Assembly (NCBI GenBank): GCA_963733195.1
Contig: CAVTCR010000086.1
Location: forward strand, 1 to 64,000
Reading direction: 5' to 3'
DNA length: 64,000 nucleotides
Source: an uncultured delta proteobacterium
Lineage (GTDB): Bacteria > Desulfobacterota > Binatia > Bin18
Part shown: positions 1 through 64,000 of the stretch, in pieces
Layout: every line of letters begins with the position of its first letter
How positions within the stretch are numbered: the first letter of the stretch is position 1
Notes under the pieces: model-generated
Told to the model about the DNA's origin: nothing
What the model saw: the letters and a program-made list of their open reading frames with translations, nothing else
The model's database searches: none
Made by a program: the position numbers and the translations under genes

Positions 1-282
1 CCATGCCTGTCCGCGCGATAACAGGCTCATTTGGTCATCGAGGTTGTCGAGACTCAGGACACGCTCAACGAAATCTCCGATCGTGGTTGAGGGAACTCCT
101 CCATGCAAACTGATCAGTCCTTCAAGGATAGAAGCATCGCTCATCTCAACTTCGGTAAAATTTGCGAACAATGCCATCAGTTGTGGGTCGGCGGTTTCCT
201 GCGACATCGCCGTGAGCAACTTGTGGCCAGCTCGTTCGGCTTCGAGGAGTTGATTGAGGAGCGATTCCAGTTCGGGAGTCAT
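1..282 (-). CDS. Partial hypothetical ferritin-like protein (DUF6306-like), runs off window edge
   Basis: Own translation MTPELESLLNQLLEAERAGHKLL...IGDFVERVLSL...LSRGQAW; AGGAG SD upstream; not in ORF track. Confidence 0.65.
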   Translation of the reverse strand, partial: MTPELESLLNQLLEAERAGHKLLTAMSQETADPQLMALFANFTEVEMSDASILEGLISLHGGVPSTTIGDFVERVLSLDNLDDQMSLLSRGQAW

Positions 283-432
283 ACAAGGCTCCTATGTTCT
301 AACACTCAGAGATAAATTCATATGACAGTTTGTTTACAAGAGGATGACAACCCTTAACTTTTCAGCAGGGCCTATCTTGGCGATAGACTCGAAGACGGCG
401 TCAAACCGGGGGGAAGAATGAAAAGCGGTTCC

Positions 433-621
433 CTATCTTTTTACATGGCGAATAATTTCACGAGCGACTTCAAGAGTCGCCGCGACCTCAAGAGAGACTC
501 GGTTATTCTGTTCCTCCATGCGAAGTTGGTCCTTTCGGAGGGAATACAAGATACCGGACATAATGACGAGAGCTACAACAATGACGAGCGTGTTCAGATA
601 CGTCAGGATCATAAGATCCAT
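433..621 (-). CDS. Small single-pass membrane protein (62 aa)
   Basis: Hydrophobic N-terminal helix then helical charged tail; AGGA upstream of ATG. Confidence 0.45.
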   Translation of the reverse strand: MDLMILTYLNTLVIVVALVIMSGILYSLRKDQLRMEEQNNRVSLEVAATLEVAREIIRHVKR

Positions 622-845
622 AAGAATTTCCTATAGCCGAAAACATACCGCACTTCAGAAAGGCACGAAAACCAAGTGAAAACGATCATTCTCCTCATCA
701 TCTCCAACATTTTCTGACCCCTGCCTGGTATGGTCACCTGAATTACAAGGAAACCACACTCTAGAAGGTGATTCTCATTAGTTGGCGGTGTTCTTTGTCT
801 TTAAGAAGTGGTAGGAAGCAACGTATCATCACAAAGGAGGATAGT

Positions 846-1262
846 ATGACAAACGTACTCGAAGAAAAAGACGCCATCCACGAAACGATCGCGAATTACT
901 GTTTTCATTTCGACGGAGCAGAGTTCGACAAATGGGTTGATCTCTTTGCTGAGGACGGGACGTTTGATGCCGGGTTACGTGGCGTTCACAAAGGCAAAGA
1001 GGCGTTACGAAAATTCCTCAAGAACATTCCACTGACCGGCGGCAGTCCGATGATGAAACACTGCGTGATGAACGAGATCATCAAAGTTGACGGGGAGAAG
1101 GCGACAGCCAAGAGCTATATCGTCGTGGTGCGATCAAAAGGCGAAGGGGCGTTGGTAAACGGCTTAGCCGGACGCTATGAAGACCAACTCGTCAAGCAGG
1201 GCGATCAATGGCTGTTCAAGAGCCGCAAAGTGCACTTCGATTTGATGGGGGATATGCGATGA
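846..1262 (+). CDS. SnoaL/NTF2-like protein
   Basis: AIHETIANYCFHFD...WVDLFAEDG...GRYEDQLVK..W; AAGGAGG SD before ATG 846. Confidence 0.85.
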   Translation: MTNVLEEKDAIHETIANYCFHFDGAEFDKWVDLFAEDGTFDAGLRGVHKGKEALRKFLKNIPLTGGSPMMKHCVMNEIIKVDGEKATAKSYIVVVRSKGEGALVNGLAGRYEDQLVKQGDQWLFKSRKVHFDLMGDMR

Positions 1263-1401
1263 GCAGGGGAAAGAGATAAAGAGGAAAAAGGAGAAATGGT
1301 TACAGGAACGGTTTTTCCATTTTCTCCCGCTTTTCCCCTACTCGAAATTTGCCTACTTTAATCGGAAGTCGTTCTTATGACTGGTTATGAGGAGGAGTCT
1401 C

Positions 1402-1641
1402 ATGCGCGCTGTCTTTATTATGCTAAAAACCGACCCAGGAACGTTAGCCGCAGTTGCTGATCGTGTGACTGAACTTGAGAGTTTCTCAGAAGCGTTCTCG
1501 ATTTCGGGAGAATACGATTTATTGGTGAAATTGTACGTCGAGAATTTTGACGACCTTTCACATTTAGTCACAGACCAGATCCAGAAGATCCCCCATATAC
1601 GCGAGACGTTTACTATTCTCACGTTCCACGCCTTCAAGTAG
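1402..1641 (+). CDS. Lrp/AsnC ligand-binding (stand-alone RAM) domain protein
   Basis: SISGEYDLLVK...IQKIPHIRETFT; no HTH; GAGGAG SD. Confidence 0.85.
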   Translation: MRAVFIMLKTDPGTLAAVADRVTELESFSEAFSISGEYDLLVKLYVENFDDLSHLVTDQIQKIPHIRETFTILTFHAFK

Positions 1642-1650
1642 GAGCCCGAG

Positions 1651-1986
1651 ATGCGCATCCGTGCTGACCTCAGCGAAGCAATTGCTCTGCAAACACACGA
1701 ATTGCCGTGGGAGCCGTCGCCTGCACCGGGCGTCGAACGTCGCTATCTGTCTCGTGATGAAGAAAAAGGACTGGCAACGACTATTGTCCGTTACGCTCCG
1801 GGTGCCTCATTTCCTGCTCATACGCATTTGACTGGAGAAGAAATCCTCGTCCTCGAAGGTACCTTCGCCGATGAGAATGGTACCTACCCTGCTGGAACCT
1901 ACCTCCGCAATCCGCCCGGTAGCTACCACCATCCCTATAGTCCCGACGGTTGCATCATTTTCGTCAAGCTGGGTCACCTAAAGTAA
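1651..1986 (+). CDS. ChrR-like cupin domain protein
   Basis: WEPSPAPGVERR, FPAHTH..GEEILVLEGTF, YLRNPPGSYHHP. Confidence 0.85.
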   Translation: MRIRADLSEAIALQTHELPWEPSPAPGVERRYLSRDEEKGLATTIVRYAPGASFPAHTHLTGEEILVLEGTFADENGTYPAGTYLRNPPGSYHHPYSPDGCIIFVKLGHLK

Positions 1987-2010
1987 TAGCTTGTCCGGTA
2001 GAAGCATGGA

Positions 2011-3325
2011 TTATCGTGCTCCGCGTTGCAAATACTGCTGTGTGTAGGTTTCCGGCGAATTGTGCGCGACATCTTCGCTAAAGTACCATGCAGCTTGCCA
2101 TTGCTCGAAGGGTTTCGTCCCTGGTGGTGATTCAGAAGTTGTCGCCCGCGACTGTTGCACGTCACCCCATAGCCCATTCGGCATATAGGCCCATTCATCA
2201 ATCACCGTGTCTTTCCCGGCAGTAGGAGGAATAGGCGGATAGTGCACATATCTTGCGGGATAGTAGAAAAACAGGGCAGGAAGTACCGCCATAATTCTCC
2301 ACGCCTGTCGTACATCTCTTCCACCACCGGGGCAAAGAATTCTTGGTCGATGTATAAGATCCGTTTCGAATATGAATAGCGGCCAGCAACCACAGCTCCG
2401 GGGACTCCTTCAACTACCCACACCCGTCGTTTCTCCCATTGCACACACGGAAACGCGGCGAGGAGTCCGTGCCGTCCGTCGCGGGGTGCGCACCACGCTG
2501 AACGGTCGCCATACTTTCCACTATGAACAACAGCGAGAATCTCCTTCTCGGCCAGCACACGGAAATTCCAGTAGTTGAGTTTCGCGTTGAATCCCCAGAG
2601 CGAATCGGTATCAATATCCGTCCCCCAGGTCACATCCCCACGTCCCCCATTCGTCGTACGATGCACACGGCGAGTGATGGGATTGTAGACATATGTATCA
2701 TCAGGAGAGTCTGGCGCAGCATAGCGGCGGAAGAGGGTCGCCATTCCTGCTTTGTCGGGTGGACGAGACAACGGTCCCCACAGTTCAGAATAATGGAGTG
2801 AAGGATTATGCGGGATAACCGGCTTGGGGTCAGTGTATAAACGCCCGAGCCACATCATCCGCCGCCACAACGATTCATAGACTCGCTCACTCGACCATCG
2901 CTGCCAATTAACTCTATCAGCATCTCGGTCCCCATATTGTCAATCGAAAAAGGATTTTGCTGGTAGTTCCATAAGATCTTCGCCCCAGCCATCGGATCTT
3001 GTAGGTCAATCTGCGGAAACGGACAGCCCGCCACATAATCAAACATTTGCCCACCATCCGCAGCCAGTTTTACTTGCGCCGCGTATTTATCCGTCGCCTC
3101 GCGGTACGCACGTGGCCAGGAGATTTTCTTGCTGTCGATGATGGACATGCGCATACCACGCTCGACCATCCAGCGTGTTGCAGGAGTCAGTAACGCTTCG
3201 GCCTGCGCAGCGTTTTCCTGAGTAACGACGTCTCCAAGCTTAACGTCAGCCTGGCTCTGAAAAGGAAAGCAGATCACCAGTAGGGTAGCAATGAAAAAGA
3301 TGGACTGCCGACTCAGCCTTTTCAT
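2011..3325 (-). CDS. DUF1329 exported protein, two frameshifts (~2860, ~2290)
   Basis: Signal peptide, G.PFPQIDLQDPMAGAKILWN, DDTYVYNPITRRV, YSKRILYIDQE spread over three consecutive ORFs. Confidence 0.75.
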
Positions 3326-3557
3326 AATGCCTCCGTTTCCCCTCTTTTCTACTGCTGAGGGTCCTCGAGGCAAGTCAGCCCCTCGTCATGGAATAAACTC
3401 CAGATCCTCGGGCACCGGCAAGGTGATCGGCACCTCAAAAAATGGGGCATTTTTGTCCGGATCGATGACCACAGCTCCATCAGTCATGAAGAAGATGGTG
3501 CAGACGACAAGGAAAAGTCAATTTTTTTCGGCATAATACTGCGTGGAAAACGTCACT

Positions 3558-4580
3558 ATGCCGCTTCACCCAGTCATAGACATCGTTCCTTTACTTGGTG
3601 TCGCTCTCACCGCCCGTGCCGCGTTGTTAGAGCCGAAACACGAGACTGCGCTTCGCCTCTTTAACGGTTTCTCTGAAGGCTGTTCTGACCTGGTTGTGGA
3701 CCTCTACGCGCGAACAGTCGTTCTTCACGACTATACAGAGCCAGCAGAGGAGGCCTCGTCGCATCTGCAGACCATCAAGACTGTACAAGAGTATCTGTGC
3801 AGTCAGTTACCATGTGTACAAGCTGTTTTGTGGAAGCGCCACCGTTCCATGAGCTTGTCTGAGCGGCAAGGAATCATCCTGTACGACGAGCGATTAGACA
3901 GGCACATCCGAGAGCATGGAGTGCGTTACGCTATCGACCTACAAATGCACAGCGACGCGAGTTTTTATCTCGATACGCGTAACCTGCGCGCCTGGGTACT
4001 CCAAAATCTTGCGGGTAAATCTGTACTCAATACCTTTGCCTACACTGGCAGCCTTGGGGTAGCAGCGACAGCCGCGGGAGCGAGTCGCGTTGTGCACCTC
4101 GACCACAACCGCTCATTCTTGAACGTCGCGAAGGATTCTTACTCGTTGAACGGGTTCCCGATTCGCAAAGCCGATTTCCAGGTGGGCGATTTCTGGACAC
4201 ACATTAACGTCCTTAAACGACAAAGTGAACGTTTCGATTGTGTGCTTCTTGATCCGCCTTTTTTCTCAACAACACACAGAGGGACAGTCGATCTTATCAC
4301 GCAGAGTCACCGCCTGATTAACAAAGTCCGACCACTGGTGAATGACGGTGGTTATTTGATCGCGATCAACAACGCATTGTTTGTTTCTGGAGCTGCGTAC
4401 TTGCGATTGCTTGAAGAACTCTGCGCTGATGGATATCTGTCGGTCGAAGAGTTGATCTTAGTTCCATCGGATTGCACTGGATACCCCCACACGATCGTAA
4501 ATCCTCCGCCAGTCGACCCTGGACCGTTCAATCACTCGACGAAGATTGTAGTATTGCGGGTGCGACGCAAGAAAACGTAA
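3558..4580 (+). CDS. SAM-dependent methyltransferase, RlmI/RlmK-like
   Basis: RLFNGFSEG, FYLDTRNLR, VLNTFAYTGSLG, LLDPPFF. Confidence 0.8.
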   Translation: MPLHPVIDIVPLLGVALTARAALLEPKHETALRLFNGFSEGCSDLVVDLYARTVVLHDYTEPAEEASSHLQTIKTVQEYLCSQLPCVQAVLWKRHRSMSLSERQGIILYDERLDRHIREHGVRYAIDLQMHSDASFYLDTRNLRAWVLQNLAGKSVLNTFAYTGSLGVAATAAGASRVVHLDHNRSFLNVAKDSYSLNGFPIRKADFQVGDFWTHINVLKRQSERFDCVLLDPPFFSTTHRGTVDLITQSHRLINKVRPLVNDGGYLIAINNALFVSGAAYLRLLEELCADGYLSVEELILVPSDCTGYPHTIVNPPPVDPGPFNHSTKIVVLRVRRKKT

Positions 4581-4605
4581 GGACGTACGGCGATACACCC
4601 TACCG

Positions 4606-5391
4606 TCAGGAAAACTTCGGCGCCCGTTTCTCCAGAAACGCGCGCATTCCTTCGCGTGCATCGTCAGAAAGAAATACCGATTCCTGGGCCTGCGCCTCGT
4701 ACTGCAAAGCGTCCGACAAGGTACCTGTCGCTCCCACATATGTGGCACGTTTGACGTGTGCCAACGTGCTCGCTGGACCACTGGCAAGTTGTCGCGCGAA
4801 AGTCATGACCTCATCACGAAAAGTGTTATCAGGGCAGACTCGATTGAGGATCCCGAGCCGTAGCGCTTCTGCAGCGTCAATGCGGTCCCCACTCATCATC
4901 AGTTCCATTGCTTTTGCCGTACCAACCAATTGCGTGAGCAAATAGGTCCCGCCCCAATCCGGCACCAAGGCGATCTTCACAAAGCTTTCAGAAAAGCGAG
5001 CGCTCTGAGCAGCAAAGCGCATGTCACAGGCTAAAGCCAGATTGACTCCCGCTCCCGCGGCGGCACCGTTCACCGCAGCAATCACCGGCTTCGACATCGA
5101 GCGAATAAGATTCACTACCTGTCCGCCGACCTTCATACGCTGCGGGATGATAGAAGCATCATTTTTGGCTTGCATTTCAGCCATGCTCGCGATATCGCCA
5201 CCAGCACAGAACGCTTTGCCCGCGCCGGTAATAACAATACAGCGAACCCTTTTATCTGCTTCTGCTTGTTGCAACATTTGCAGCAAATCTTCACGCATCG
5301 TACCGCCGAAGGCGTTCATGACTTCGGGACGGTTGAGTGTCACAACAGCAACACGATCCGTGATTTCATAGAGAATGTGAGTAGGACTGAT
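4606..5391 (-). CDS. Enoyl-CoA hydratase/isomerase
   Basis: TLNRPEVMNA, AFCAGGD, AAVNGAAAGAG, AFLEKRAPKF; frame extends to ISPTHILYEITDRVAVV at 5391. Confidence 0.9.
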   Translation of the reverse strand: MSPTHILYEITDRVAVVTLNRPEVMNAFGGTMREDLLQMLQQAEADKRVRCIVITGAGKAFCAGGDIASMAEMQAKNDASIIPQRMKVGGQVVNLIRSMSKPVIAAVNGAAAGAGVNLALACDMRFAAQSARFSESFVKIALVPDWGGTYLLTQLVGTAKAMELMMSGDRIDAAEALRLGILNRVCPDNTFRDEVMTFARQLASGPASTLAHVKRATYVGATGTLSDALQYEAQAQESVFLSDDAREGMRAFLEKRAPKFS

Positions 5392-5464
5392 ACTTCCTCG
5401 CGGGTATGGTTCCCTCTCCCAGAGGAAGAGGGGCAGGGTGAGAGAAAGACGTAACAGAACCTAC

Positions 5465-6073
5465 CTACGCCTTCGCACTTGCTCGTGCCGATACTTCCGC
5501 ATGCCAGCGGGCAAGGTTGGCCTGGTCTGGCTGAATCGCAATTTTCGACACACGGCCAAAATCAATCGCGCACAGCGCCGTGATGTCCGCAATCGTATAG
5601 CGGTCACCGGCAATGAATTTGCGATTCACGAGTTCATCGTTTAATCGTGCCAGTCGTTCTTCAGCGTCTTTCTTCTGCGCCTCGGCAAACTCTGGTGTCT
5701 GGCGGATTTTTCCTTTGAAGAACTCGTGTCGTTGACGAAAGGCATTAGCGACAGGAATCAGCAGTTCAAGTTCCATCCGTCGCTGCCACATCTCAACGAT
5801 CGCGCGGTCTTTCGCATCGACGCCCATCAACGGTGGATTGGGATGCAACTCTTCAAGGTAACGGCAAATCGCAACCGTCTCAGAAATGCAGGTTCCGTCG
5901 TCGAGTTCTAGGACCGGAACAGTTCCTGAAGGATTTTTCTTGCGAAACTCTTCTCCACGATTGATGGCTTTGCCAAGATCGACTTCTTCGTAGGGAATCT
6001 GAATCCCTTTTTCGGCCACAAAGACACGAACGCGACGCGGATTCGGCGCGGTTTTGCTGTCATAAATTTTCAT
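5465..6073 (-). CDS. Glutathione S-transferase
   Basis: APNPRRVR, KNPSGTVPVLELDDG, SETVAICRYLE, YTIADITA. Confidence 0.92.
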   Translation of the reverse strand: MKIYDSKTAPNPRRVRVFVAEKGIQIPYEEVDLGKAINRGEEFRKKNPSGTVPVLELDDGTCISETVAICRYLEELHPNPPLMGVDAKDRAIVEMWQRRMELELLIPVANAFRQRHEFFKGKIRQTPEFAEAQKKDAEERLARLNDELVNRKFIAGDRYTIADITALCAIDFGRVSKIAIQPDQANLARWHAEVSARASAKA

Positions 6074-6159
6074 AAGAGCCCTCCTTGGAGTGGATAAAAT
6101 CGCCAACACTTTACGATGGACGACAACACGGAGCTAGAGGAGTTCTAAATCGGATTTTC

Positions 6160-6534
6160 CTACTCGTCCACAAAATCTTTGAAACGAAATTGTTCCACGC
6201 CGATGAGTGGTATTTTCGTTGCACTGAATAAAGCCCGCCTTCCGATCCTCGGGGTAATGTGTCCGTCAATTCTCGCACTCACCGTGTGACCATCATCAAG
6301 TCGTGCATAGACCCACCAGGAAATTCTTGGAGAGGACTTCCTTGCAACAGTCTCAAAAGAAACGATTGTACCTGTCACTTCACGTGCTTCCCTCGGAATG
6401 TAAACAAGAAAAAACACAAAAGCAAAAACAGCGAATAGTGCAATACCAGCAAAGCTTGCGAGAAGCAGAGAACGCCGCTCAATCTTATCAAATTCGCGGA
6501 GGCGCTTTTGATTACTCGCCATGTTTGGCTTCAC
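6160..6534 (-). CDS. Hypothetical membrane protein
   Basis: One hydrophobic segment then beta-rich domain; overlaps the upstream gene stop (translational coupling). Confidence 0.5.
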   Translation of the reverse strand: MKPNMASNQKRLREFDKIERRSLLLASFAGIALFAVFAFVFFLVYIPREAREVTGTIVSFETVARKSSPRISWWVYARLDDGHTVSARIDGHITPRIGRRALFSATKIPLIGVEQFRFKDFVDE

Positions 6535-7697
6535 ACAAACCCCAACTCTATCGCCGCCAACATCTCTAACACTTCGTCACGTTTGAGCGTGTGGAGCGGC
6601 GCAGAGCGGAGATCACGGAAGTAGCGTTCCAACGGATTGCCTTTCAGATAACCTTGCCCGCCAGCAATACGAGTTGCCAGATTTGCGACTTCGAGCATGT
6701 TCTCTGCCACAAATGTCCTCAACATTTCGATCGTTGGCACTTGGCGTTCACCGTAGGGACGTTTCTCGGATATCTCCCGAGCGATCGTGTAGAGCATCGT
6801 ACGGCAGGCTTCGAGCCGAGTGTACATCTCCCCTATAGCAAACCGGTTCCATGGTAGATGCCCAACAAGTTGCCCACTCTTCCCCTTCTGCACTTTCCGT
6901 GTGCGTGCATAGTCTAGCACGTAGTTGTACATCGCTTGGCCAATGCCAAGATAGACGGCAGAAAACGAGAGACAGTACCAATGGGCAACTTGGCTGAATT
7001 CCTCGAAGAGGTGCCCTTCTTCGCCGATCAGTTGGTCAGGTGTTGCAAAGACATCACGGATCATAATGGTATGACTGCCAGTGGCACGCATACCCATGGC
7101 ATCCCAGGTTTCGATGACCTCAAGCCCCGGCGTATCTCGCGCCAGGAGAAACGCGCAACCACCAGAAGCTGATCCATTGTAACCTTCGAGGGACGTGCTA
7201 ATACCGAAGTAATCGACAACCGGAACAAGCGTGGAAAACACTTTCTGCCCGTTGAGAATATAACCACCTGAGACTTTCCTCGCCATAGTCTGTGGGGAGA
7301 GAATCGAACGGGCACCACCGCCTTCGGTATAGAATCCATTCACCAACATCTGCTTACGCCCGACATTACCAAGGTACAACTCTTTCTGTGCTGCAGTCAT
7401 GAACGGCGTATAGAATCCGACCGTATTGCAGTGCATGTTGATAGCAAATGCAGTAGCTGAGCACCCCTGTGCTAGTTGCTCTTGAGCGAGGACGAATGTT
7501 AATGGTGACGCTCCCCACCCACCGTATTCTTTTGGAGTCGTCATCGTGGTGTAACCCACCTCCTTGAGGCGAGCAATATTCTCAAAGGGAAAGCTGCCTT
7601 CGCGGTCGTGCTGTTCAGCCCGTGGGGCAAATTCTTTCGCAAGTTCTTGGGCAATTCCTATGATACGTTCTTGTTCTGAAGTTAGGTCAAGAAACAT
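6531..7697 (-). CDS. Acyl-CoA dehydrogenase family protein
   Basis: AEQHDREGSFP, LNGQKVFST, WDAMGMRATGSH, PLERYFRD. Confidence 0.92.
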   Translation of the reverse strand: MFLDLTSEQERIIGIAQELAKEFAPRAEQHDREGSFPFENIARLKEVGYTTMTTPKEYGGWGASPLTFVLAQEQLAQGCSATAFAINMHCNTVGFYTPFMTAAQKELYLGNVGRKQMLVNGFYTEGGGARSILSPQTMARKVSGGYILNGQKVFSTLVPVVDYFGISTSLEGYNGSASGGCAFLLARDTPGLEVIETWDAMGMRATGSHTIMIRDVFATPDQLIGEEGHLFEEFSQVAHWYCLSFSAVYLGIGQAMYNYVLDYARTRKVQKGKSGQLVGHLPWNRFAIGEMYTRLEACRTMLYTIAREISEKRPYGERQVPTIEMLRTFVAENMLEVANLATRIAGGQGYLKGNPLERYFRDLRSAPLHTLKRDEVLEMLAAIELGFV

Positions 7698-7839
7698 GGG
7701 AACCTCCGGATTTCCGCAAAACACGAGGCGACACAAGAATACAGAATAGAAAAAGAGTTTGCCTCCCCCTAATCTTTGCCTTTACTCTATCTCTTATATT
7801 CTGCGTTCTTGCCTCACCACGTTTTCCATTTTAGCAAGC

Positions 7840-8619
7840 CTATTTCCCCCGAAACCTCGGTTTACGCTTTTCTATAAACGCCTGTACGCCCTCATAGAAA
7901 TCTTCACTCATATACGCCATAACGGTCAGGTCGTCGCCATCAACAGCACGGCGATGTACCTGCAATCGACGAATTGCTTCTTTCGTCACTCTCAGCGTTA
8001 TCGGTGCGTGGGTCGCAATTTCCTGAGCGACTGCTGAGACATGCTCCAACAAACGATCTGCAGGAATAATTTCATTGATGAGACCGAGTTGATGAGCGTC
8101 GCTTGCCGACAGTAATCGCGCACGAAACAACAACTCTTTTGTCCGTGCCGGTCCAACCATATCTATGAGTCGGGCATAGTTCGCAATCGACAAACAATTC
8201 CCTAATGTCCGTGCAATCGGCACCCCAATTTGACTGTCTGGCGTGCAGTAGCGTAGGTCACAAGTCAAGGCAATCACTGCGCCCGCGCCCGCGGCAGGAC
8301 CAGTAATCGCAGCAATCGTTGGTTTAGTCACTTGCTCAAGGCGGCCAATGACTTCATCTAACCGCCGCTCATAGTTCAGCGCATCTTCCTCGGTACGAAA
8401 ATTCTGAAACTGGCTGATGTCAGTGCCAGCAACAAACGCTTTGTCTCCTGCTCCACGGAAGATCACGGCACGGATCGCTTCATCACGATCAACCTCCTCA
8501 CATACTTCCATCAAGCCATCGTACATCGCCCACGTAATTGCGTTGCGTGCTTCAGGACGATTGAAAGTCACAATGGCAATGACGCCATCGCGCTCAAAGA
8601 GGAGTTCTGACGTACTCAT
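7840..8619 (-). CDS. Enoyl-CoA hydratase/isomerase
   Basis: FNRPEARNA, AFVAGTDIS, PIARTLGNCLS, AFIEKRKPRF. Confidence 0.92.
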   Translation of the reverse strand: MSTSELLFERDGVIAIVTFNRPEARNAITWAMYDGLMEVCEEVDRDEAIRAVIFRGAGDKAFVAGTDISQFQNFRTEEDALNYERRLDEVIGRLEQVTKPTIAAITGPAAGAGAVIALTCDLRYCTPDSQIGVPIARTLGNCLSIANYARLIDMVGPARTKELLFRARLLSASDAHQLGLINEIIPADRLLEHVSAVAQEIATHAPITLRVTKEAIRRLQVHRRAVDGDDLTVMAYMSEDFYEGVQAFIEKRKPRFRGK

Positions 8620-8731
8620 AGGTACTCCTTCCTGTTCTTCGATTTACTGGGAACTTATCCGCGAACCTTGATTTCATTTCTTCTGTCATATGGTATGGAC
8701 TTTCACCAGCAGAGTGAAAAGGAGATGCATC

Positions 8732-9334
8732 ATGGGACGACTACGCCAAGTATCGAAAGCCGAAGCTCCACCGGAAGTTTTGGAAGTCTATCGTCAGTTC
8801 TTTGGTGACCGTGACCCCGTCGCTGAACCAGGGACCGCAACTGGAACTCCTGGTGATTACTGGACGACGTTTGCTCTGGTTCCAGACCTCTTCTTGATGG
8901 CGAGGAATTCCCTCATGGGGCTATTACAACCGGGACGTAAGCTCGATCCCAAACTGCGAGAACTAGCGATCTTACGCACGGGTATCGTCGGCGATTCCAA
9001 ATTTGAATACTCGCAGCATATGAAGGTTGCCCGCACGGTCGGAATCTCAGAAGAAAAACTTGCGGCAATCAAGGGATGGAAAACGAGTGATCTCTTCCCG
9101 CCAATAGAACGGGCAGTGATGGCAGCGAGCGATGAAATTCTCTCACTCAATCGGGTTGAGGATGAAACCTTTGCTGCCCTCAAACAACACCTATCCGACC
9201 CGGAGATTCTCGAACTGTTTGTCGTCGTGGGACTGTGGCGGATGCATGGGTTGATTGTCCGTGCCTTACACCTTGAGTACGATAACGATATAACTTCCCG
9301 TCTCACAGAAGTGCCGGCTCCAGACACAAAATAA
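8732..9334 (+). CDS. Carboxymuconolactone decarboxylase/AhpD-like protein
   Basis: LDPKLRELAILR...EYSQH, ERAVMAASDEI. Confidence 0.8.
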   Translation: MGRLRQVSKAEAPPEVLEVYRQFFGDRDPVAEPGTATGTPGDYWTTFALVPDLFLMARNSLMGLLQPGRKLDPKLRELAILRTGIVGDSKFEYSQHMKVARTVGISEEKLAAIKGWKTSDLFPPIERAVMAASDEILSLNRVEDETFAALKQHLSDPEILELFVVVGLWRMHGLIVRALHLEYDNDITSRLTEVPAPDTK

Positions 9335-9360
9335 TTGCCCGAGGAAGGATACGTAAAATC

Positions 9361-10236
9361 ATGAAAGAGTTCAAAGATCGTGTCGCTGTTGTCACCGGAG
9401 CCGCTAGCGGTATTGGTCGCGCCATGGCCGAACGGTTTGCTACGGCAGGAATGAAAATCGTGCTTGCGGATGTTGAAGAGAATGCACTGAAAAAGACCGA
9501 GAGCGAATTTAAAGCCCAAGGCGCAACGACGTTGAGCGTCGTGACAGACGTGTCGCAGGCTGCGCAGGTTGATGCGCTCGCACGTAAAACGCTTGATACG
9601 TTCGGTGCGGTCCACATTGTCTGCAACAATGCCGGGGTCGGCGGCGATATGGGCACGACCTGGGATCACACGCTCGAAAATTGGCAATGGGTGATTGGCG
9701 TGAATCTATGGGGTGTTATTCACGGTATACGGACGTTCGTGCCGATCATGTTGCAGCAAAGCACTGAAGGACACATCGTCAACACTGCATCGATGGCTGG
9801 CCACCTTTCTGCTCCATTCATGTCGGTCTATGACGCAACAAAATTTGCCGTCGTGACGATGTCCGAATCCTTGCATCTAGAACTTCTGATGCAATCTTCT
9901 CCAATAAAGGTTTCCGTTTTGTGCCCCGGATTTGTCAAAACCAACATCATTGATTCCGCACGTAACCGTCCGGCCCATCTCGCAACGCCAGAGCGACCAA
10001 TTCCAGAATCGCATCAAGCGTTTGTCGAAATGGCCCGAGTGATGATTAACGCCGGTATGCCACCATCAGAAGTCGCCGAAAAAGTCTTTCAGGCCATCGT
10101 GAACGAGCAGTTCTATATTTTTCCTCACCCTGAGTTTCTCCAGTTTGTTCGCTCACGTATGGAGAATATCCTCGCCGGAACCAATCCGACGTTTAATCCT
10201 CCGGTGCCGATGCCGGGGATGCAGGAAAACAAGTAA
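9361..10236 (+). CDS. SDR family oxidoreductase
   Basis: TGAASGIG, NNAG, YDATK. Confidence 0.93.
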   Translation: MKEFKDRVAVVTGAASGIGRAMAERFATAGMKIVLADVEENALKKTESEFKAQGATTLSVVTDVSQAAQVDALARKTLDTFGAVHIVCNNAGVGGDMGTTWDHTLENWQWVIGVNLWGVIHGIRTFVPIMLQQSTEGHIVNTASMAGHLSAPFMSVYDATKFAVVTMSESLHLELLMQSSPIKVSVLCPGFVKTNIIDSARNRPAHLATPERPIPESHQAFVEMARVMINAGMPPSEVAEKVFQAIVNEQFYIFPHPEFLQFVRSRMENILAGTNPTFNPPVPMPGMQENK

Positions 10237-10299
10237 GCATGAGTCATGAAGTCGCCGTTAGGCTAGGGACCCTCTGTGGCGAAGGTTACGTCTTACAGA

Positions 10300-10536
10300 G
10301 TCGGCTTTTCGGCACGGGTATAAGGAAGATGATGTGCTACGAATTGCTACAAGGTCGATATTCCAGAATCCGTAGCCAGCGAGGAATTCCCGATAGCGTA
10401 TGAGATCTTTGGACGGAACGCTGCACGGCGACTATCTTCATGTTATTTACCGAATAGTTATCCGACGGTCGCTGGTTGGTGTTTCATATCATCCGTATGA
10501 CAGAGGCTCACAAGAGGCGTTACAAAAGGATACTAG
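10300..10536 (+). pseudogene. Frameshifted BrnT-like toxin (boundaries approximate)
   Basis: Fragments YEIFGR / TLHGDYLHVIYR / DGRWLVFHIIRMTEAHKRRY in different frames, directly before an antitoxin-like gene. Confidence 0.45.
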
Positions 10537-10538
10537 CC

Positions 10539-10895
10539 ATGAAAAAACGAACCCAATTCATTCCACCCCTCCCACCGGATGCAACCGATGAGGAGATTAT
10601 TCGTTGGACGGACCAACATACAGACCTCGGATCACGGCTGGATGCTGGGGATCTCAGAGATTGTAGAGATCATTCCGATTGAGCGTCTTCTAAACGCAAG
10701 AAGCCACGGAAGCATGCTCAGCTTACTTTACGTGTTCCCTCATCAATGAAGAGTGCTCTGCAAAGGATCGCACGACGACAAACGACACGCGCATCGACCC
10801 TCGCGCGCAGATGGCTAGCCGAACGACTCCAACAAGAACTCCAAACCCAAAGGCGCAGCAAACCACGACGGTCCCGCCTCCGCGCGTCTTCATAA
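10539..10895 (+). pseudogene. Frameshifted CopG/RHH-type antitoxin
   Basis: MKKRTQFIPPLPPDATDEEIIRWTDQH...; C-terminal AQLTLRVPSSMKSALQRIARR...STLARRWLAERL in another frame. Confidence 0.55.
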
Positions 10896-10961
10896 AATTA
10901 GCGTGCAGTCATCGAGTGTCGCTAGTTACCTACGAGAAAAATTGAAGGAGGAGCAATCGCG

Positions 10962-11783
10962 ATGAGCTTATGGACAACTGAAGTCGCTAACCATGTCGTG
11001 GTGGCGACCTACCTCAATCCACCAATGAATTATTTCTGCGCAGAGGGTGCGCAAGAATTTTCGGCATTGATCGAACAATGGCGGTCGCCGGATATTCGTG
11101 CTGTGGTTTTAACAGGAGGCATGCCAGGGAAGTTCATCACGCATTACAGCGTGGAAGAACTGGTCGATCTTGCCAGTAATCGCGAAGCAATGCGTGTAGC
11201 AGGAACATCGCTCACGACTGGTTATCACGCGATGCTGAAACGCATGCGTGATCTGTCGAAGCCCATCATCGTAGCCATGAATGGCGATACTATGGGTGGT
11301 GGGTTTGAGTTAAGTTTGTCCTGCGATATTCGCATCGGACAAAAGGCCGACATTCGTTATGGACTGCCGGAAGTGAAACTCGGCATTTTCCCTGGTGGCA
11401 GCGGTACGCAACGATTGTCACGCTTGATCGGTGCAGGGCGTGCGATCGAGTTTGTGCTGCGCTCACGTATTGTCCGTCCAGAGGAAGCGCTAGCGATGGG
11501 GCTCGTGCATGAGGTGGTGGATAATGCCCTCGCACGAGCGAAGGAAATTGCTGCAGAGATTGCCTCCTTTTCACCGATTGCCGTTTCTCGCGCCAAACAT
11601 GCAGTCTACATGGGCAGTGATGTCCATCTTGCTGCTGGTCTTGATGTCGAGAGTTCAGCGTTTCTGGAAACCATGCTCTCTGAAGATGGTCTTACAGCAA
11701 TGAAAACCTATATTTCATTGCCGTATGAAAAACGGCGCGACTGGCTAGAGAAACCTGTATCACCAGAGTACAAGGGCAAATAA
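10962..11783 (+). CDS. Enoyl-CoA hydratase/isomerase
   Basis: MNGDTMGGGFELSLSCD, GLPEVKLGIFPGGSGTQRL. Confidence 0.92.
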   Translation: MSLWTTEVANHVVVATYLNPPMNYFCAEGAQEFSALIEQWRSPDIRAVVLTGGMPGKFITHYSVEELVDLASNREAMRVAGTSLTTGYHAMLKRMRDLSKPIIVAMNGDTMGGGFELSLSCDIRIGQKADIRYGLPEVKLGIFPGGSGTQRLSRLIGAGRAIEFVLRSRIVRPEEALAMGLVHEVVDNALARAKEIAAEIASFSPIAVSRAKHAVYMGSDVHLAAGLDVESSAFLETMLSEDGLTAMKTYISLPYEKRRDWLEKPVSPEYKGK

Positions 11784-11806
11784 CAAAGCTCAGAAAGGAA
11801 AAAACG

Positions 11807-12103
11807 ATGAGTGTACTCGTTCTCGTTCAAGGCAATCCCAAACCTGATAAGGCGGACATCCTTCAGCAATACCAAGCCGTCGCTCGCACAGTCATCGGTA
11901 AACACGGCGGTCAACCAGTCGCTCGTGGAAGTGGTATTGGCACGCTGCATGGCTCGCGAAAATGGCAGATCGGTATCGTGATTCGTTTTCCTGATGAAGC
12001 TTCTGTGAGAGCCTGGTACAACGACCCTGAGTACCAAAAGGTCTTGCCGTTACGCGACGAAGCCTACGGTAACGATCTTGAGATTACGATGTTTCAGGAG
12101 TAG
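11807..12103 (+). CDS. DUF1330 domain protein
   Basis: KHGGQPVARG, VIRFPDEASVRAWYNDPEYQ. Confidence 0.85.
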   Translation: MSVLVLVQGNPKPDKADILQQYQAVARTVIGKHGGQPVARGSGIGTLHGSRKWQIGIVIRFPDEASVRAWYNDPEYQKVLPLRDEAYGNDLEITMFQE

Positions 12104-12170
12104 CGACCTTCATCTTTGCCCTCTCCCTTCGAGGGAGAGGGCATCTCTGAAAAGCTGCTACAGAATAAAA

Positions 12171-13317
12171 TCAAGAGAGCGAGAAGTGAAAAATCCTCGC
12201 TGCATTGTCACACGTCAACTTACGTAGCTCGGCTTCCGGCACGTCAGTGAACATGGTCGATAAAAATTCGCGCGACTTCGGCCACGTCGACTCTGAATGA
12301 GGGAAATCATTGCCCCACATCAGATTGTCAATCCCGATCCGATGACGGAGTTGCACCACGACATCGTCTTCCTGAAACACAGCGAACAAATTGCGCCGCC
12401 AGTAATCGCTCGGGAGTAAACCTTCCTTTCGATTGATACCCACGATACACCGGACGCTCTTTGTAGGTATAATCCATCTGTTTAAGCCAATGCGGTACCC
12501 AGGAGGCTTCGTGCTCGACTGAGCCAACACATAACCGCGGATAGCGCTCGAAGACACCGGAGAAGATCATATCCGTCAACGAATACCGCACCCAATAATC
12601 TTGCGTGGGACGCAAGCCCGCAGGGGTGAACGTCTTAAAACTAACGCTGATCTCACAACCTGGCACATTGGCTCGCTGCGTCGCGAGATGCATCAAGAGT
12701 GGAATATCGAGATCCGCCGCCTTTGCCCAGAGTGGATTATACACAGGATCTCGGTACGGTTGGCCTGGAGTCGGGGTCACAGGAATAAACATCCCAGCCA
12801 GCCCGAGCTTGGCACTCCGTTCCAATTCAGCACAGGCTTCCGCTACGTTATCGACATTCAACATGCCAATGCCTTTTAGGCGGGCAGGGTGCGGTTTGCA
12901 GAAATCGGCAATCCAATCATTGTAGGCTCGGCATAAGCCTGAGAGGAGTTCGCTGTCCTCGATGTGGTACCAAAACAGCCCTTGGCTCGGTTGAACAATC
13001 GCACCCCAGATACCATCGAATTCCAACTCCTTGAGCATCGCATCTGGTTGATAGGCACCTTCACGTACATCCTCCCAGATGCCAACGAAGTCGATTTTCT
13101 CTGGATCATCGAAGCGCCGTCCAGCTTGCGTTACGGCACCAAGTGTGACGACCTGAGTGTCACCGAGAAACCAGGCATCTGAATCTTTGCCGTCGGCTGT
13201 CTTTTGTCGTTTGATATATGGTGCACGGTCACGGCATTTACCAGTCATACGCGAGGTATACAGGTCGGGTGGCTCAACGATATGGGTATCGCCGGAGATG
13301 ATTTTGTAAGTGGTCAT
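12171..13317 (-). CDS. Amidohydrolase_2 family protein, one frameshift (~12440)
   Basis: ISGDTHIVEP, RAYNDW, SGVFERYP; MWGNDFPHSESTWP in second frame. Confidence 0.88.
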
Positions 13318-13512
13318 GAAGTTTCTCCTTTATCATTTGGCCGCTCTCCCTCGACTTATGGGCTTGTTATTCCCGCGCAGGCGGGAAGCTGGCTTTTATT
13401 TCCGGATTCCGGGTTGCGATCTGCGGCTCCCGTATCAAGTATGGAGCAGACTCGCCCGGAATGACGCTGCCATGAGTCGATATGTGTCGGTCAAAATGGC
13501 AGAGACAATAAA

Positions 13513-14139
13513 TTACAAATTGTTTTTGTAATCGTTCTCGACAAACTCATCAAATTGTTTGATCGTCTTTTCATCACCACCCATTTTCGTGACGAGCAGC
13601 TTGCCAAATGAAATCTTGTAGTGTTCCGGCCAGTGCTCTGGTTGCCAGACATGAGCGCGAAGAAAGGCTTTGGCGCAATGGAGGAAGCATTCTTCAATAG
13701 TTACACGAATAGCAACGACAGCAGGTTTTCCGCGTGCCGACAAGCGCTCCAGAATCACCGGATCGGCGGTCAACTCAGCACGGCCATTGACGCGGAAGGT
13801 CTCGCCAGTTCCTGGAATCAAGAAAATTACCCCAACACGTGGATTCTGCAAAATATTCTGCAGACCGAAGATCAATTTGTTGCCACTCCGATCGGGAATC
13901 AACAGTGTGGTTTCGTTCTCTATCTCAACAAACCCCGGACCGTCCCCTTTGGGCGAGACATCCATATTGCCCTCAGCATCCGCAGTAGCAAGAAGCAAGA
14001 AAGGGGACTTTTTGATAAACCCTACAGCAGTCTCATTCAGTGACTTCCAGAGTTTCAATGGAACGATTGGTGATGGCTCCCCAATGCGGGCACGGAGCTG
14101 TTCAACGGTAGTAATCCGGTGTGCGTCTACGCTAGACAT
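13513..14139 (-). CDS. Pyridoxamine 5'-phosphate oxidase-like FMN-binding protein (MSMEG_1061-like)
   Basis: DVSPKGDGPGFV, IPDRSGN, FLHCAKAFLR. Confidence 0.88.
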   Translation of the reverse strand: MSSVDAHRITTVEQLRARIGEPSPIVPLKLWKSLNETAVGFIKKSPFLLLATADAEGNMDVSPKGDGPGFVEIENETTLLIPDRSGNKLIFGLQNILQNPRVGVIFLIPGTGETFRVNGRAELTADPVILERLSARGKPAVVAIRVTIEECFLHCAKAFLRAHVWQPEHWPEHYKISFGKLLVTKMGGDEKTIKQFDEFVENDYKNNL

Positions 14140-14158
14140 GAAGTGGTCCTCCCTTTCG

Positions 14159-15145
14159 TTAATTCAGTCGCAACAAACGGCTCGCATTGCCTCCGAGAAT
14201 TGCGGCTTCTGCCTCTGCCTCTAATTGCAGCGCTTTGACCTCAGCCACTGGGTGGGCAATACCAGCCGGAAGCGGATAATCTGTTCCTATCACTAAGCGT
14301 TGATGTCCATAGGTGGTGATCAAATAGCGCAGCATGTAAGGATTAAACGTAATGGTATCAAAAGCGAATTGTTCAATATAACTCGACGGTGGTCGCGGAA
14401 TTGCCTCGCGACATTCTGTGAGTTTCTCATACCCCATATCAAGTCGCCCAAGGATGCTGGGGAGCGCACCTCCCGCATGGTACAACAGCACGCGCAAGCG
14501 CGGGTGTCGTTCGAGGATCCCACCATAAATCAGCAGTGCTGCGGCCAAACCAGTGTCGTACAAATTCCCCACTAGATTTCCTAGCGCATAGCGAGCCAAG
14601 GCTCCTTGCGGAGCAGCTTCAAAAGGATGCATGCAGACGACCATCTGTAACGCTGCCGCAGCCTCCCAGAAGATAGCAAATTGCGCTTCATCGAGGCCGT
14701 GTCCACGGATATTCGGCGGGATCTCTACTCCACGGAGTCCAAGCTTATGAGCGCGTTCCAGTTCTTTCACTGCTGCTGGAGGATCTTGCAAGGGCACCGA
14801 CGCCAGTGGTGCGAAGTGTTGCGGATAACGTTGACCAATCGCAACGAGTGCATCGTTGTTGACTTGCGCGATCGCCAATCCCAGTGCTGGTGTAACGTCT
14901 GGATACATCACAAACGGCACACAAGAGAGCGCTTGTAGATCGACCCCTTCGGTTGCCATATCGGCGAGACGGGCTTCAGGGTGGGTGATTTTGTCATGGA
15001 TAGGTCGTAAAGCAGATTCCTGAATCAGGAAAAATCGCTTGCCCTCCCGTTCGATGATGCGCGTATCGTAGCGTTCTCCTTCGCGTTCGAGAAATGCAAG
15101 CACTTCTGGTGCGACAATGTGGTTGTGCATATCGATAACGCGCAT
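14159..15145 (-). CDS. Amidohydrolase/ACMSD-like decarboxylase
   Basis: IDMHNH, VPLQDP, CMHP, YHAGG, IGTDYP. Confidence 0.88.
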   Translation of the reverse strand: MRVIDMHNHIVAPEVLAFLEREGERYDTRIIEREGKRFFLIQESALRPIHDKITHPEARLADMATEGVDLQALSCVPFVMYPDVTPALGLAIAQVNNDALVAIGQRYPQHFAPLASVPLQDPPAAVKELERAHKLGLRGVEIPPNIRGHGLDEAQFAIFWEAAAALQMVVCMHPFEAAPQGALARYALGNLVGNLYDTGLAAALLIYGGILERHPRLRVLLYHAGGALPSILGRLDMGYEKLTECREAIPRPPSSYIEQFAFDTITFNPYMLRYLITTYGHQRLVIGTDYPLPAGIAHPVAEVKALQLEAEAEAAILGGNASRLLRLN

Positions 15146-15325
15146 ACGGGCCCTCAGTAATAAGTTCCTATAGAGACGCTCCAGCAAAATGTGGAGTTGA
15201 TAATGGCAGGCGCAGCCTGCCCTACGCGGAACTCACGAACACAGGTAGGGCGGGCTGCGCCCGCCACGGTGTGCTCAAGCAAGCATCCACATCTAGTGGG
15301 TTCTCCCTATAGCTATCCCCCAATC

Positions 15326-16384
15326 TCAACGCCAGATACCAAAGACTCGGAAACCGGTAGAGACCCAGGAAATCACATGCCAGATCACTTCCATCTGCCG
15401 ATTTCCCATAATCCCGGCTGCCACAATCCAATTCCGTAGCTCGTGATCGCCGTTGTTCTCGATGTCGGGCGAGTCGTAGTCGGCTATTAAACTAGCTTGC
15501 CCACGCTCGAACCAACGCATTTTCTCCATATTGCCTTCTACGTCCATCCGCATCCGGTGGTATTTTTTCGTCAACCAGGTATGTGACCACGTCGAACTTG
15601 GACACACTAGCACCCGCTCAGGACGGCGCAACAACACTTGTCGAATCGTGCGTCCCATTTCATATAGTCGCCGCGAGGTTGGAGCAGGTGGATATCCAGT
15701 AGCCGTGCGGGCTTCGATCGCTTCGCCTGATGCCATCGTGCCAAAGATGTTCAAATCAGTGCCGTAACAATTGATGAACAAGGGGATGATCGGATACTGA
15801 CCATTCTCATTGTGAAGAAAGAGTTGAGTATTTGTATGAGCGTGACCCATGCCGTTTTTCCAGCGGTCACTATTGACATCGTTCGACGAGGCGATGTCGA
15901 TACCATTGCGAATGAGTTCATCACGAATAGCGACCGCTAACTCAGAGTGACACGGCCAGAGATACTGGTGGTCTGGCGCCACCCCCCAGGTACGCTTGAT
16001 GTACTCAGCATCACCAGGAAAGCGCGACATATAGAAAGGTTTGGCGTCAATCTGATCGCCAACGTACATCACATAAGGTGGGATATTATTGGCTTGAAAA
16101 CACTGCGCCTGGTCATCGCCGATAATGAGAATGGCATCCGGCTTCACTTCATCAATGTAGGCACGCAACCGGTTGAAGGCATCCCAGTGCAACCGATGAT
16201 GCTCACGTGCTACAGCTTCTGGATCGTTGCCCAGTTGTGCGAGGGCTTCAGGCGGATCTTGAAATGGACGCTTCTCGATACGCTCAACGACTTTCATTAG
16301 CACTTGCCGCAGACGCAGCATGTTTTCCGGTGCATTCATCATGTAGGGAACATGCGACATACCGATGCCGAGAATTTCGCCCAT
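15326..16384 (-). CDS. Class III (LigB-like) extradiol ring-cleavage dioxygenase
   Basis: GMSHVP, IIGDDQ, GMGHA, STWSH, ELRNW; lies downstream of Rieske oxygenase genes. Confidence 0.75.
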   Translation of the reverse strand: MGEILGIGMSHVPYMMNAPENMLRLRQVLMKVVERIEKRPFQDPPEALAQLGNDPEAVAREHHRLHWDAFNRLRAYIDEVKPDAILIIGDDQAQCFQANNIPPYVMYVGDQIDAKPFYMSRFPGDAEYIKRTWGVAPDHQYLWPCHSELAVAIRDELIRNGIDIASSNDVNSDRWKNGMGHAHTNTQLFLHNENGQYPIIPLFINCYGTDLNIFGTMASGEAIEARTATGYPPAPTSRRLYEMGRTIRQVLLRRPERVLVCPSSTWSHTWLTKKYHRMRMDVEGNMEKMRWFERGQASLIADYDSPDIENNGDHELRNWIVAAGIMGNRQMEVIWHVISWVSTGFRVFGIWR

Positions 16385-16455
16385 GATTAAACCTCCATCG
16401 AAAAAAGGTAGATCGCGTAAGACTGTTTGTTTCAGCTGAGAGTTACGCAATACGC

Positions 16456-16956
16456 TTATAAGATGATACTAACTTTCCCCTGCGGCCGTAGTGCATCGAG
16501 ATCAAGAATAGCGCGCCGTTCACGAATTTTCAGTTGCCCGTTGTGTTGCACAAGCTGGTATTCATAACGCCCAACGTAGGTGTCCATCTGTTCCATGCGG
16601 ATGCGATAGACAACAAAGTTCGCCGTCACAGAGAGAGTGTCCCCGTCAATCTTACGAATACGAACATTACTGATCATGCGCCGCGTGCGTGAATGCGGAT
16701 GCTCAGCATGAGCTGATTTGCCCAGCAATTGCTTCACACGCGAGCGAAGACGTGTCGCATCATCCGCAACCAGAAAGAGTGTCGTCTTATGATCGCCATC
16801 CGGCATGTCAGTCGAAGGGACATAGTACGACGCATCCTCGGTCAGCAGTTGCAACCATTCTTCCAACCGCCACTCGTCAAGCAACGCAGCTTCTTCGTAG
16901 AGGAAGTCTTCGATTTGCTGGCGGGTAATAGTATGAATGTCCGTCATTGAGGTCAT
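16456..16956 (-). CDS. Aromatic ring-hydroxylating dioxygenase beta subunit
   Basis: EDFLYEEAALLDEWRLEEW, SRTRRMISNV. Confidence 0.92.
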   Translation of the reverse strand: MTSMTDIHTITRQQIEDFLYEEAALLDEWRLEEWLQLLTEDASYYVPSTDMPDGDHKTTLFLVADDATRLRSRVKQLLGKSAHAEHPHSRTRRMISNVRIRKIDGDTLSVTANFVVYRIRMEQMDTYVGRYEYQLVQHNGQLKIRERRAILDLDALRPQGKVSIIL

Positions 16957-17111
16957 TTCAGTTCGACTTGAGTTCCTAGTTGTCATGCGCGTCTGCTGTC
17001 ATTCTGAGCACGTTCAACATTCCGCTCATGCTCTGGATCGTTCACGGATGACATCACGTACCGAATCTGACTGGCGTTACAGAATGACACATCCTTCAAC
17101 TTACGCTACAG

Positions 17112-18408
17112 TCAATCACGCTGCCCGTGACGCCACCATCCGCGCCGGTGTAACGTCAGGAGATCATGCCACCGTCGCCAGAATTCTCGTATTTGTAATT
17201 CATCACTGGTCACCGGGTTGGCGCGTTTCATACCGCGGGAAATATCAGACCAAGCCACTTCTTTATTGGCAAACCCTTTCTGACACGATTCCAGCATTTC
17301 GACATCGTCAGGGGTGGCGAACCCGCCTGGCCCAAGGAATGTCAGGAAATTATCGAGTCGCAACGCACGATCCTCAGGGCTTTCCTCTTTCACTGCAAGT
17401 GCCCACGCCGACACTTCCATATAATCCGGCGAGACTGGAAAGAAGGTTCGTACCGTCACCGCCATAATGTCGTTGATAACCAGATTAGGAAAGATCAACA
17501 GATTGCGGCTCGTTTGCGCGACGCGATACGCCCATTCTTTGCCATAACGGTCAGTGAGTTTTTGTTGCATCGCCTCGAACTCGGCTTTCTTGGCTTCACC
17601 AAAATATGGAGCCCAGCGCGCCACTGGTCGGCCCCACGGTGGCTCGTATTCGATTACGGCATGACCGTTACCCAACGCTTTTCCTTCACCGTGTAAACGG
17701 GAGATCGACGGCATGTCCATGCCACCGATCTCCGCAAGGAACGACATATAGCGCTGATGGGTAGGCATCGCATGGTAGCCATCGAAGCTGTTCTCAACCA
17801 GGAGCTTCCAGTTGGCGCGCATGCTGTAGGTTTGCGCGCCTTGGACAATTTCCATTCCTACTTCAGATTGGTCACATACGAGGTCGAGATATTCTGTCGC
17901 CCCGGCGAGATAATCGAGCAACGACTCACTGTGTGGGGTGAAGTTGATGAAGATGAATCCACGATAGATTTCCATCCGCGCTGGCACACCCAATCCCAAC
18001 TCTTTGCGGTCGAACGCTGCGCTATAGGCATCCTCACCTGGGACCCCGACCAATTCGCCACAGTTATTATAGGTCCACGCGTGATACGGGCATTGGAACG
18101 TACGAGCATTCCCACGCTGTTCGCGGCAGACCAACGTCCCACGATGGGTGCAGGTATTCAGCAAGACTCGTACTTGACCATCACTGCCACGCGCCAAAAT
18201 AACCGGGCGACCAGCTACACGGCGGGAACAAAAGTCACCAGATTGGGGAATTTCAGATTCATGCCCGGCATAAATCCAGCAGCGTTCAAAGACCCGTTCG
18301 TGTTCAAGAGAGAGAATCTCCGGACTGCGGAAGGCCTGGCGATTGACACGAAACAGTCCAGCTTCGCGATCGTCGATGATCAGATTCTCAAGCGCAGTGG
18401 GAGTCCAT
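17112..18408 (-). CDS. Rieske ring-hydroxylating dioxygenase alpha subunit (cumate/benzoate-like); frameshift near start
   Basis: CTHRG...CPYH Rieske motif, NWKLLVENSFDGYHAMPTH iron site; N-terminus (FRVNRQAF...WIYAGHESEIP) continues in frame to ~18398; ATG at 18408 has AGGAGG SD. Confidence 0.92.
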
Positions 18409-18538
18409 TCGAGGCCTCCTTTTTACGATGGTGAACGGAACATGCCCCATGTCGCACGTGTTACGTATTGCGTGTTTCGTGGTACGTAACCAGACTTTCC
18501 ATTGTTCCCTTCACGTTTCACGCACCACGTTCCACGTC

Positions 18539-19348
18539 TTATTTCTCCGGCGTCCATGCCCAATACCGTGCTACTGTCCCTGCATCTACGCGTAAATCCA
18601 TCCCCGTAATCATCTCAGCGTCTTCTGACGCAAGAAATGCAATAGCTTTGGCATAATGGCGCGGGCTTGGCAACTTGCGCATCGGCGCGCCTTTGCGGAA
18701 CGGCTCAAAAAGATTGACTAGTTGCTGGGGATTCTCCATCGGTCGCCCCCACCGTTCTGCCCGTTCGATGCTTTCGCTTGGATCAGTCGCAGTGGGAGTC
18801 AGGCTATTCACACGAATGCCATAGTCGACCAGTTCCATTGCCACTGAACGAGTAAAATTCAGTAGTCCACTCTTGCCAGTACAGTAGCCGACATTGCGCG
18901 GTTGTCCCTGATGGCCGGCAGTTGAAATGATATTGATGATGTTACCCTTGCGACCCTGGTCGATCATCAATTGCGCAACATACTTGGTGAACAGGAAGGT
19001 GCCAGTCAGAATGATCGAGGTTTGCCGCGTCCACTCGGCCAGCGACATATCGAGCACGCCTTTTTGATTAAAGATGACGGCACTGTTGACGAGGATGTCG
19101 ATCCCACCAAAGGCCGTCTTCGCTCGCTCTACGGTCGCTTTGACCTGGGCCTCGTCAGTCACATCGCAAACGACACTGATCGCCTGCCCGCCGCGTTTGG
19201 TAATCGCTGCTGCACATTGGTTGGCGTTGTCTGGATGAATATCTACACAGACCAGCTTGACTCCTTCACTGGCCAGTCCTTCAGCAATGCCACCGCCGAT
19301 ATTCGGACTCGTCCCTGTCACCAACGCGACTTTGTCTCTGAGTTTCAC
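18539..19348 (-). CDS. SDR oxidoreductase (candidate dihydrodiol dehydrogenase)
   Basis: VTGTSPNIGGGIA, YCTGK; GTG start with AGGAG; directly upstream of the dioxygenase. Confidence 0.85.
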   Translation of the reverse strand: MKLRDKVALVTGTSPNIGGGIAEGLASEGVKLVCVDIHPDNANQCAAAITKRGGQAISVVCDVTDEAQVKATVERAKTAFGGIDILVNSAVIFNQKGVLDMSLAEWTRQTSIILTGTFLFTKYVAQLMIDQGRKGNIINIISTAGHQGQPRNVGYCTGKSGLLNFTRSVAMELVDYGIRVNSLTPTATDPSESIERAERWGRPMENPQQLVNLFEPFRKGAPMRKLPSPRHYAKAIAFLASEDAEMITGMDLRVDAGTVARYWAWTPEK

Positions 19349-19451
19349 AGAGTCACTCCTTGTGTAAATTTCTTCATTACGGACCGCGTTATTAGTCTTC
19401 CTAGTCTTTCGGTGTAGACCAAAAAACGAGAGAAATGAGGCACTGTATAAT

Positions 19452-19595
19452 TCAGTCTTCCGTAGCTGATCCAAAGGCAGTGTTCACAGCCTCTGGCGTG
19501 TCAACCCGGGTCAACCAAGAAATCTGGTCAAAATCTCGATCAAAGCTGGCAATGATGGCAACCCCTAACTCTCGGCATCCTACAGCAAGGCATAT
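19452..19595 (-). pseudogene. C-terminal remnant of PIN-domain (VapC-like) toxin
   Basis: Own translation CRELGVAIIASFDRDFDQISWLTRV. Confidence 0.6.
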
Positions 19596-19819
19596 CACCA
19601 CTCCCAGGCGATAAGTCCAGTCAAAGAATCCAGATGTGATGCGGGGACGGTGCGCAAGATAAAGTTGGCAGATTCTTGAACATGAGCTTCTGTGGTGCTC
19701 TCTTTGACTCCCTGCGCCTTCAAGAACCGCACGAAATCCAACACTTCTACTACTTTCTCTCTTGGCAACTCATCGAGAGTACGCAGGACTGCCTGCTTGA
19801 GATTTTGTTCGGGTAACAT
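19595..19819 (-). CDS. DUF2281-like antitoxin, probably truncated
   Basis: LDELPREKVVEVLDFVRFLK; abuts PIN remnant. Confidence 0.6.
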   Translation of the reverse strand: MLPEQNLKQAVLRTLDELPREKVVEVLDFVRFLKAQGVKESTTEAHVQESANFILRTVPASHLDSLTGLIAWEW

Positions 19820-19896
19820 CACGTTTCCTCTCACGTACGATCAATAATGGCTTTCGTTGTAACACCAACGACCGCTGCCAGCCAGTTGCATCCTGC

Positions 19897-22329
19897 TTAC
19901 TTCAGCCCCGCTTTGCGCAACGCGGCAATATGCCGCTCCAACACCGCTGGATCTTTGATCGGCATTCTCTGCTTGTGAACTTCCAGTGAGAACTTGGGAT
20001 TGAGTCGCAGCACTTCGGCGGCTTCCGCCCGCGCCTCGGCAGTTTGGCCTAACTCGCTGTAGACCGCAGCCAGCATGAGATGGGCAGGCAGAATGTTGGG
20101 ATAGCGGCTGAGGTAGCGCTGCAAGGGAGCACGCGCCTCTTCGTAGCGTCCCGGCCACCGCATAGGCAGTGCCGACGCTGGCTAAGTGGGCGTCCACAAC
20201 AAGGGCTTCAGGCGCAGCGCCTGTGCGGCGGCCTCCAGGGCGTCCTCCGACCGGCCCATATGGCTCAGCACCTCCGCCAGAGCCGCATAGCTCCCTGCCT
20301 CGGTAGGAGCAAGGGCCACGGCCCGCTCCATCTCCGCCAGGGCCTGGTCATACTGCTGTTGGTAGAGATAGATCCAGCCCAAGACTATGTGGTTCCAGTG
20401 GAGGGAGTCATGGAGGGCCAGGGCCCGTTGCCCCGCCGCCACTGCCGGCTCCAACGTCTGGGCAGCTGGGCTCTGTTGAGCGACCCACTGCCATAGGTAG
20501 CTGCCAGCCAGGTGAAGGTGGGCATACGATAAAATTGGGGTCCCGGCTGATGGCTTCCTTCAGCGTGGCGATCGCCTCGGCATACCGCCCGGTCATGCGG
20601 TAGGCCCAGCCCAACTAGAATAAGTACCAGGGTGGACAGCGGGGGTTGAGCCGCATCGCCTGCTCCACTGACTGCAGAGCCTCCTCTGGCCGGCCCGCGA
20701 AGTTCAGCACCTCCGCCTGTACGGCATAGCTGTCCGCATAGTTGGGATCGAGAGCGACCGCCCGTTCGCCCTCGGCTATGAGCTTGGTCATACTGCTGTT
20801 TCTGCGGCATAGACGATGCTCAAGAGCGAATGGGCTGTCGGCAGGGAGTCGTCCAGGGCAAGCAGCCTGTTGCGCGAGCGCCAACACGCGCTCCAGGGTC
20901 TGGGGGTCCGCACTCCAGCGAAAGCCCCACTCTATCCAGTAGGTCCACACCCAGCTACGCGTACGCCTCGGCATACTGTGGGTCCAGGGCAATGGCCTTC
21001 TCAAACAGCTGCCGCGCCTGGGCATTGGCCTCTTTCGTGAAGCGGCAATGATACTCCTGCCCGCGCAAGAAGGCATCGTAGGCCTCCAGGTTGTCGGTGT
21101 GTTTGCGCACGACGTACCCTTGCTCTTGCAACGTGAGCTGCAGCTTCAGCGTGGTCACGATCTTCTGCACGATCTCATCTTGGAGCGCGAAGAGGTCTTG
21201 CAGCGGACGGTCGTAGCGCTGCGACCACAGGTGCCCGCCGGTCGTGGTATCAAGTAACTGGGTCACGATCCGGATGTGCTCCCCCGCCTTCTGCACGCTG
21301 CCTTCCAGGACGTAGCGTACGCCCAGTTCTTTCCCCACGTCTTGTATATTCACCGGTTTCCCCTGGTACGTGAAGGCCGTGTTGCGGGCGATGACGAAGA
21401 GGCTGGAGATGCGGGAGAGGTCAGAGGTGAGCACTTCGGTGATCCCGTTGCTGAAGTAGTCCTGCTCGGGATCTTTACTCATGTTGTCGAAGGGCAGGAC
21501 GACGATGGAGGGTTTGTCGGGGAGCGGCAGCGCCGCTGGCGCGGCCTGGGAGCTGGGGGCTAAGGGCTGGGTGCTGGTAGGAAAGGAGAAATAACGGACA
21601 GTGACGAACGTTGCCGCGATGAGCACCAGCCCCGCCAGCAACAGTCCTCCCCTGCGTTTCAGTTGAGCAGCCTTGATGGAGCGTGAGCGCAATCCAGGAC
21701 CCGGTGATTTCCAGATTCCGCTGCGCTTCATCTCCGTTCGTGCTGAGCGTGTCGAAGCACGGCTTGCTCGGCCAGGGTCGCTGCGGCTTCGTCCATCACT
21801 ACCCGATACGTTCGTACCGGCTTGGCGATGTTCTTGACCGTCTGCTCACCCTGATAGTCGTAGTTCAGCGCAAGCTTGTTCTCGACCTGATCGTACACCG
21901 TGCCAGAGATGCAGATCCCACCGGGAACCGCGAGGCTTTCCAACCGCGCGGCGATGTTGACCCCATCGCCATAGAGTCGCTCGCCTTCGACGATCACATC
22001 GCCCAAGTTAATGCCAATGCGAAACTGCATCTGCCGCTGTTCCAGGCAGCTCTGCGTTCTTCTCTTTGAGTGCGTGCTGAATCTCGACTGCGCAGCGCAC
22101 CGCATCGACCACACTGGCGAACTCGGCCAGGAGATTATCTCCAGGCGAATCCACCACTCGCCCACGGTAGCGCTGGATGAGGGAAGAGATCAGGGTACGG
22201 TAGGCGGTGAGGGTGCGGATGGTGGCTTCTTCATCGTCGCCCATGAGACGACTGTAGCCCGCGACATCCGTGCTGAAGATCGCCGCCAGCTTGCGCTGCC
22301 ATCCCGACGGAGGTCGTCTGCTCAGGCAT
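19897..22329 (-). pseudogene. Class III adenylate/guanylate cyclase-TM-TolB-like-TPR protein, multiple frameshifts
   Basis: DVAGYSRLMGDDE, FRIGINLGDV, GDGVNIAARLE, LPDKPSIVVLPF, TPRs, ending LRKAGLK; collinear with intact paralog 59702-61636. Confidence 0.85.
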
Positions 22330-22412
22330 GGCTCCTCCTCTTCGCGGCTGATTATCCGGCTGATAGCTTGCCTCTGTCAATCGCTGGACGTCACTCGTCC
22401 GTACGAATCATA

Positions 22413-22457
22413 CTGAACTCGCACGAAGTTAAGTATCTTCTTATTGGTGGTTACGCC
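22413..22457 (+). pseudogene. Short nucleotidyltransferase-family gene remnant
   Basis: LNSHEVKYLLIGGYA resembles the N-terminal motif of that family; no continuation. Confidence 0.4.
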
Positions 22458-22657
22458 AAACTAGAATCGGACTACACGACATTGGCACAGTTCCTCACAA
22501 AATGCCCCCGCACCTGCTGACGAGATGCATCTTGGCTTGCGACAGGCTCAGGACAGGCTTTGCGAAAGGGGGCATTCGGGTTCCCTCCTTTGAAAAAGGA
22601 GGGACAGGGAGGATTTCACAGCAAGTGCTACAGTGTACGAATCTTCTGTGGTTCGAT

Positions 22658-22888
22658 TTAGTCCTCAATAATCGACCGTAAAATCGTCCGCCAACCAGCC
22701 GCTGTCAGTCGACCCTCTAAGCCATACGGTTGGAGATCAGCGACCGTGAGCATGCGAATCACCTTCCACCCTCCATCTCTGTCGTCTCCTGGAGGGCGTG
22801 GCCCGATGATCAGCTCGATCACCGCCGGTGGAAGGTTGAGACTGTTCGCCATGTGTTGGACATATTCTTCTCTACTGATACGCGCCAT
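22658..22888 (-). CDS. Hypothetical protein (76 aa)
   Basis: MARISREEYVQHMANSLNLP...; fills the gap divergent from the heme-binding gene. Confidence 0.5.
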   Translation of the reverse strand: MARISREEYVQHMANSLNLPPAVIELIIGPRPPGDDRDGGWKVIRMLTVADLQPYGLEGRLTAAGWRTILRSIIED

Positions 22889-22898
22889 AGTGCTTCGT

Positions 22899-22939
22899 AG
22901 TGTATTCACTTGACCCCCGAGGTCAAGGCGAGGTAACGT
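22899..22939. promoter_or_regulatory. Candidate bidirectional sigma70 promoter / dyad operator CTTGACC-N5-GGTCAAG
   Basis: TTGACC-18-TAACGT on +, TTGACC-16-TACACT on -, between divergent genes. Confidence 0.4.
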
Positions 22940-22985
22940 CTCCTTGCCGATCAATCCAATCAGTCTACAGAAGGAGGAAGTTTTT

Positions 22986-23396
22986 ATGGCACTGACATTA
23001 GAACTGGCGGAAAAGTTTATCGCAGGCGCGAAAGCAAAAGCGGTCAAAGAAGGCTGGGGCATGAGCTTGGCCGTTGTGGACCCAACCGGCCATTTAGTAG
23101 CATTTTCGCGTATGGATACCGCGCGCTGGCTCACTGCCAGTGTGGCACCGAGCAAAGCGTTTACCGCAGCGACATTGCGTCGGACCTCGGCTGAAGTTGC
23201 AGAACTCGCTAAACAGCGTCCACAATTAGTCGAGAGTATCGCTAACCTTGCGGGCCGTCCGTTGCTGCTTGCTGGAGGCGGGCTACCACTGATTATCAAA
23301 GGAGAACTTCTCGGCGGCGTTGGCGCCAGCGGTGGCACCGAAGAGCAAGACGTCGAGTGTGCCCGCGCGGGTCTGGCCGCTATTGGAGCGGAGTAA
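22986..23396 (+). CDS. GlcG/HbpS heme-binding protein
   Basis: LAVVDPTGHL..FSRMD, KAFTAA, GGVGASGGTEEQD. Confidence 0.9.
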   Translation: MALTLELAEKFIAGAKAKAVKEGWGMSLAVVDPTGHLVAFSRMDTARWLTASVAPSKAFTAATLRRTSAEVAELAKQRPQLVESIANLAGRPLLLAGGGLPLIIKGELLGGVGASGGTEEQDVECARAGLAAIGAE

Positions 23397-23442
23397 AATT
23401 TTATTACGAGCGACCTTCAGCAGAAAAACGACGCTTCGGGTA

Positions 23443-23658
23443 TGTCACTCTGAACGAAGTGAAGAGTCTCTCAGAGAGATTCTTCGCTTTCGCTGCTCAG
23501 AAACAAATCTTCAGTCCTCCGTCCCAGGCTCTGCCTGGAACGGCAGTAGTCAGGAGACTCCGTCTCATTCCGTCCCCAGGCAGAGCCTGGGGACGAGCAC
23601 GTGTCCCGTTTTTACTTGAAGGCTTAGCGCCCGCGCTATGGGCGACTCAGAATGACAC
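23443..23658. repeat. Composite nested palindromic (REP-like) element
   Basis: Outer TGTCACTCTGA...TCAGAATGACA; inner CCAGGCTCTGCCTGG / CCAGGCAGAGCCTGG pair; flanks shared with 61778-62051. Confidence 0.8.
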
Positions 23659-23707
23659 ATCAGGAACGTTATATCGTAAAGTGAGATTACCAGGTAAGGA
23701 GGGAAGC

Positions 23708-25434
23708 ATGCCCGACTCTCTCAAGATCGATTTGAATGTCGAAATTCCTTTACGCGACAGCGTCAAAACCCGTGCGGATGTCTATCGCCCAGACGACACC
23801 AGCAAGCATCCTGTGCTGCTAGCACGATTGCCGTACAGCAAAGACCTTTCACCGATTTCACTGTCACTGCTCAGCCCGATTCGTGCCGCCAAAAAAGGCT
23901 ACGTCGTTGTTATTCAAGACACGCGCGGTCGCTTCAAATCAGATGGTCAGTTTTCGTTGTTTGTTGGTGAAGCTGAGGATGGTTTTGACACGGTTGCATG
24001 GTGTGCCGCGCAACCGTGGTCGAGTGGCAAGGTAGGAATGTACGGCGCGTCCTACTTCGGCGCGACGCAGTGGCTTACAGCGACAGCGGCTCCACCAGCA
24101 TTGAAGGCGATGGTACCGACGATCACCTCCTCTGATTATTACGAAGGTTGGACCTATCAAGGTGGCGCGTTTCAGCAAGGCTTCATCCAGTTTTGGACTG
24201 CAGGCATGGCTGCCGAGACGATCACTCGGTTGTCCGATGGTCCACCTGACGCACGCAAGAAACTTTATGGTTCGATCTTCGACATGCCCGGAGCGTATCG
24301 TCGCTTGCCACTTGCTGATTTTCCTCCAGGGACCGTGCCCGGCTTGATGGATCACTATCAAACCTGGCTCAAGCATCCTTCACTGGATGAATACTGGGAA
24401 CAGTATACGCATCGAATCCAAGTATGAACAGATCGATACTGCCGCTTTACACATCGGTGGCTGGTACGACATTTTCCTTGAAGGAACGCTACGTAACTTC
24501 ATTGGCATGCAGAAACGCGGCAAAAGCGCCTGGGCGCGGCAGAAGCAACGCTTGATTGTCGGGCCGTGGTTACATGGGTTGTTTGAGCGTGAAGTCGGCG
24601 AGCAGGATTTTGGTCCTGGTGCGTTGCCCGATGCCGTTGATCTTGGTGGACAGCATTTGCAATGGTTCGACCATTGTCTGCAAGATCAACCTGATAACGG
24701 CGCGCCAGTGCGACTATTTGTGATGGGGACCAACGTTTGGCGCAATGAAAATGAGTGGCCGCTCGCTCGTGCAGTACCGACACGGTACTACCTTACCAGT
24801 AACGATGCGGCTAACAGTCTTCGTGGCGATGGTCAACTCACCACTCAACTTCAGTCTCATACAGCCAGTGACAAATTTCTTTATGACCCAGAACGTCCGG
24901 TGCCAACCTGTGGTGGCTGTACACTCATGGCTGGGCCACTGAGTGCTGGGCCACGTGATCAACGTAGCGTTGAAGAGCGGGATGATGTGCTGGTGTATAC
25001 CTCTGTTCCTCTCGACAAACCGCTTGAAGTCACAGGCACGGTTGAAGCTGTCGTGTATGCATCCACAGATGGGCGAGACACTGACTTCACTGCCAAGTTG
25101 GTTGATGTGGCCTCTGATGGTCGTGCGATCAATCTTTGTGACGGTATTGTCCGTGCACGTTACCGCAACTCGTTGCGTCACGCAGAATTTCTGGAGTCAG
25201 GAAAAGTATACGAGTATCGTATCCTGCTCGGCTCAACCAGTTTCGTTTTTGCGCCTGGTCACCGCATTCGCCTAGAAGATCTCAAGCAGTAATTTTCCAC
25301 GTTTTGATCGCAATCTGAATACTGGTGGTGACATTGCGACTGAGACGATCGGACGTCCGGCAGTACAGCAGGTGTTTCACGGTGGAACGAGGGTGTCACA
25401 TGTGGTGTTGCCGATGGTACCGCAGAAGACATAA
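23708..25434 (+). CDS. CocE/NonD family hydrolase, two frameshifts (~24410, ~25280)
   Basis: QDTRGRFKSDG, GMYGASY, GGWYD, VGPWLH, SNFPRFDRNLNTG. Confidence 0.9.
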
Positions 25435-25515
25435 TGACGTAAAACGTAATACGTGACACACGCTGTTTCGTGATGCATGAAATGCGATCGTAATAGGACG
25501 ATATGGAATCCAACC

Positions 25516-26518
25516 ATGACCAAAGTCTGCATTTCCTTCGCTGGTGTTGCAGCGCTGAGTGGCTTTCCTGAATTTCCCGCCGCTGCGGCTGAGCAACTCC
25601 AAGCAGAGTTCCCTCAAGCGAACATCGTGCTTGTTCGTGAGCCCGACCCGAAACGACGTCGAGCTATATTTTCTGACACCGATGTGCTCTTCGCCGTTCG
25701 GTTCAGTCCCGAAGATTTTGCCGCCGCCAGACAACTCAAATGGTTACATCTGTCCTCTGCCGGGGCAACACATGTGCTGTTTCCTGAGATGATAGCAAGT
25801 AACGTGCAAGTCACAAACTCACGGGGACTTCATGGTGTTCCGATTGCCGAGCATGTGCTCGGAGTTATGATCATCTTGGCACGACAACTCCATCAGGCCT
25901 ATCGCATTCAACTCGAAGGACGCTGGGCGAGGCGGGAAATGTTCGACCTATACCCTACTTTCCGTGAACTCTCCGGCGAAACTGTTGGGATTGTCGGCTT
26001 GGGCAGTATCGGTCTTGCCATTGCTGAACGCACGAAAGCCATGGGTATGCGGGTCCTGGCCACTAAACGGAGTGGTGGTGCGAAACCTGCGTGTGTTGAT
26101 GAATTGTTTGGGCCAACAGATCTACATACGCTGCTGCGAGCTTCAGACTTTGTCGTCATTGCCGCTCCGCTCACTCCAGAAACTCAAGGACTGATTGGTG
26201 AGGCAGAGTTACGAGTAATGAAACCAACCGCCTTTATTCTCAATATTGGTCGCGGTGCCATCATTCAGGAAAACGTTCTCATTCGTGCACTCAAGGAAAA
26301 GTGGATCGCTGGTGCAGGACTCGATGTGACAGAAGTCGAACCCTTACCAGCAGAGAGTGAGTTGTTCCGTTTGCCCAACGTTTTCTTGACGCCGCATTAT
26401 TCTGGATTCCGCTCGAATTATTGGCAGCATGCTTTGGCAATCTTCAAGCCCAATCTGAGCAAATATCCTGCAAGGTGAACCGCTCAATAACGTCGTCGAC
26501 AAACAGGCGGGGTACTAA
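25516..26518 (+). CDS. D-2-hydroxyacid dehydrogenase; frameshift near 3' end
   Basis: GIVGLGSIG, NIGRG, GLDVTEVEPLP, LTPH; tail GEPLNNVVDKQAGY in shifted frame. Confidence 0.9.
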
Positions 26519-26645
26519 CGACGTGAAACGTAATGTGTGAAACGCGATGCAGACTGGATTCTGACTTCTGAATTCGGGTACCCTTTTTACGTTTTACGAT
26601 TTACGTTTTAATGAAGCGCAATTTCTAACGAGAGGAGTTACTGGA

Positions 26646-27411
26646 ATGAATCTGCAAGGTGCTGGCGCAATCGTCACTGGCGGAGGGTCTGGTCTAGGTG
26701 AGGCAACGGTTCGTGCGTTTGCCGCCAAGGGAGCAAAAGTTGCAATTTTCGATCTGGCGAAATCCAATGGAGCAGCAATCGCTAAAGAGCTGGGTGGAGT
26801 TTTTGCTGAGGTTGACGTCACCAATAATGATCAACTCGCTGCTGCAGTAGACAACGCAGTCAAAGCGTTTGGGGCAGTTCACATTGTGGTCAACTGTGCC
26901 GGCATCGGTACTGCGGGAAAGACCCTTGGTAAAGGAGAAGTACCGCTTGATCTCGAACCGTTCCGTCGCACGATTGAGATCAACTTGATTGGCACGTTTA
27001 ACACGATTCGTCTCGCAGCCGCGAAGATGGCGAAGAATACACCGAATGTTGATGGTGAACGTGGAGTGATTATCAACACCGCCTCGGTTGCCGCATTTGA
27101 AGGACAGATTGGTCAGGCAGCGTACTCTGCCTCGAAAGGTGGAGTCGTTGGGATCACCTTGCCAATTGCACGTGATCTGGCGAGTTACGGAATTCGCGTA
27201 TGCACCATTGCTCCAGGGATTTTTGAGACACCAATGCTGATGGGCTTGCCAGAAGCAGCACGTCAAGTCACTCGGCGCACAGGTTCCGTTTCCGTCACGT
27301 CTGGGCCGTCCGTCCGAATATGCGCAACTTGCCTGCCATATTGTTGAGAATCCAATGCTCAACGGTGAGACCATCCGCCTGGACGGCGCGATTCGCATGC
27401 AGCCGCGCTAA
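26646..27411 (+). CDS. Type II 3-hydroxyacyl-CoA dehydrogenase (SDR); frameshift ~27270
   Basis: [22 protein letters not shown]; tail [17 protein letters not shown]. Confidence 0.9.
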
Positions 27412-27471
27412 TTAGTATTATTCCCGAGTCCAAGGCACGCCTGGTACGTTTATAACAGGCAAGGAGGTGAC

Positions 27472-27885
27472 ATGAAACGTACCGTTATCATGTATAGTGT
27501 GTGTGCCTTACTTTCTCTCTTCCCTCTTTCCGCGTACGCTCAATGCCCTATGCAAACGAAATGGCTGCAGCGCCTGATTACCCGCCTGCAATCAGAACCA
27601 GTGCGCAATCCACCGGCTAAGATTCTCCGTTATACCTATTCCCAGAGGTCATACTACTACGTACCACCGGCAGCCGGAGATCAATTCAGTTCACTGTACA
27701 ACGCAGTTGGTAAAGAAATTTGCGCACCAGATGGCGGAATCTCCGGCGCTGGAGATGGCAAGTGCCCAGCTTTCGTCCCCAAGCTGTTGAACTCCCGTAC
27801 GCCTGGTGAAGTTGTATGGCAGGATGCACGAGAGAGCACATCGAAGGAGACGCAAAAACCGGGGCTTAAAATTCAAGTGAAATAG
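27472..27885 (+). CDS. Secreted DUF6970-like protein
   Basis: Signal peptide; NPPAKI..Y.Y, ICAPDGGISGAGDGKCPAF. Confidence 0.65.
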   Translation: MKRTVIMYSVCALLSLFPLSAYAQCPMQTKWLQRLITRLQSEPVRNPPAKILRYTYSQRSYYYVPPAAGDQFSSLYNAVGKEICAPDGGISGAGDGKCPAFVPKLLNSRTPGEVVWQDARESTSKETQKPGLKIQVK

Positions 27886-27990
27886 GAGCGAGAGCGAAGC
27901 TGCTGTAGACGAGAGTGTTATAGATAGTCGTTCTCAGGTCAGGATATCTACCTTCTTGAGGACTTCTCGCAAGAGCCTTATGGCTGTTTG

Positions 27991-28025
27991 CGACACGCGA
28001 GGCTATCGCGTGTCGGTATTTTCTT
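27991..28025 (+). terminator. Intrinsic terminator-like hairpin
   Basis: CGACACGCGA-ggcta-TCGCGTGTCG (10 bp stem) then GTATTTTCTT, between convergent genes. Confidence 0.6.
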
Positions 28026-28057
28026 GCCCAGGAGTCAAATGAAACAAAAAGTGATAA

Positions 28058-28678
28058 CTAGTATACTGGATCTTGCGTCTCTGCCTGAGGGCTAGGAGCG
28101 CGCGGCGTGGAAGTAAACGCCTCCCGGTAGACGGAAATCTCAACTCTCCGGTTCAGACTTTTTCCTTCCGCCGTCTCATTATCGGTCACCGGTTTATCTT
28201 CACCGTAGGACACGGTTGTCACACGAAAAGGATCGATACCTTGTTCCGTCAAATACAGTGCGACACTCGCGGCCCGCTTCTGTCCTAGCTCATAGTTTTT
28301 CTCTTCAGAGCCTGTTGCATCTGTGTGTCCTGCTACTAAGAATACCAAGCCCTCGGCATCTCCTAGGTCACTTAAGAAACCAGAAACTGCCTGTTTTCCA
28401 TCCTCCGAGAGACTGGAGGAACCGGAAGTAAACTTAGATCCACCTTTGAGATTCAAGACAAACTGTCGTTCCAAACGCAAATTGTTGAAGCGCGCAAGTG
28501 CCTCATTGGCTTTCGTATCGACCTCTCCTATACGTTGCTCTGTCACTGTTACCCGCTGGGCAAGTGGCGTCATCTGTTCGAGAACCCATTGTCGTGTTGC
28601 ACAACCTGACAAGCTTCCTATGAGCATCACATTAGAGCAAACCGTCCAGAACCTTTTCTTTCCATCTCGTGCTTGCAT
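28058..28678 (-). CDS. OmpA-family lipoprotein
   Basis: Lipobox LSGC, GHTDATGSEEKNYELGQKRA, NRRVEI. Confidence 0.9.
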   Translation of the reverse strand: MQARDGKKRFWTVCSNVMLIGSLSGCATRQWVLEQMTPLAQRVTVTEQRIGEVDTKANEALARFNNLRLERQFVLNLKGGSKFTSGSSSLSEDGKQAVSGFLSDLGDAEGLVFLVAGHTDATGSEEKNYELGQKRAASVALYLTEQGIDPFRVTTVSYGEDKPVTDNETAEGKSLNRRVEISVYREAFTSTPRAPSPQAETQDPVY

Positions 28679-29067
28679 AACATTCCATTCCTTACCTAGC
28701 GTTTTTATACGGCATGTTGCTAGTCTTCATGTCTTCTTCTTTTGCCCTGAATCACGGAAGGGGCAGATGTGTCCTCTATAACACTGCTCTGACTTTTAGC
28801 CAAACTACACAATCTTGCTTTCTACCGCAGAGGGCGTAACCCTGTATGTTAGATGCTGCGGACTGTACGTTTCAATCCTCCCAATCTTGAGGTTAGTTGC
28901 TACAGAGCAGGATAGGGGTTGATTTGTATATTTTGACAGTTTCAATGCTCACCCAACCGGTGAGGGTCGGATGCTACGTGCGCAACATTGGTATTAACAA
29001 TGCCTCGCGGTTGAGTTTCGACGCTGGGCACTTAGAACTCCAGACGCAGAGACGCTCAGACCTTGTC

Positions 29068-29740
29068 TTATTGCATCTCCTCCAACACCGGTTCAAGGAT
29101 CTTCCACACGTTCTCTGCCACGATCTTATGCCCTGCGGGCGCAGGATGAATCCCATCAGGTAAATTGAGCTCTGGAGACCCCGCCGACTCCTTCTAACAG
29201 GAACGGCACTAACGCCACACGGTTTTTCTTTGCTAGCTCAGGAAAGATGCCGCGAAATTGCGTGACATAATCTCTTCCTAAATTTGCTGGAATCTCCATA
29301 CCCGCAAGTACAATTCGTACAGACGGATATTTATCGCGCACTCGGTCAATGATCGTTTGGAGATTCTGTTTCGCCTGTGCAACTGGGAGTCCAAGCAGAC
29401 CGTCATTTGCCCCCAATTCTAAGACAAAGACATCAATCGGCCGCTGTAACACCCACTCAATCCTTCGCACACCACCAGCGGTAGTCTCGCCACTCAATCC
29501 TGCATTCACTACCTGAAAGTCCCAGCCACGTTGCTTAATTTTCTCTTGAATCAGCGCAGGAAATGCTTGCTGTGGATCTAAGCCCAAACCCGCCGTCAAG
29601 CTGTTACCAAAGAATACGATGGCTTTGCCTTGGCCACCATTTCTCGTACTATGCTGAGGTGCATCGGCACGGCACGCAGACACCCAACCACCAAGAACGA
29701 ATACCAGAGTGAGAAGCGAAACCTCTTTGAGACGAAACAT
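29068..29740 (-). CDS. tesA: Arylesterase/acyl-CoA thioesterase I (SGNH); frameshift ~29175
   Basis: FFGNSLTAG, NAGLSGETT, ELGANDG; DGIHP in shifted frame. Confidence 0.85.
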
Positions 29741-30457
29741 ATGGCGGAATCTCCCATTCTCGACGTACAACAGGTGAGCAAAGTGTATCATAGCGCCCGC
29801 GATACGCTCACGGTCCTTCGTGGAGTATCGTTTACCCTCGACGCAGGAGCAACGTGCGCTATCGTTGGTCCTTCTGGTAGTGGCAAGACGACATTGCTTA
29901 GTCTGTGCGCCGGGCTTGATCGTCCCAGCTCGGGAACGGTTGTGCTCCAAGGAGTTTCGCTCAAGCTCTTGAGTGAAGAAGAACTGGCAACACTTCGCAA
30001 CACTACGGTTGGATTCATCTTTCAGACTTTCCAATTACTTCCGACATTGACTGCGTTAGAGAATGTTATGGTCCCGGCAGAATTACGTGGCGACAAACAC
30101 GCGAAAACCCGTGCCGTTGACCTGCTCCGGCGGGTTGGGCTGGTTGACCGACTCCATCATTACCCGGTGCAACTCTCTGGTGGTGAGCAACAGCGGGTGG
30201 CCCTCGCGCGCGCGTTCATCGGCCCTCCTCGTGTCCTCTTTGCTGACGAACCGACGGGCAATCTCGACGCAGAAACCAGCGAGACAATTATTCACTTCTT
30301 GTTTGAATTGAACCAAGACGCCGGCACGACATTGCTGCTCGTCACCCACGACATGGAACTCGCGCAACGCACCCAGCGCATCATTCATTTGAAGGGAGGG
30401 GCCGTCACTTCCGATACCGCAACTCCCACCCTACGACTTCCTTCACGGTATGTATAA
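29741..30457 (+). CDS. ybbA: ABC transporter ATP-binding protein (YbbA-like)
   Basis: [25 protein letters not shown]; synteny with tesA and permease. Confidence 0.88.
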
Positions 30458-33002
30458 AGGCAGCACGGCACTCACGTGGATCGGGCTGATGGCCTGGCGC
30501 GATAGTCGTGGCAGTCGGCAGCAATTAGTATTGGCAGCCACGGCGATCACGCTCGGTGTTGCGGCTTTTGTCGCTATCTCCTCTTTTCGCGTCAATGTCC
30601 AAGATGCCGTCAATCAGCAAGCCAAATCGTTGCTTGGGGCAGATCTAGTCATTAGCAGTCAGCAGCCCTTCTCGGCTGACGCGGAGGAGATTTTTACGAC
30701 CATTGCTGGGGAACAATCACGCGAAGTGAACTGTGCCTCGATGGCGTATCTGCCGAAATCAGAAGCGACTCGACTCGTAAATGTGCGTGCGTTGGCTGGT
30801 GACTTCCCCTTCTACGGGTTTCTCGAAACTGTCCCACGTGAGGCTGCACAAACATTTCGTCGTGGGCTCAGTGCGCTGGTTGATGACAGTTTGTTACTGC
30901 AATTCGATGCGCAGGTTGGTGATCCGATTAAAATCGGCGATCTGACGCTACACATTGTCGGACGCCTCAAAAAGATTCCTGGCGAAGCCGCGGCCGCCTC
31001 TTTGATTGGTCCACGTGTGTATATTCCGCTGGAGGTGTTGGAGCAGACTGGGTTACTGCAAAAAGGCAGTCGCGTAACATACAAGGTATACTTCCGACTT
31101 CCCCCACAGGTGCAGGTCGAGCAACTACTGGCACCGATTGCGCCCCAACTGAATGCACTACGATTAGAGAGCGACACCGTCGTGAAACGTGCAGCACGCG
31201 TGGGCAAGGTCATGGACAACCTCTCACGCTTCCTTAGCCTGGTTGGCTTCCTTGCTCTGCTCCTTGGCGGCATCGGCGTTGCCAGTACCATGCACGTGCA
31301 CATGAAAGCTAAGTTGCAAACTATTGCGTTGTTACATTGTGTCGGCGTACAAGCCCAACAGACGTTCGCCATTTATTTGTTACAAGCGGTGAGCATGGGA
31401 CTAGTTGGTGGACTCTTAGGTATCCTCCTAGGAATGAGTGTTCAGACTCTCCTTCCTACGCTGTTACGCGATGTTTTACCCGTAAAGATTGCGGTGGCTG
31501 TATCCTGGAACGCATTGCTCCAAGGATTCCTGGTGAGCGTGGTGACAACGTTATTGTTCGCGGTATTGCCACTACTTTCTATCCGGCAGGTATCGCCACT
31601 GCTCGCGTTTCGTAGTGCCTATGGGAATGACAGTCTGCCATCTATACGTCGTGACCCACAACGAATCGTTATCATTAGCTTGGTTTTTCTTAGTATCTGC
31701 GCCTTCGCCTTCGCGCACACCGAACGTTGGTCACAGGGCCTGTGGTTTTGCCTTGGCTTAGCGTTGACATTCGGCTTACTCTTTCTCGTCGCCAAAGTGC
31801 TCATTGTGGTTGTGCAGCGATATTTCCCCTCTTCGTGGCCCTACGTCTGGCGTCAAGGGCTCGCGAACCTTCATCGCCCTCACAATCAGACACATACTTT
31901 GATCCTCTCACTCGGTGCGGGGACATTTTTTTTGATGACCCTCTATCTACTGCAACAGGCGTTACTTCAGCAAGTGATTCGTACGAACGATGCTGCACAA
32001 CCGAACCTCGTGCTCTTTGATATTCAGAATGACCAACGGGAGAAGATTCGTGCAAGTGTGCGCTCCCTCAGATTACCGGTGTTGCAGGATATTCCCCTAG
32101 TCACTATGCGGTTGTCGACGGTCAAAGGGCGGAACGTAGCCGACCTGCGTGGCGACAAAGAGCTGAACCTGGCTGAGTGGGCATTACAGTGGGAATATCG
32201 CGCGACGTATCGTGACCATCTTCTTGAAACTGAGAAGTTGACCAACGGAGCCTGGCAAGGACGAGCAGAAAACGGCACTAGACCAGTACCGATCTCCCTC
32301 GAAGAGGAAGTCATCCGTGCGTTGAAGGTAACTATTGGTGATGAACTGATTTTTGACGTACAAGGGGTGCCGGTCACCACAATCGTCGGCAGTATTCGCA
32401 AAGTGGACTGGCAACGGGTGCAGACGAACTTTTTTGTCGTATTTCCTGTTGGAGTATTGGAATCTGCTCCGCAGACCTACGCCTTGGTGACGAAAACGAC
32501 TTCAGCAGAGCAATCGGCTGCCCTTCAGCGTGCAGTCGTTCAGCAGTATCCGAACATTTCCGCAATTGATCTCAGCATGCTACTCCAGACTTTGGAAACG
32601 ATTCTGCAACGGATTTCGTTTGCCGTACGTTTCATGGCCTTCTTCAGTATCGTCGCCGGACTTGTGGTGTTGCTGGGTACGGTACTGACAACACGAGCGC
32701 AGCGACGTAAGGAAAACGCATTACTCCGGGTGCTCGGCGCTTCACGCAGTCAGATTCGTCAGATTCTGGCGATCGAGTATCTGTTTGTTGGCGGGTTTGC
32801 TGGCATAACCGGATTACTGCTGGCGTTCATCGGTAGCTGGGCGCTCACCTACTATCTCTTCGAGGTAACGTTTGTTCCAACGGTGCACTCGTTCCTACTC
32901 GCGTTGGGAGTTGTCATGGGTGTCACGATGATAACCGGCATGCTCGGTAGCCGTGGAGTCACTAACCGTTCACCGTTAGAAGTGTTGCGGAGCGAGGGAT
33001 GA
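30450..33002 (+). CDS. ybbP: FtsX/MacB-like ABC permease (YbbP-like)
   Basis: 850 aa, LLGADL, RKVDW...NFFVVF, two TM blocks. Confidence 0.88.
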   Translation: MYKGSTALTWIGLMAWRDSRGSRQQLVLAATAITLGVAAFVAISSFRVNVQDAVNQQAKSLLGADLVISSQQPFSADAEEIFTTIAGEQSREVNCASMAYLPKSEATRLVNVRALAGDFPFYGFLETVPREAAQTFRRGLSALVDDSLLLQFDAQVGDPIKIGDLTLHIVGRLKKIPGEAAAASLIGPRVYIPLEVLEQTGLLQKGSRVTYKVYFRLPPQVQVEQLLAPIAPQLNALRLESDTVVKRAARVGKVMDNLSRFLSLVGFLALLLGGIGVASTMHVHMKAKLQTIALLHCVGVQAQQTFAIYLLQAVSMGLVGGLLGILLGMSVQTLLPTLLRDVLPVKIAVAVSWNALLQGFLVSVVTTLLFAVLPLLSIRQVSPLLAFRSAYGNDSLPSIRRDPQRIVIISLVFLSICAFAFAHTERWSQGLWFCLGLALTFGLLFLVAKVLIVVVQRYFPSSWPYVWRQGLANLHRPHNQTHTLILSLGAGTFFLMTLYLLQQALLQQVIRTNDAAQPNLVLFDIQNDQREKIRASVRSLRLPVLQDIPLVTMRLSTVKGRNVADLRGDKELNLAEWALQWEYRATYRDHLLETEKLTNGAWQGRAENGTRPVPISLEEEVIRALKVTIGDELIFDVQGVPVTTIVGSIRKVDWQRVQTNFFVVFPVGVLESAPQTYALVTKTTSAEQSAALQRAVVQQYPNISAIDLSMLLQTLETILQRISFAVRFMAFFSIVAGLVVLLGTVLTTRAQRRKENALLRVLGASRSQIRQILAIEYLFVGGFAGITGLLLAFIGSWALTYYLFEVTFVPTVHSFLLALGVVMGVTMITGMLGSRGVTNRSPLEVLRSEG

Positions 33003-33005
33003 CAA

Positions 33006-33422
33006 TCATTCAAGGTGTTGGACTCTCCAACCTCGCTGCATCAGATATTCAGAAATATCCTGACGATGACATTCACTCACCCGTTGTTCAGCACACATGA
33101 GACAGAACGGTGGGGCAATAGCTACTAATCGCTCAATTAGTAAATCCCCAGCGCGTTCCAGCAATAGACGGTAGCGCTCACGCCAGCGCTCATCGTCCCT
33201 GAACAGATTGCCAAGTTCGGTGAGGGACACGTAGTCGATCCCTCCCTGTCGCAATAATCCTTGAATGCCCTTCTCTGGTGACTTCGCTTGTGTGTATACG
33301 CCAATGCTGGCACGGTCTGGACGGAGACGGACATCAACAACAGTTTTGACGTGATGCGCCTGGAGGAGTTGCAGAAACTCTTGTGGGTGCCGACCGCCAT
33401 AACCAATAGTGAAGAACTTCAT
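33006..33422 (-). CDS. DUF488 domain protein
   Basis: FTIGYGGR, VDVRLRP, CLMCAE...CHR. Confidence 0.85.
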   Translation of the reverse strand: MKFFTIGYGGRHPQEFLQLLQAHHVKTVVDVRLRPDRASIGVYTQAKSPEKGIQGLLRQGGIDYVSLTELGNLFRDDERWRERYRLLLERAGDLLIERLVAIAPPFCLMCAEQRVSECHRQDISEYLMQRGWRVQHLE

Positions 33423-33495
33423 ACCGACACAGCTCTCAGGCAGACTACATCAAACGACATGAGATTCGTAGGTGTCATTCTAAGCCGTTCGATGA

Positions 33496-33530
33496 GCTCA
33501 CCTGTGCCTGCGGCACTGGCGCAGGCAGGA
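33496..33530. repeat. 35-nt repeat, exact inverted copy at 38304-38338
   Basis: GCTCACCTGTGCCTGCGGCACTGGCGCAGGCAGGA. Confidence 0.85.
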
Positions 33531-33582
33531 TGGGCTCCGCGAATGATCACTTAGAACGATATTTCGTAGAAAGGAAAAATGG

Positions 33583-34308
33583 TTAGTGTGGCTGGACCCT
33601 ATACTCTACTAACTCAGTCACGCTCTTGATGGGAGTCCCCTCGCCTTCATCACTTATCGCGCGTACCAAACCGACCCCTGGGGCGTACCATTCAGTGTGA
33701 TGTAAATCAAACGACGTCAGTTTTTTGGTCTTGGGATCGGGAAGCTGGTTAGCAGTCACCGTCTCAACTCGCAAACAGTTACGAAACACCCCCCCAACAA
33801 CGCGGACTTCTTCTGGATCAATCCGCGCCGTGGCAACGGAACTTGAATGCTGCCGCCCGCTTAGCGGCCATATGTCCGCTTGCGTCTGTATTGGCCAGGT
33901 TGCCTCTCCCAGATACGGGCTCGGAAGAATCTGCTCTGCTCCCTGGCCAAGTTTGGTATCCCAGACTTTCGTACCATTGGAATCGAGCCACGGGTAACGA
34001 TGCAGAAAACCGTCCTTGCGAAAGTATGCAACCGTACTTTTCGCCTCTGGTGCGGTGGTTGTTAGCGGTTCGTACTCCTCGGAAACGACAAACGACTTCC
34101 CGCCGGGGAGTTGTAACCCATCATCAACAACGGTCTCGGTCATGTAGTAGATATAATCCCCACCAGAAAACACCACCAAATGCTTCCAGCGGTTGTTTTT
34201 TGCCAGCGGGAAGAAATCAGGCACCTCGGGAGATTTGGGCGCCAGCGTGAAAGCAACTGCTACGACCACGAGGAAGAGAGAGGAGATTGTGGTGAGCGTT
34301 TTCAGCAT
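33583..34308 (-). CDS. Hypothetical exported beta-rich protein
   Basis: N-terminal hydrophobic segment, FFPLA..N.W, EEVRV.GG.F.NC, WYAPGVGLV. Confidence 0.7.
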   Translation of the reverse strand: MLKTLTTISSLFLVVVAVAFTLAPKSPEVPDFFPLAKNNRWKHLVVFSGGDYIYYMTETVVDDGLQLPGGKSFVVSEEYEPLTTTAPEAKSTVAYFRKDGFLHRYPWLDSNGTKVWDTKLGQGAEQILPSPYLGEATWPIQTQADIWPLSGRQHSSSVATARIDPEEVRVVGGVFRNCLRVETVTANQLPDPKTKKLTSFDLHHTEWYAPGVGLVRAISDEGEGTPIKSVTELVEYRVQPH

Positions 34309-34414
34309 GTGGGTACTATACTGTGTGGGGTGTCGTCGAGCAACACAAAAATATCAAGAAACCAGTTTTCACAAATTGCCCCGTTGGGGGTCTTGTGTAT
34401 ATGTGATGGGAGCA

Positions 34415-35011
34415 ATGAGCGTTCGACAACAACAGGAACAGAAGCTCCCCTTTGTGGAGATTGTCTCCCTCCACCAGGAGGCGGTGTACGGGTATTTGTT
34501 ACGTTTCACTCGCAATGTCCATGATGCGCAGGATCTGTTTCAGGAGACGTTTCTGCGAGCGTATCGTGCCTACCCTGCACTCCCAAGAGATGCTGACGTC
34601 CGTGCTTGGCTTCTGCGGATTGCAGTGAATGTCTCAAAAAACTATGTACGTGATCGTCAACGCCGCACCAGGGTATTAGTCGATGAAGAACAGGGACAAG
34701 GCAATGATAGTTCAGTATCTACGAAAAGCACCACAGATACGGAGCAAACCATGATTGCACGTGAAACAGCCCGAACTCTCCTAGCAACGATTGAGACTCT
34801 GCCGTTTCATCAGCGATCAGCATTGGTTCAACGGCAATTTGAAGGGCTCGATTACGACACGATTGCGAACAATCTTGACTGTTCCCCAGAAAGTGCACGA
34901 GCACATGTCTACCAAGCCTTACGCAAACTCCGTCTTTCACTCTCTTCGGATAATTCGCAGTCAACAATTCTTCCTCAGCAATCGTTCGCCCCTTCTCGTC
35001 AATCGGAGTAA
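34415..35011 (+). CDS. ECF RNA polymerase sigma factor
   Basis: Region 2 DAQDLFQETFLRAY, AWLLRIAVN; region 4 LPFHQRSALV..EGLDYDTIA...SARAHVYQALRKLR; start 34406 or 34415. Confidence 0.92.
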   Translation: MSVRQQQEQKLPFVEIVSLHQEAVYGYLLRFTRNVHDAQDLFQETFLRAYRAYPALPRDADVRAWLLRIAVNVSKNYVRDRQRRTRVLVDEEQGQGNDSSVSTKSTTDTEQTMIARETARTLLATIETLPFHQRSALVQRQFEGLDYDTIANNLDCSPESARAHVYQALRKLRLSLSSDNSQSTILPQQSFAPSRQSE

Positions 35012-35015
35012 CACT

Positions 35016-35984
35016 ATGCGAAACAATTCTGTACGTCGGCTTCTCTGCGGTTTTACGGAAAATGATCTCATTGCCGAAGCTTTTGGCGAGGCTCCATCCC
35101 ATACGAGTCTTCGCGTCCGTACGCACTTGCTTGGTTGCACTTCGTGTCCTGCGCTGTTGGAACAATACCGTTCTTTACACCAGCAATTGATTGACTTATC
35201 AAATCAAGGAGACTCTATGCGTGGGTTACCAGAAGCTCGGCGTGCTCTTGATCATCATTTTACGAATCAGACCCGCCCTCGCCTGTTCCTTGATGTATGG
35301 CACTCTCCCGTGGGTGATATCCGCATCGGTAAGACGGACAAAGGCGTGGCACTGGTGGAGTTTGTCCGGTCAGATGAGAAGAAATCACCGGGTGATTCTT
35401 TACAGGAAACATTTACGATCGAGCATGACAGTACAGCGGTTGCCGACCTCACCAGAAAGTTGGAGGACTACTTCGACGGGAAACGACAAAACTTGGACTG
35501 GATCGTTGATGACACTTTGATGCGAAGCGATTTTCAACGTGAGGTTTTACGAGCCACCACCGAAGTCCCTTATGGTACGGTAGTAACGTACCAGAGCATT
35601 GCCGACACAATTGGTCAGCCTAAAGCTGTGCGCGCAGTAGCGCAGGCGCTTCGGTACAATCCGATCCCTATTCACATCCCGTGTCATCGTGTGATCGGCA
35701 GCGATGGAACACTCACCGGCTATGCAGGAAATTTGACAGCCATCAAAAAGCAGATTCTCGCAGTCGAAGGCATCCCGGTAGTGGAAAATGTGAAAGGACT
35801 CGTAATTGCCAAAGAACGGATGTATGTCGGCTGGCGGCATGACCGCTGCTTCTGTCTCCCGCGTTGTCCGTCGCTTAAGGGACAATCAGCTGGGGACCGA
35901 GCGTTTATTCCCTCACGTGCACGCGCTGAAGTGATGGGATATGCCCCATGTGACGTATGTCAACCACACATGCATGCATTGTGA
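35016..35984 (+). CDS. ogt: Fusion of zinc anti-sigma (zf-HC2) domain, methylated-DNA-protein-cysteine methyltransferase and Ada-type Zn domain
   Basis: HLLGCTSC; FQREVL..VPYG...AVRAVAQAL..NPIPIHIPCHRV; FCLPRC...GYAPCDVCQP; GGAG SD, 4 nt after sigma stop. Confidence 0.88.
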   Translation: MRNNSVRRLLCGFTENDLIAEAFGEAPSHTSLRVRTHLLGCTSCPALLEQYRSLHQQLIDLSNQGDSMRGLPEARRALDHHFTNQTRPRLFLDVWHSPVGDIRIGKTDKGVALVEFVRSDEKKSPGDSLQETFTIEHDSTAVADLTRKLEDYFDGKRQNLDWIVDDTLMRSDFQREVLRATTEVPYGTVVTYQSIADTIGQPKAVRAVAQALRYNPIPIHIPCHRVIGSDGTLTGYAGNLTAIKKQILAVEGIPVVENVKGLVIAKERMYVGWRHDRCFCLPRCPSLKGQSAGDRAFIPSRARAEVMGYAPCDVCQPHMHAL

Positions 35985-36003
35985 CTAATTAACAGGAGGA
36001 GTT

Positions 36004-36396
36004 ATGGCAGGCATTGATCATACGATTATCACCGTCAACAACTACGAACAGGCGAGTCGTTTCTATGGTTGGCTCATGCCAAAGATCGGCTATGCGGGTG
36101 GCGAACAGGACTACGGCAGTATGAAGGGCTGGATGGGAAAGGGTATGAGTTTTTGGATTAAGAAAGCAGACGCACGTTTTGCTTCCGACACATTCAATAA
36201 AGACCGGGTTGGCATCTGTGAAATCGCCTTCAAAGGGGACAGTCGTGCCCAGATCGATTCCCTAGCGAAGGACATCGAAGCGCAAGGTGGAAAAATTCTC
36301 GATCCGCCAAAAGAGTACGATTACGTTCCTGGTTATTACGCCGTGTTTTTCGCTGATCCGGATGGGATCAAGTTGGAAGTCGTGCATGTTCCGTAA
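36004..36396 (+). CDS. VOC/glyoxalase family protein
   Basis: GIDH.IITV, YYAVFFADPDGIKLEVV. Confidence 0.88.
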   Translation: MAGIDHTIITVNNYEQASRFYGWLMPKIGYAGGEQDYGSMKGWMGKGMSFWIKKADARFASDTFNKDRVGICEIAFKGDSRAQIDSLAKDIEAQGGKILDPPKEYDYVPGYYAVFFADPDGIKLEVVHVP

Positions 36397-36466
36397 GACA
36401 GCGACATTGTAGGGGCACGGTGATGCCGTGCCCTGTGACAATGCGAGTACAAAGAAAGAAGAGAAC

Positions 36467-36787
36467 ATGGCTGTCTTTGCTATTTTCACTTATGACGTGA
36501 AACCAGGGCGGATGGGCGATTTTCTGGCAAAGCTTGGGGAAGCGGCCAGTCCGAAGTTCAACAGCTCAGTCATGCCAAAATCGGTTCGCCTGTTCCGCAA
36601 TACGGTGCCAGGGCCAGACTCGAACTCAGTCATTCTCTTTATTGAATATGAAGATATGGCCGCGTACGGTGCGCGCACGACGTTTGAGAATGGTAGCCAG
36701 GAGTGGAAAGCACTTTTTGCCAGCAAATCAGATTCTCCAGAAACGCTCGTGTCTGTGCAATTACTGACCGAATTCACTCCGCAGTAA
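36467..36787 (+). CDS. Hypothetical dimeric alpha/beta-barrel-like protein
   Basis: YDVKPGRM..F, IEYEDMAAYG pattern. Confidence 0.6.
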   Translation: MAVFAIFTYDVKPGRMGDFLAKLGEAASPKFNSSVMPKSVRLFRNTVPGPDSNSVILFIEYEDMAAYGARTTFENGSQEWKALFASKSDSPETLVSVQLLTEFTPQ

Positions 36788-36938
36788 TGCGAAGGAGGTC
36801 CGAAGAGTGACTCCAGAAGACTTTGCCCGAAAGATCAACGAATGGGCCCGTGGGACTTATGATTGAGAGTCACGGCACAAGATTCCTCTCCGCTTCCGCG
36901 CTTGTGCAAACGCCCCCTTTGGTATACACAGCCCAACC

Positions 36939-37835
36939 ATGAAACCAGTGATCGCCGTCGGTACTGGGCTGTTCATTGTGCTGCTCGGCTTCTTATCTCT
37001 GAGTTGTAACCGGTCCGAACCCACACAACCTTCACCTATCACACAAGCCCCTTCCACTGACAAAGACTCTCCTACCGACCAGCCGAACACTGGCTCTGCA
37101 CCACAAGACCTGCAAAAAGATGTCGATGCAATTATCCACGCAGTGGAGGCACTGGATGTTCCGCAGGCGTTAGCAGGTTATGCAGAGGATTACACGAGTG
37201 GCACTGGTCGTTCGAAAGATAGCGTGCGTGAAGTATTGACTCGACTGCAAGAGGGCCATGTCAATATCACAGTGGAAAAGACGGAGATCGAAGAAGCTAC
37301 CGCAGACAAAGCGAAGATGAAGACTCAGATTCGTCTCCGTTACAAAGATACTTTCCGTGATATGGCCGAAGGTGAAGTGATCGTCACTGATATTCTTCGT
37401 CACTTCTTGCGCAAAGAGAACGATCATTGGAAGATTTACACCGACGAGCGACTCTCGACCTATCGTGAAGGACGCTTTGGTGAACAGTCTCCAAACATAC
37501 GGCTCGAGGTGCCGGCGAGACTACCTACGGACACGAGTTATCCCGTTACTGTTTCCGTTCAACGAGATGCGGACAAGAATTACCAAGTGATGGTTGGTCA
37601 CTATCCAGAGGATCCTGCATTCCTTCCGCCTCCTGATGTTGTGACTGAGCTTCCCGAGGACGGCGTCTTGACGGCGAATCTGCCGCGCAACCAAAACGGT
37701 GAGAGCGAAATGGTGCGGATCACCGTGATTGTCGAAGATCGGGAAGGTAACTGGGTAGGCACAACGACGGTGTCAAAGTTTGTTCCCGGCCTACAGCAAG
37801 GAAAAGAAGACGAAGAGGATCAAGCTGTCATTTAA
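36939..37835 (+). CDS. Lipoprotein with NTF2-like domain
   Basis: LSLSC lipobox, Pro/Thr linker, YAEDY...LRKENDHWKI. Confidence 0.65.
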   Translation: MKPVIAVGTGLFIVLLGFLSLSCNRSEPTQPSPITQAPSTDKDSPTDQPNTGSAPQDLQKDVDAIIHAVEALDVPQALAGYAEDYTSGTGRSKDSVREVLTRLQEGHVNITVEKTEIEEATADKAKMKTQIRLRYKDTFRDMAEGEVIVTDILRHFLRKENDHWKIYTDERLSTYREGRFGEQSPNIRLEVPARLPTDTSYPVTVSVQRDADKNYQVMVGHYPEDPAFLPPPDVVTELPEDGVLTANLPRNQNGESEMVRITVIVEDREGNWVGTTTVSKFVPGLQQGKEDEEDQAVI

Positions 37836-37841
37836 CTGTTG

Positions 37842-38219
37842 ATGCATTCCACGATGGCCGAGCGTCGCCCTCGTTTTTACACCTATGTGTATCGCCTTGT
37901 AGCCCAGGTGCCCAAAGGTAAAGTCGTCACTTATGGTCAGGTGGCAGCACTCCTTGGCGTTCCGCGTGCCGCGCGCGCTGTGGGGATGGCTCTTCGTTAT
38001 CTTCCCCGTGAGCTCTCACAACAAGTTCCCTGGCAGCGAGTGATCAATTCCTCGGGAGGAATCAGTATTCGCGGTGACGTCATCCGCGTCGAGGAACAGC
38101 GCTGGTTGTTAGAGCATGAAGGCATCAGATTTGACCGCTCTGGGAAGGTCGACCTGAAAAAATATTGCTGGCAAGGACCGAAGCAGGTTAGACCACCAAA
38201 ATGGAAAGCGAAGCTCTAA
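37842..38219 (+). CDS. atl: Alkyltransferase-like (ATL/YbaZ, MGMT family) protein
   Basis: VPKGKVVTYGQVA...ARAVG, VPWQRVINS (Trp replaces the acceptor Cys). Confidence 0.88.
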   Translation: MHSTMAERRPRFYTYVYRLVAQVPKGKVVTYGQVAALLGVPRAARAVGMALRYLPRELSQQVPWQRVINSSGGISIRGDVIRVEEQRWLLEHEGIRFDRSGKVDLKKYCWQGPKQVRPPKWKAKL

Positions 38220-38250
38220 ATTGAACGATAAAGGGTTGATCCAGCGGACT

Positions 38251-38364
38251 TGTCACCCTGAGTGAAACGAAGGGTCTCTCAGAGAGATTCTTTGCGGAGC
38301 CTGTCCTGCCTGCGCCAGTGCCGCAGGCACAGGTGAGCGTAGTCGAAGGGGGCTCAGAATGACA
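38251..38364. repeat. Composite palindromic REP-like element
   Basis: TGTCACCCTGAG...CTCAGAATGACA with nested inserts. Confidence 0.8.
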
Positions 38365-38411
38365 CGCCGAAGGGCTGTAGCGTCAAGTGTACGAATGACA
38401 TGTACTCTGGA

Positions 38412-39488
38412 TTAGCCGACTTCTTTCCACTCACCAGTACGAAAAAACTCCTCCATCTGGTCGTAGTAGGGCTGGATATTGTACCCGCCGGTTTTTAGCC
38501 ATTCGTCGTTATAGTAAGTGTGGAGATAACGATCCCCAGGATCACAGATCAGCGTGACAACAGAGCCGTGACGGTGTTGCTTCTGCATTTCTGCAATCAG
38601 TTGAAGAACACCAAAGAAGTTTGTCCCGGTTGAACCGCCGCATTTGCGCCCAATTACCCGATGCAAGAACCGCAGCGCAGCAAAGCTGGCAGCATCAGGT
38701 ACTTCGATCATACGATCAACGATGTCGGGCAAAAAAGATGCTTCTACTCGGGGCCGTCCAATGCCTTCTACTCTAGAACCAGTTTGGTAAACTATGCTGT
38801 GATCTCGAGTCCGATAGAAATCGCCATACACCGAGTGCTCGGGATCAACAACACAGATACGCGTATGCGCGCGACGATAACGCACATAGCGTCCAAGAGT
38901 GGCTGAGGTACCGCCAGTGCCAGCACCACAAACAATCCATTCAGGAATTGGGTGCTCCTCTGCTGCCATTTGGGCGAAGATCGATTCCGCAATGTTATTA
39001 TTGCCACGCCAGTCGGTCGCACGTTCAGAGTAAGTGAATTGATCCATAAAATGGCCGCCGGTTTCAGCAGCTAATCGCCGGGACTCGGCGTACACTTCAG
39101 CAGGGGTTTCGACCAAGTGACAGCGACCACCATAAAACTCAATGAGCGCAATTTTCTCAGGTGAAGTCGAGCGTGGCATAACAGCAATAAAACGAAGGCC
39201 CAGGAGCTGGGCAAAGTACGCCTCTGACACTGCGGTTGACCCTGACGAGGCTTCCACGACTACCGTATTTTCATGAATCCAGCCGTTACACAGCGCATAG
39301 AGAAAGAGCGATCGTGCTAATCTATGCTTGAGACTTCCAGTTGGGTGAATCGATTCGTCCTTGAAGTAGAGCGTAATACCCGGCACAGATGGTATGATCA
39401 GCCTGAGCAAATGTGTGTCAGCGGAGCGATTGAAATCCGCTTCAATCTTCCGTATGGCTTCGTTCACCCAATCACGTTGGAGCGCCAT
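38412..39488 (-). CDS. cds1: PLP-dependent cysteine synthase family, Cds1-type cysteine desulfhydrase
   Basis: [40 protein letters not shown]. Confidence 0.82.
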
Positions 39489-39540
39489 TGCCTCGTTCCT
39501 CCTTAGGTCTTGATAGTATTGTTATTTGTGGAAATGTGCG

Positions 39541-40617
39541 ATGTCTACCGACACCATACCCGTTGGCCTGAAACGTATTCCGTTGTTTGCCGATCTTGAT
39601 GAGAATAAACTACGAGAATACCTTCAGCTTCTCCAACCACTTTCTTTCCACCAAGGCGACTGCCTGATGACCCAAGGTGAGATCGCCAATAGTATTTTTT
39701 TCCTTGAAGAAGGAGCCGTTGATGTCGTCATCACCCTACCTGGCGGCAACGAGATGCTCATCACTACACTCGGCCCTGGGAGTGTGATTGGCGAAATGGC
39801 TCTTCTTGACGATATTGGCACTCGCACCGCCACCGTACGGGCATTGACTACGACAAGCGGATTTCTGATTGAGCGTCAGGATTGCCGGACGTTACTGACC
39901 CAAACCCATGAGATGACCTTTCCGGTGCAACGTCGCATCACCCTCAGTTTATGCCAACGGCTAAGAGAGTTGTTCGCCAAGATTATCAGTTTTGCCGTGC
40001 CGCAAGCTTCTCAGGCTTCTGAGGTTACGGGAGAACTCGACGCCTCGTTTGACACAACGCGCTATAGCTCTTCACCCTTGTCCTATAAAACGTTCTTGCC
40101 CCAGTTACCGTTCTTTTCCAACTTTCGCTCAGATGACATTGACCATCTCCTCGCTCAGGCGGCAGTTCTGGAATTGTCGCGCGAACAGATACTGTTCCGG
40201 CAAGGCAGTCCGGGTCGTGCTAGTTTCATTATCATTCGTGGCGCAGTCGAACTCATGAGTAACACCGAGCAGTCATACCCGCTGGGCGTTTTAGGGCCAG
40301 GTCACATCTGTGGGCAACTTGCGCTGATCGATCATACCTCGCATGAGGCAACGGCAGTGGTGCGTAGTCGCACGGTGCTGCTTGAACTGTCACAACCTGC
40401 CTTTGAGCATCTTTTTACTGCGAACTCGCGGATCGCAGCAAAGTTTCAGCATGCGATCATGCAAAGTTTGTTGATCGCCTTGGCAAAGGCAGATAATCAT
40501 CTGACACGAGTGCTGAGTCAGGCCTCTCTCCGCAACCGCCATGGCAAAACTGGAACGTTAGTGGTCAAGATAATGAATCTCGACCGTCCGCTGTCCGCTC
40601 CGCATGTCAGCATATAA
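39541..40617 (+). CDS. Tandem cyclic nucleotide-binding domain protein, no HTH
   Basis: GSVIGEMALL..RTATV and GHICGQLALI..HEATAV. Confidence 0.85.
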   Translation: MSTDTIPVGLKRIPLFADLDENKLREYLQLLQPLSFHQGDCLMTQGEIANSIFFLEEGAVDVVITLPGGNEMLITTLGPGSVIGEMALLDDIGTRTATVRALTTTSGFLIERQDCRTLLTQTHEMTFPVQRRITLSLCQRLRELFAKIISFAVPQASQASEVTGELDASFDTTRYSSSPLSYKTFLPQLPFFSNFRSDDIDHLLAQAAVLELSREQILFRQGSPGRASFIIIRGAVELMSNTEQSYPLGVLGPGHICGQLALIDHTSHEATAVVRSRTVLLELSQPAFEHLFTANSRIAAKFQHAIMQSLLIALAKADNHLTRVLSQASLRNRHGKTGTLVVKIMNLDRPLSAPHVSI

Positions 40618-41481
40618 CAGGCTGTACTCTGGCACTTCTATCCAGGCTGTGGTGTCGCGTGTCAACGGTTCAGAAGCGATCATAATCGAATCGGCAATAT
40701 CACTGCCACCGATCATCCTCCACTCTCCGTTATACAAGCCGTATTCCACACCGCAGGTGTACCACAAACTGAGAAAGGAAAAATTAAGCTCATGGAGTGC
40801 CTCGGTCTCGGTCGTGTAGCAACCGAAATCGAAACAATAGCGGACCGCAACGATCTCCTTACCAGTTGAGATAAACAGGTTCACAAAGGAAGACGTGGTA
40901 ATATCGCAGCGTTCGCGTACCTGTTGAATGATACTGATGACACGTTCGACTGCCTGGTGAATTTCACCAATGTCAGGACATGCTGTCGGATCTTTTAGTT
41001 GCGAGAGCAACAATGCATAGATCCATTCACTATCAGTGCTGCCGCTAATACGTTGGGCAATGTCGGGATGGAGATACTCCGAGAGAAACGGCTTCATCTC
41101 TCGGAAACGCGCAAGGTCACCATTATGGGCCATCCACAATTTTGTTCCGGGAAAGTGGAACGGGTGGACGTTCTGCGGAGCGATTTCTACATCTGGGCGG
41201 TACGCCACACCACGGACGTGGGCCAACACACAACTGGCCTTGATCTTTTGTGCGAGCCCTTTGAGATTACGATCGAAGATTGGTAACGACGTAGAAACAT
41301 AGCTGAAAGGGGTTTCAGGATCATACGAAGTGCGATCCCACGCGCTGATGCCAAACCCAGCCAGATTGAGCATGCGTAGCATCTTCGGCATATAGGCTTG
41401 TTTGACTAACGAGTTATCCGGTCCGTAGAGCAAATGATCGAGAAGAACGGGTTGTCCCAGGTAGGCAAGCGCGCGGCACAT
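40558..41481 (-). CDS. Class II (Ntn) glutamine amidotransferase, EgtC/Dug3-like
   Basis: N-terminal MCR, AHVR, HPF, HNG, GSTDSE, ASEPL. Confidence 0.88.
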   Translation of the reverse strand: MCRALAYLGQPVLLDHLLYGPDNSLVKQAYMPKMLRMLNLAGFGISAWDRTSYDPETPFSYVSTSLPIFDRNLKGLAQKIKASCVLAHVRGVAYRPDVEIAPQNVHPFHFPGTKLWMAHNGDLARFREMKPFLSEYLHPDIAQRISGSTDSEWIYALLLSQLKDPTACPDIGEIHQAVERVISIIQQVRERCDITTSSFVNLFISTGKEIVAVRYCFDFGCYTTETEALHELNFSFLSLWYTCGVEYGLYNGEWRMIGGSDIADSIMIASEPLTRDTTAWIEVPEYSLLYADMRSGQRTVEIHYLDH

Positions 41482-41502
41482 AGTTCTTTTTCCTCAAGAT
41501 AA

Positions 41503-41580
41503 GTGTCATTGCGAGGAGCCGCAGGCGACAAAGTAATCTCTTTTCGAGACAAAGATTGCTTCGCTGCGCTCGCAATGACA
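41503..41580. repeat. Palindromic REP-like element
   Basis: TGTCATTGCGAG...AATCT...AGATTGCTTCG...CTCGCAATGACA. Confidence 0.8.
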
Positions 41581-41609
41581 AGGAATCCAGGGCTCGAAGA
41601 ATATATCTC

Positions 41610-42578
41610 TTACGGAATCAACACCAACTTTCCCACCGATCCACGCGATTCCATATGCCGATGCGCTTCTGGTGCATCAGCGAGCGCAAATTTCTTGCCG
41701 ATGAGCATTTTGAGTTTTCCTTGCCCCATCAGTTGAAACGACTTCTCGATCCCTTCTTTGTGTTTATCTGGCATCGACGACACCGTGTATAGCACAAACC
41801 CACTAACTTTGAGTGAATTCTGGAAGAGGCTCATCAGGTTGAGTGGGTCAGGAATGCCACCTGCGCGGCCGTAGAGAATCAGATGCCCAAAGGGATTGAG
41901 ACATTGAATGCCCTTTTCCAATGTTGGCTTGCCAACTGCATCGAGAATAAGATCGACTCCCTTCCCGTCAGTCAGTTTCTTTGCTTCCGCAGCAAAATCG
42001 TCTTTTACGTAGTTGATGACAGCATCAGCACCATACTGTTTCACCAGGTCAATTTTACTGTCACTCGACACCGTTCCGATTACACGTGCCCCAGCAGCCT
42101 TGGCGAGCTGGACAGCAACGATGCCCACGCCTCCAGCGGCGGAGTGGACGAGCACAGTTTGCCCTGGTGTTGTCTGATGCGAAGTATGCAGCATATGATA
42201 TGCAGTTAGGGTCTGAATCGGAAACGCGACGCCATCTTCATAGCTGACAAAATCCGGCAATGGGATCACTTGCGCAGCCGAGACTGTACAGTACTCAGCG
42301 TAAGTTTTGACGCCGATCGAGGTCACACGCATCCCTGGTTTGAGGTGTGTGACCTCAGGACCAACTGCATCGATAATGCCCGACGCTTCCATTCCTGGGA
42401 TATCCGGTAGCTTTGGTTTTATCAGATATTGCCCTTGGCGGAAAAAGGTGTCGGCGAAGTTAATGCCGATCGCGTGTGTCTTGATCCGTACCCAGCCTTT
42501 GCGGGGCTCAGGGACATCGATATCTTCATACTTCAAAACTTCCGGGCCGCCGAGTTCATGAAATTGAATCGCCTTCAT
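41610..42578 (-). CDS. qor: NADPH:quinone oxidoreductase (MDR family)
   Basis: GGPEVL, GINFAD, HSAAGGVG, GKLVL. Confidence 0.88.
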   Translation of the reverse strand: MKAIQFHELGGPEVLKYEDIDVPEPRKGWVRIKTHAIGINFADTFFRQGQYLIKPKLPDIPGMEASGIIDAVGPEVTHLKPGMRVTSIGVKTYAEYCTVSAAQVIPLPDFVSYEDGVAFPIQTLTAYHMLHTSHQTTPGQTVLVHSAAGGVGIVAVQLAKAAGARVIGTVSSDSKIDLVKQYGADAVINYVKDDFAAEAKKLTDGKGVDLILDAVGKPTLEKGIQCLNPFGHLILYGRAGGIPDPLNLMSLFQNSLKVSGFVLYTVSSMPDKHKEGIEKSFQLMGQGKLKMLIGKKFALADAPEAHRHMESRGSVGKLVLIP

Positions 42579-42812
42579 GGCACGCCTCCTTCTGACAGCT
42601 TTCGTTTCTCGTACTACCGTAAGGCTCTGAGTGAAGATAGGTGGGGCGTCTCTTGACTTTCCCTGTAGAAGCGGTCAGCTATCAGCGTTCGGCGACAATT
42701 AAGAATTAAAAATGAAAAATTAAGAGTGAAGAAGAATAAGTGAAAAACGCAGCCCTGATTTAACTTTTTTCCATTCTTCATTCTTCATTCTTATCTTTAG
42801 TAAGGAGGAACT

Positions 42813-44472
42813 ATGGGCATCGTTCGTGGCGAAGAACTGATTGGACAGGCATTTAAGAACGAAGGTGTTGATACGATTTTTTTCATGATGGGTGGACCAA
42901 CCAGTGGCGCGGCAGGTTCGTGTCTCAAACTTGGGATGCAAGGAATTTATGTCCGCCATGAGCAAGCTGCTGCCATGATGGCGCATGCCTATGCACGCGT
43001 CACAGGCAAGCCGGGTATTTGTATTACACCGTCAGGCCCTGGAACAGCGAATGCTGTCACAGGACTGGCGAACGCGTGGGCTGATTCTGCGCCGATCATT
43101 GCGATCGGTGGGTCGGCACCAATGCGGGCGACGACGCTCGATTCTTTCCAGGAGATGGATCAAGTGGCGATGATGAAACCGGTAGTGAAGGCTGCCTATC
43201 GTGTCGATATCGCCTCGCGTATTCCCGAGTACATCAGCCTTGCGTTTCGTGAAGCCATGGATGGCAAGAAAGGTCCAGTCTATCTTGATCTTCCTGGTGA
43301 CATCCTGTCCACCAAAGTCGAGGACGACAAACTCTACTGGCCGACCAATTATCGAGTGGATAGTCGCCCTGCAGGTGATCCAGCACTGATTCGCAAGGCG
43401 GTTGACTTGCTGGCAAAAGCCCAACGTCCGCTTCTTGTCACTGGCAGTGGAGTGTTGTGGGCCGATGCCGCCGCAGAAATGCGCCAGTTTGTCGAAGCCA
43501 CTGGCATTCCGTTCTTTACCACACCACAAGGGCGCGGTGTCGTACCGGAAGATCATCCACGTGCTTTTCCTGCCGCACGTTCGCAGGCCTTCCGTGAAGC
43601 TGATGTTGTGCTGGTCATCGGTGCGCGCGCAAACTCGATGCTATCGTTCCTGCGCGCGCCGCGCTTTCTCGCCGGATGCAAAGTTCATCAACGTCAATCT
43701 CGATGGCAAAGAGATCGGCCATAACCGCGATGTTGCGGTCGGCATCATTGGTGACGCGAAACTCGTCTTACAGCAACTCACGGCTGAGGCAAAAGGAAAG
43801 ATCGACGGCAAACAAGAAACAACCTGGGTCGCACAACTTTCCGCCAAGCAACGAACGAACGAGGAGCGCAACGCGCAATTGTTGAACTCAACGAAAGTAC
43901 CAATTCACCCGTTGCGCTTATGTAAGGAAGTACGCGACATCATTACCCGTGACACGATTCTTGTCGTCGATGGGCATGAGATTCTCAACTTCGGTCGCCA
44001 GTCAATTCCGATCTTTGAAGTCGGTGGCAGTCTCAATGCTGGTCCGCACGGGTGTATGGGAATCGGGGTCCCGTTCGGTATAGGTGCGAAAGCTGCACGA
44101 CCAGACAAGCCTGTCGTCGTTCTTAGCGGAGATGGCGCGTTTGGCTGGAACGGCATGGAGATGGATACGGCCATTCGTCACAAGTTGAACATCGTTGTCG
44201 TCGTGTCGAATAATGCTGGGTTCACCTCGCGCCAGACCGGACGTATGACCGCCAGCAACATGGGCCTCGAAAACGTAGGTCGTGAGCTGGGCTACCAACG
44301 CTATGACAAGATGGTCGAAGCACTCGGCGGCTATGGCGAGTTCGTTGAGAAGCCAGAGGATATTGCGGCAGCGATCAAGCGCGCGATGGCGAGTGGCAAA
44401 CCCGCCCTCGTTAACGTCTGTACTGACCCTGATGCGCAGGCGACAACCGATATGGGGTTTGGAGGGTACTAG
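42813..44472 (+). CDS. TPP-dependent enzyme (oxalyl-CoA decarboxylase/2-hydroxyacyl-CoA lyase-like); frameshift ~43665
   Basis: VRHEQAAAMMA, GPG, GCMGIG, GDGAFG...NN. Confidence 0.9.
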
Positions 44473-44574
44473 GCAGCTTCAAATCATGAGCAGCGAGTAA
44501 TGAGCAGTAAAAGCATTACTCGTGCTTGCTCGAAACTCGTTGCTCACCACTCTTCACTCTCCCAAGGAGGTCGT

Positions 44575-45622
44575 ATGAAATTCGGCGTTCTCTACGCATT
44601 CCGTAACCCACCGCAGTGGCATAAGCCGTTTCCCGATTTTTATCGAGCCCAGTTTGATCAGATGCAGGCAGTCGAGCAGTTAGGTTACGATGTCGTCTGG
44701 GTCACCGAGCATCATTTCATCGAGGACGGCTATCTGCCCTCACTTCTTCCCGTTGCCGCAGTGATTGCCGATCGCACCAAGCGGGTGCAGATCGGCACTT
44801 ATGTACTGTTACTCCCATTGCACGACCCATTGCGAGTGGCGGAAGATGCCGCAGTCGTGGACATCATCTCGAACGGGCGTTTGTTGCTTGGCTTAGGCCA
44901 AGGCTATCGGCTCGAAGAATTTGAAGGTTTCAATATCAACCGCGATGATCGTCCTCGGATGACCGAAGAAGGCATCGAAGTGCTTATCGGTGCATGGACG
45001 CAAGACAACTTCACCTACAACGGACAACACTATCAGTACAAAAACATCACGCTGACACCGAAGCCGGTGCAGAAGCCATACCCACAGCTTGGGATTGGTG
45101 CACGTGGCCTCAAGCCGACACGACGAGCAGCAAAGTACGGCTGCCATCTGATGGGTGGCGCGTTTGGACAATATGACATTTACATCAATGCGCTCAAAGA
45201 GTACGGACGCGATCCAAAAGATTACGATGTGATGAATTTACGCCCGATCTATGTCCATCGTGACCCTGAACAAGCGTGGAAAGACGCAGGCGAGCACATC
45301 TTCTACTTGTTCAAGAACTACGGCAAATGGTTTGGTGCCGCAGGCGACCTTAAGAGTGACACGCAGATGGGCGCGATGAATGTTGCCAGTTTTGATCAGA
45401 TCCGCGATACCGATTTCTGGCGTAATGTCGTCATTGCCGGTTCACCAGAACAAGTCACAGCACGGCTCCTGAAAGAACACGAAACCACACCGTGTGATCA
45501 CTTCTTGTTTTTCGTTCTTGCCCGGCTTGCCGTATGACAAGATGTTACAATCGATTCGCTTGTTCGCAGAAGAAGTCATGCCACATCTACGTCCGTTAAA
45601 AACGCCGGCGAAAGTAGGATAG
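44575..45622 (+). CDS. LLM class flavin-dependent oxidoreductase; frameshift ~45515
   Basis: WVTEHHF, PLRVAED, GLGQGYR; tail SIRLFAEEVMPHL. Confidence 0.9.
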
Positions 45623-45695
45623 TGACCACCCAGGCCGGAAACGCCCCGCTGATTCCGGCCTACTTTCTTTCTCCCCTCATTCAAGAAGCCCTTCT

Positions 45696-46109
45696 TCACA
45701 GGCTCTGTGCAATTGCTTCCGCAAGTACCCTCCCCTGCTCCCCTGTCAAAGATTGCGCAGGCCATCCGATACCGAGGCCAGTGCCATCAGGATATTTGGG
45801 GATAATATGAAAATGCACATGCATCACGGCTTGGTGGGCAGTCGCACCATTGTTCTGCAGCACGTTGAATGCGACTGCACCCGTCACTTGCAAAACCGCT
45901 CGGCTAATCTTTGGTAAGACACGTCCAATAGCCGCCGCCGACTCGTCAGAAAGTTGATCAAGCGTTTCTGCAGGCTCCTTAGGAATCACGAGAGTATGAC
46001 CACGACTCAACGGGCTAATATCGAGAAACGCCAACACGTACTCGTCCTCGTACACCCGAAAGCAGGGAATTTCTCCGGCAAGTATTTTTGTGAAGATTGT
46101 ATTGGCCAT
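45696..46109 (-). CDS. HIT family protein
   Basis: IFTKILAGEIP, GHTLVIPK, HVHFHIIP. Confidence 0.93.
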   Translation of the reverse strand: MANTIFTKILAGEIPCFRVYEDEYVLAFLDISPLSRGHTLVIPKEPAETLDQLSDESAAAIGRVLPKISRAVLQVTGAVAFNVLQNNGATAHQAVMHVHFHIIPKYPDGTGLGIGWPAQSLTGEQGRVLAEAIAQSL

Positions 46110-46154
46110 AGTATTGTCCCTTCACCAGCCACGAACTACCATAGAGTATGACAG

Positions 46155-47402
46155 TTACAAAGACCTGCCGAGAGAATTTGCCTCACGCCGCTCTTCCCCT
46201 GGCGGGCGAATATGACGAAATTGCCAGAGTAACAACAAGTCATAAACGATCTTCAGCCCCCCAGCAATGAAGAACGGCGCACTCATGAACGAGGCATTAA
46301 ACAACACACCTGCCGCCACAGGACCGAGCGCACTTGCACCGGTCCGAGCAAGAGTAATAATCCCGGAAGCTGCAGAACGTTCATCCGGTGCGACGACCGC
46401 CATGATATAGGCTTGTCGCGTTGGCACATCCATCTGAGCCGTCGAATAACGTAACAGGACCATTGCCGCTGCAAGCGGAAACGTCGGCATTAACGGCGTC
46501 AGTAAAAGAAAGACATTCGCTGGCAAGTGGGTGAACACCATCGTATTGACCAAACCAATGCGCGCTGCCACTCGCGCAGCAATAAGCGCAGAGAATCCAG
46601 CGAGCAGGTTCGCACCAAAGAACAGGCTTCCTAACGACGCGGGCTCGACACCAAAACGTGTGTGAAACCAGTATGCCAGCAAACTCTGCAGGACGAGTGC
46701 GCCTGCAAACGAGTCGAGGATGAATAACAATGACAGCTTCTGAATGATTCCTCGTGAACGGTGGAGGCCAAAGAAGCGACCGACCGATTTCCGCTCTGTA
46801 GGTTCTATTTCAATCCGACAAGACAGAAAAAAAAAGAACAGTGCAAGCAGTACTCCAAATCCCGCATACAGCGTGAATAACGTTTGGTAGCTTGCCAGCA
46901 GAGTATGGCCTGTACGTTGGAGTGTTGTAGCCAACGTCCCACCACTCCACGACCCCAATGCCGCAGCGAACGACCCAACAAGGTTATACCAGGCAAACAT
47001 GCTCGTATGCCGTTCTCCTGGCGTGAGATGTGCCAATGCCGATTGTTCAATGGCAAGAAACGGACCGACTTCATGACCGGTTGGACTCAAGGTCCCAATG
47101 AATGCAGCAAGGATAAGAAAGAGCGGATTCGTCGTCAGTGCGAATACGGCACCAGTCAGCACCATAAAACCGGCACTAACCATGAGCATTCGTCGCCGTC
47201 CGATACGGTCGGCAACTTGGGTAATGATCAGAGAAAGAAGGGCATCGCCGACAAGCGTCAACGTCAGTAACAGGCCAATCTCACTCTCTGTCATTCCAAC
47301 TGCGGCCAAATGCAGCGCGAGAATAATCGAAAGGAAACCATACGCGAATAAGCGGATGATACGCCCGCTGAAGAGCAGCCATGTATCTCGTGGCAACAAC
47401 AT
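46155..47402 (-). CDS. MFS transporter
   Basis: ADRIGRRR motif, about 12 TM segments. Confidence 0.9.
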   Translation of the reverse strand: MLLPRDTWLLFSGRIIRLFAYGFLSIILALHLAAVGMTESEIGLLLTLTLVGDALLSLIITQVADRIGRRRMLMVSAGFMVLTGAVFALTTNPLFLILAAFIGTLSPTGHEVGPFLAIEQSALAHLTPGERHTSMFAWYNLVGSFAAALGSWSGGTLATTLQRTGHTLLASYQTLFTLYAGFGVLLALFFFFLSCRIEIEPTERKSVGRFFGLHRSRGIIQKLSLLFILDSFAGALVLQSLLAYWFHTRFGVEPASLGSLFFGANLLAGFSALIAARVAARIGLVNTMVFTHLPANVFLLLTPLMPTFPLAAAMVLLRYSTAQMDVPTRQAYIMAVVAPDERSAASGIITLARTGASALGPVAAGVLFNASFMSAPFFIAGGLKIVYDLLLLWQFRHIRPPGEERREANSLGRSL

Positions 47403-47494
47403 TCCCGACACGTTGAACGTTCCCACCCTCGCCAAACAAGAACGAACCACGTACATTTCACATCGCAGTCAGAAGATAAATGTGGGAGAAAATT

Positions 47495-48256
47495 ATGGTT
47501 CACGTATTCCAAGGAAAAGTCGCGCTGGTAACGGGTGCCAGCTCCGGTATTGGTCGCGCCACCGCCTTAGCCTTTGCTCGTGAAGGAGCGAAAGTAGTGG
47601 TGTCTGATGTCGTCGTTGAGGGCGGCAATGAAACTGTCCAACTCATTAGGAAAGCCGAGGGCGAGGCAACGTTCATCAAAGCCGATGTCGCCAACGCTGC
47701 TGAGGTTGAGGCTCTCATTCAGCAAACTATCGCAACGTATGGGCGATTGGATTGCGCCCATAACAATGCTGGGATTTCTGGCCCACTGACGACCGTCGCT
47801 GACACAGCAGAGAGCAAGTGGGATCGTGTAATCGCGATCAACCTGAAGGGTGTCTGGCTGTGCATGAAGTATGAACTGCAGCAGATGGCCAAACAAGGCA
47901 GCGGTGCGATTGTCAATACTGCCTCTGGGGCCGGGCTCGTCGGCATCGCTGGCGCGAGCGCTTATGTTGCCAGTAAACATGGAGTCCTGGGGCTCACAAA
48001 AACTGCGGCGTTGGAATATGCCAAACAGGGCATTCGCGTAAACGCCGTGTGTCCAGGGGTGATCGACACTCCGATGGTCCAACGATTGACTGATCGTCAT
48101 CCCAGCGCAGCAGAAGCGATGGTTGCTGGGCATCCGATTGGACGCGTCGGTAAACCAGAAGAAATCGCTGAAGCTGTGATATGGCTATGTTCTGCAGCGG
48201 CGTCGTTCGTGACTGGCCATGCGCTGTCGGTCGACGGTGGGTATGTCATGCAATAA
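47495..48256 (+). CDS. SDR family oxidoreductase
   Basis: TGASSGIG, NNAG, YVASKH. Confidence 0.93.
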   Translation: MVHVFQGKVALVTGASSGIGRATALAFAREGAKVVVSDVVVEGGNETVQLIRKAEGEATFIKADVANAAEVEALIQQTIATYGRLDCAHNNAGISGPLTTVADTAESKWDRVIAINLKGVWLCMKYELQQMAKQGSGAIVNTASGAGLVGIAGASAYVASKHGVLGLTKTAALEYAKQGIRVNAVCPGVIDTPMVQRLTDRHPSAAEAMVAGHPIGRVGKPEEIAEAVIWLCSAAASFVTGHALSVDGGYVMQ

Positions 48257-48278
48257 CAGATAGTTAAGGAGTGTTTTC

Positions 48279-49007
48279 ATGCCCAAGATGAAAGCTGTAT
48301 TGTTCGATTTCGGTGGTACGCTTTTCGGCTATGAAGCCGTCGCTCCAGGTGAACGCGAAAGTGTGGTTGATATCGCCCGTTGGGCCGGGGCCGATGGTGA
48401 GCCCCGTGAAATTCTTCGTGCTTATCGCGGTGCGCTGAAAAACGTCTTCTATGAATATCTCCCACGTCCCTATTATCTGCACCGCGATTTGTTCCGTGAT
48501 GTCTTACAAGCGATGGCACGAGATCTCGGCATCACTTTGAGCGAAGAGCACTTTGCTCGCTATCGCCAAGTCCAGTGGCAACGCCGTGAACGCGATTTCA
48601 CCTTACGCGAAGGCGTGTTTGAAACGCTCACTGCACTGCGTGACCGTGGTTACCATCTTGGCATTGTGAGTAACATCGACGACGATCAGCTTGAGCATAT
48701 GGTGAGCTTGAGTAAGATTGAGCCGTACTTCGACTCCATCTTGTCAAGTGAATCCGTGCAATCGTGCAAACCCGATTTGCGCATTTTTACTGAAGCTGTG
48801 GGGCGGGCGGGCTGTGCCCCCAGTGAAGCCTTCTTTGTTGGTGATTCCCTGCAGCAAGATATTCCTGGAGCAAACGCTCTAGGCATGCATTCGGTATTGA
48901 TCTGGGATCGCACCGATAGTGATCCGCCGGCGAAGGAGGCGATACCGCGCTCGGTGATCCAAAAAATTCCCGAGTTACTCGACTTGATCCAACGGGTCGA
49001 ATCATGA
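48279..49007 (+). CDS. HAD family hydrolase
   Basis: FDFGGTL, VSN, KP, VGDS..QD. Confidence 0.9.
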   Translation: MPKMKAVLFDFGGTLFGYEAVAPGERESVVDIARWAGADGEPREILRAYRGALKNVFYEYLPRPYYLHRDLFRDVLQAMARDLGITLSEEHFARYRQVQWQRRERDFTLREGVFETLTALRDRGYHLGIVSNIDDDQLEHMVSLSKIEPYFDSILSSESVQSCKPDLRIFTEAVGRAGCAPSEAFFVGDSLQQDIPGANALGMHSVLIWDRTDSDPPAKEAIPRSVIQKIPELLDLIQRVES

Positions 49008-49058
49008 AATAACACGGGCAGCCACGCAATACGTAACACGTAAGAAGGAGGTATCGTT

Positions 49059-49447
49059 ATGAGCACACCAACGAAAAAACCGTGACCGATTTCTGCAACG
49101 CGCTTCGCGACCGGAGCATGGACAAACTCGTCTCGTATTTGACCGAAGATGTGTATTACCACAACATGCCGTGGGAGCCGGTGAATGGACATGCGGGAGT
49201 CCGTAAAGTGCTTACGGCATTTGTTGAAGGCGACAAGATTGTTCTCGAAAAAATGGACATCAAAAACACTACCTCTTCCGGTAATGTCGTGATGAACGAA
49301 CGCATTGAACACTGGGCAGCCGGGAACGTGAAAGTGCAGTTGCCGGTGGTTGGCGTGTTCACCTTTAACGACAAAGGCAAGATCTTTCGTTGGTGCGATT
49401 ACTTTGATGCCAAGACGGTCCAACCAATGATGGACGTGTTGAAGTAA
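49059..49447 (+). CDS. Limonene-1,2-epoxide hydrolase family; frameshift near start
   Basis: YHNMPW, VMNERI, LPVVGVF, WCDYFD; AAGGAGG + ATG at 49059 out of frame. Confidence 0.85.
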
Positions 49448-49466
49448 TCAGAAAATTATTCTCATT

Positions 49467-49548
49467 CGTGCTTCGACAAGCTCAGCACGAACGGCCTAGA
49501 GTTGATAGTGTGGCTCTTTCTTCCGTTCGCCCTGAGCCTGTCGAAGGG
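49467..49548. repeat. Inverted pair of CTTCGACA.GCTCAG repeats
   Basis: CGTGCTTCGACAAGCTCAGCACGAACGG ... CCGTTCGCCCTGAGCCTGTCGAAGGG; related copies at 21734 and ~56575. Confidence 0.8.
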
Positions 49549-49576
49549 TGAGCGAAGGTAGAAAAAGAGCCGCGCT

Positions 49577-50629
49577 ATGAAATTCGGCCTCCACTACCAG
49601 TTACCCTGTTCCCCCGATCAATCACCTGTCCAGCGTTACCGTGACACTATCGAGCAGGCAGTTCATGCTGAACAGCTCGGGTTCGAGTCGATCTGGCCGG
49701 TGGAGCAGCATTTCAATGCCGACTTTTCCATCCTTCCCTCTCCACTCCTTTTGCTCGCATCGGTCGCTGCCCGTACAACCACACTCCGACTAGGGATCGC
49801 GATCATTCTTCTGCCATTGTCACATCCAGTACGTGTTGCAGAGGACGTTGCTACACTCGATGTGTTGAGTAACGGACGTGTCGAGTTCGGGATTGGACGT
49901 GGGGTGTTTCCTACCCACTTCGCCGGATTTAGTGTTCCTCAAAGCGAAAGTCGCGAGCGGTTGTTGGAGAATCTTCATGTCATTTTACAAGCCTGGACAA
50001 AAGAGCGGTTTTCCTTTCACGGACGATTTTTCGAGATTGAAGATCTCTCGGTTGTTCCGAAACCAGTACAGCAACCTCATCCACCGATTCTTATTGCCGC
50101 AAATACGGTTGAAACCTACGAGCAAATGGGCAAGCTTGGGTATCCGATTTTGACGGCTTCGCAGATCACTACCTACCCCAAGCTTCGTGAGCTGATTCCC
50201 CTCTATCGCCAAGCACGAGAGACAGCAGGACACTCACCGACTCGCCCTCAAGACATCACGATGTTGTCACCGACATACGTTGCTGTGGACGCCGCACAGG
50301 TTCGTCGTGAGGTGGAACCGAGCATCAAACATTTTCTTCAATCACTGATCAACGCCTTTCCTGTTAGTGGTGATGGCAAAGGCGGATCGAACAAGCTGTT
50401 ACAGGAAGCGGCGGATCGTTTGCGCAAGACGACCTACGAGCAGGTGAATCAAGTCATGGGCATCTTTGAAACACCAGAAGCCTGTGTGGAGCGGATTAAA
50501 AAACTCCAAGAAGAATTCAACATGGGCCGTATGCTGTGCTGGTTTAATCCCGGTGGTCAGGTCCCGCACGTGCAAGTGATGCGCAGTATGGAGTTGTTCG
50601 CTGCTAAAGTCATGCCGAATTTTGGGTAA
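49577..50629 (+). CDS. LLM class flavin-dependent oxidoreductase
   Basis: WPVEQHF, HPVRVAEDVATLD, SMELFAAKVMP. Confidence 0.92.
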   Translation: MKFGLHYQLPCSPDQSPVQRYRDTIEQAVHAEQLGFESIWPVEQHFNADFSILPSPLLLLASVAARTTTLRLGIAIILLPLSHPVRVAEDVATLDVLSNGRVEFGIGRGVFPTHFAGFSVPQSESRERLLENLHVILQAWTKERFSFHGRFFEIEDLSVVPKPVQQPHPPILIAANTVETYEQMGKLGYPILTASQITTYPKLRELIPLYRQARETAGHSPTRPQDITMLSPTYVAVDAAQVRREVEPSIKHFLQSLINAFPVSGDGKGGSNKLLQEAADRLRKTTYEQVNQVMGIFETPEACVERIKKLQEEFNMGRMLCWFNPGGQVPHVQVMRSMELFAAKVMPNFG

Positions 50630-50643
50630 GGAAGGAAAGAACA

Positions 50644-52182
50644 ATGGCAGTCAAAACCCCAAGCGTCGACGACCTAGCTCACGTCGCAGAAAGCCTTTCA
50701 CTCAGTGTGACGACTGAAGACCTGGAATCTTTTCGTGGACTAATGGCGAACTCGATCGCTTCGTATTCGCGACTCGACGAACTCATTGAGCCCACCATCC
50801 CAGTCAAGTATCCGCGGACGTCAGGTTTCCGTCCGCAGCCGGAAGATAATCCCTACAATGCGTGGTATTGGCGCACAGACATCAAAGGCGCATCATCTGG
50901 TCCGCTCAAAGGCAAAACCATCGCGATTAAGGATAACGTCTGTGTGGCTGGTGTGCCGATGATGAACGGCTGTGCGGTGCTTGAAGGGTACGTTCCTGAG
51001 ATCGACGCGACGATCGTCACGCGTATTCTCGATGCTGGCGGAACGATTCTGGGCAAAGCCGTGTGTGAAAATCTGTGTCTGTCTGGTGGTAGTCACACGA
51101 CCGCTACTGGTCCGGTGCGGAATCCACATAAAGCAACACATTCGACCGGTGGGTCATCGAGCGGCAGCGGGGCACTCGTCGCTGGCAAGATTGTCGATAT
51201 GGCGATTGGTGGAGACCAGGGCGGCTCGATTCGCATGCCGAGTTGCTGGTGCGGTATTTACGGTCATAAGCCAACCTATGGACTGGTGCCATACACTGGC
51301 GCGTTTCCCATCGAACTTACGCTTGATCATGTTGGCCCAATGGCGCGGACAGTTGCTGATGTTGCCTTATTGCTCGAAGTCATCGCTGGACCAGACGGAC
51401 TCGATCCGCGACAACGTGCGGGACTCAAAGGTGAAGCATACACCAAAGCGTTGACTGGCAACGTGAAAGGGCTGCGTCTCGGGGTCGTCAAGGAGGGCTT
51501 CGGTTGGCCAGGATTGTCAGAAAAAGATGTCGACAAGAGCGTAGAACAGGCCGCGCAGAAATTCACGAAATTAGGTGCAACCGTAAAGACGATTTCTATT
51601 CCCTGGCATCGTGAAGGTATTCATCTGTTCACCCCCATTGCAGCTGAGGGAGCAACAATGTTGATGGTGCTGGGTAACAGCATGGGCACCAACTGGAAAG
51701 GGCATTACACAACTAGTTTGTTGGATGCGTTTGCGCGTGGCCGGCTCACTCGTCCGGACGATCTGTCAGAGACGGTGAAAATGTTCACTATGCTAGGCGT
51801 CTATATGCAGGACCGGTACCACGGACGGTATTATGCGAAAGCACAAAATCTCGGGCGGTCACTAACGGCGGCGTATGATGCGGCCTTCCGTGAGTGTGAT
51901 CTATTAGTGATGCCCACACTCCCCTTAAAAGCCACCAAGATTCCCGCTGCAGATGCGAGTCGCGAGGAGTATGTAACACGGGCCTTAGAAATGATCGCCA
52001 ACACCTGCCCATTTGACATCACCGGCCATCCGGCAATTACCGTTCCGTGTGGCATGTCAGAAGGATTGCCAGTCGGCATGATGCTGGTTGGACGGATGGG
52101 CGAAGACGCCACCGTGTTACGTGCAGCAGATACATTTGAAAAGCACGTGTATGCAGCACCAGTACCGAAGGGGGTGAAGTAG
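50644..52182 (+). CDS. Amidase-signature family enzyme
   Basis: IKDN, GGSSSGSG, GGDQGGSIRMP. Confidence 0.93.
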   Translation: MAVKTPSVDDLAHVAESLSLSVTTEDLESFRGLMANSIASYSRLDELIEPTIPVKYPRTSGFRPQPEDNPYNAWYWRTDIKGASSGPLKGKTIAIKDNVCVAGVPMMNGCAVLEGYVPEIDATIVTRILDAGGTILGKAVCENLCLSGGSHTTATGPVRNPHKATHSTGGSSSGSGALVAGKIVDMAIGGDQGGSIRMPSCWCGIYGHKPTYGLVPYTGAFPIELTLDHVGPMARTVADVALLLEVIAGPDGLDPRQRAGLKGEAYTKALTGNVKGLRLGVVKEGFGWPGLSEKDVDKSVEQAAQKFTKLGATVKTISIPWHREGIHLFTPIAAEGATMLMVLGNSMGTNWKGHYTTSLLDAFARGRLTRPDDLSETVKMFTMLGVYMQDRYHGRYYAKAQNLGRSLTAAYDAAFRECDLLVMPTLPLKATKIPAADASREEYVTRALEMIANTCPFDITGHPAITVPCGMSEGLPVGMMLVGRMGEDATVLRAADTFEKHVYAAPVPKGVK

Positions 52183-52257
52183 GCTCGACTTTCACCTTAG
52201 TCTCTGCAGAGTGGTGTGCATTGAGGCAGACTTTGAAGTCGGATACAGTTTGCACGT

Positions 52258-52521
52258 ATGCAAGCAAAGAAAAAAGTGTCAGTGACTGTGCCTGAAGAAC
52301 TTCTTGAAGAAGTCGATCGCGTCGCAGGGACCTTGAGTCGTAGCGTCGTCTTCGAGCAAGCTCTTATTTCCTGGCTCCGCCAACATCGGCAGGCAAACCT
52401 CGACCACGCCATTGAACGCTATTACAGCTCCTTGAACCAAGATGAGCGCGCAGAGGACGCGGCATGGGCCGCCCTTGGCAACGACACTGTTCGCGATTGT
52501 TGGGAGGAGTCTGACGAGTGA
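52258..52521 (+). CDS. Ribbon-helix-helix (CopG) antitoxin
   Basis: KVSVTVPEELLEEVD...SRSVVFEQAL. Confidence 0.75.
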   Translation: MQAKKKVSVTVPEELLEEVDRVAGTLSRSVVFEQALISWLRQHRQANLDHAIERYYSSLNQDERAEDAAWAALGNDTVRDCWEESDE

Positions 52522-52586
52522 CGCCAATTGTCGTTCCGATTTCCACGGTCCTACGCGAAGCACCAACTCATGTGAGATTACAGTAG
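52518..52586 (+). pseudogene. Remnant of PemK/MazF toxin
   Basis: GTGA overlap with antitoxin stop; VTPIVVPISTVLREAPTHVRLQ* resembles an internal PemK segment. Confidence 0.5.
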
Positions 52587-52629
52587 TGGGTCAGTTTCCC
52601 GTTTCGGCTCAGGAGGAACTCTACGTCCT

Positions 52630-52722
52630 TGTCATGCTGAGGAGCCCCGCGACGAAGCATCTCTCAGACTGGCGTACGGAGGGGAGAGATTCTTACTCTG
52701 CTCCGCTTCGTTCAGAATGACA
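52630..52722. repeat. Palindromic REP-like element
   Basis: TGTCATGCTGAGGAG...GAGATTCTT...TCAGAATGACA. Confidence 0.78.
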
Positions 52723-52899
52723 TTCCCATGGCTTTACTGCCAAACTGACCCACCTCTCAATCTCCCGATCGCTCAATAGTTCACTAGTTTGATGACTCAA
52801 TCTCTCAATTCTTCACTCCTTCTTCTCATTCTCAATTTTTCATTTTTAATTCTTAATTCATTTGAGGTTACCTCGCCTTGAAGTACGCAAGTGTTCAGA

Positions 52900-52924
52900 C
52901 GTGGACTCCTTTGCTGAGTCCACG
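52900..52924. terminator. Hairpin downstream of the minus-strand TA pair
   Basis: CGTGGACTC-ctttgct-GAGTCCACG, 9 bp stem; no clear U-tract. Confidence 0.4.
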
Positions 52925-52959
52925 CAAACACGAAATCTTTGCCGGAACGTAGGAATCGC

Positions 52960-53334
52960 CTAAACAGTGATCTCGACTTGGATCTTATCCACAGTCACAC
53001 AGGGCACCACTTTTTTTCGCCCCTTCGTTGTTTTCCGCAACTCGATGAGTCCAATATTGGCGAGGATGGCAAGGTCGTCGTTGATATTCTTGAGATCTCG
53101 TCCGAGCAACTGCGCTAACTCATAGATGGAACCTGGACGCTGTTCCTTAATGACATGCAACAGTTCGAGACGGCGGGGAGTGAGAATCCTCCGCATTGCT
53201 TCATAACTGGTGAAGTTGACATCATGAATCTTCGGGATACTTCGTCCAGCGGAGAGCTGCTCCATCGCCTCTCGGGTCTCGTGAAGCACGGTAGGAAGAT
53301 CTTTGACGCCTATTTTGATATTGCGCACCTTCAT
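52960..53334 (-). CDS. HTH antitoxin/regulator (HVO_A0114-like)
   Basis: LTPRRLELL...PGSIYELAQLLGRDLKNINDDL. Confidence 0.8.
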   Translation of the reverse strand: MKVRNIKIGVKDLPTVLHETREAMEQLSAGRSIPKIHDVNFTSYEAMRRILTPRRLELLHVIKEQRPGSIYELAQLLGRDLKNINDDLAILANIGLIELRKTTKGRKKVVPCVTVDKIQVEITV

Positions 53335-53618
53335 ACGCGTCCTTTCTGTATGTCCGTCAAGTCTCGCAAGAAGTCTTCCACAAGGGCAGCCGGAGAACGG
53401 AAAGTGTAGGGATACCCTTTCGCCTGTATATGTCGATGGTCTCGACCGTGCGCATTGTCGTAGCCGAGAATACGTTGCCCATCGACGATATACACCAAGC
53501 TGTATTTGAACCCATGCGGTTGTCTTGGGCTCTTGGGAACCTGCCAGACTTTAATCTCCACCAAAGAGCCGTCTGGTTCGACAACACGACGATGGATAAC
53601 CAGTTTGGCCTTCGGCAT
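53331..53618 (-). CDS. DUF6516 (TumE-like) toxin
   Basis: WQVP...HGFKYSL, GYDNAHGRDHRH, LVEDF; ATGA coupling to the HTH gene. Confidence 0.8.
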   Translation of the reverse strand: MPKAKLVIHRRVVEPDGSLVEIKVWQVPKSPRQPHGFKYSLVYIVDGQRILGYDNAHGRDHRHIQAKGYPYTFRSPAALVEDFLRDLTDIQKGRV

Positions 53619-53788
53619 AGGGGGTATTTAACACCCCATATGGGGGAGAGACAAGACAAAGGAAGCCGCGCACTTGGTGGCTTGACCAATAGCGCCACAC
53701 ATCCTTATAACCTCTCTCGGCACATATGCTGCAACACGGAGAAGGCACGGCATGCTGCGCCCCTACATTTCTCTATCTCAACTCTCTC

Positions 53789-54808
53789 TCATCTACGATA
53801 TTCATCCCCACAATCGCCAATCGCTTGATACAAATCGCGTGACTTGCTCACCACCTTCTCGATCTGCGCATGATCTTCAGCATCGAGCGCGAAACCGAAC
53901 GTTCGTGCATTCTCGGCTCGATGCTCGGCAATGCCAAGTCGCGTGCCAACAATCACTCCTCCCACAGCCGGACGATCAAGAATATAGCGCACCGCGACAT
54001 TGGCGATACTCACGTGATGTTTGTCAGCAATCTGTTTAAGGGTAGCGAGGAGTTCTTGAAAAAGACTCCACCCTCCCCACGTATCGATCATCATCTTGTA
54101 TTTTTCCAAGCTAACAGTATTGAGCTCACGTCCACGCGGTTCAGGTTTGCCGAGATACTTCTCGGACAATAGCCCACCGCAAACTGTTCCGTAGGTGAGT
54201 AACTGGATGTTGTGTTCACGACAAAACGGAATCATGGCAATTTCTGGGCGACGATCGACTAGCGAGAATTGCACTTGATTAGAAACAATACGGATACCAT
54301 TGTCAGTGATGATCTTGAGGTGCTCAGTATCGAAGTTGGTGAGCGCCAGGTGACGAATTTTTCCTTCGCTCTGTAATTCCGCCAAGTATTTGAGTGCGTC
54401 GAGGTACCCCGGATCGTCGTATTCCCACCAATGAAATTGGAGAAGATCAAGCGTCGGAACAGCCATACGTCGAAGGGAGACATTGATGGCATTCTCGACA
54501 ATCTGTCGAGTCATGCGTCCAGGCCGTGGTACCCATTTAGTAAAAGCTTGCACGCCGGACCATGCATCTGCTCCACGTGTAGCGATGAGCTGCCGGCGAA
54601 ACTCACCAATGAAATCTTCAGCAGGACCGTAGTGATCGGCGAGATCCCAGGTAGTAAACCCAGCATCGATATAGTCGAACATTTCTTTGATTGCAGCTTT
54701 CGGATCAATGCGACCATGCGCGCCAGACACTTGCCACAAGCCGTTCAGTACACGGCAGATGCGCAGGTCAGGGGTGAGTTGCTGATAACTTTCTACTGGA
54801 AGGGACAT
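53789..54808 (-). CDS. Aldo/keto reductase
   Basis: GLWQVSG, DLADHYG, LDLLQFHWW, SNQVQFS. Confidence 0.92.
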   Translation of the reverse strand: MSLPVESYQQLTPDLRICRVLNGLWQVSGAHGRIDPKAAIKEMFDYIDAGFTTWDLADHYGPAEDFIGEFRRQLIATRGADAWSGVQAFTKWVPRPGRMTRQIVENAINVSLRRMAVPTLDLLQFHWWEYDDPGYLDALKYLAELQSEGKIRHLALTNFDTEHLKIITDNGIRIVSNQVQFSLVDRRPEIAMIPFCREHNIQLLTYGTVCGGLLSEKYLGKPEPRGRELNTVSLEKYKMMIDTWGGWSLFQELLATLKQIADKHHVSIANVAVRYILDRPAVGGVIVGTRLGIAEHRAENARTFGFALDAEDHAQIEKVVSKSRDLYQAIGDCGDEYRR

Positions 54809-54896
54809 AATCGCCTCCTTTCGCAGCCAAAGATAGGCACGTTGACAGCCCAACCGCAAGAATGCCAGACTTGGGCGGCGCAATAGGAGGGACACT

Positions 54897-55988
54897 ATGC
54901 CAGAGACAGCCGAGTTGCGATCACAACGCATCGAAGCCCAAGAAGACGATCCGATTGAACTCCTCTATTCCCGTGGTTTGACCGACGGTCTACCGGTCGT
55001 GCCGCCCACCGAAGCGCGGGTGAGGCGTATGCTTGCAGCCACGGATCGTGATCCACAAGAACTCCTTGGCACCATCGGCCCTAACTATGGTCGTGCAACG
55101 GTCGAAAAGATCGCGATCAATGCGGTCATGGCAGGCTGCCATCCATCGTATTTTCCTACCGTCTTGGCAGTCGTCGAAGCTGCTTGTGAAGACCAATTCT
55201 GCTTGCACGGTATCAACGTGACCACGTTCTCAGCCTCACCGATGATCATCATCAATGGTCCGATTCGCCAGCAGATCGGAGTGAACTGCGGTCATAACGC
55301 GTTAGGTCATGGCTTTCGCGCCAATGCCACCATCGGTCGTGCGCTACGCTTGATGATTATTAATATCGGCGGAGCCAAGCCGCATGAAATCACCAAAGCA
55401 ACAATGGGACACCCTGCACAGTACACATTTTGTGTGGGTGAGAATGAAGAAGAGAGTCCATGGGAACCGTTGCATGTTGAGAAAGGATTTCGGCTAGACC
55501 AAAGCACTGTGACGCTATTCGCTGGTCATTCGCCTTTGCAAATTAACGACCACGCTAGCCGCTGCGCTGAACAACTTGCACTATCACTTGGTTGGACAAT
55601 GGCTGGGTTATGGAATCATAAGAACTTCCCATTGTTTTCAGATACCGTGTTGGTCGTGTGCCCAGAACACGCAAAGACTTTCAAGCAAGATGGCTGGTCG
55701 AAAAACGATCTGCGACAATTCCTTTTTGAAAAGATTCGCCGCCCGTTGCGTGAATTGCGTCCCGGTGTAAATGGTGGTGAAGGCGCTGGGGTCAGTATGC
55801 TGCGGACCGAGAGTAAGACAGATCGTGAACCACCGACTGACGATACGCTTTACCCCAAGTTTGCCAAGGCTGAGACTCTTACTATTATTGTCGCTGGTGG
55901 CACGGCGGGTCGGTTCTCAGCGGCAGTACAGGGCTGGGCAGGCGGCAATGCCGGGAGTAAGATTACCACTAAAGAGATTCATGCATAA
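54897..55988 (+). CDS. Conserved uncharacterised partner of UGSC selenoproteins
   Basis: TDGLPVVPPT, ATVEKIAINAVMAGC, RANATIGRALRL, ENEEESPW, VCPEHA. Confidence 0.75.
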   Translation: MPETAELRSQRIEAQEDDPIELLYSRGLTDGLPVVPPTEARVRRMLAATDRDPQELLGTIGPNYGRATVEKIAINAVMAGCHPSYFPTVLAVVEAACEDQFCLHGINVTTFSASPMIIINGPIRQQIGVNCGHNALGHGFRANATIGRALRLMIINIGGAKPHEITKATMGHPAQYTFCVGENEEESPWEPLHVEKGFRLDQSTVTLFAGHSPLQINDHASRCAEQLALSLGWTMAGLWNHKNFPLFSDTVLVVCPEHAKTFKQDGWSKNDLRQFLFEKIRRPLRELRPGVNGGEGAGVSMLRTESKTDREPPTDDTLYPKFAKAETLTIIVAGGTAGRFSAAVQGWAGGNAGSKITTKEIHA

Positions 55989-56006
55989 TTTGTAAGGAGG
56001 TGACTC

Positions 56007-56552
56007 ATGGGAGAAATGTTTCTCGATCCTACGGATAAAGTAGAACGAACGCACAAAGTGTTCGCCCCACGGTTGGATACGCTTGAGGGGAAAACTATTG
56101 GCTTGCTCGATATCAGCAAGTCCAAAGGCGTATTCTTCCTCGATCGTGTAGAAGAAATCTTGCGTCAGCAGTACGGTGTCAAAGATGTGCTGCGTCGTAT
56201 GAAACCAACAGTGACGCGTCCTGCTCCACAACCCATCAAGACCGAGTTGCAGGAAAAATGTGACGCCGTCATCGAAGCCCTCAGCGATTGAGGGGCCTGC
56301 ATTTCGTGCAGTTCGCACGATGTTGTCTACTTTGAAGAAAAAGGCATCCCGACCGCGAATGTGACCACCACTGAATTTATCGGTGCTGCCCATGCCCAGT
56401 GTTCTGCTTTCGGCATGGCCCAGTACGAACCGATTCTGGTTCAGCATCCCATTCAGCCAAAGACACAAGAAGAAGTCCGTGCACTGGCGGATCAAGTGAT
56501 TGATCAGGTCATTGGCAAGCTGCTCAAACAAAAAGTGCAGAAGGCGGCGTAA
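56007..56552 (+). CDS. UGSC-family selenoprotein (Sec at TGA 56289-56291), 181 aa
   Basis: Readthrough gives EALSD-U-GACISCSSHDVVYFEEKGIPTANVTTTEF..., joining ORFs 56007 and 56361 in frame. Confidence 0.85.
56293..56314 (+). promoter_or_regulatory. Candidate SECIS hairpin
   Basis: CTGCA-tttcg-TGCAG stem, extendable by GGG/TTC, immediately 3' of the TGA. Confidence 0.4.
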
Positions 56553-56574
56553 CTGAACTGAAGAAAAGCCGTCC

Positions 56575-56762
56575 ATGCTTCGACTTCGTCCTATGGACTG
56601 ACGCTCAGCACGAACGGCTCAGCCGAAGCTATCAATAATTTCCGTTTGCCCTGAGCGTAGCGAAGCGAAGTCGAAAGGGTCCCACTTGAAACAGAATTCC
56701 TGAACCGGACACGCGTGGCAGCCCGTCATTCCGGGCGAGCACCGCGAGACCCGGAATCCAGG
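56575..56762. repeat. Cluster of REP-like elements
   Basis: GCTTCGAC...GCTCAGCACGAACGG and inverted partner; 56722-56762 matches 61951-61991 with two mismatches. Confidence 0.8.
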
Positions 56763-57002
56763 TGAAGAGAGATAGGGAGTCTGATACAGAGACGGTTCTC
56801 GCTCCTCTCGGATCTCTATCTCTATACGTCTCTATCGTGTCTGCGGATGCCCGCCCTACATCTCCAGGGCTCTAACTCTGTACGAGAGGAGCCCTTATTA
56901 CTTTTCGCACCTTTTTTGCTGGCTTCCCCTCTTCCAACTATTGGTGAGCAGGCGCAAGATAGAAGTGTAAAATGCACCGCAAGGTGAAAGGAGCGTTCAG
57001 TT

Positions 57003-58382
57003 ATGTCGTCTGCTTCCCTTGTCGAGTCTCCTCCACATCCTACTCCTGCTCTTCCTCCTGGCCCTTCATTACCCGCGCCAATACAACTTTTCCGGTGGCT
57101 TACCCGACCTATCCCGTTTATGGAGGAATGCGCACGGAAATATGGAGATTGTTTTACAATCCGTTTTCCCTCCGGCCCTGGAACGCTCGTGTTCTTTAGC
57201 AATCCGGATGCGGTCAAAGAGATTTTCACGAGCGATCCCGAACAACTACGTGCAGGGGAAGCGAACGTCATTGTCCGACCGCTCCTCGGGGACTATTCGC
57301 TTATACTGCTCGATGGCGTACGTCATCAGCACGAGCGGCGGTTGATGATGCCACCATTTCACGGTGAGCGAATGTATGTCTACGGTGAGGTGATGCAGGA
57401 TCTCACTGATCGCACTATCGACACCTGGCCAGTAGGACAACCGTTCGCGCTGCATCCGCATATGCAGCAGATCACACTTAATGTGATTCTCCGCACGGTT
57501 TTCGGTCTGGCAGAAGATGCAACCCTGGTGCGCTTGCGCACGCTGCTCACGGAAGTGCTGGCTGCTGGAGCAAACCCAATCATGCTTGTTCCGTGGCTGC
57601 AAATTAACTTGGGTCCGTATTCCCCTTGGGGGAAACAAGTGCGACGGCGACAAGAAATCGATCAATTGTTATTCGCCGAATTTGCCCGGCGGCGTGCGGC
57701 TGATTTGGCAGGTCGGGAAGATATTCTCTCAATGCTGATGCAAGCACGAGACGAAGATGGTCAGCCATTAAGTGACCAACACTTGCGGGACGAATTGATG
57801 ACACTCCTGGTTGCTGGGCACGAAACTACGGCCACCTCTCTCGCGTGGATGCTCTATCGCATTCTTAGTCGCCCTGAGGTTCTTGAAAAACTACAAACAG
57901 AACTGCGAGCAGTGTTTGGCACCGGCCCGGTAACTTCGCAACAAATCAATAAGCTCGAATATTTGGACGCAACGATAAAAGAGACGCAGCGGCTCAATCC
58001 TATTCTTCCGGTCGTGGGCCGACGCCTCAAAACACCGACAACTATCGGTGGACACACTCTGCCGGCAGGTGTAGTCGCTATGCCGTGTATCTATTTGACT
58101 CACCATCGCCCTACCCTCTGGCCAAATCCTGACGAGTTTATGCCCGAACGATTTCTCGGCAAAAAGCCGACGCCATGGGAATTCTTCCCCTTTGGTGGTG
58201 GTACTAGGTTCTGCCTTGGTGCTGGCTTTGCCACCTATGAAATGAAGGTCGTGCTTGCGCAGATCTTGTCGCGCACGACATTGCGACTTGCTTCCAAGCG
58301 GCCAATTCGCGTGGTCCGGCGTAGTATCACCTTTGCTCCATCGGAAGGAATGCCGGTCGTTCTTGAGAAACGGGCAGCGTAA
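57003..58382 (+). CDS. Cytochrome P450
   Basis: AGHETT, ETQR (ExxR), PERF, FGGGTRFCLG. Confidence 0.95.
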   Translation: MSSASLVESPPHPTPALPPGPSLPAPIQLFRWLTRPIPFMEECARKYGDCFTIRFPSGPGTLVFFSNPDAVKEIFTSDPEQLRAGEANVIVRPLLGDYSLILLDGVRHQHERRLMMPPFHGERMYVYGEVMQDLTDRTIDTWPVGQPFALHPHMQQITLNVILRTVFGLAEDATLVRLRTLLTEVLAAGANPIMLVPWLQINLGPYSPWGKQVRRRQEIDQLLFAEFARRRAADLAGREDILSMLMQARDEDGQPLSDQHLRDELMTLLVAGHETTATSLAWMLYRILSRPEVLEKLQTELRAVFGTGPVTSQQINKLEYLDATIKETQRLNPILPVVGRRLKTPTTIGGHTLPAGVVAMPCIYLTHHRPTLWPNPDEFMPERFLGKKPTPWEFFPFGGGTRFCLGAGFATYEMKVVLAQILSRTTLRLASKRPIRVVRRSITFAPSEGMPVVLEKRAA

Positions 58383-58630
58383 AAAATAGTAATGAGTAAA
58401 TTTCAATTGGGCTGACCAGGAACATTACCCTCACCCGCACGCGCTCCACCGCGCTCGCCGCGCATGACGAACACTTTCAAAACACTCTCTGAGGAAACCA
58501 TGGAGTAGCGGTATTGGTATCTTTCTCCTTCAATAGTTGACAGATCGGTCCTGAGGGTGCCAGACTCGCAGAGCGAGGGTCTTGAGAAAGACTGTAGCAT
58601 CTTTCCGCAGCACAACAGAAAAAGGAGGAA

Positions 58631-59506
58631 TTGGTGGACAAAATCATCATCAAAGCCTGCCTCAACGGTGCACGAGGTCGGGAACAAAATCCCAACGTGC
58701 CGTGGACTCCAGCCGAGGTTGCCGCAGAAGCGAAACGGTGCAGTGAAGCTGGAGCTTCAATTGTCCATTTTCATGCACGTACAGAGCAGGGAGCCACAAG
58801 TTACGACCCGGCTTGGTATGCGGAAGCCGATCGCTTGATTCGTGCACAAACCTCACTCGTGCTTAATCACACCACCGCTCGAATGCCTGATGCTACCATT
58901 GATCAGGTACTCCACTACCTTCGAGATACCCCAGAGCCGGTAGATATGGTTTCTCTCAATACTGGCAATATCGTCTTCAATACGCCGCTCTCTCACGGTA
59001 CACGGCACACAATTGCGATTCCGAATTCATACGACGACATCCGTCAAACGATTCTCACCTGTCGTGAACGCGGTATCGTGCCAGAGCCAGCAGTGCTGGA
59101 TACCGGCTTCCTTACGAACGTTGCAACCTTGGTTCAAGACGGTTTGCTTTCTACCCCACCCTACCTGTTAGTTGAGTTCTCTGGCCGATTCGGTGATGGT
59201 TTTCAGATCATGCCGGGAACGCCCCGTAGTTATTTTTATATGACAGCTTGTGTTCATGACCTCTTTCCAGAGGCGTTTTGGATTGCCCACGGTATTGAGG
59301 ATAGTGTCTTTACGATCGCCAGTCTCGCCATTGCTACTGGTGCACATGTACGGGTCGGTTTCGAGGACCGGGCAACGTTGGTTGATGGCTCATTAGCAAA
59401 AAGCAGTGCTGACTTTGTCACTTGGGCAGTACAGGTCGCGCGAGCACATGGGCGCGAACCAGCCACACCGCAAGAAGCACGGCGGATGATCGGACTACAA
59501 AAGTAG
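58631..59506 (+). CDS. Beta-keto acid cleavage (BKACE/DUF849) enzyme
   Basis: CLNGAR, VHFHAR, HVRVGFED, ATPQEAR. Confidence 0.9.
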   Translation: MVDKIIIKACLNGARGREQNPNVPWTPAEVAAEAKRCSEAGASIVHFHARTEQGATSYDPAWYAEADRLIRAQTSLVLNHTTARMPDATIDQVLHYLRDTPEPVDMVSLNTGNIVFNTPLSHGTRHTIAIPNSYDDIRQTILTCRERGIVPEPAVLDTGFLTNVATLVQDGLLSTPPYLLVEFSGRFGDGFQIMPGTPRSYFYMTACVHDLFPEAFWIAHGIEDSVFTIASLAIATGAHVRVGFEDRATLVDGSLAKSSADFVTWAVQVARAHGREPATPQEARRMIGLQK

Positions 59507-59701
59507 TTAGTAGTCAGCAGTCAATAGCCAGTCGGAAAAACCGAAGGGAACAGAATCTCACAGTCAGTCATGCCCTCTGTCAACAACGGCGAAAAAGCGT
59601 AGAGAGAAATAACCAAACGTATTTGAGACAGGATCTTACGCACTCCAGCCCTTAATCTTTCTCTTGAGCCAACAATACGATGGGGTGCCCACGCAGGACG
59701 T

Positions 59702-61636
59702 ATGGAACGGAAGCTTGCCGCGATCTTCAGTGCCGATGTCAAAGGCTACAGTCGCCTCATGGGCGATGATGAAATCGCCACCGTCCGTACGTTAACCTCC
59801 TATCGGGAGGTGATGACTACACTGATCCACGCCCACCGGGGCCGCGTCGTCGACTCGCCCGGCGATAATCTGTTGGCCGAGTTTGCTAGCGTGGTGGATG
59901 CCGTGCAATGCGCCACCGAGATTCAGCAAGAATTCACTGTGCGCAACGCCGAGTTGCCTCCGCACCGTCAGATGGCCTTTCGGATTGGTATCAATGTCGG
60001 TGATGTCCTGACCGAAGATGGTCGCCTCTACGGAGATGGCGTCAATATCGCCGCCCGCTTGGAGGGGTTAGCCGAGGCCGGGGGCATCTGTCTCTCAGAA
60101 ACCGCGTATACCCAGGTCAAGAATAAGCTGACGCTGAGCTATGAGTACATCGGGGAGCAGCAGGTCAAAAACATCGCGGAGCCCGTCCGTGCCTACAAGG
60201 TGCAGCTCAATCCTGGTGCCACTGCTCCTGAGGTGAGCGAGAAGACAGCAACCGTAAGACCAGGGACACAGCTAGGCCGAAATGACACCTCCTCCTCGTA
60301 TGGACGAAAAGCCACGCTAACGCTGGGAGGTCTCCTCTTACTTGCCGCAGCGGTGGTGATAGCCGTGCAACATCTCTCTTTGCGCCCGCCTGCCCCCTCT
60401 GCGGCCATTCCTCCGACACAGCCTCTGACCCTTGCTCTCCCCGCCAAACCGTCGATTGTCGTCTTGCCATTCACCAACATGAGTGGTGACCTGTCCCAAG
60501 ACTATTTTAGCGATGGGATGACAGAGGACATCACGACGGATCTGTCCAAAATCTCTGGCCTCTTTATCATCTCGCGCAACTCCGCCTTCACCTACAAAGG
60601 GAAAGCGGTGAAGGTGCAGGATGTGAGCCGGGAGATGGGTGTGCGGTATGTTTTAGAAGGGAGTGTGCGCAAGGCAGGGGACCAACTCCGGATTACTGCT
60701 CAGTTGATAGACGGCACGACCGGAGGGCATGTATGGTCCGAACGGTATGACCGCCTTCTGCGCGATGTTTTTGCACTACAGGATGAGATCACGCAGCAGA
60801 TTGTGGCAGCTCTCCAGGTCGAGATAGGAGAAGCAGAGCTGGCACGGGTACGACATATCCCGACGGAGAACCTGACGGCCTATGACCTTTATCTGCGCGG
60901 CCTAGACTTGTGGTTCCGGGCCAACTACGAAACGAAGAAGGAGGCGAATGCGCAGGCGCGGCAGTTGTTTGAGCAGGCGGTCGAATTGGACCCACACTAC
61001 GCCCAGGCCTGCGCTGGGCTGAGTTTGACGTATTTTACTGACAGCTTCTTACAGTGGAGTAGCGAACCCGCTCAAGCGCTAGAACGCGCTCTTGAACTAG
61101 CGCTAAAGGCTATCGCCTTAGACAACTCCTTGCCTTCCCCTCATACCACCCTAGGCGTTATCTATATGTGGAAAAAGCAGTATGAGCAGGCAATTACCGA
61201 GGGAGAGCAGGCCATCACCCTTGATCCGAACTTTGCTGAGGGCTTCGTGAATCTAGGGTGGATTCTCATTGCTGCTGGGCGACCGCAGGAAGCTGTCGAC
61301 ATGATCGAGAAGGCGATCCGCCTCAACCCTCGGTCTTCGGTCCGGTACCTCCAGGATTTGGGTATGGCGTACCGCGAAGTGGGCCGGTGTGAGGAGGCGA
61401 TTGCAGTGACGAAGCAATTCCTCGCTGTCATTCCCAACTACGGGCCTGCCTATTATACCTTGGCGGTCTGCTACGCTGAGTTCGGCCGGCTGGAGGAGGC
61501 CCAGGCTGCGGTGGCAGAATTAGTGCGGCTCACGCCCTCTATGTCTCTGAACTGGGTGCGTCAGAATGTTCCCGCCAAGGATCCAGCGAGATTAGAGCGT
61601 CATCTTGCTGCCCTGCGCAAGGCGGGGCTCAAATGA
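59702..61636 (+). CDS. Class III adenylate/guanylate cyclase-TM-TolB-like-TPR protein
   Basis: ADVKGYSRLM, GD, FRIGINVGD, GVNIAARLE, KPSIVVLPF, TPR repeats. Confidence 0.92.
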   Translation: MERKLAAIFSADVKGYSRLMGDDEIATVRTLTSYREVMTTLIHAHRGRVVDSPGDNLLAEFASVVDAVQCATEIQQEFTVRNAELPPHRQMAFRIGINVGDVLTEDGRLYGDGVNIAARLEGLAEAGGICLSETAYTQVKNKLTLSYEYIGEQQVKNIAEPVRAYKVQLNPGATAPEVSEKTATVRPGTQLGRNDTSSSYGRKATLTLGGLLLLAAAVVIAVQHLSLRPPAPSAAIPPTQPLTLALPAKPSIVVLPFTNMSGDLSQDYFSDGMTEDITTDLSKISGLFIISRNSAFTYKGKAVKVQDVSREMGVRYVLEGSVRKAGDQLRITAQLIDGTTGGHVWSERYDRLLRDVFALQDEITQQIVAALQVEIGEAELARVRHIPTENLTAYDLYLRGLDLWFRANYETKKEANAQARQLFEQAVELDPHYAQACAGLSLTYFTDSFLQWSSEPAQALERALELALKAIALDNSLPSPHTTLGVIYMWKKQYEQAITEGEQAITLDPNFAEGFVNLGWILIAAGRPQEAVDMIEKAIRLNPRSSVRYLQDLGMAYREVGRCEEAIAVTKQFLAVIPNYGPAYYTLAVCYAEFGRLEEAQAAVAELVRLTPSMSLNWVRQNVPAKDPARLERHLAALRKAGLK

Positions 61637-61777
61637 ATACGCCATGCAGCAGAAGCAGGAAAGGAAGATGGACAAAAGCAAAGAGTTGCTCACCGTTCAG
61701 AGCCATGCGGCCTAACGAAGTCCGCTGAGGGAGCGAACCATAGATGGAGATTTGACACGGTAACGAAAACACTAGGG

Positions 61778-62051
61778 TGTCTTCTGAGGAGCCCTGTGAC
61801 GTTGCTCAGGATAAACACCGCGACGAAGTATCTCTCCCTATCATCCCCACCGAGATTCTTCGCTTCCGCTTCGCTACGACTGCTCAGAAACAAAATGCCG
61901 CCCAGTGCCCCCTGGATTCCAGCTTACGCTGGAATGACGCAGACGACATGCCCGTCATTCCGGGCGCGCACCGCGCGACCCGGAATCCAGGCGCATCCAG
62001 TTTCTGCCTCCATGCTTAGCGCCCCGCGCTATGGACGACTCAGAATGACAC
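61778..62051. repeat. Composite nested palindromic (REP-like) element
   Basis: Same outer scaffold as 23443-23658 with a different inner inverted pair (CCTGGATTCC...GGAATCCAGG). Confidence 0.8.
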
Positions 62052-62088
62052 GCTCCCTCGACTTCAAAGAATGTGTTCGATCTTTTGC

Positions 62089-63601
62089 CTACCGTTTTTC
62101 CCACGGCACCTGTTTCTCGAAGGCATGACCGACTTGCAAGAGCGATCCATCTTCAAAGTGTCTACCAGTGAGCATGAGACCAACAGGGAGTCCATTCGAT
62201 TTTCCACATGGCACTGTGAGTGATGGATGTCCTGTCATATTAAACGGTGCGGTGTTCCCCAACATCCGCCAACCGTGTTCAAGCCATTCGCGAATGCTCT
62301 GTTTATCGTTGTATTTATGCGCTTTCTGTGGTGTCGTTGGCATCACTAAAATATCAACCTGCTTCAGCACGTGATCATATGCTTCACGTAACGCTCGCCG
62401 TTGGTTCTGCGCTTTGGCGTACAAGCGTCCATGATAGGTTTGATTGAGATAGTAGCCCATCAGTACAACAAATTTCAATTGATGTGGCAAGTCTTGCGCG
62501 TGCGCTCGCAGTGACTTGCCCAACGCATTAGCAAAACTTTCGTTGTACAATCCCCTGGCGTGATACCCGACGCCGTTTCCATAGACCAATGCGGCCATGC
62601 CTTCGGCAATCATCGCCCAGGTAATACCGCCCGCTTCGCGGTGGGCGGGATCGAACTTCTTGCACCTCCGCACCAAGTTCGCGCAGAGCTTTCACCGCAT
62701 CCCGTACTTTGGCATCGACGTCTGATTCTGACACCGGAGTACCAAATCCTTCCTGCACTACGCCCAGTCGAAGGCCACGAATGTTTTTGCCAATGGCTTC
62801 TGTATACGGCTGCAGTGACACCTCGTACTGCCGCGGGTCAAGCGGATCTTTGCCGGCGATCACTTCAAGGAACAGCGCAACATCAGCTACTGTGCGGGCC
62901 ATCGGCCCCGTGTGGTCAAAGGTCGCATCGATGCCGGCGATTCCAGTGTACGGCACCAAGCTGTGCGTGGGTTTTAAGCCAACAACCCCACACCAGGAGG
63001 CAGGAATACGAATCGACCCGCCTTGGTCTCCACCAATAGTGAGATCGATATCGTCATAGTACAACGCCGCACCAGATCCGCCGGAAGAGCCGCCAGCAAG
63101 ATGATCAGGATTGTGAGGATTGCGGGTTGGCCCGTACGCGCTCGTGTCTCCTCCGCCAGAAAAGGCGAAGTTGTCCATGTTCAGCATGGCAGTAATCTCA
63201 CCACCAGCATCAAGAATACGAGTGATGATGGTGGCATCGATGTCAGGAACATAACCATCAAGCACCAGGGACGCACATGTGGTAGGAACTCCGGCAACAC
63301 ACACGTTGTCTTTAATGCCGATGCGCTTGCCAGCCAGCTTGCCAGACTTCGCTCCTTTCACAGAGCAGCGGCGAACGATCGCATTCAATGGATCTTCCTG
63401 ACGACTGGGTCGTCTTCCAGGATCACGTTCACGATAGCTGACAACCGGCAAGTTTGACGGGGTCAGGTCGAGTTCGTTGAGGAGGGCAAACATGTCCGGG
63501 ATCAAGGATTGATACGCCTCAAGTTCTTCGTTACTCAGCGCGAAATGATGTTGCGCAGCAAGACGGTGCAGGTCATCGCTTGTCGGTCGTCGCAGAGCCA
63601 T
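62089..63601 (-). CDS. Amidase-signature enzyme, paralog of 50644; frameshift ~62650
   Basis: IKDN, GGSSGGSG, GGDQGGSIRIP, YHGRLYAKAQN. Confidence 0.9.
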
Positions 63602-63658
63602 AGCGTGATTCCTCCTTCACTGAGAGAGATAGCGCCTGCGCCGTCTCTCTCACGAGTC

Positions 63659-64000
63659 TTACAGTCGTTGATCAAATTGGAGAATAATGCCGTCGGGGTC
63701 AAGAAAGAGGCAGGTTAAAACTTTCTTGCCCGGCGGCTCACCATACGCCGCGGTGTCAGACTCTAGTGGCGGCACGAGAATAGGAACTCCAGCAGCTTTG
63801 AGTTTGTCTACACGAGCACGCAGGTCGTTCACCCAAAACGAAAAATGATGAATACCGACTTGGTCGAGCTTTATCGACTCACCTGAAGATGGTCCGACTG
63901 GTGCAGAGAGAACAATAAACGGCGCTTCTGGCCCATCTTCCCACCGCATGTAGACCGCGCGACGTTTTCCTTTTTTCGAGTCACGAAACAACGCCGGTAA
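63659..64000 (-). CDS. VOC family protein (5'-partial)
   Basis: GIHHFSFWV.DL, LFLDPDGIILQF. Confidence 0.8.
   Translation of the reverse strand, partial: LPALFRDSKKGKRRAVYMRWEDGPEAPFIVLSAPVGPSSGESIKLDQVGIHHFSFWVNDLRARVDKLKAAGVPILVPPLESDTAAYGEPPGKKVLTCLFLDPDGIILQFDQRL

What the first reader, a model, noticed from the sequence alone, without database searches (positions are those of the whole stretch)
34415..35984. ECF sigma plus anti-sigma/Ogt/Ada-Zn fusion: candidate sigma-based adaptive response to DNA alkylation
Seen: an ECF sigma gene is followed after 4 nt by a soluble 322-aa protein. It has an N-terminal ZAS motif (HLLGCTSC), a complete O6-alkylguanine methyltransferase (PCHRV) and a C-terminal FCLPRC...GYAPCDVCQP segment. 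Known: E. coli Ada carries FCRPSC...GFRPCKRCQP in its N-terminal Zn domain, which takes methyl groups from phosphotriesters and activates transcription through an AraC HTH, and ZAS domains sequester the co-encoded ECF. Here both methyl-acceptor modules are kept in reversed order and an anti-sigma domain takes the place of the AraC output. Inference: self-methylation during repair releases the sigma factor, a different wiring of the adaptive response. I know of no characterised example, but cannot check the literature.
Basis: partly seen in the sequence, partly recalled or inferred. Interest (0 to 1): 0.9.

Follow-up and report, generated by a model that had tools for sequence, protein, structure and literature searches.

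The report
Anti-sigma factor fused to alkylation-repair domains
An uncultured soil bacterium pairs a stress sigma factor with a probable inhibitor that is itself a single-use DNA-alkylation repair protein, so using up the repair protein probably switches on more repair; this wiring has been listed in a catalogue but never tested.

Summary
An ECF sigma gene (34415-35011) is followed after 4 nt by a soluble 322-aa protein (35016-35984). That protein has a zinc anti-sigma N-terminus (C11/H37/C41/C44), a complete O6-alkylguanine alkyltransferase (PCHRV, C223) and a C-terminal Ada-type Cys4 zinc domain (C280/C284/C312/C315).

The protein is not an assembly artefact. More than 100 full-length homologues exist, and independent contigs cover it without indels.

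What is new here:
- A conserved ECF-type promoter, TTTCACA-N14-G(G/T)GTCT, lies upstream of the sigma gene.
- The best-supported other copy in this 6.9-Mb genome (of four exact pattern matches) sits 18 nt upstream of the start of an unlinked stand-alone ogt, which is followed by a small Ada-Zn gene.
- The same sigma family is followed by an alkyltransferase-containing gene in records labelled as at least five phyla. The PCHR active site is in 85 of 87 partners, and the other two are cut by contig ends. The zinc anti-sigma motif (63 of 87) and the Ada Cys4 site (46 of 87) are clade-specific.
- A complex model supports sigma binding (0.83 against 0.01 for the best control).

Best reading (about 0.55): a sigma-based adaptive response to alkylation in which the suicide repair protein is the anti-sigma factor. 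Release of sigma by alkylation is inferred, not shown.

A 2022 review lists ECF122 with neighbouring methyltransferases, mechanism unknown. This scan also noted the architecture before, on other DNA.

The parts
34367..34393 (+). ECF-type autoregulatory promoter: TTTCACA (-35), 14 nt, GGGTCT (-10). It ends 21 nt before the sigma ATG.
   Evidence: The two blocks are conserved upstream of sigma in 17 relatives' loci while the spacer and flanks vary. The strict pattern has 4 hits in the 6.9-Mb genome. The -35 TTTCAC is also kept upstream of sigma in the Anaerolineales, Binataceae and one of two Methylomirabilia loci.
34415..35011 (+). ECF sigma factor, 198 aa (regions 2 and 4 only)
   Evidence: Pfam Sigma70_r2 4.3e-17 and Sigma70_r4_2 2.1e-10. 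NCBIfam sigma70-ECF 85 bits, cut-off 42.9.
35016..35984 (+). 322-aa soluble fusion protein: anti-sigma domain + alkyltransferase + Ada-type zinc domain
35016..35291 (+). Residues 1-92: class I zinc anti-sigma domain (C11-x25-H37-x3-C41-x2-C44; helices 15-22, 28-40, 44-63, 70-83)
   Evidence: Motif conservation. The best PDB profile hit is anti-sigma ChrR, E 0.0044. The top 7 Foldseek hits are the anti-sigma factors ChrR and RslA, with weak E-values. Complex model 0.83 against 0.01 for the best control.
35298..35774 (+). Residues 95-253: complete O6-alkylguanine-DNA alkyltransferase, N- and C-domains; active site P222-C223-H224-R225-V226
   Evidence: Pfam and NCBIfam. PDB profile hits, E 3e-25. 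Foldseek to M. tuberculosis OGT, E 1e-10.
35811..35966 (+). Residues 266-317: Ada-type Cys4 zinc domain. C280/C284/C312/C315 align with Ada C38/C42/C69/C72.
   Evidence: Pfam 28.5 bits. Profile hits to N-Ada 1adn/1u8b/1zgw/1wpk, E 0.004-0.012. Residue alignment. Foldseek 1u8b, probability 1.0.
36004..36396 (+). VOC/glyoxalase-family protein, 19 nt downstream, same strand
   Evidence: Pfam Glyoxalase 5.5e-10. Found in the same position in 8 related loci.
36428..36787 (+). NIPSNAP/ABM-like small protein
   Evidence: Pfam NIPSNAP 1.5e-5.
36939..37835 (+). 298-aa protein of no known family, with a lipoprotein-like N-terminus (my reading of the sequence)
   Evidence: No Pfam hit. Present between the fusion gene and the ATL gene in 27 related loci.
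37839..38219 (+). Alkyltransferase-like (ATL) protein: DNA_binding_1 domain with PWQRV in place of PCHRV
   Evidence: Pfam 2.7e-25; sequence. A PWQRV-type copy lies downstream on the same strand in 29 related loci (positions also).
33583..34308 (-). Divergent 241-aa neighbour of unknown function
   Evidence: Conserved in this position in 40 related Binatia loci. Only a weak DUF3108-like hit. The link to the system may be mere shared ancestry.

Best explanation
This is a sigma/anti-sigma switch for DNA-alkylation damage in which the anti-sigma factor is itself a suicide repair protein.

In unstressed cells the N-terminal zinc anti-sigma domain holds the co-translated ECF sigma between its regions 2 and 4. 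When DNA is alkylated, the alkyltransferase domain moves the alkyl group irreversibly onto C223. In this clade the Ada-type zinc site may also take a methyl group from phosphotriesters onto C280.

Alkylated alkyltransferases are known to lose stability and to open between their two domains. Helix 4 of the anti-sigma domain is joined to the alkyltransferase N-domain by only about five residues. The spent protein therefore lets sigma go, or is degraded.

Free sigma then reads the TTTCACA-N14-G(G/T)GTCT promoters. One drives its own operon (fresh sigma, fresh repair/anti-sigma protein, probably the VOC and ATL genes). The other drives the unlinked ogt + small Ada-Zn operon. New unmethylated fusion protein recaptures sigma once the damage is gone.

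Shown by computation: the domain anatomy, the conserved pairing, the promoter and its recurrence, and a model that supports binding. Inferred: that alkylation is the signal, which cysteine matters, and how release happens.
For: Anti-sigma role:
- The C11-x25-H37-x3-C41-x2-C44 motif is conserved in 98-100% of 115 sequences.
- zf-HC2 is hit at E<=1 by 17 of 23 N-termini, best 2.9e-6.
- The best PDB profile hit is anti-sigma ChrR, E 0.0044, followed by RslA at 0.21 and DdvA at 0.63.
- The top Foldseek hits of the N-terminal model are ChrR (probability 0.98) and RslA, with DdvA (rank 9) and MucA (rank 16) lower among unrelated rows.
- The gene lies 4 nt after sigma and directly after sigma in 19 of 20 relatives' loci. 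The 20th is cut by a contig end.

Complex model:
- Median score 0.83, best of 3 controls 0.01.
- The mark was reached by 58 of 80 solved complexes and 2 of 110 mismatched pairs. My own alignments were used, so these counts hold only roughly.
- The runs agree in at least 97% of contacts and the partner's pLDDT is at least 92.
- Contacts fall on sigma residues 14-50 and 115-177.

Alkylation as the theme:
- The alkyltransferase is complete, with invariant PCHRV.
- PCHR is present in 85 of 87 sigma-linked partner ORFs. The other 2 are cut by contig ends. The zinc anti-sigma motif is in 63 of 87 and the Ada Cys4 site in 46 of 87.

Output:
- The strict promoter pattern has 4 hits in the genome. One is the sigma's own; another ends 18 nt before the start of a stand-alone ogt followed by an Ada_Zn-only gene.
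- The same motif lies before the stand-alone ogt in 4 relatives' genomes as well as in G000, five genomes of 3 genera in all. The background is 17 hits above score 15 in 13.9 million positions.
- An ATL gene lies downstream on the same strand in 29 related loci.
- Only 2 Ada_Zn domains are found in this genome, both tied to this promoter, and no Ada/AdaA-type copy.

Literature: alkylation destabilises alkyltransferases, disrupts the interaction between their N- and C-domains and leads to degradation (PMC10779285, section 3.3, passages).
Against: - No experiment on this system exists, and nothing here shows that alkylation changes sigma binding.
- Pfam zf-HC2 is below its cut-off for this protein. 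The Foldseek E-values for the N-terminus are weak, 0.32 or worse.
- The complex pass may reflect likeness to solved ECF/anti-sigma complexes such as ChrR-SigE rather than this pair's own binding.
- In 16 of the 20 relatives examined (genera g3, g8 and others) no motif scoring above 11 lies before the stand-alone ogt. The wider regulon is therefore lineage-specific.
- In relatives the motif also precedes an SDR/SRPBCC operon that has no evident link to DNA repair.
- The stand-alone ogt behind the promoter in this genome is frameshifted in the assembly.
- Zinc-thiolate anti-sigma domains can react with electrophiles directly, so the repair domains need not be the sensor.
Confidence: 0.55

Rival explanations
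1. RsrA-like thiol switch. The zinc anti-sigma domain itself is the sensor: oxidants or electrophiles, including alkylating agents, attack C11/C41/C44, zinc is lost and sigma is released. The alkyltransferase and Ada-Zn domains are repair cargo made in step with sigma, not sensors.
For: The zinc-ligand motif is invariant in this clade. Soluble class I anti-sigma domains are enriched in zinc motifs and are often linked to redox sensing (PMC7406223, passages).
Against: The same sigma family is paired with alkyltransferase partners that lack any HxxxCxxC motif in 24 of 87 partners (Anaerolineales, Binataceae, an Actinomycetota MAG). PCHR is never lost in a complete partner. The promoter targets found are ogt and Ada-Zn, and in relatives SDR/SRPBCC. 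No thioredoxin-type genes were found.
Confidence: 0.15
2. Ada-like phosphotriester switch. The decisive event is methyl transfer from Sp-methylphosphotriesters to C280 of the C-terminal zinc site, as in E. coli Ada. The loss of negative charge re-targets the protein to DNA or rearranges it, and that frees sigma. The alkyltransferase active site is repair only.
For: All four cysteines align with Ada C38/C42/C69/C72 and are invariant. The fold matches methylated N-Ada/DNA, 1u8b. Methylation of N-Ada acts as an electrostatic switch (PMC7617703, passages).
Against: The Ada-Zn domain is missing from 41 of 87 sigma-linked partners (Acidobacteriota, Chloroflexia, Anaerolineales), so it cannot be the family's common switch. 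Only profile positions 14-64 of 65 are matched, and no DNA-reading HTH follows.
Confidence: 0.15
3. No damage sensing. The fusion protein is a constitutive partner that buffers sigma (plain negative feedback), or it is released by an unrelated signal such as regulated proteolysis. The fusion only ensures that the repair protein and sigma are made in fixed ratio.
For: Nothing here shows induction by alkylation. RNA-library contigs cover only 35442-35821 and cannot show regulation.
Against: It does not explain why an irreversible single-turnover enzyme is the invariant partner across at least five phyla as labelled in record titles. It also does not explain why the promoter recurs before ogt.
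Confidence: 0.1
4. Assembly or indel artefact that joins separate genes.
For: None found.
Against: Homologues of 319-337 aa are numerous. Full-length copies occur in complete genomes of relatives. Independent contigs show no gaps.
Confidence: 0.01

Closest known systems
ECF sigma group ECF122 (Casas-Pastor et al. 2021 classification, as summarised in PMC8999054)
   Same: An ECF sigma with a 6-O-methylguanine DNA methyltransferase as conserved neighbour, listed under 'unknown mechanism' (passages).
   Different: The review files ECF122 among groups without a cognate anti-sigma factor, and its example is from Cellulomonas (Actinobacteria). Here the methyltransferase carries a recognisable zinc anti-sigma domain and an Ada-Zn domain. 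I could not test whether this sigma falls in ECF122. The group description is in supplements I could not open, the main text does not mention it, and no Cellulomonas locus came back.
E. coli Ada (and split AdaA/AdaB of Bacillus; AdaA-AlkA of Mycobacterium)
   Same: It has two suicide methyl-acceptor modules, a Cys4 zinc site aligning with C38/C42/C69/C72 and a PCHRV alkyltransferase. It is coupled to expression of alkylation-repair genes including its own gene.
   Different: The domain order is reversed. There is no AraC-type HTH, so the output would be release of a sigma factor rather than promoter binding by the methylated protein. The first 13 positions of the Ada_Zn profile are not matched. 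Shut-off would come from resynthesis of unmethylated inhibitor.
Zinc anti-sigma factors RsrA (Streptomyces) and ChrR (Rhodobacter) with their ECF sigmas
   Same: It has a soluble class I anti-sigma domain with a C/H-x25-HxxxCxxC motif, encoded right after its sigma. It is predicted to contact sigma regions 2 and 4.
   Different: The sensor part is a DNA-repair suicide enzyme, not a thiol-disulfide switch (RsrA) or a cupin domain (ChrR). The RsrA details are recalled, not from a call.
Stand-alone Ogt/MGMT alkyltransferases (e.g. M. tuberculosis OGT, PDB 4bhb/4wxc)
   Same: The two-domain fold and active site match: Foldseek E 1e-10, 31-33% identity.
   Different: It carries about 90 extra N-terminal and about 65 extra C-terminal residues, and it is genomically locked to a sigma factor.

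Membership tests
Class I zinc anti-sigma domain (ZAS, Pfam zf-HC2) | HxxxCxxC motif with a further Cys/His ligand about 23-26 residues upstream | tested here: met
   C11-x25-H37-x3-C41-x2-C44. C11 is kept in 98% and the other three in 100% of 115 sequences. The same 25-residue spacing appears in the Acidobacteriota and Chloroflexia partners printed.
Class I zinc anti-sigma domain (ZAS, Pfam zf-HC2) | Score above Pfam's gathering cut-off for zf-HC2 | tested here: not met
   11.2 bits for the whole protein and 14.3 bits for residues 1-92, against a cut-off of 22.2. Of 23 family N-termini, 17 hit at E<=1, best 2.9e-6.
Class I zinc anti-sigma domain (ZAS, Pfam zf-HC2) | Gene adjacent to, and on the same strand as, an ECF sigma gene | tested here: met
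   The gap is 4 nt. The gene follows sigma in 19 of 20 relatives' loci and in 67 of 80 sigma-relative loci.
Class I zinc anti-sigma domain (ZAS, Pfam zf-HC2) | Helical domain that binds sigma regions 2 and 4 | tested here: inconclusive
   This rests on prediction only. Four helices are modelled. Complex score 0.83 against a best control of 0.01, with contacts on sigma 14-50 and 115-177. Like complexes are solved, so the pass may come from memory. Foldseek to ChrR gives probability 0.98 but E 0.32.
O6-alkylguanine-DNA alkyltransferase (Ogt/MGMT) | PCHRV active site in a DNA_binding_1 domain, plus the N-terminal domain | tested here: met
   DNA_binding_1 E 1.2e-30. Methyltransf_1N 24.3 bits, cut-off 21. 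P222-C223-H224-R225 are invariant in 46 sequences, and V226 is kept in at least 90%.
O6-alkylguanine-DNA alkyltransferase (Ogt/MGMT) | Alkyl transfer from DNA to the active-site cysteine | not testable with these tools
   Needs a biochemical assay.
Ada N-terminal zinc domain (Pfam Ada_Zn_binding) | Score above the cut-off, with four cysteines aligned to Ada C38/C42/C69/C72 | tested here: met
   28.5 bits, cut-off 23. Residue alignment to 1adn. The four cysteines are kept in 100% of 115 sequences. Only profile positions 14-64 of 65 are matched.
Ada/AdaA transcriptional regulators | AraC-type helix-turn-helix next to the zinc domain | tested here: not met
   No HTH family appears among the Pfam hits at E<=1. 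The protein ends 5 residues after the zinc domain.
ECF sigma factors | Sigma-70 regions 2 and 4 only, about 200 aa | tested here: met
   Sigma70_r2 and Sigma70_r4_2 hits. NCBIfam sigma70-ECF 85.2 bits, cut-off 42.9.
ECF group ECF122 | Assignment by the classification's own group models or tree | not testable with these tools
   The models are not on hand and the group text is in closed supplements. The feature 'conserved MGMT neighbour' is met.

The most novel reading that the evidence does not exclude
The fusion protein is a two-input, irreversible 'consumption sensor'. Spending it on either O6-alkylguanine (C223) or a methylphosphotriester (C280) frees its sigma. This sigma/alkyltransferase module, not Ada, would then be the adaptive response to alkylation in Binatia, and in simpler forms in Methylomirabilia, Acidobacteriota and Chloroflexota. 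That would make an alkyltransferase a signalling protein in its own right. It would also give an orthogonal sigma switch that benzylguanine-type compounds could trigger.
Probability: 0.4. Interest if true: 0.85.

Novelty: new variant of a known kind. Interest (0 to 1): 0.72.

Why it matters
The only well-understood bacterial adaptive response to alkylation works through Ada. A review states that an E. coli-type Ada may be conserved in only about 17% of sequenced genomes (PMC7617703, passage).

Here a different logic is encoded: the repair protein inhibits a sigma factor, and its irreversible consumption is the signal. If that holds, three things follow.
- It explains how several soil phyla without Ada induce repair.
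- It gives group ECF122 ('unknown mechanism') a concrete, testable mechanism.
- It adds a new sensor class to anti-sigma factors.

The promoter motif and the two-operon regulon found here make the idea directly testable in a heterologous host.

Tried and rejected
- **Wider regulon in this genome.** The remaining position-weight-matrix hits (C30, C33, C50, C69, C71 and others) have no repair gene downstream or lie inside genes. The other two strict-pattern hits (C60, C71) precede an unrelated 142-aa ORF or nothing.
- **Epoxide hydrolase.** A motif lies before an epoxide hydrolase gene in the same-genus genome G002. It is not found upstream of any of the three orthologues examined in this genome; the fourth has a weak hit inside the gene. 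I took it as chance.
- **Stand-alone ogt in other relatives.** No motif scoring above 11 lies before it in 16 of 20 relatives.
- **Wrong spacing.** A pattern search with a spacing I had mis-set found nothing. I repeated it with the earlier pattern.
- **Operon limits.** The sigma-70 promoter scan of 34000-38600 found 0 sites. Terminator-like sites (7) were within about 1.4 sd of the shuffles' mean (4.3, sd 2.0). The operon's end is therefore not defined.
- **ECF122 reference.** The search with a cross-phylum sigma alignment returned no Cellulomonas locus.
- **Transcription.** Contigs from an RNA library cover only 35442-35821 and cannot show transcription or a start site.
- **Whole-protein PDB profile search.** It gave no anti-sigma hit at E<=1. 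Only the profile of the N-terminus alone did.
- **Literature.** Searches for an experimental study found none: with terms anti-sigma/ECF/methylguanine, ECF122, ECF22, anti-sigma/alkyltransferase, and ECF sigma/adaptive response/alkylating/Ogt.
Full report
**Observation**

The sigma ORF starts with ATG at 34415 and stops at 35009-35011. Four bases follow, then the ATG at 35016 of a 322-aa ORF that ends at 35984. A GGAG lies 8 nt before that ATG.

The sigma is an ECF type:
- Sigma70_r2, E 4.3e-17.
- Sigma70_r4_2, E 2.1e-10.
- NCBIfam sigma70-ECF, 85 bits against a cut-off of 42.9.

Pfam on the 322-aa protein:
- DNA_binding_1, residues 172-253, E 1.2e-30.
- Methyltransf_1N, residues 95-161, 24.3 bits (cut-off 21).
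- Ada_Zn_binding, residues 266-317, 28.5 bits (cut-off 23), profile positions 14-64 of 65.
- zf-HC2, only a sub-threshold hit of 11.2 bits (cut-off 22.2). It reaches 14.3 bits when residues 1-92 are scanned alone.

No 19-residue stretch is hydrophobic enough for a membrane helix; the maximum Kyte-Doolittle mean is 1.52.

**It is real and conserved**

- A search of the protein collection listed 120 homologues of 58-99% identity, nearly all 319-337 aa. Those that carry a name are called methyltransferases from Binatia or 'Deltaproteobacteria' MAGs.
- In 115 aligned sequences C11 is kept in 98%. H37, C41, C44, C223, H224, C280, C284, C312 and C315 are kept in 100%.
- Among 61 genomes of the window's class, full-length copies (E below 1e-88 over essentially the whole query) occur in about 30. 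These include complete single-contig genomes.
- Contigs from three independent public DNA runs cover 34370-35840 (one 1471-nt contig with 22 substitutions), 34495-35090 and 35725-35980. None has a gap, and no insertion or deletion was listed.

The indel-artefact reading is therefore excluded.

**The three domains**

*N-terminus.* The motif is C11-x25-H37-x3-C41-x2-C44.
- A profile of 23 N-termini finds anti-sigma ChrR as the best PDB hit (E 0.0044, residues 14-85 on ChrR 8-80). RslA (0.21) and DdvA (0.63) follow, with unrelated TFIIS chains scoring between them.
- 17 of the 23 N-termini hit zf-HC2 at E<=1, the best at 2.9e-6.
- The AlphaFold model has four helices at 15-22, 28-40, 44-63 and 70-83.
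- A model of the N-terminus alone has ChrR (probability 0.98) and RslA as its top seven Foldseek hits, with DdvA at rank 9 and MucA at rank 16 among unrelated rows. All E-values are 0.32 or worse.

*Middle.* It matches solved alkyltransferases: profile E 3e-25, and Foldseek E 1e-10 to M. tuberculosis OGT at 31-33% identity.

*C-terminus.* It matches N-Ada: profile E 0.004-0.012, and Foldseek 1u8b at probability 1.0. In the residue alignment C280, C284, C312 and C315 fall on Ada C38, C42, C69 and C72. No helix-turn-helix follows.

**Does it bind the sigma?**

I sent the sigma (alignment of 18) and residues 1-92 of the fusion protein (alignment of 46) to the complex predictor.
- The median score was 0.83 and the best of 3 controls was 0.01.
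- That mark was reached by 58 of 80 solved complexes and 2 of 110 mismatched pairs. The counts hold only roughly because I used my own alignments.
- The runs agree in at least 97% of contacts, and the partner's pLDDT is at least 92.
- The contacts lie on sigma residues 14-50 (region 2) and 115-177 (region 4), as in class I anti-sigma complexes.

Such complexes are solved; ChrR-SigE and RslA-SigL appear. The pass therefore shows likeness and does not prove that this pair binds.

**Pairing with the sigma across lineages**

- In the relatives' loci, the sigma lies directly upstream in 19 of 20. The 20th is cut by a contig end.
- A search of species-representative genomes with the sigma alignment kept 80 loci. 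In 67 of them an alkyltransferase-containing ORF starts right after the sigma:
  - 42 have all three domains (Binatia and two Methylomirabilia).
  - 2 are cut by contig ends.
  - 4 have a short N-terminus plus alkyltransferase plus Ada-Zn (Binataceae).
  - 19 have an N-terminus of about 40-70 residues without a zinc motif plus alkyltransferase only (Anaerolineales and one Actinomycetota MAG).
- Of the 13 loci without such a partner, one is truncated. The other 12 have the most distant sigmas (25-38% identity, tblastn E of 8e-22 or weaker).
- A second search added Acidobacteriota and Chloroflexia/Thermomicrobiales. Their partner has the same C-x25-HxxxCxxC motif plus alkyltransferase, but no Ada-Zn.
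- Over all 87 partner ORFs, PCHR is present in 85; the other two are the truncated ones. The zinc anti-sigma motif is present in 63 and the Ada Cys4 pattern in 46.

The alkyltransferase is thus the constant partner of this sigma family. The zinc ligands and the Ada-Zn domain are clade-specific. The taxon names come from record titles. Some of those titles are plainly wrong ('Klebsiella pneumoniae', 'Enterobacteriaceae') for contigs whose sigma and fusion proteins match the Binatia form.

**Promoter and regulon**

Upstream of the sigma, two blocks are conserved while the spacer and flanks vary: TTTCACA, 14 nt, G(G/T)GTCT. In the window they lie at 34367-34393 and end 21 nt before the ATG. The geometry, TTTCAC-N17-GTCT, fits what I recall of ECF promoters.

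The -35 TTTCAC is also the best-scoring site upstream of the sigma in the Anaerolineales and Binataceae loci and in one of the two Methylomirabilia loci. The region 4 helix ARAHVYQAL is invariant across these phyla.

In this genome the strict pattern has four hits in 6.9 Mb.
- One is the sigma's own promoter.
- One, at C72:18416-18442 on the minus strand, ends 18 nt before the start of a stand-alone ogt. That gene is followed by a 103-aa protein that is only an Ada_Zn domain, at 23.4 bits.
- The other two have no meaningful gene behind them.

I then fetched the regions around the stand-alone ogt of 20 relatives. The motif lies directly upstream in G002, G010, G011 and G016, with scores of 15.7-25.2. 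Together with G000 this makes five genomes of three genera. No site scoring above 11 was found in the other 16. The background in G000 is 17 sites above score 15 in 13.9 million positions.

In G003, G010 and G011 the strict motif also precedes an orthologous operon of one or two short-chain dehydrogenases and an SRPBCC protein. This genome has no orthologue of those genes above 50% identity.

Downstream of the fusion gene, on the same strand, lie:
- a VOC/glyoxalase gene (19-nt gap);
- a NIPSNAP-like gene;
- a 298-aa gene of no known family;
- an alkyltransferase-like gene with PWQRV in place of PCHRV, 3 nt after the 298-aa gene.

A PWQRV-type copy lies downstream in 29 related loci. In one genus it follows the fusion gene directly.

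The genome (93% complete) has only two Ada_Zn matches, the fusion protein and the small protein behind the second promoter. No Ada/AdaA-type regulator was found.

**Mechanism**

The best-supported reading is a sigma-based adaptive response in which the anti-sigma factor is the repair protein. It is made together with sigma and sequesters it. It is then spent irreversibly on alkylated DNA, and the spent form no longer holds sigma.

Three points support this.
- The alkyltransferase is invariant among the partners.
- The promoter targets are alkylation-repair genes.
- It is established that alkyl transfer destabilises alkyltransferases, disrupts the interaction between their N- and C-domains and leads to degradation (PMC10779285, section 3.3, passages).

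In the model, helix 4 of the anti-sigma domain (70-83) contacts sigma region 2. It is joined to the first strand of the alkyltransferase N-domain (residue 89 onward) by about five residues that include a conserved RPRL. Coupling the two events through this short link is my inference.

In this clade the Ada-type site may add a second input from methylphosphotriesters. None of the release step is shown.

**Rivals**

- The zinc anti-sigma domain is the sensor. This is weakened by the 24 of 87 partners that lack the zinc motif yet keep the sigma and the alkyltransferase.
- C280 alone is the switch, as in Ada. This is weakened by the 41 of 87 partners without the Ada Cys4 site.
- There is no damage sensing at all.

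**Comparison with what is known**

A 2022 review lists group ECF122 among ECF sigmas 'without cognate anti-sigma factors'. It names 6-O-methylguanine DNA methyltransferases as their conserved neighbours, gives a Cellulomonas protein as the example, and files the group under 'unknown mechanism' (PMC8999054, passages).

The main text of the classification paper holds none of the words methylguanine, methyltransferase or ECF122 (PMC7826278, term search). I could not test whether this sigma belongs to ECF122.

A review of the alkyltransferase family mentions fusions to EndoV and to a histone-like domain, and the word 'sigma' does not occur in it (PMC10779285, term search). Five literature searches found no experimental study.

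This scan has noted the same architecture before, in other genomes: two Binatia, one Rokubacteria, and one Ogt-Ada(Zn) pairing. Those notes agree with my reading. I reached the ECF122 passage on my own, before seeing them.

**Verdict**

- the promoter motif;
- a second operon driven by the same motif (ogt plus a small Ada-Zn gene);
- the lack of an Ada-type regulator in the genome;
- the cross-phylum argument that the alkyltransferase is the core sensor.

I rate it a new variant of a known kind, with interest 0.72.

Noticed in passing
L025 4866-5394 (= G000 contig C72:17865-18393, minus strand): The stand-alone ogt behind the second ECF-type promoter is split into two overlapping frames near L025 5170-5180. 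The N-domain lies in one frame and the PCHRL C-domain in another. The same-genus genome G002 has it in one frame. This is either an assembly error or a recent pseudogene.
   Followed up: partly
L025 4541-4852 (minus strand): A 103-aa protein that is only an Ada_Zn_binding domain (23.4 bits) lies directly after the stand-alone ogt. A similar small gene follows ogt in G011 (L123 1253-1573).
   Followed up: partly
L025 2687-3337 (plus strand): An HhH-GPD glycosylase gene (AlkA-like by my reading; Pfam E 1.4e-15) lies about 1.2 kb from the ogt/Ada-Zn operon, convergent to it. No promoter motif was found for it.
   Followed up: partly
L209 434-1198, L210 1716-3779, L211 488-2579 (relatives G003, G010, G011): The same promoter motif precedes an operon of one or two short-chain dehydrogenases plus an SRPBCC (Polyketide_cyc2) protein in three genera. 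G010 has two motif copies about 800 nt apart. This genome has no orthologue above 50% identity.
   Followed up: partly
window 33583-34308 (-) and 36939-37835 (+): Two proteins of unknown function keep their places around the module. The divergent 241-aa neighbour is present in 40 related loci. The 298-aa lipoprotein-like protein just before the ATL gene is present in 27. This may be shared ancestry only.
   Followed up: partly
L147 3010-3414 and 3437-3760: In one Chloroflexia MAG the partner is split into an anti-sigma ORF and an alkyltransferase C-domain ORF. It could be a frameshift, a stop, or a truly split form.
   Followed up: no
L028, L030, L031, L037, L048, L062 (record titles): Contigs with 53-70% identical sigma and the full triple fusion carry titles such as 'uncultured Enterobacteriaceae' or 'Klebsiella pneumoniae' MAG. 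The labels look wrong for these records.
   Followed up: no
L074, L076, L080, L082 (Binataceae): The sigma-linked partners here have only about 45 N-terminal residues, with no Cys or His, before the alkyltransferase, yet they keep the Ada-Zn domain. How, or whether, they hold the sigma is open.
   Followed up: no

Follow-up and report, generated by a model that had tools for sequence, protein, structure and literature searches.

Within the window, i.e. the whole stretch of 64,000 nucleotides analysed here, a gene preceded by a partner gene runs across an in-frame TGA and is followed by a long spacer (Table 1). When genetic code table 11 is applied, the ORF starting at ATG 56007 ends at this TGA after 94 codons. 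Past the TGA, the frame contains no further stop until the TAA, and the GTG ORF 56361-56552 (63 aa) belongs to the same frame and lies inside the read-through. Translation of 56007-56552 with TGA as U gives 181 residues and the junction ...IEALSD-U-GAC-ISC-SSHD.... All of this agrees with the preliminary description of this DNA, which had the ORF stopping at TGA 56289, the frame staying open to 56552 and absorbing ORF 56361, and a junction reading D-U-G-A-C-I-S-C-S-S-H-D. It had added that standard callers split the gene, and table 11 does yield two ORFs although a single family domain spans the TGA.

Table 1. Features of the UGSC locus in the window and, in the last two lines, related selenoprotein genes elsewhere in the same genome (G000)
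Feature	Position	Strand	Remarks
Partner gene	54897..55988	+	363 aa; 18 bases upstream of the UGSC gene; no named family
Shine-Dalgarno-like sequence AAGGAGGTG	55994..56002	+	4 bases before ATG 56007; direct sequence reading
UGSC-family selenoprotein gene	56007..56552	+	181 codons including Sec95; TAA 56550-56552; NF041046, PF24696
In-frame TGA, predicted selenocysteine codon (residue 95)	56289..56291	+	column invariant in the alignment; 5/5 copies of this genome
SECIS-type hairpin	56304..56320	+	6-bp stem 56304-56309/56315-56320; loop 56310-56314; compensatory changes in homologues
Possible lower stem extension (this copy only, weak)	56299..56323 (56299-56301/56321-56323)	+	fold prediction
Small GRDB-domain gene past an in-frame TGA, U-P-V-C	G000:C62:33436-34149	-	PF07355
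Small GRDB-domain gene past an in-frame TGA, U-G-L-C	G000:C73:107205-108035	+	PF07355

The read-through protein scores 146.2 bits against the NCBIfam model NF041046 'UGSC family (seleno)protein' (cut-off 125) and 154.9 bits against the Pfam model PF24696 'UGSC' (cut-off 25), the latter over residues 6-172 and hence across the TGA. By sequence comparison, 56007-56552 is a real selenoprotein gene and one more member of the known UGSC family. In the relevant part of the literature of 2007 (PMC1976440), UGSC figures as a selenoprotein of unknown function. The portion of Zhang and Gladyshev (2008, PMC2398784) used here counts 255 forms with Sec and 21 with Cys among the GOS data, and also reports a fusion of UGSC to a domain named Unknown_1. 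The family is listed without function in the excerpts of a 2022 review and of a 2026 review. Within those limits, the literature from 2007 to 2026 assigns it none, as the preliminary description had also held. The gene shares with the 'UGSC-containing protein' of PMC2398784, as presented in the same portion, the Sec at the U-G-x-C column, the Cys at +3, a length of about 180 residues and a SECIS directly after the UGA. It differs from the family in having Ala for Ser at +2, which was found in 1 of the 44 sampled sequences.

This difference had been put forward as a notable 'UGAC variant', a view that does not hold, since the replacement of Ser by Ala affects a position that also accepts Gly or Thr. 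Of the 44 Sec forms, 37 carry UGSC and four carry UGGC, and UGAC (the 56007 gene), UGTC and UGTS occur once each; position +2 is therefore S (37), G (4), T (2) or A (1), and position +3 is Cys in 43. Since UGGC is present both in the nearest paralogue (on C41) and in L067, which at 86% identity is the closest homologue found, the Ala at +2 is a small local change and a trivial variant. The combination of Sec with two Cys, also presented as a feature, fares no better: residue +6 is C in 20 of the 44 forms, and otherwise W (12), S (5), G (4) or A (3). By its distribution, U-x-x-C-x-x-C is a subgroup trait and not a family signature. As for the metal-binding chemistry that had been suggested, nothing in the analysis points that way.

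The in-frame TGA and the hairpin that follows it

Each of the five UGSC matches of this genome contains exactly one in-frame TGA. The same holds for 149 of the 150 matches listed in a survey of this genome and 40 relatives. UGSC matches occur in 38 of these 41 genomes, and 13 further matches lie beyond the 150. The only listed match without TGA, found in G033, reads ...VVGLGT-C-GSC... and has Cys at the Sec column. The preliminary description had assigned the protein to UGSC, a family with Sec or Cys at this site, and had proposed to look for Cys or TGA at this column in homologues; the scores above both family cut-offs and the 149 TGA and one Cys are in line with it. When 37 read-through proteins were aligned, the Sec column (U95), G96 and F124 proved invariant, and at least 90% of the sequences retain C98. 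The comparison indicates that TGA 56289 is decoded as selenocysteine and is not an error. An alternative genetic code was also considered and rejected, because TGA is otherwise a normal stop in this genome, where it terminates 1069 of the 2686 frames of at least 300 codons.

The hairpin that had been noticed after the TGA is confirmed, its pairing being kept by compensation in 44 homologues. It begins 13 nucleotides downstream of the UGA. Its loop carries G56311 and U56312, which are nucleotides 23-24 counting from the U of UGA and correspond to those important for recognition by SelB in the fdhF element of E. coli; they are G-U in 42 of the 44 homologues. For this comparison, 54 nucleotides round the TGA were aligned from 44 Sec-form loci (25, plus 19 of a further 20, the Cys form L048 being left out). 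Across these loci, pair 27-33 is C-G in 31 and G-C in 12, and pair 25-35 is U-A in 31, A-U in five, G-U in three, G-C in one and U-G in one. Moreover, 80.1% of the stem cells pair, a share that falls to 25-50% if the partner column is shifted. At 0.272, the score for covariation exceeds those of all shifted controls and is reached by none of 500 shuffles, the mean of which is 0.121. Seven pairs of the named nine-pair structure change on both sides, as do five of the six pairs of the conserved upper stem, and RNAalifold predicted the inner five pairs independently.

Taken as a single sequence, the 44-nt fold does not stand out (-13.8 kcal/mol, z -1.77), and 13 of 200 shuffles fold as well. The lower stem is poorly kept in homologues; for instance, pair 19-39 is standard in 7 of the 44. 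The element thus resembles bacterial SECIS elements of the fdhF type in being a short stem-loop soon after the UGA with G and U at 23/24, and differs from them in that the lower stem is not conserved and in that no Rfam model matched when 56150-56450 was scanned at E up to 10. It is by comparison among homologues, as for the selenoprotein gene itself, that the SECIS element was established. Since the stem lies in coding sequence, it couples residues +6 and +9: Cys or Trp occurs with His, Ser or Gly with Leu, and Ala with Ala. This coupling explains in part why the 'third Cys' at +6 varies. By the same comparison, UGA 56289-56291 is predicted to be read as Sec95 with the aid of this hairpin, which would present its loop G-U to SelB.

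Selenocysteine machinery and competing readings of the TGA

Decoding of this kind relies on selA, selB, selC and selD, which the preliminary description had proposed to look for in the genome. Three parts of this machinery were found in sound form by profile searches. selB scores 397.8 bits, above its cut-off, and has no stops; selD scores 375.1 bits, also above its cut-off, and has its own in-frame TGA; the tRNA-Sec (70.7 bits, above cut-off) adjoins selA. The selB and selD genes are adjacent (G000:C81:169199-172166), and SelD is the Sec form. The fourth part stands with a reservation: selA is present (360.9 bits, above cut-off), but is split over frames in the assembly. Compared with the same-genus genome G002, selA, located on C11, has insertions of +1, +1 and +2 bases, that is three frame changes, whereas it is uninterrupted in all five related genomes tested.

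These breaks could mean that selA is a pseudogene, that selenocysteine decoding is broken and that the five UGSC genes are recent relics with truncated products. Besides the three frame changes in a gene intact in 5/5 relatives, such a reading can draw on a short contig of a related soil organism that lacks two letters at the third selA site. This contig comes from the search for sequencing runs with the selA stretch, in which none of the 24 runs listed contains as much as half of the words of that stretch (best share 0.16); four of these runs gave only short contigs of relatives, the one just mentioned among them. However, all four genes compared in C11:21654-27726 (selA and three others, 23.1-27.7 kb) are broken into two or three frames when set against G002, whereas the genes matched on C28 and C30 keep a single frame. 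For this reason, the breaks in selA are likely to be assembly errors in this stretch. In addition, the five UGSC frames, their hairpins, the TGA-containing frame of selD, selB and the tRNA-Sec are all intact. We therefore consider the loss of selenocysteine decoding unlikely.

It is even less probable, to a degree that we regard as slight, that the TGA is a true stop separating a 94-aa gene and a 63-aa gene that are both expressed. The two table-11 ORFs and the common use of TGA as stop in this genome are what such a reading would predict. Against it, the single Pfam domain runs across the TGA, and the 69 bases from the TGA to GTG 56361 are in frame and encode conserved residues of the family. 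Furthermore, no Shine-Dalgarno-like sequence was seen by eye before GTG 56361, so that the second piece does not look like the separately initiated gene that the preliminary description had named as an alternative, and the Cys homologue is continuous. Finally, a sequencing error for TGC or TGT, which would make the protein a Cys form, can practically be set aside: the assembly does have errors elsewhere, but the known ones are indels and not substitutions, and the TGA recurs in 5/5 paralogues and in 149 of the 150 listed homologues, in independent assemblies and with a SECIS hairpin. A selenoprotein gene read through its TGA hence remains the preferred interpretation of the locus.

The partner gene and the five pairs

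At E up to 0.01, neither Pfam nor NCBIfam matched the 363-aa protein encoded upstream of the UGSC gene. Its family is very large, every one of the 8000 candidates scored being a relative. The 120 relatives listed lack precomputed Pfam domains, and where they bear a name it is 'hypothetical protein'; the protein atlas returned only unnamed clusters. Its invariant residues include C81, C97, H104, H193 and H258. The AlphaFold2 model of the partner (pLDDT 85.1) found no clear match with Foldseek (best E 1.5e-3, TM 0.23, to a class I fumarate hydratase) or with VIA-align (best Z 4.9 of 48161 chains).

The association with UGSC is constant. In this genome, a homologue of the partner adjoins each of the five UGSC copies; four of these homologues lie upstream of UGSC and one lies downstream. 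It is also found beside UGSC in 43 of 45 further loci in total, i.e. 24 of 25 loci examined with 1.5-kb flanks and 19 of 20 with 2.5-kb flanks. The downstream copy (G000:C77:20011-20980) falls into two frames, with one HSP at 20011-20679 and the other at 20708-20980. Moreover, four loci of G027 (L054-L057) encode in-frame UGSC-partner fusions of 535-590 codons with no stop between the two parts. This genome has 12 UGSC matches in all, and its fused copy L055 carries UGTS, with Ser for Cys at +3. Among 76 longer relatives of the partner (637-2000 residues), 20 have PF24696, 33 have PF07992-type domains, i.e. flavoprotein reductase domains that are thioredoxin-reductase-like, and one has PF00578. 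The partner may be the Unknown_1 domain of the UGSC fusion of PMC2398784.

The genes on either side of the five pairs all differ. Here, the neighbours are an aldo/keto reductase gene (53789-54931, minus strand) and a cytochrome P450 gene (57003-58382, plus strand), which recur at none of the other four pairs. The flanks of these four encode an RNA ligase, an MFS protein, an aminotransferase, a DsbA-like protein, a luciferase-like protein, a PIN protein, a 2-hydroxyacid dehydrogenase and a CoA-transferase. No third conserved gene was found among the 10 flanking genes of the five loci of this genome. Likewise, none of these 10 genes encodes a thioredoxin reductase, and the DsbA-like protein is the only one of its kind.

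The 450-nt spacer after the UGSC gene contains a 42-nt palindromic element (56721-56762), a second copy of which lies in the window at 61950-61991. Genome-wide, blastn returned 55 hit rows with this element, itself included, and many of these reach 95-100% identity; the element resembles a REP-type repeat.

Predicted fold, likeness to selenoprotein B and possible chemistry

The UGSC protein was modelled with AlphaFold2 from 37 sequences (pLDDT 93.2). In the model, a strand-helix order is repeated five times, (beta-alpha)5, whereas the portion of PMC2398784 used here describes the fold of UGSC as 'likely Trx-like'. Foldseek and VIA-align listed flavodoxin, CheY-type receivers, periplasmic binding proteins and SDRs or other Rossmann-type proteins. 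These matches are to a generic three-layer alpha/beta architecture (Z 9-11), the top value of 11.4 being tied with many. When PDB sequences were searched with the UGSC profile, no match had an E below 0.28. Sec95 is placed between the third strand (87-93) and the third helix (96-111), with the motif at the helix start and Cys98 one turn on. Sec95 and Cys98, on the first helical turn, could then close a selenenylsulfide.

Around the Sec, UGSC shows a local profile likeness to the selenoprotein B group (GrdB, GrdF, GrdH and PrdB; PF07355, TIGR01917, TIGR04483), in the order strand, U-x-x-C, helix, E-x-x-G-I-P-T, strand. When the UGSC profile was aligned with a GRDB-like profile by hhalign (21 of 30 extracted genes, Cys being written for Sec in both profiles), the probability was 90.4% (E 1.4e-6) over 74 columns, and the Sec, the Cys and the E-x-x-G-I-P-T motif of one profile fell on those of the other. 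The U-x-x-C-x-x-C spacing of the 56007 copy is also present in one full-length GrdB relative (L076). Direct matches are faint: the 56007 protein reaches 15.5 bits against TIGR01917 (cut-off 602.2; E 0.0059), over residues 80-125 only, and the Pfam scan did not report PF07355 for it. Among 37 UGSC proteins examined at E up to 0.05, TIGR01917 was matched by 20 (best E 1.2e-5), GrdF by 11, TIGR01918 by eight, PrdB by six and GrdH by five. UGSC differs from selenoprotein B in that it lacks the rest of the GRDB domain, lies far below the family cut-offs and aligns over only about 74 columns.

This genome also encodes two small GRDB-domain (PF07355) selenoproteins, with ...LLVPV-U-PVC... on C62 and ...LTPT-U-GLC... 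on C73, in both of which the PF07355 model ends just before the Sec. Small genes of this kind occur in 34 of the 41 genomes. The C62 copy, at 208 aa versus 280-300 aa in relatives, looks frame-broken after the Sec.

The Sec of GrdB and PrdB acts in reductive C-N cleavage. As with UGSC, a second protein works, or is proposed to work, alongside selenoprotein B; by Pfam and NCBIfam, the partner described here resembles neither GrdE nor PrdA, which are pyruvoyl proproteins. Overall, the alignments support a Sec module common to UGSC and GrdB/PrdB, which does not make UGSC a GrdB.

Taken together, we are highly confident that the locus holds one UGSC selenoprotein gene with SECIS-aided insertion of Sec95, the product of which is a probable small subunit acting with the 363-aa partner in redox chemistry. 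As to how it would act, we infer that Sec95 and Cys98 form a redox-active selenol/thiol pair cycling through a selenenylsulfide, that UGSC and the protein encoded by 54897-55988 probably make up a two-part enzyme, UGSC being its small subunit, and that reducing power would come from thioredoxin or a system of the thioredoxin-reductase type. Chemically, UGSC may work much as selenoprotein B does in glycine reductase and D-proline reductase, attacking and reducing a substrate that the partner holds. A broader proposal, which we advance tentatively and would rate at somewhat below an even chance, is that UGSC and its partner are subunits of an undescribed class of selenium-dependent reductases fed by thioredoxin-reductase-type flavoproteins, that the Sec module shares both ancestry and chemistry with selenoprotein B, and that the five pairs are specialised for different substrates.

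Both the SECIS element and the partner of this gene are routine for the family, and to the question of the pair's role the locus makes no contribution of its own: the constant partner, the thioredoxin-reductase-like links and the likeness to GrdB/PrdB are seen here once again. For annotation, the table-11 ORFs 56007 and 56361 are to be joined as one selenoprotein gene, and the same merging applies to the four other UGSC copies of the genome. If the broader proposal is true, the five paralogous pairs, each in a different neighbourhood, would be substrate-specialised versions of the enzyme.
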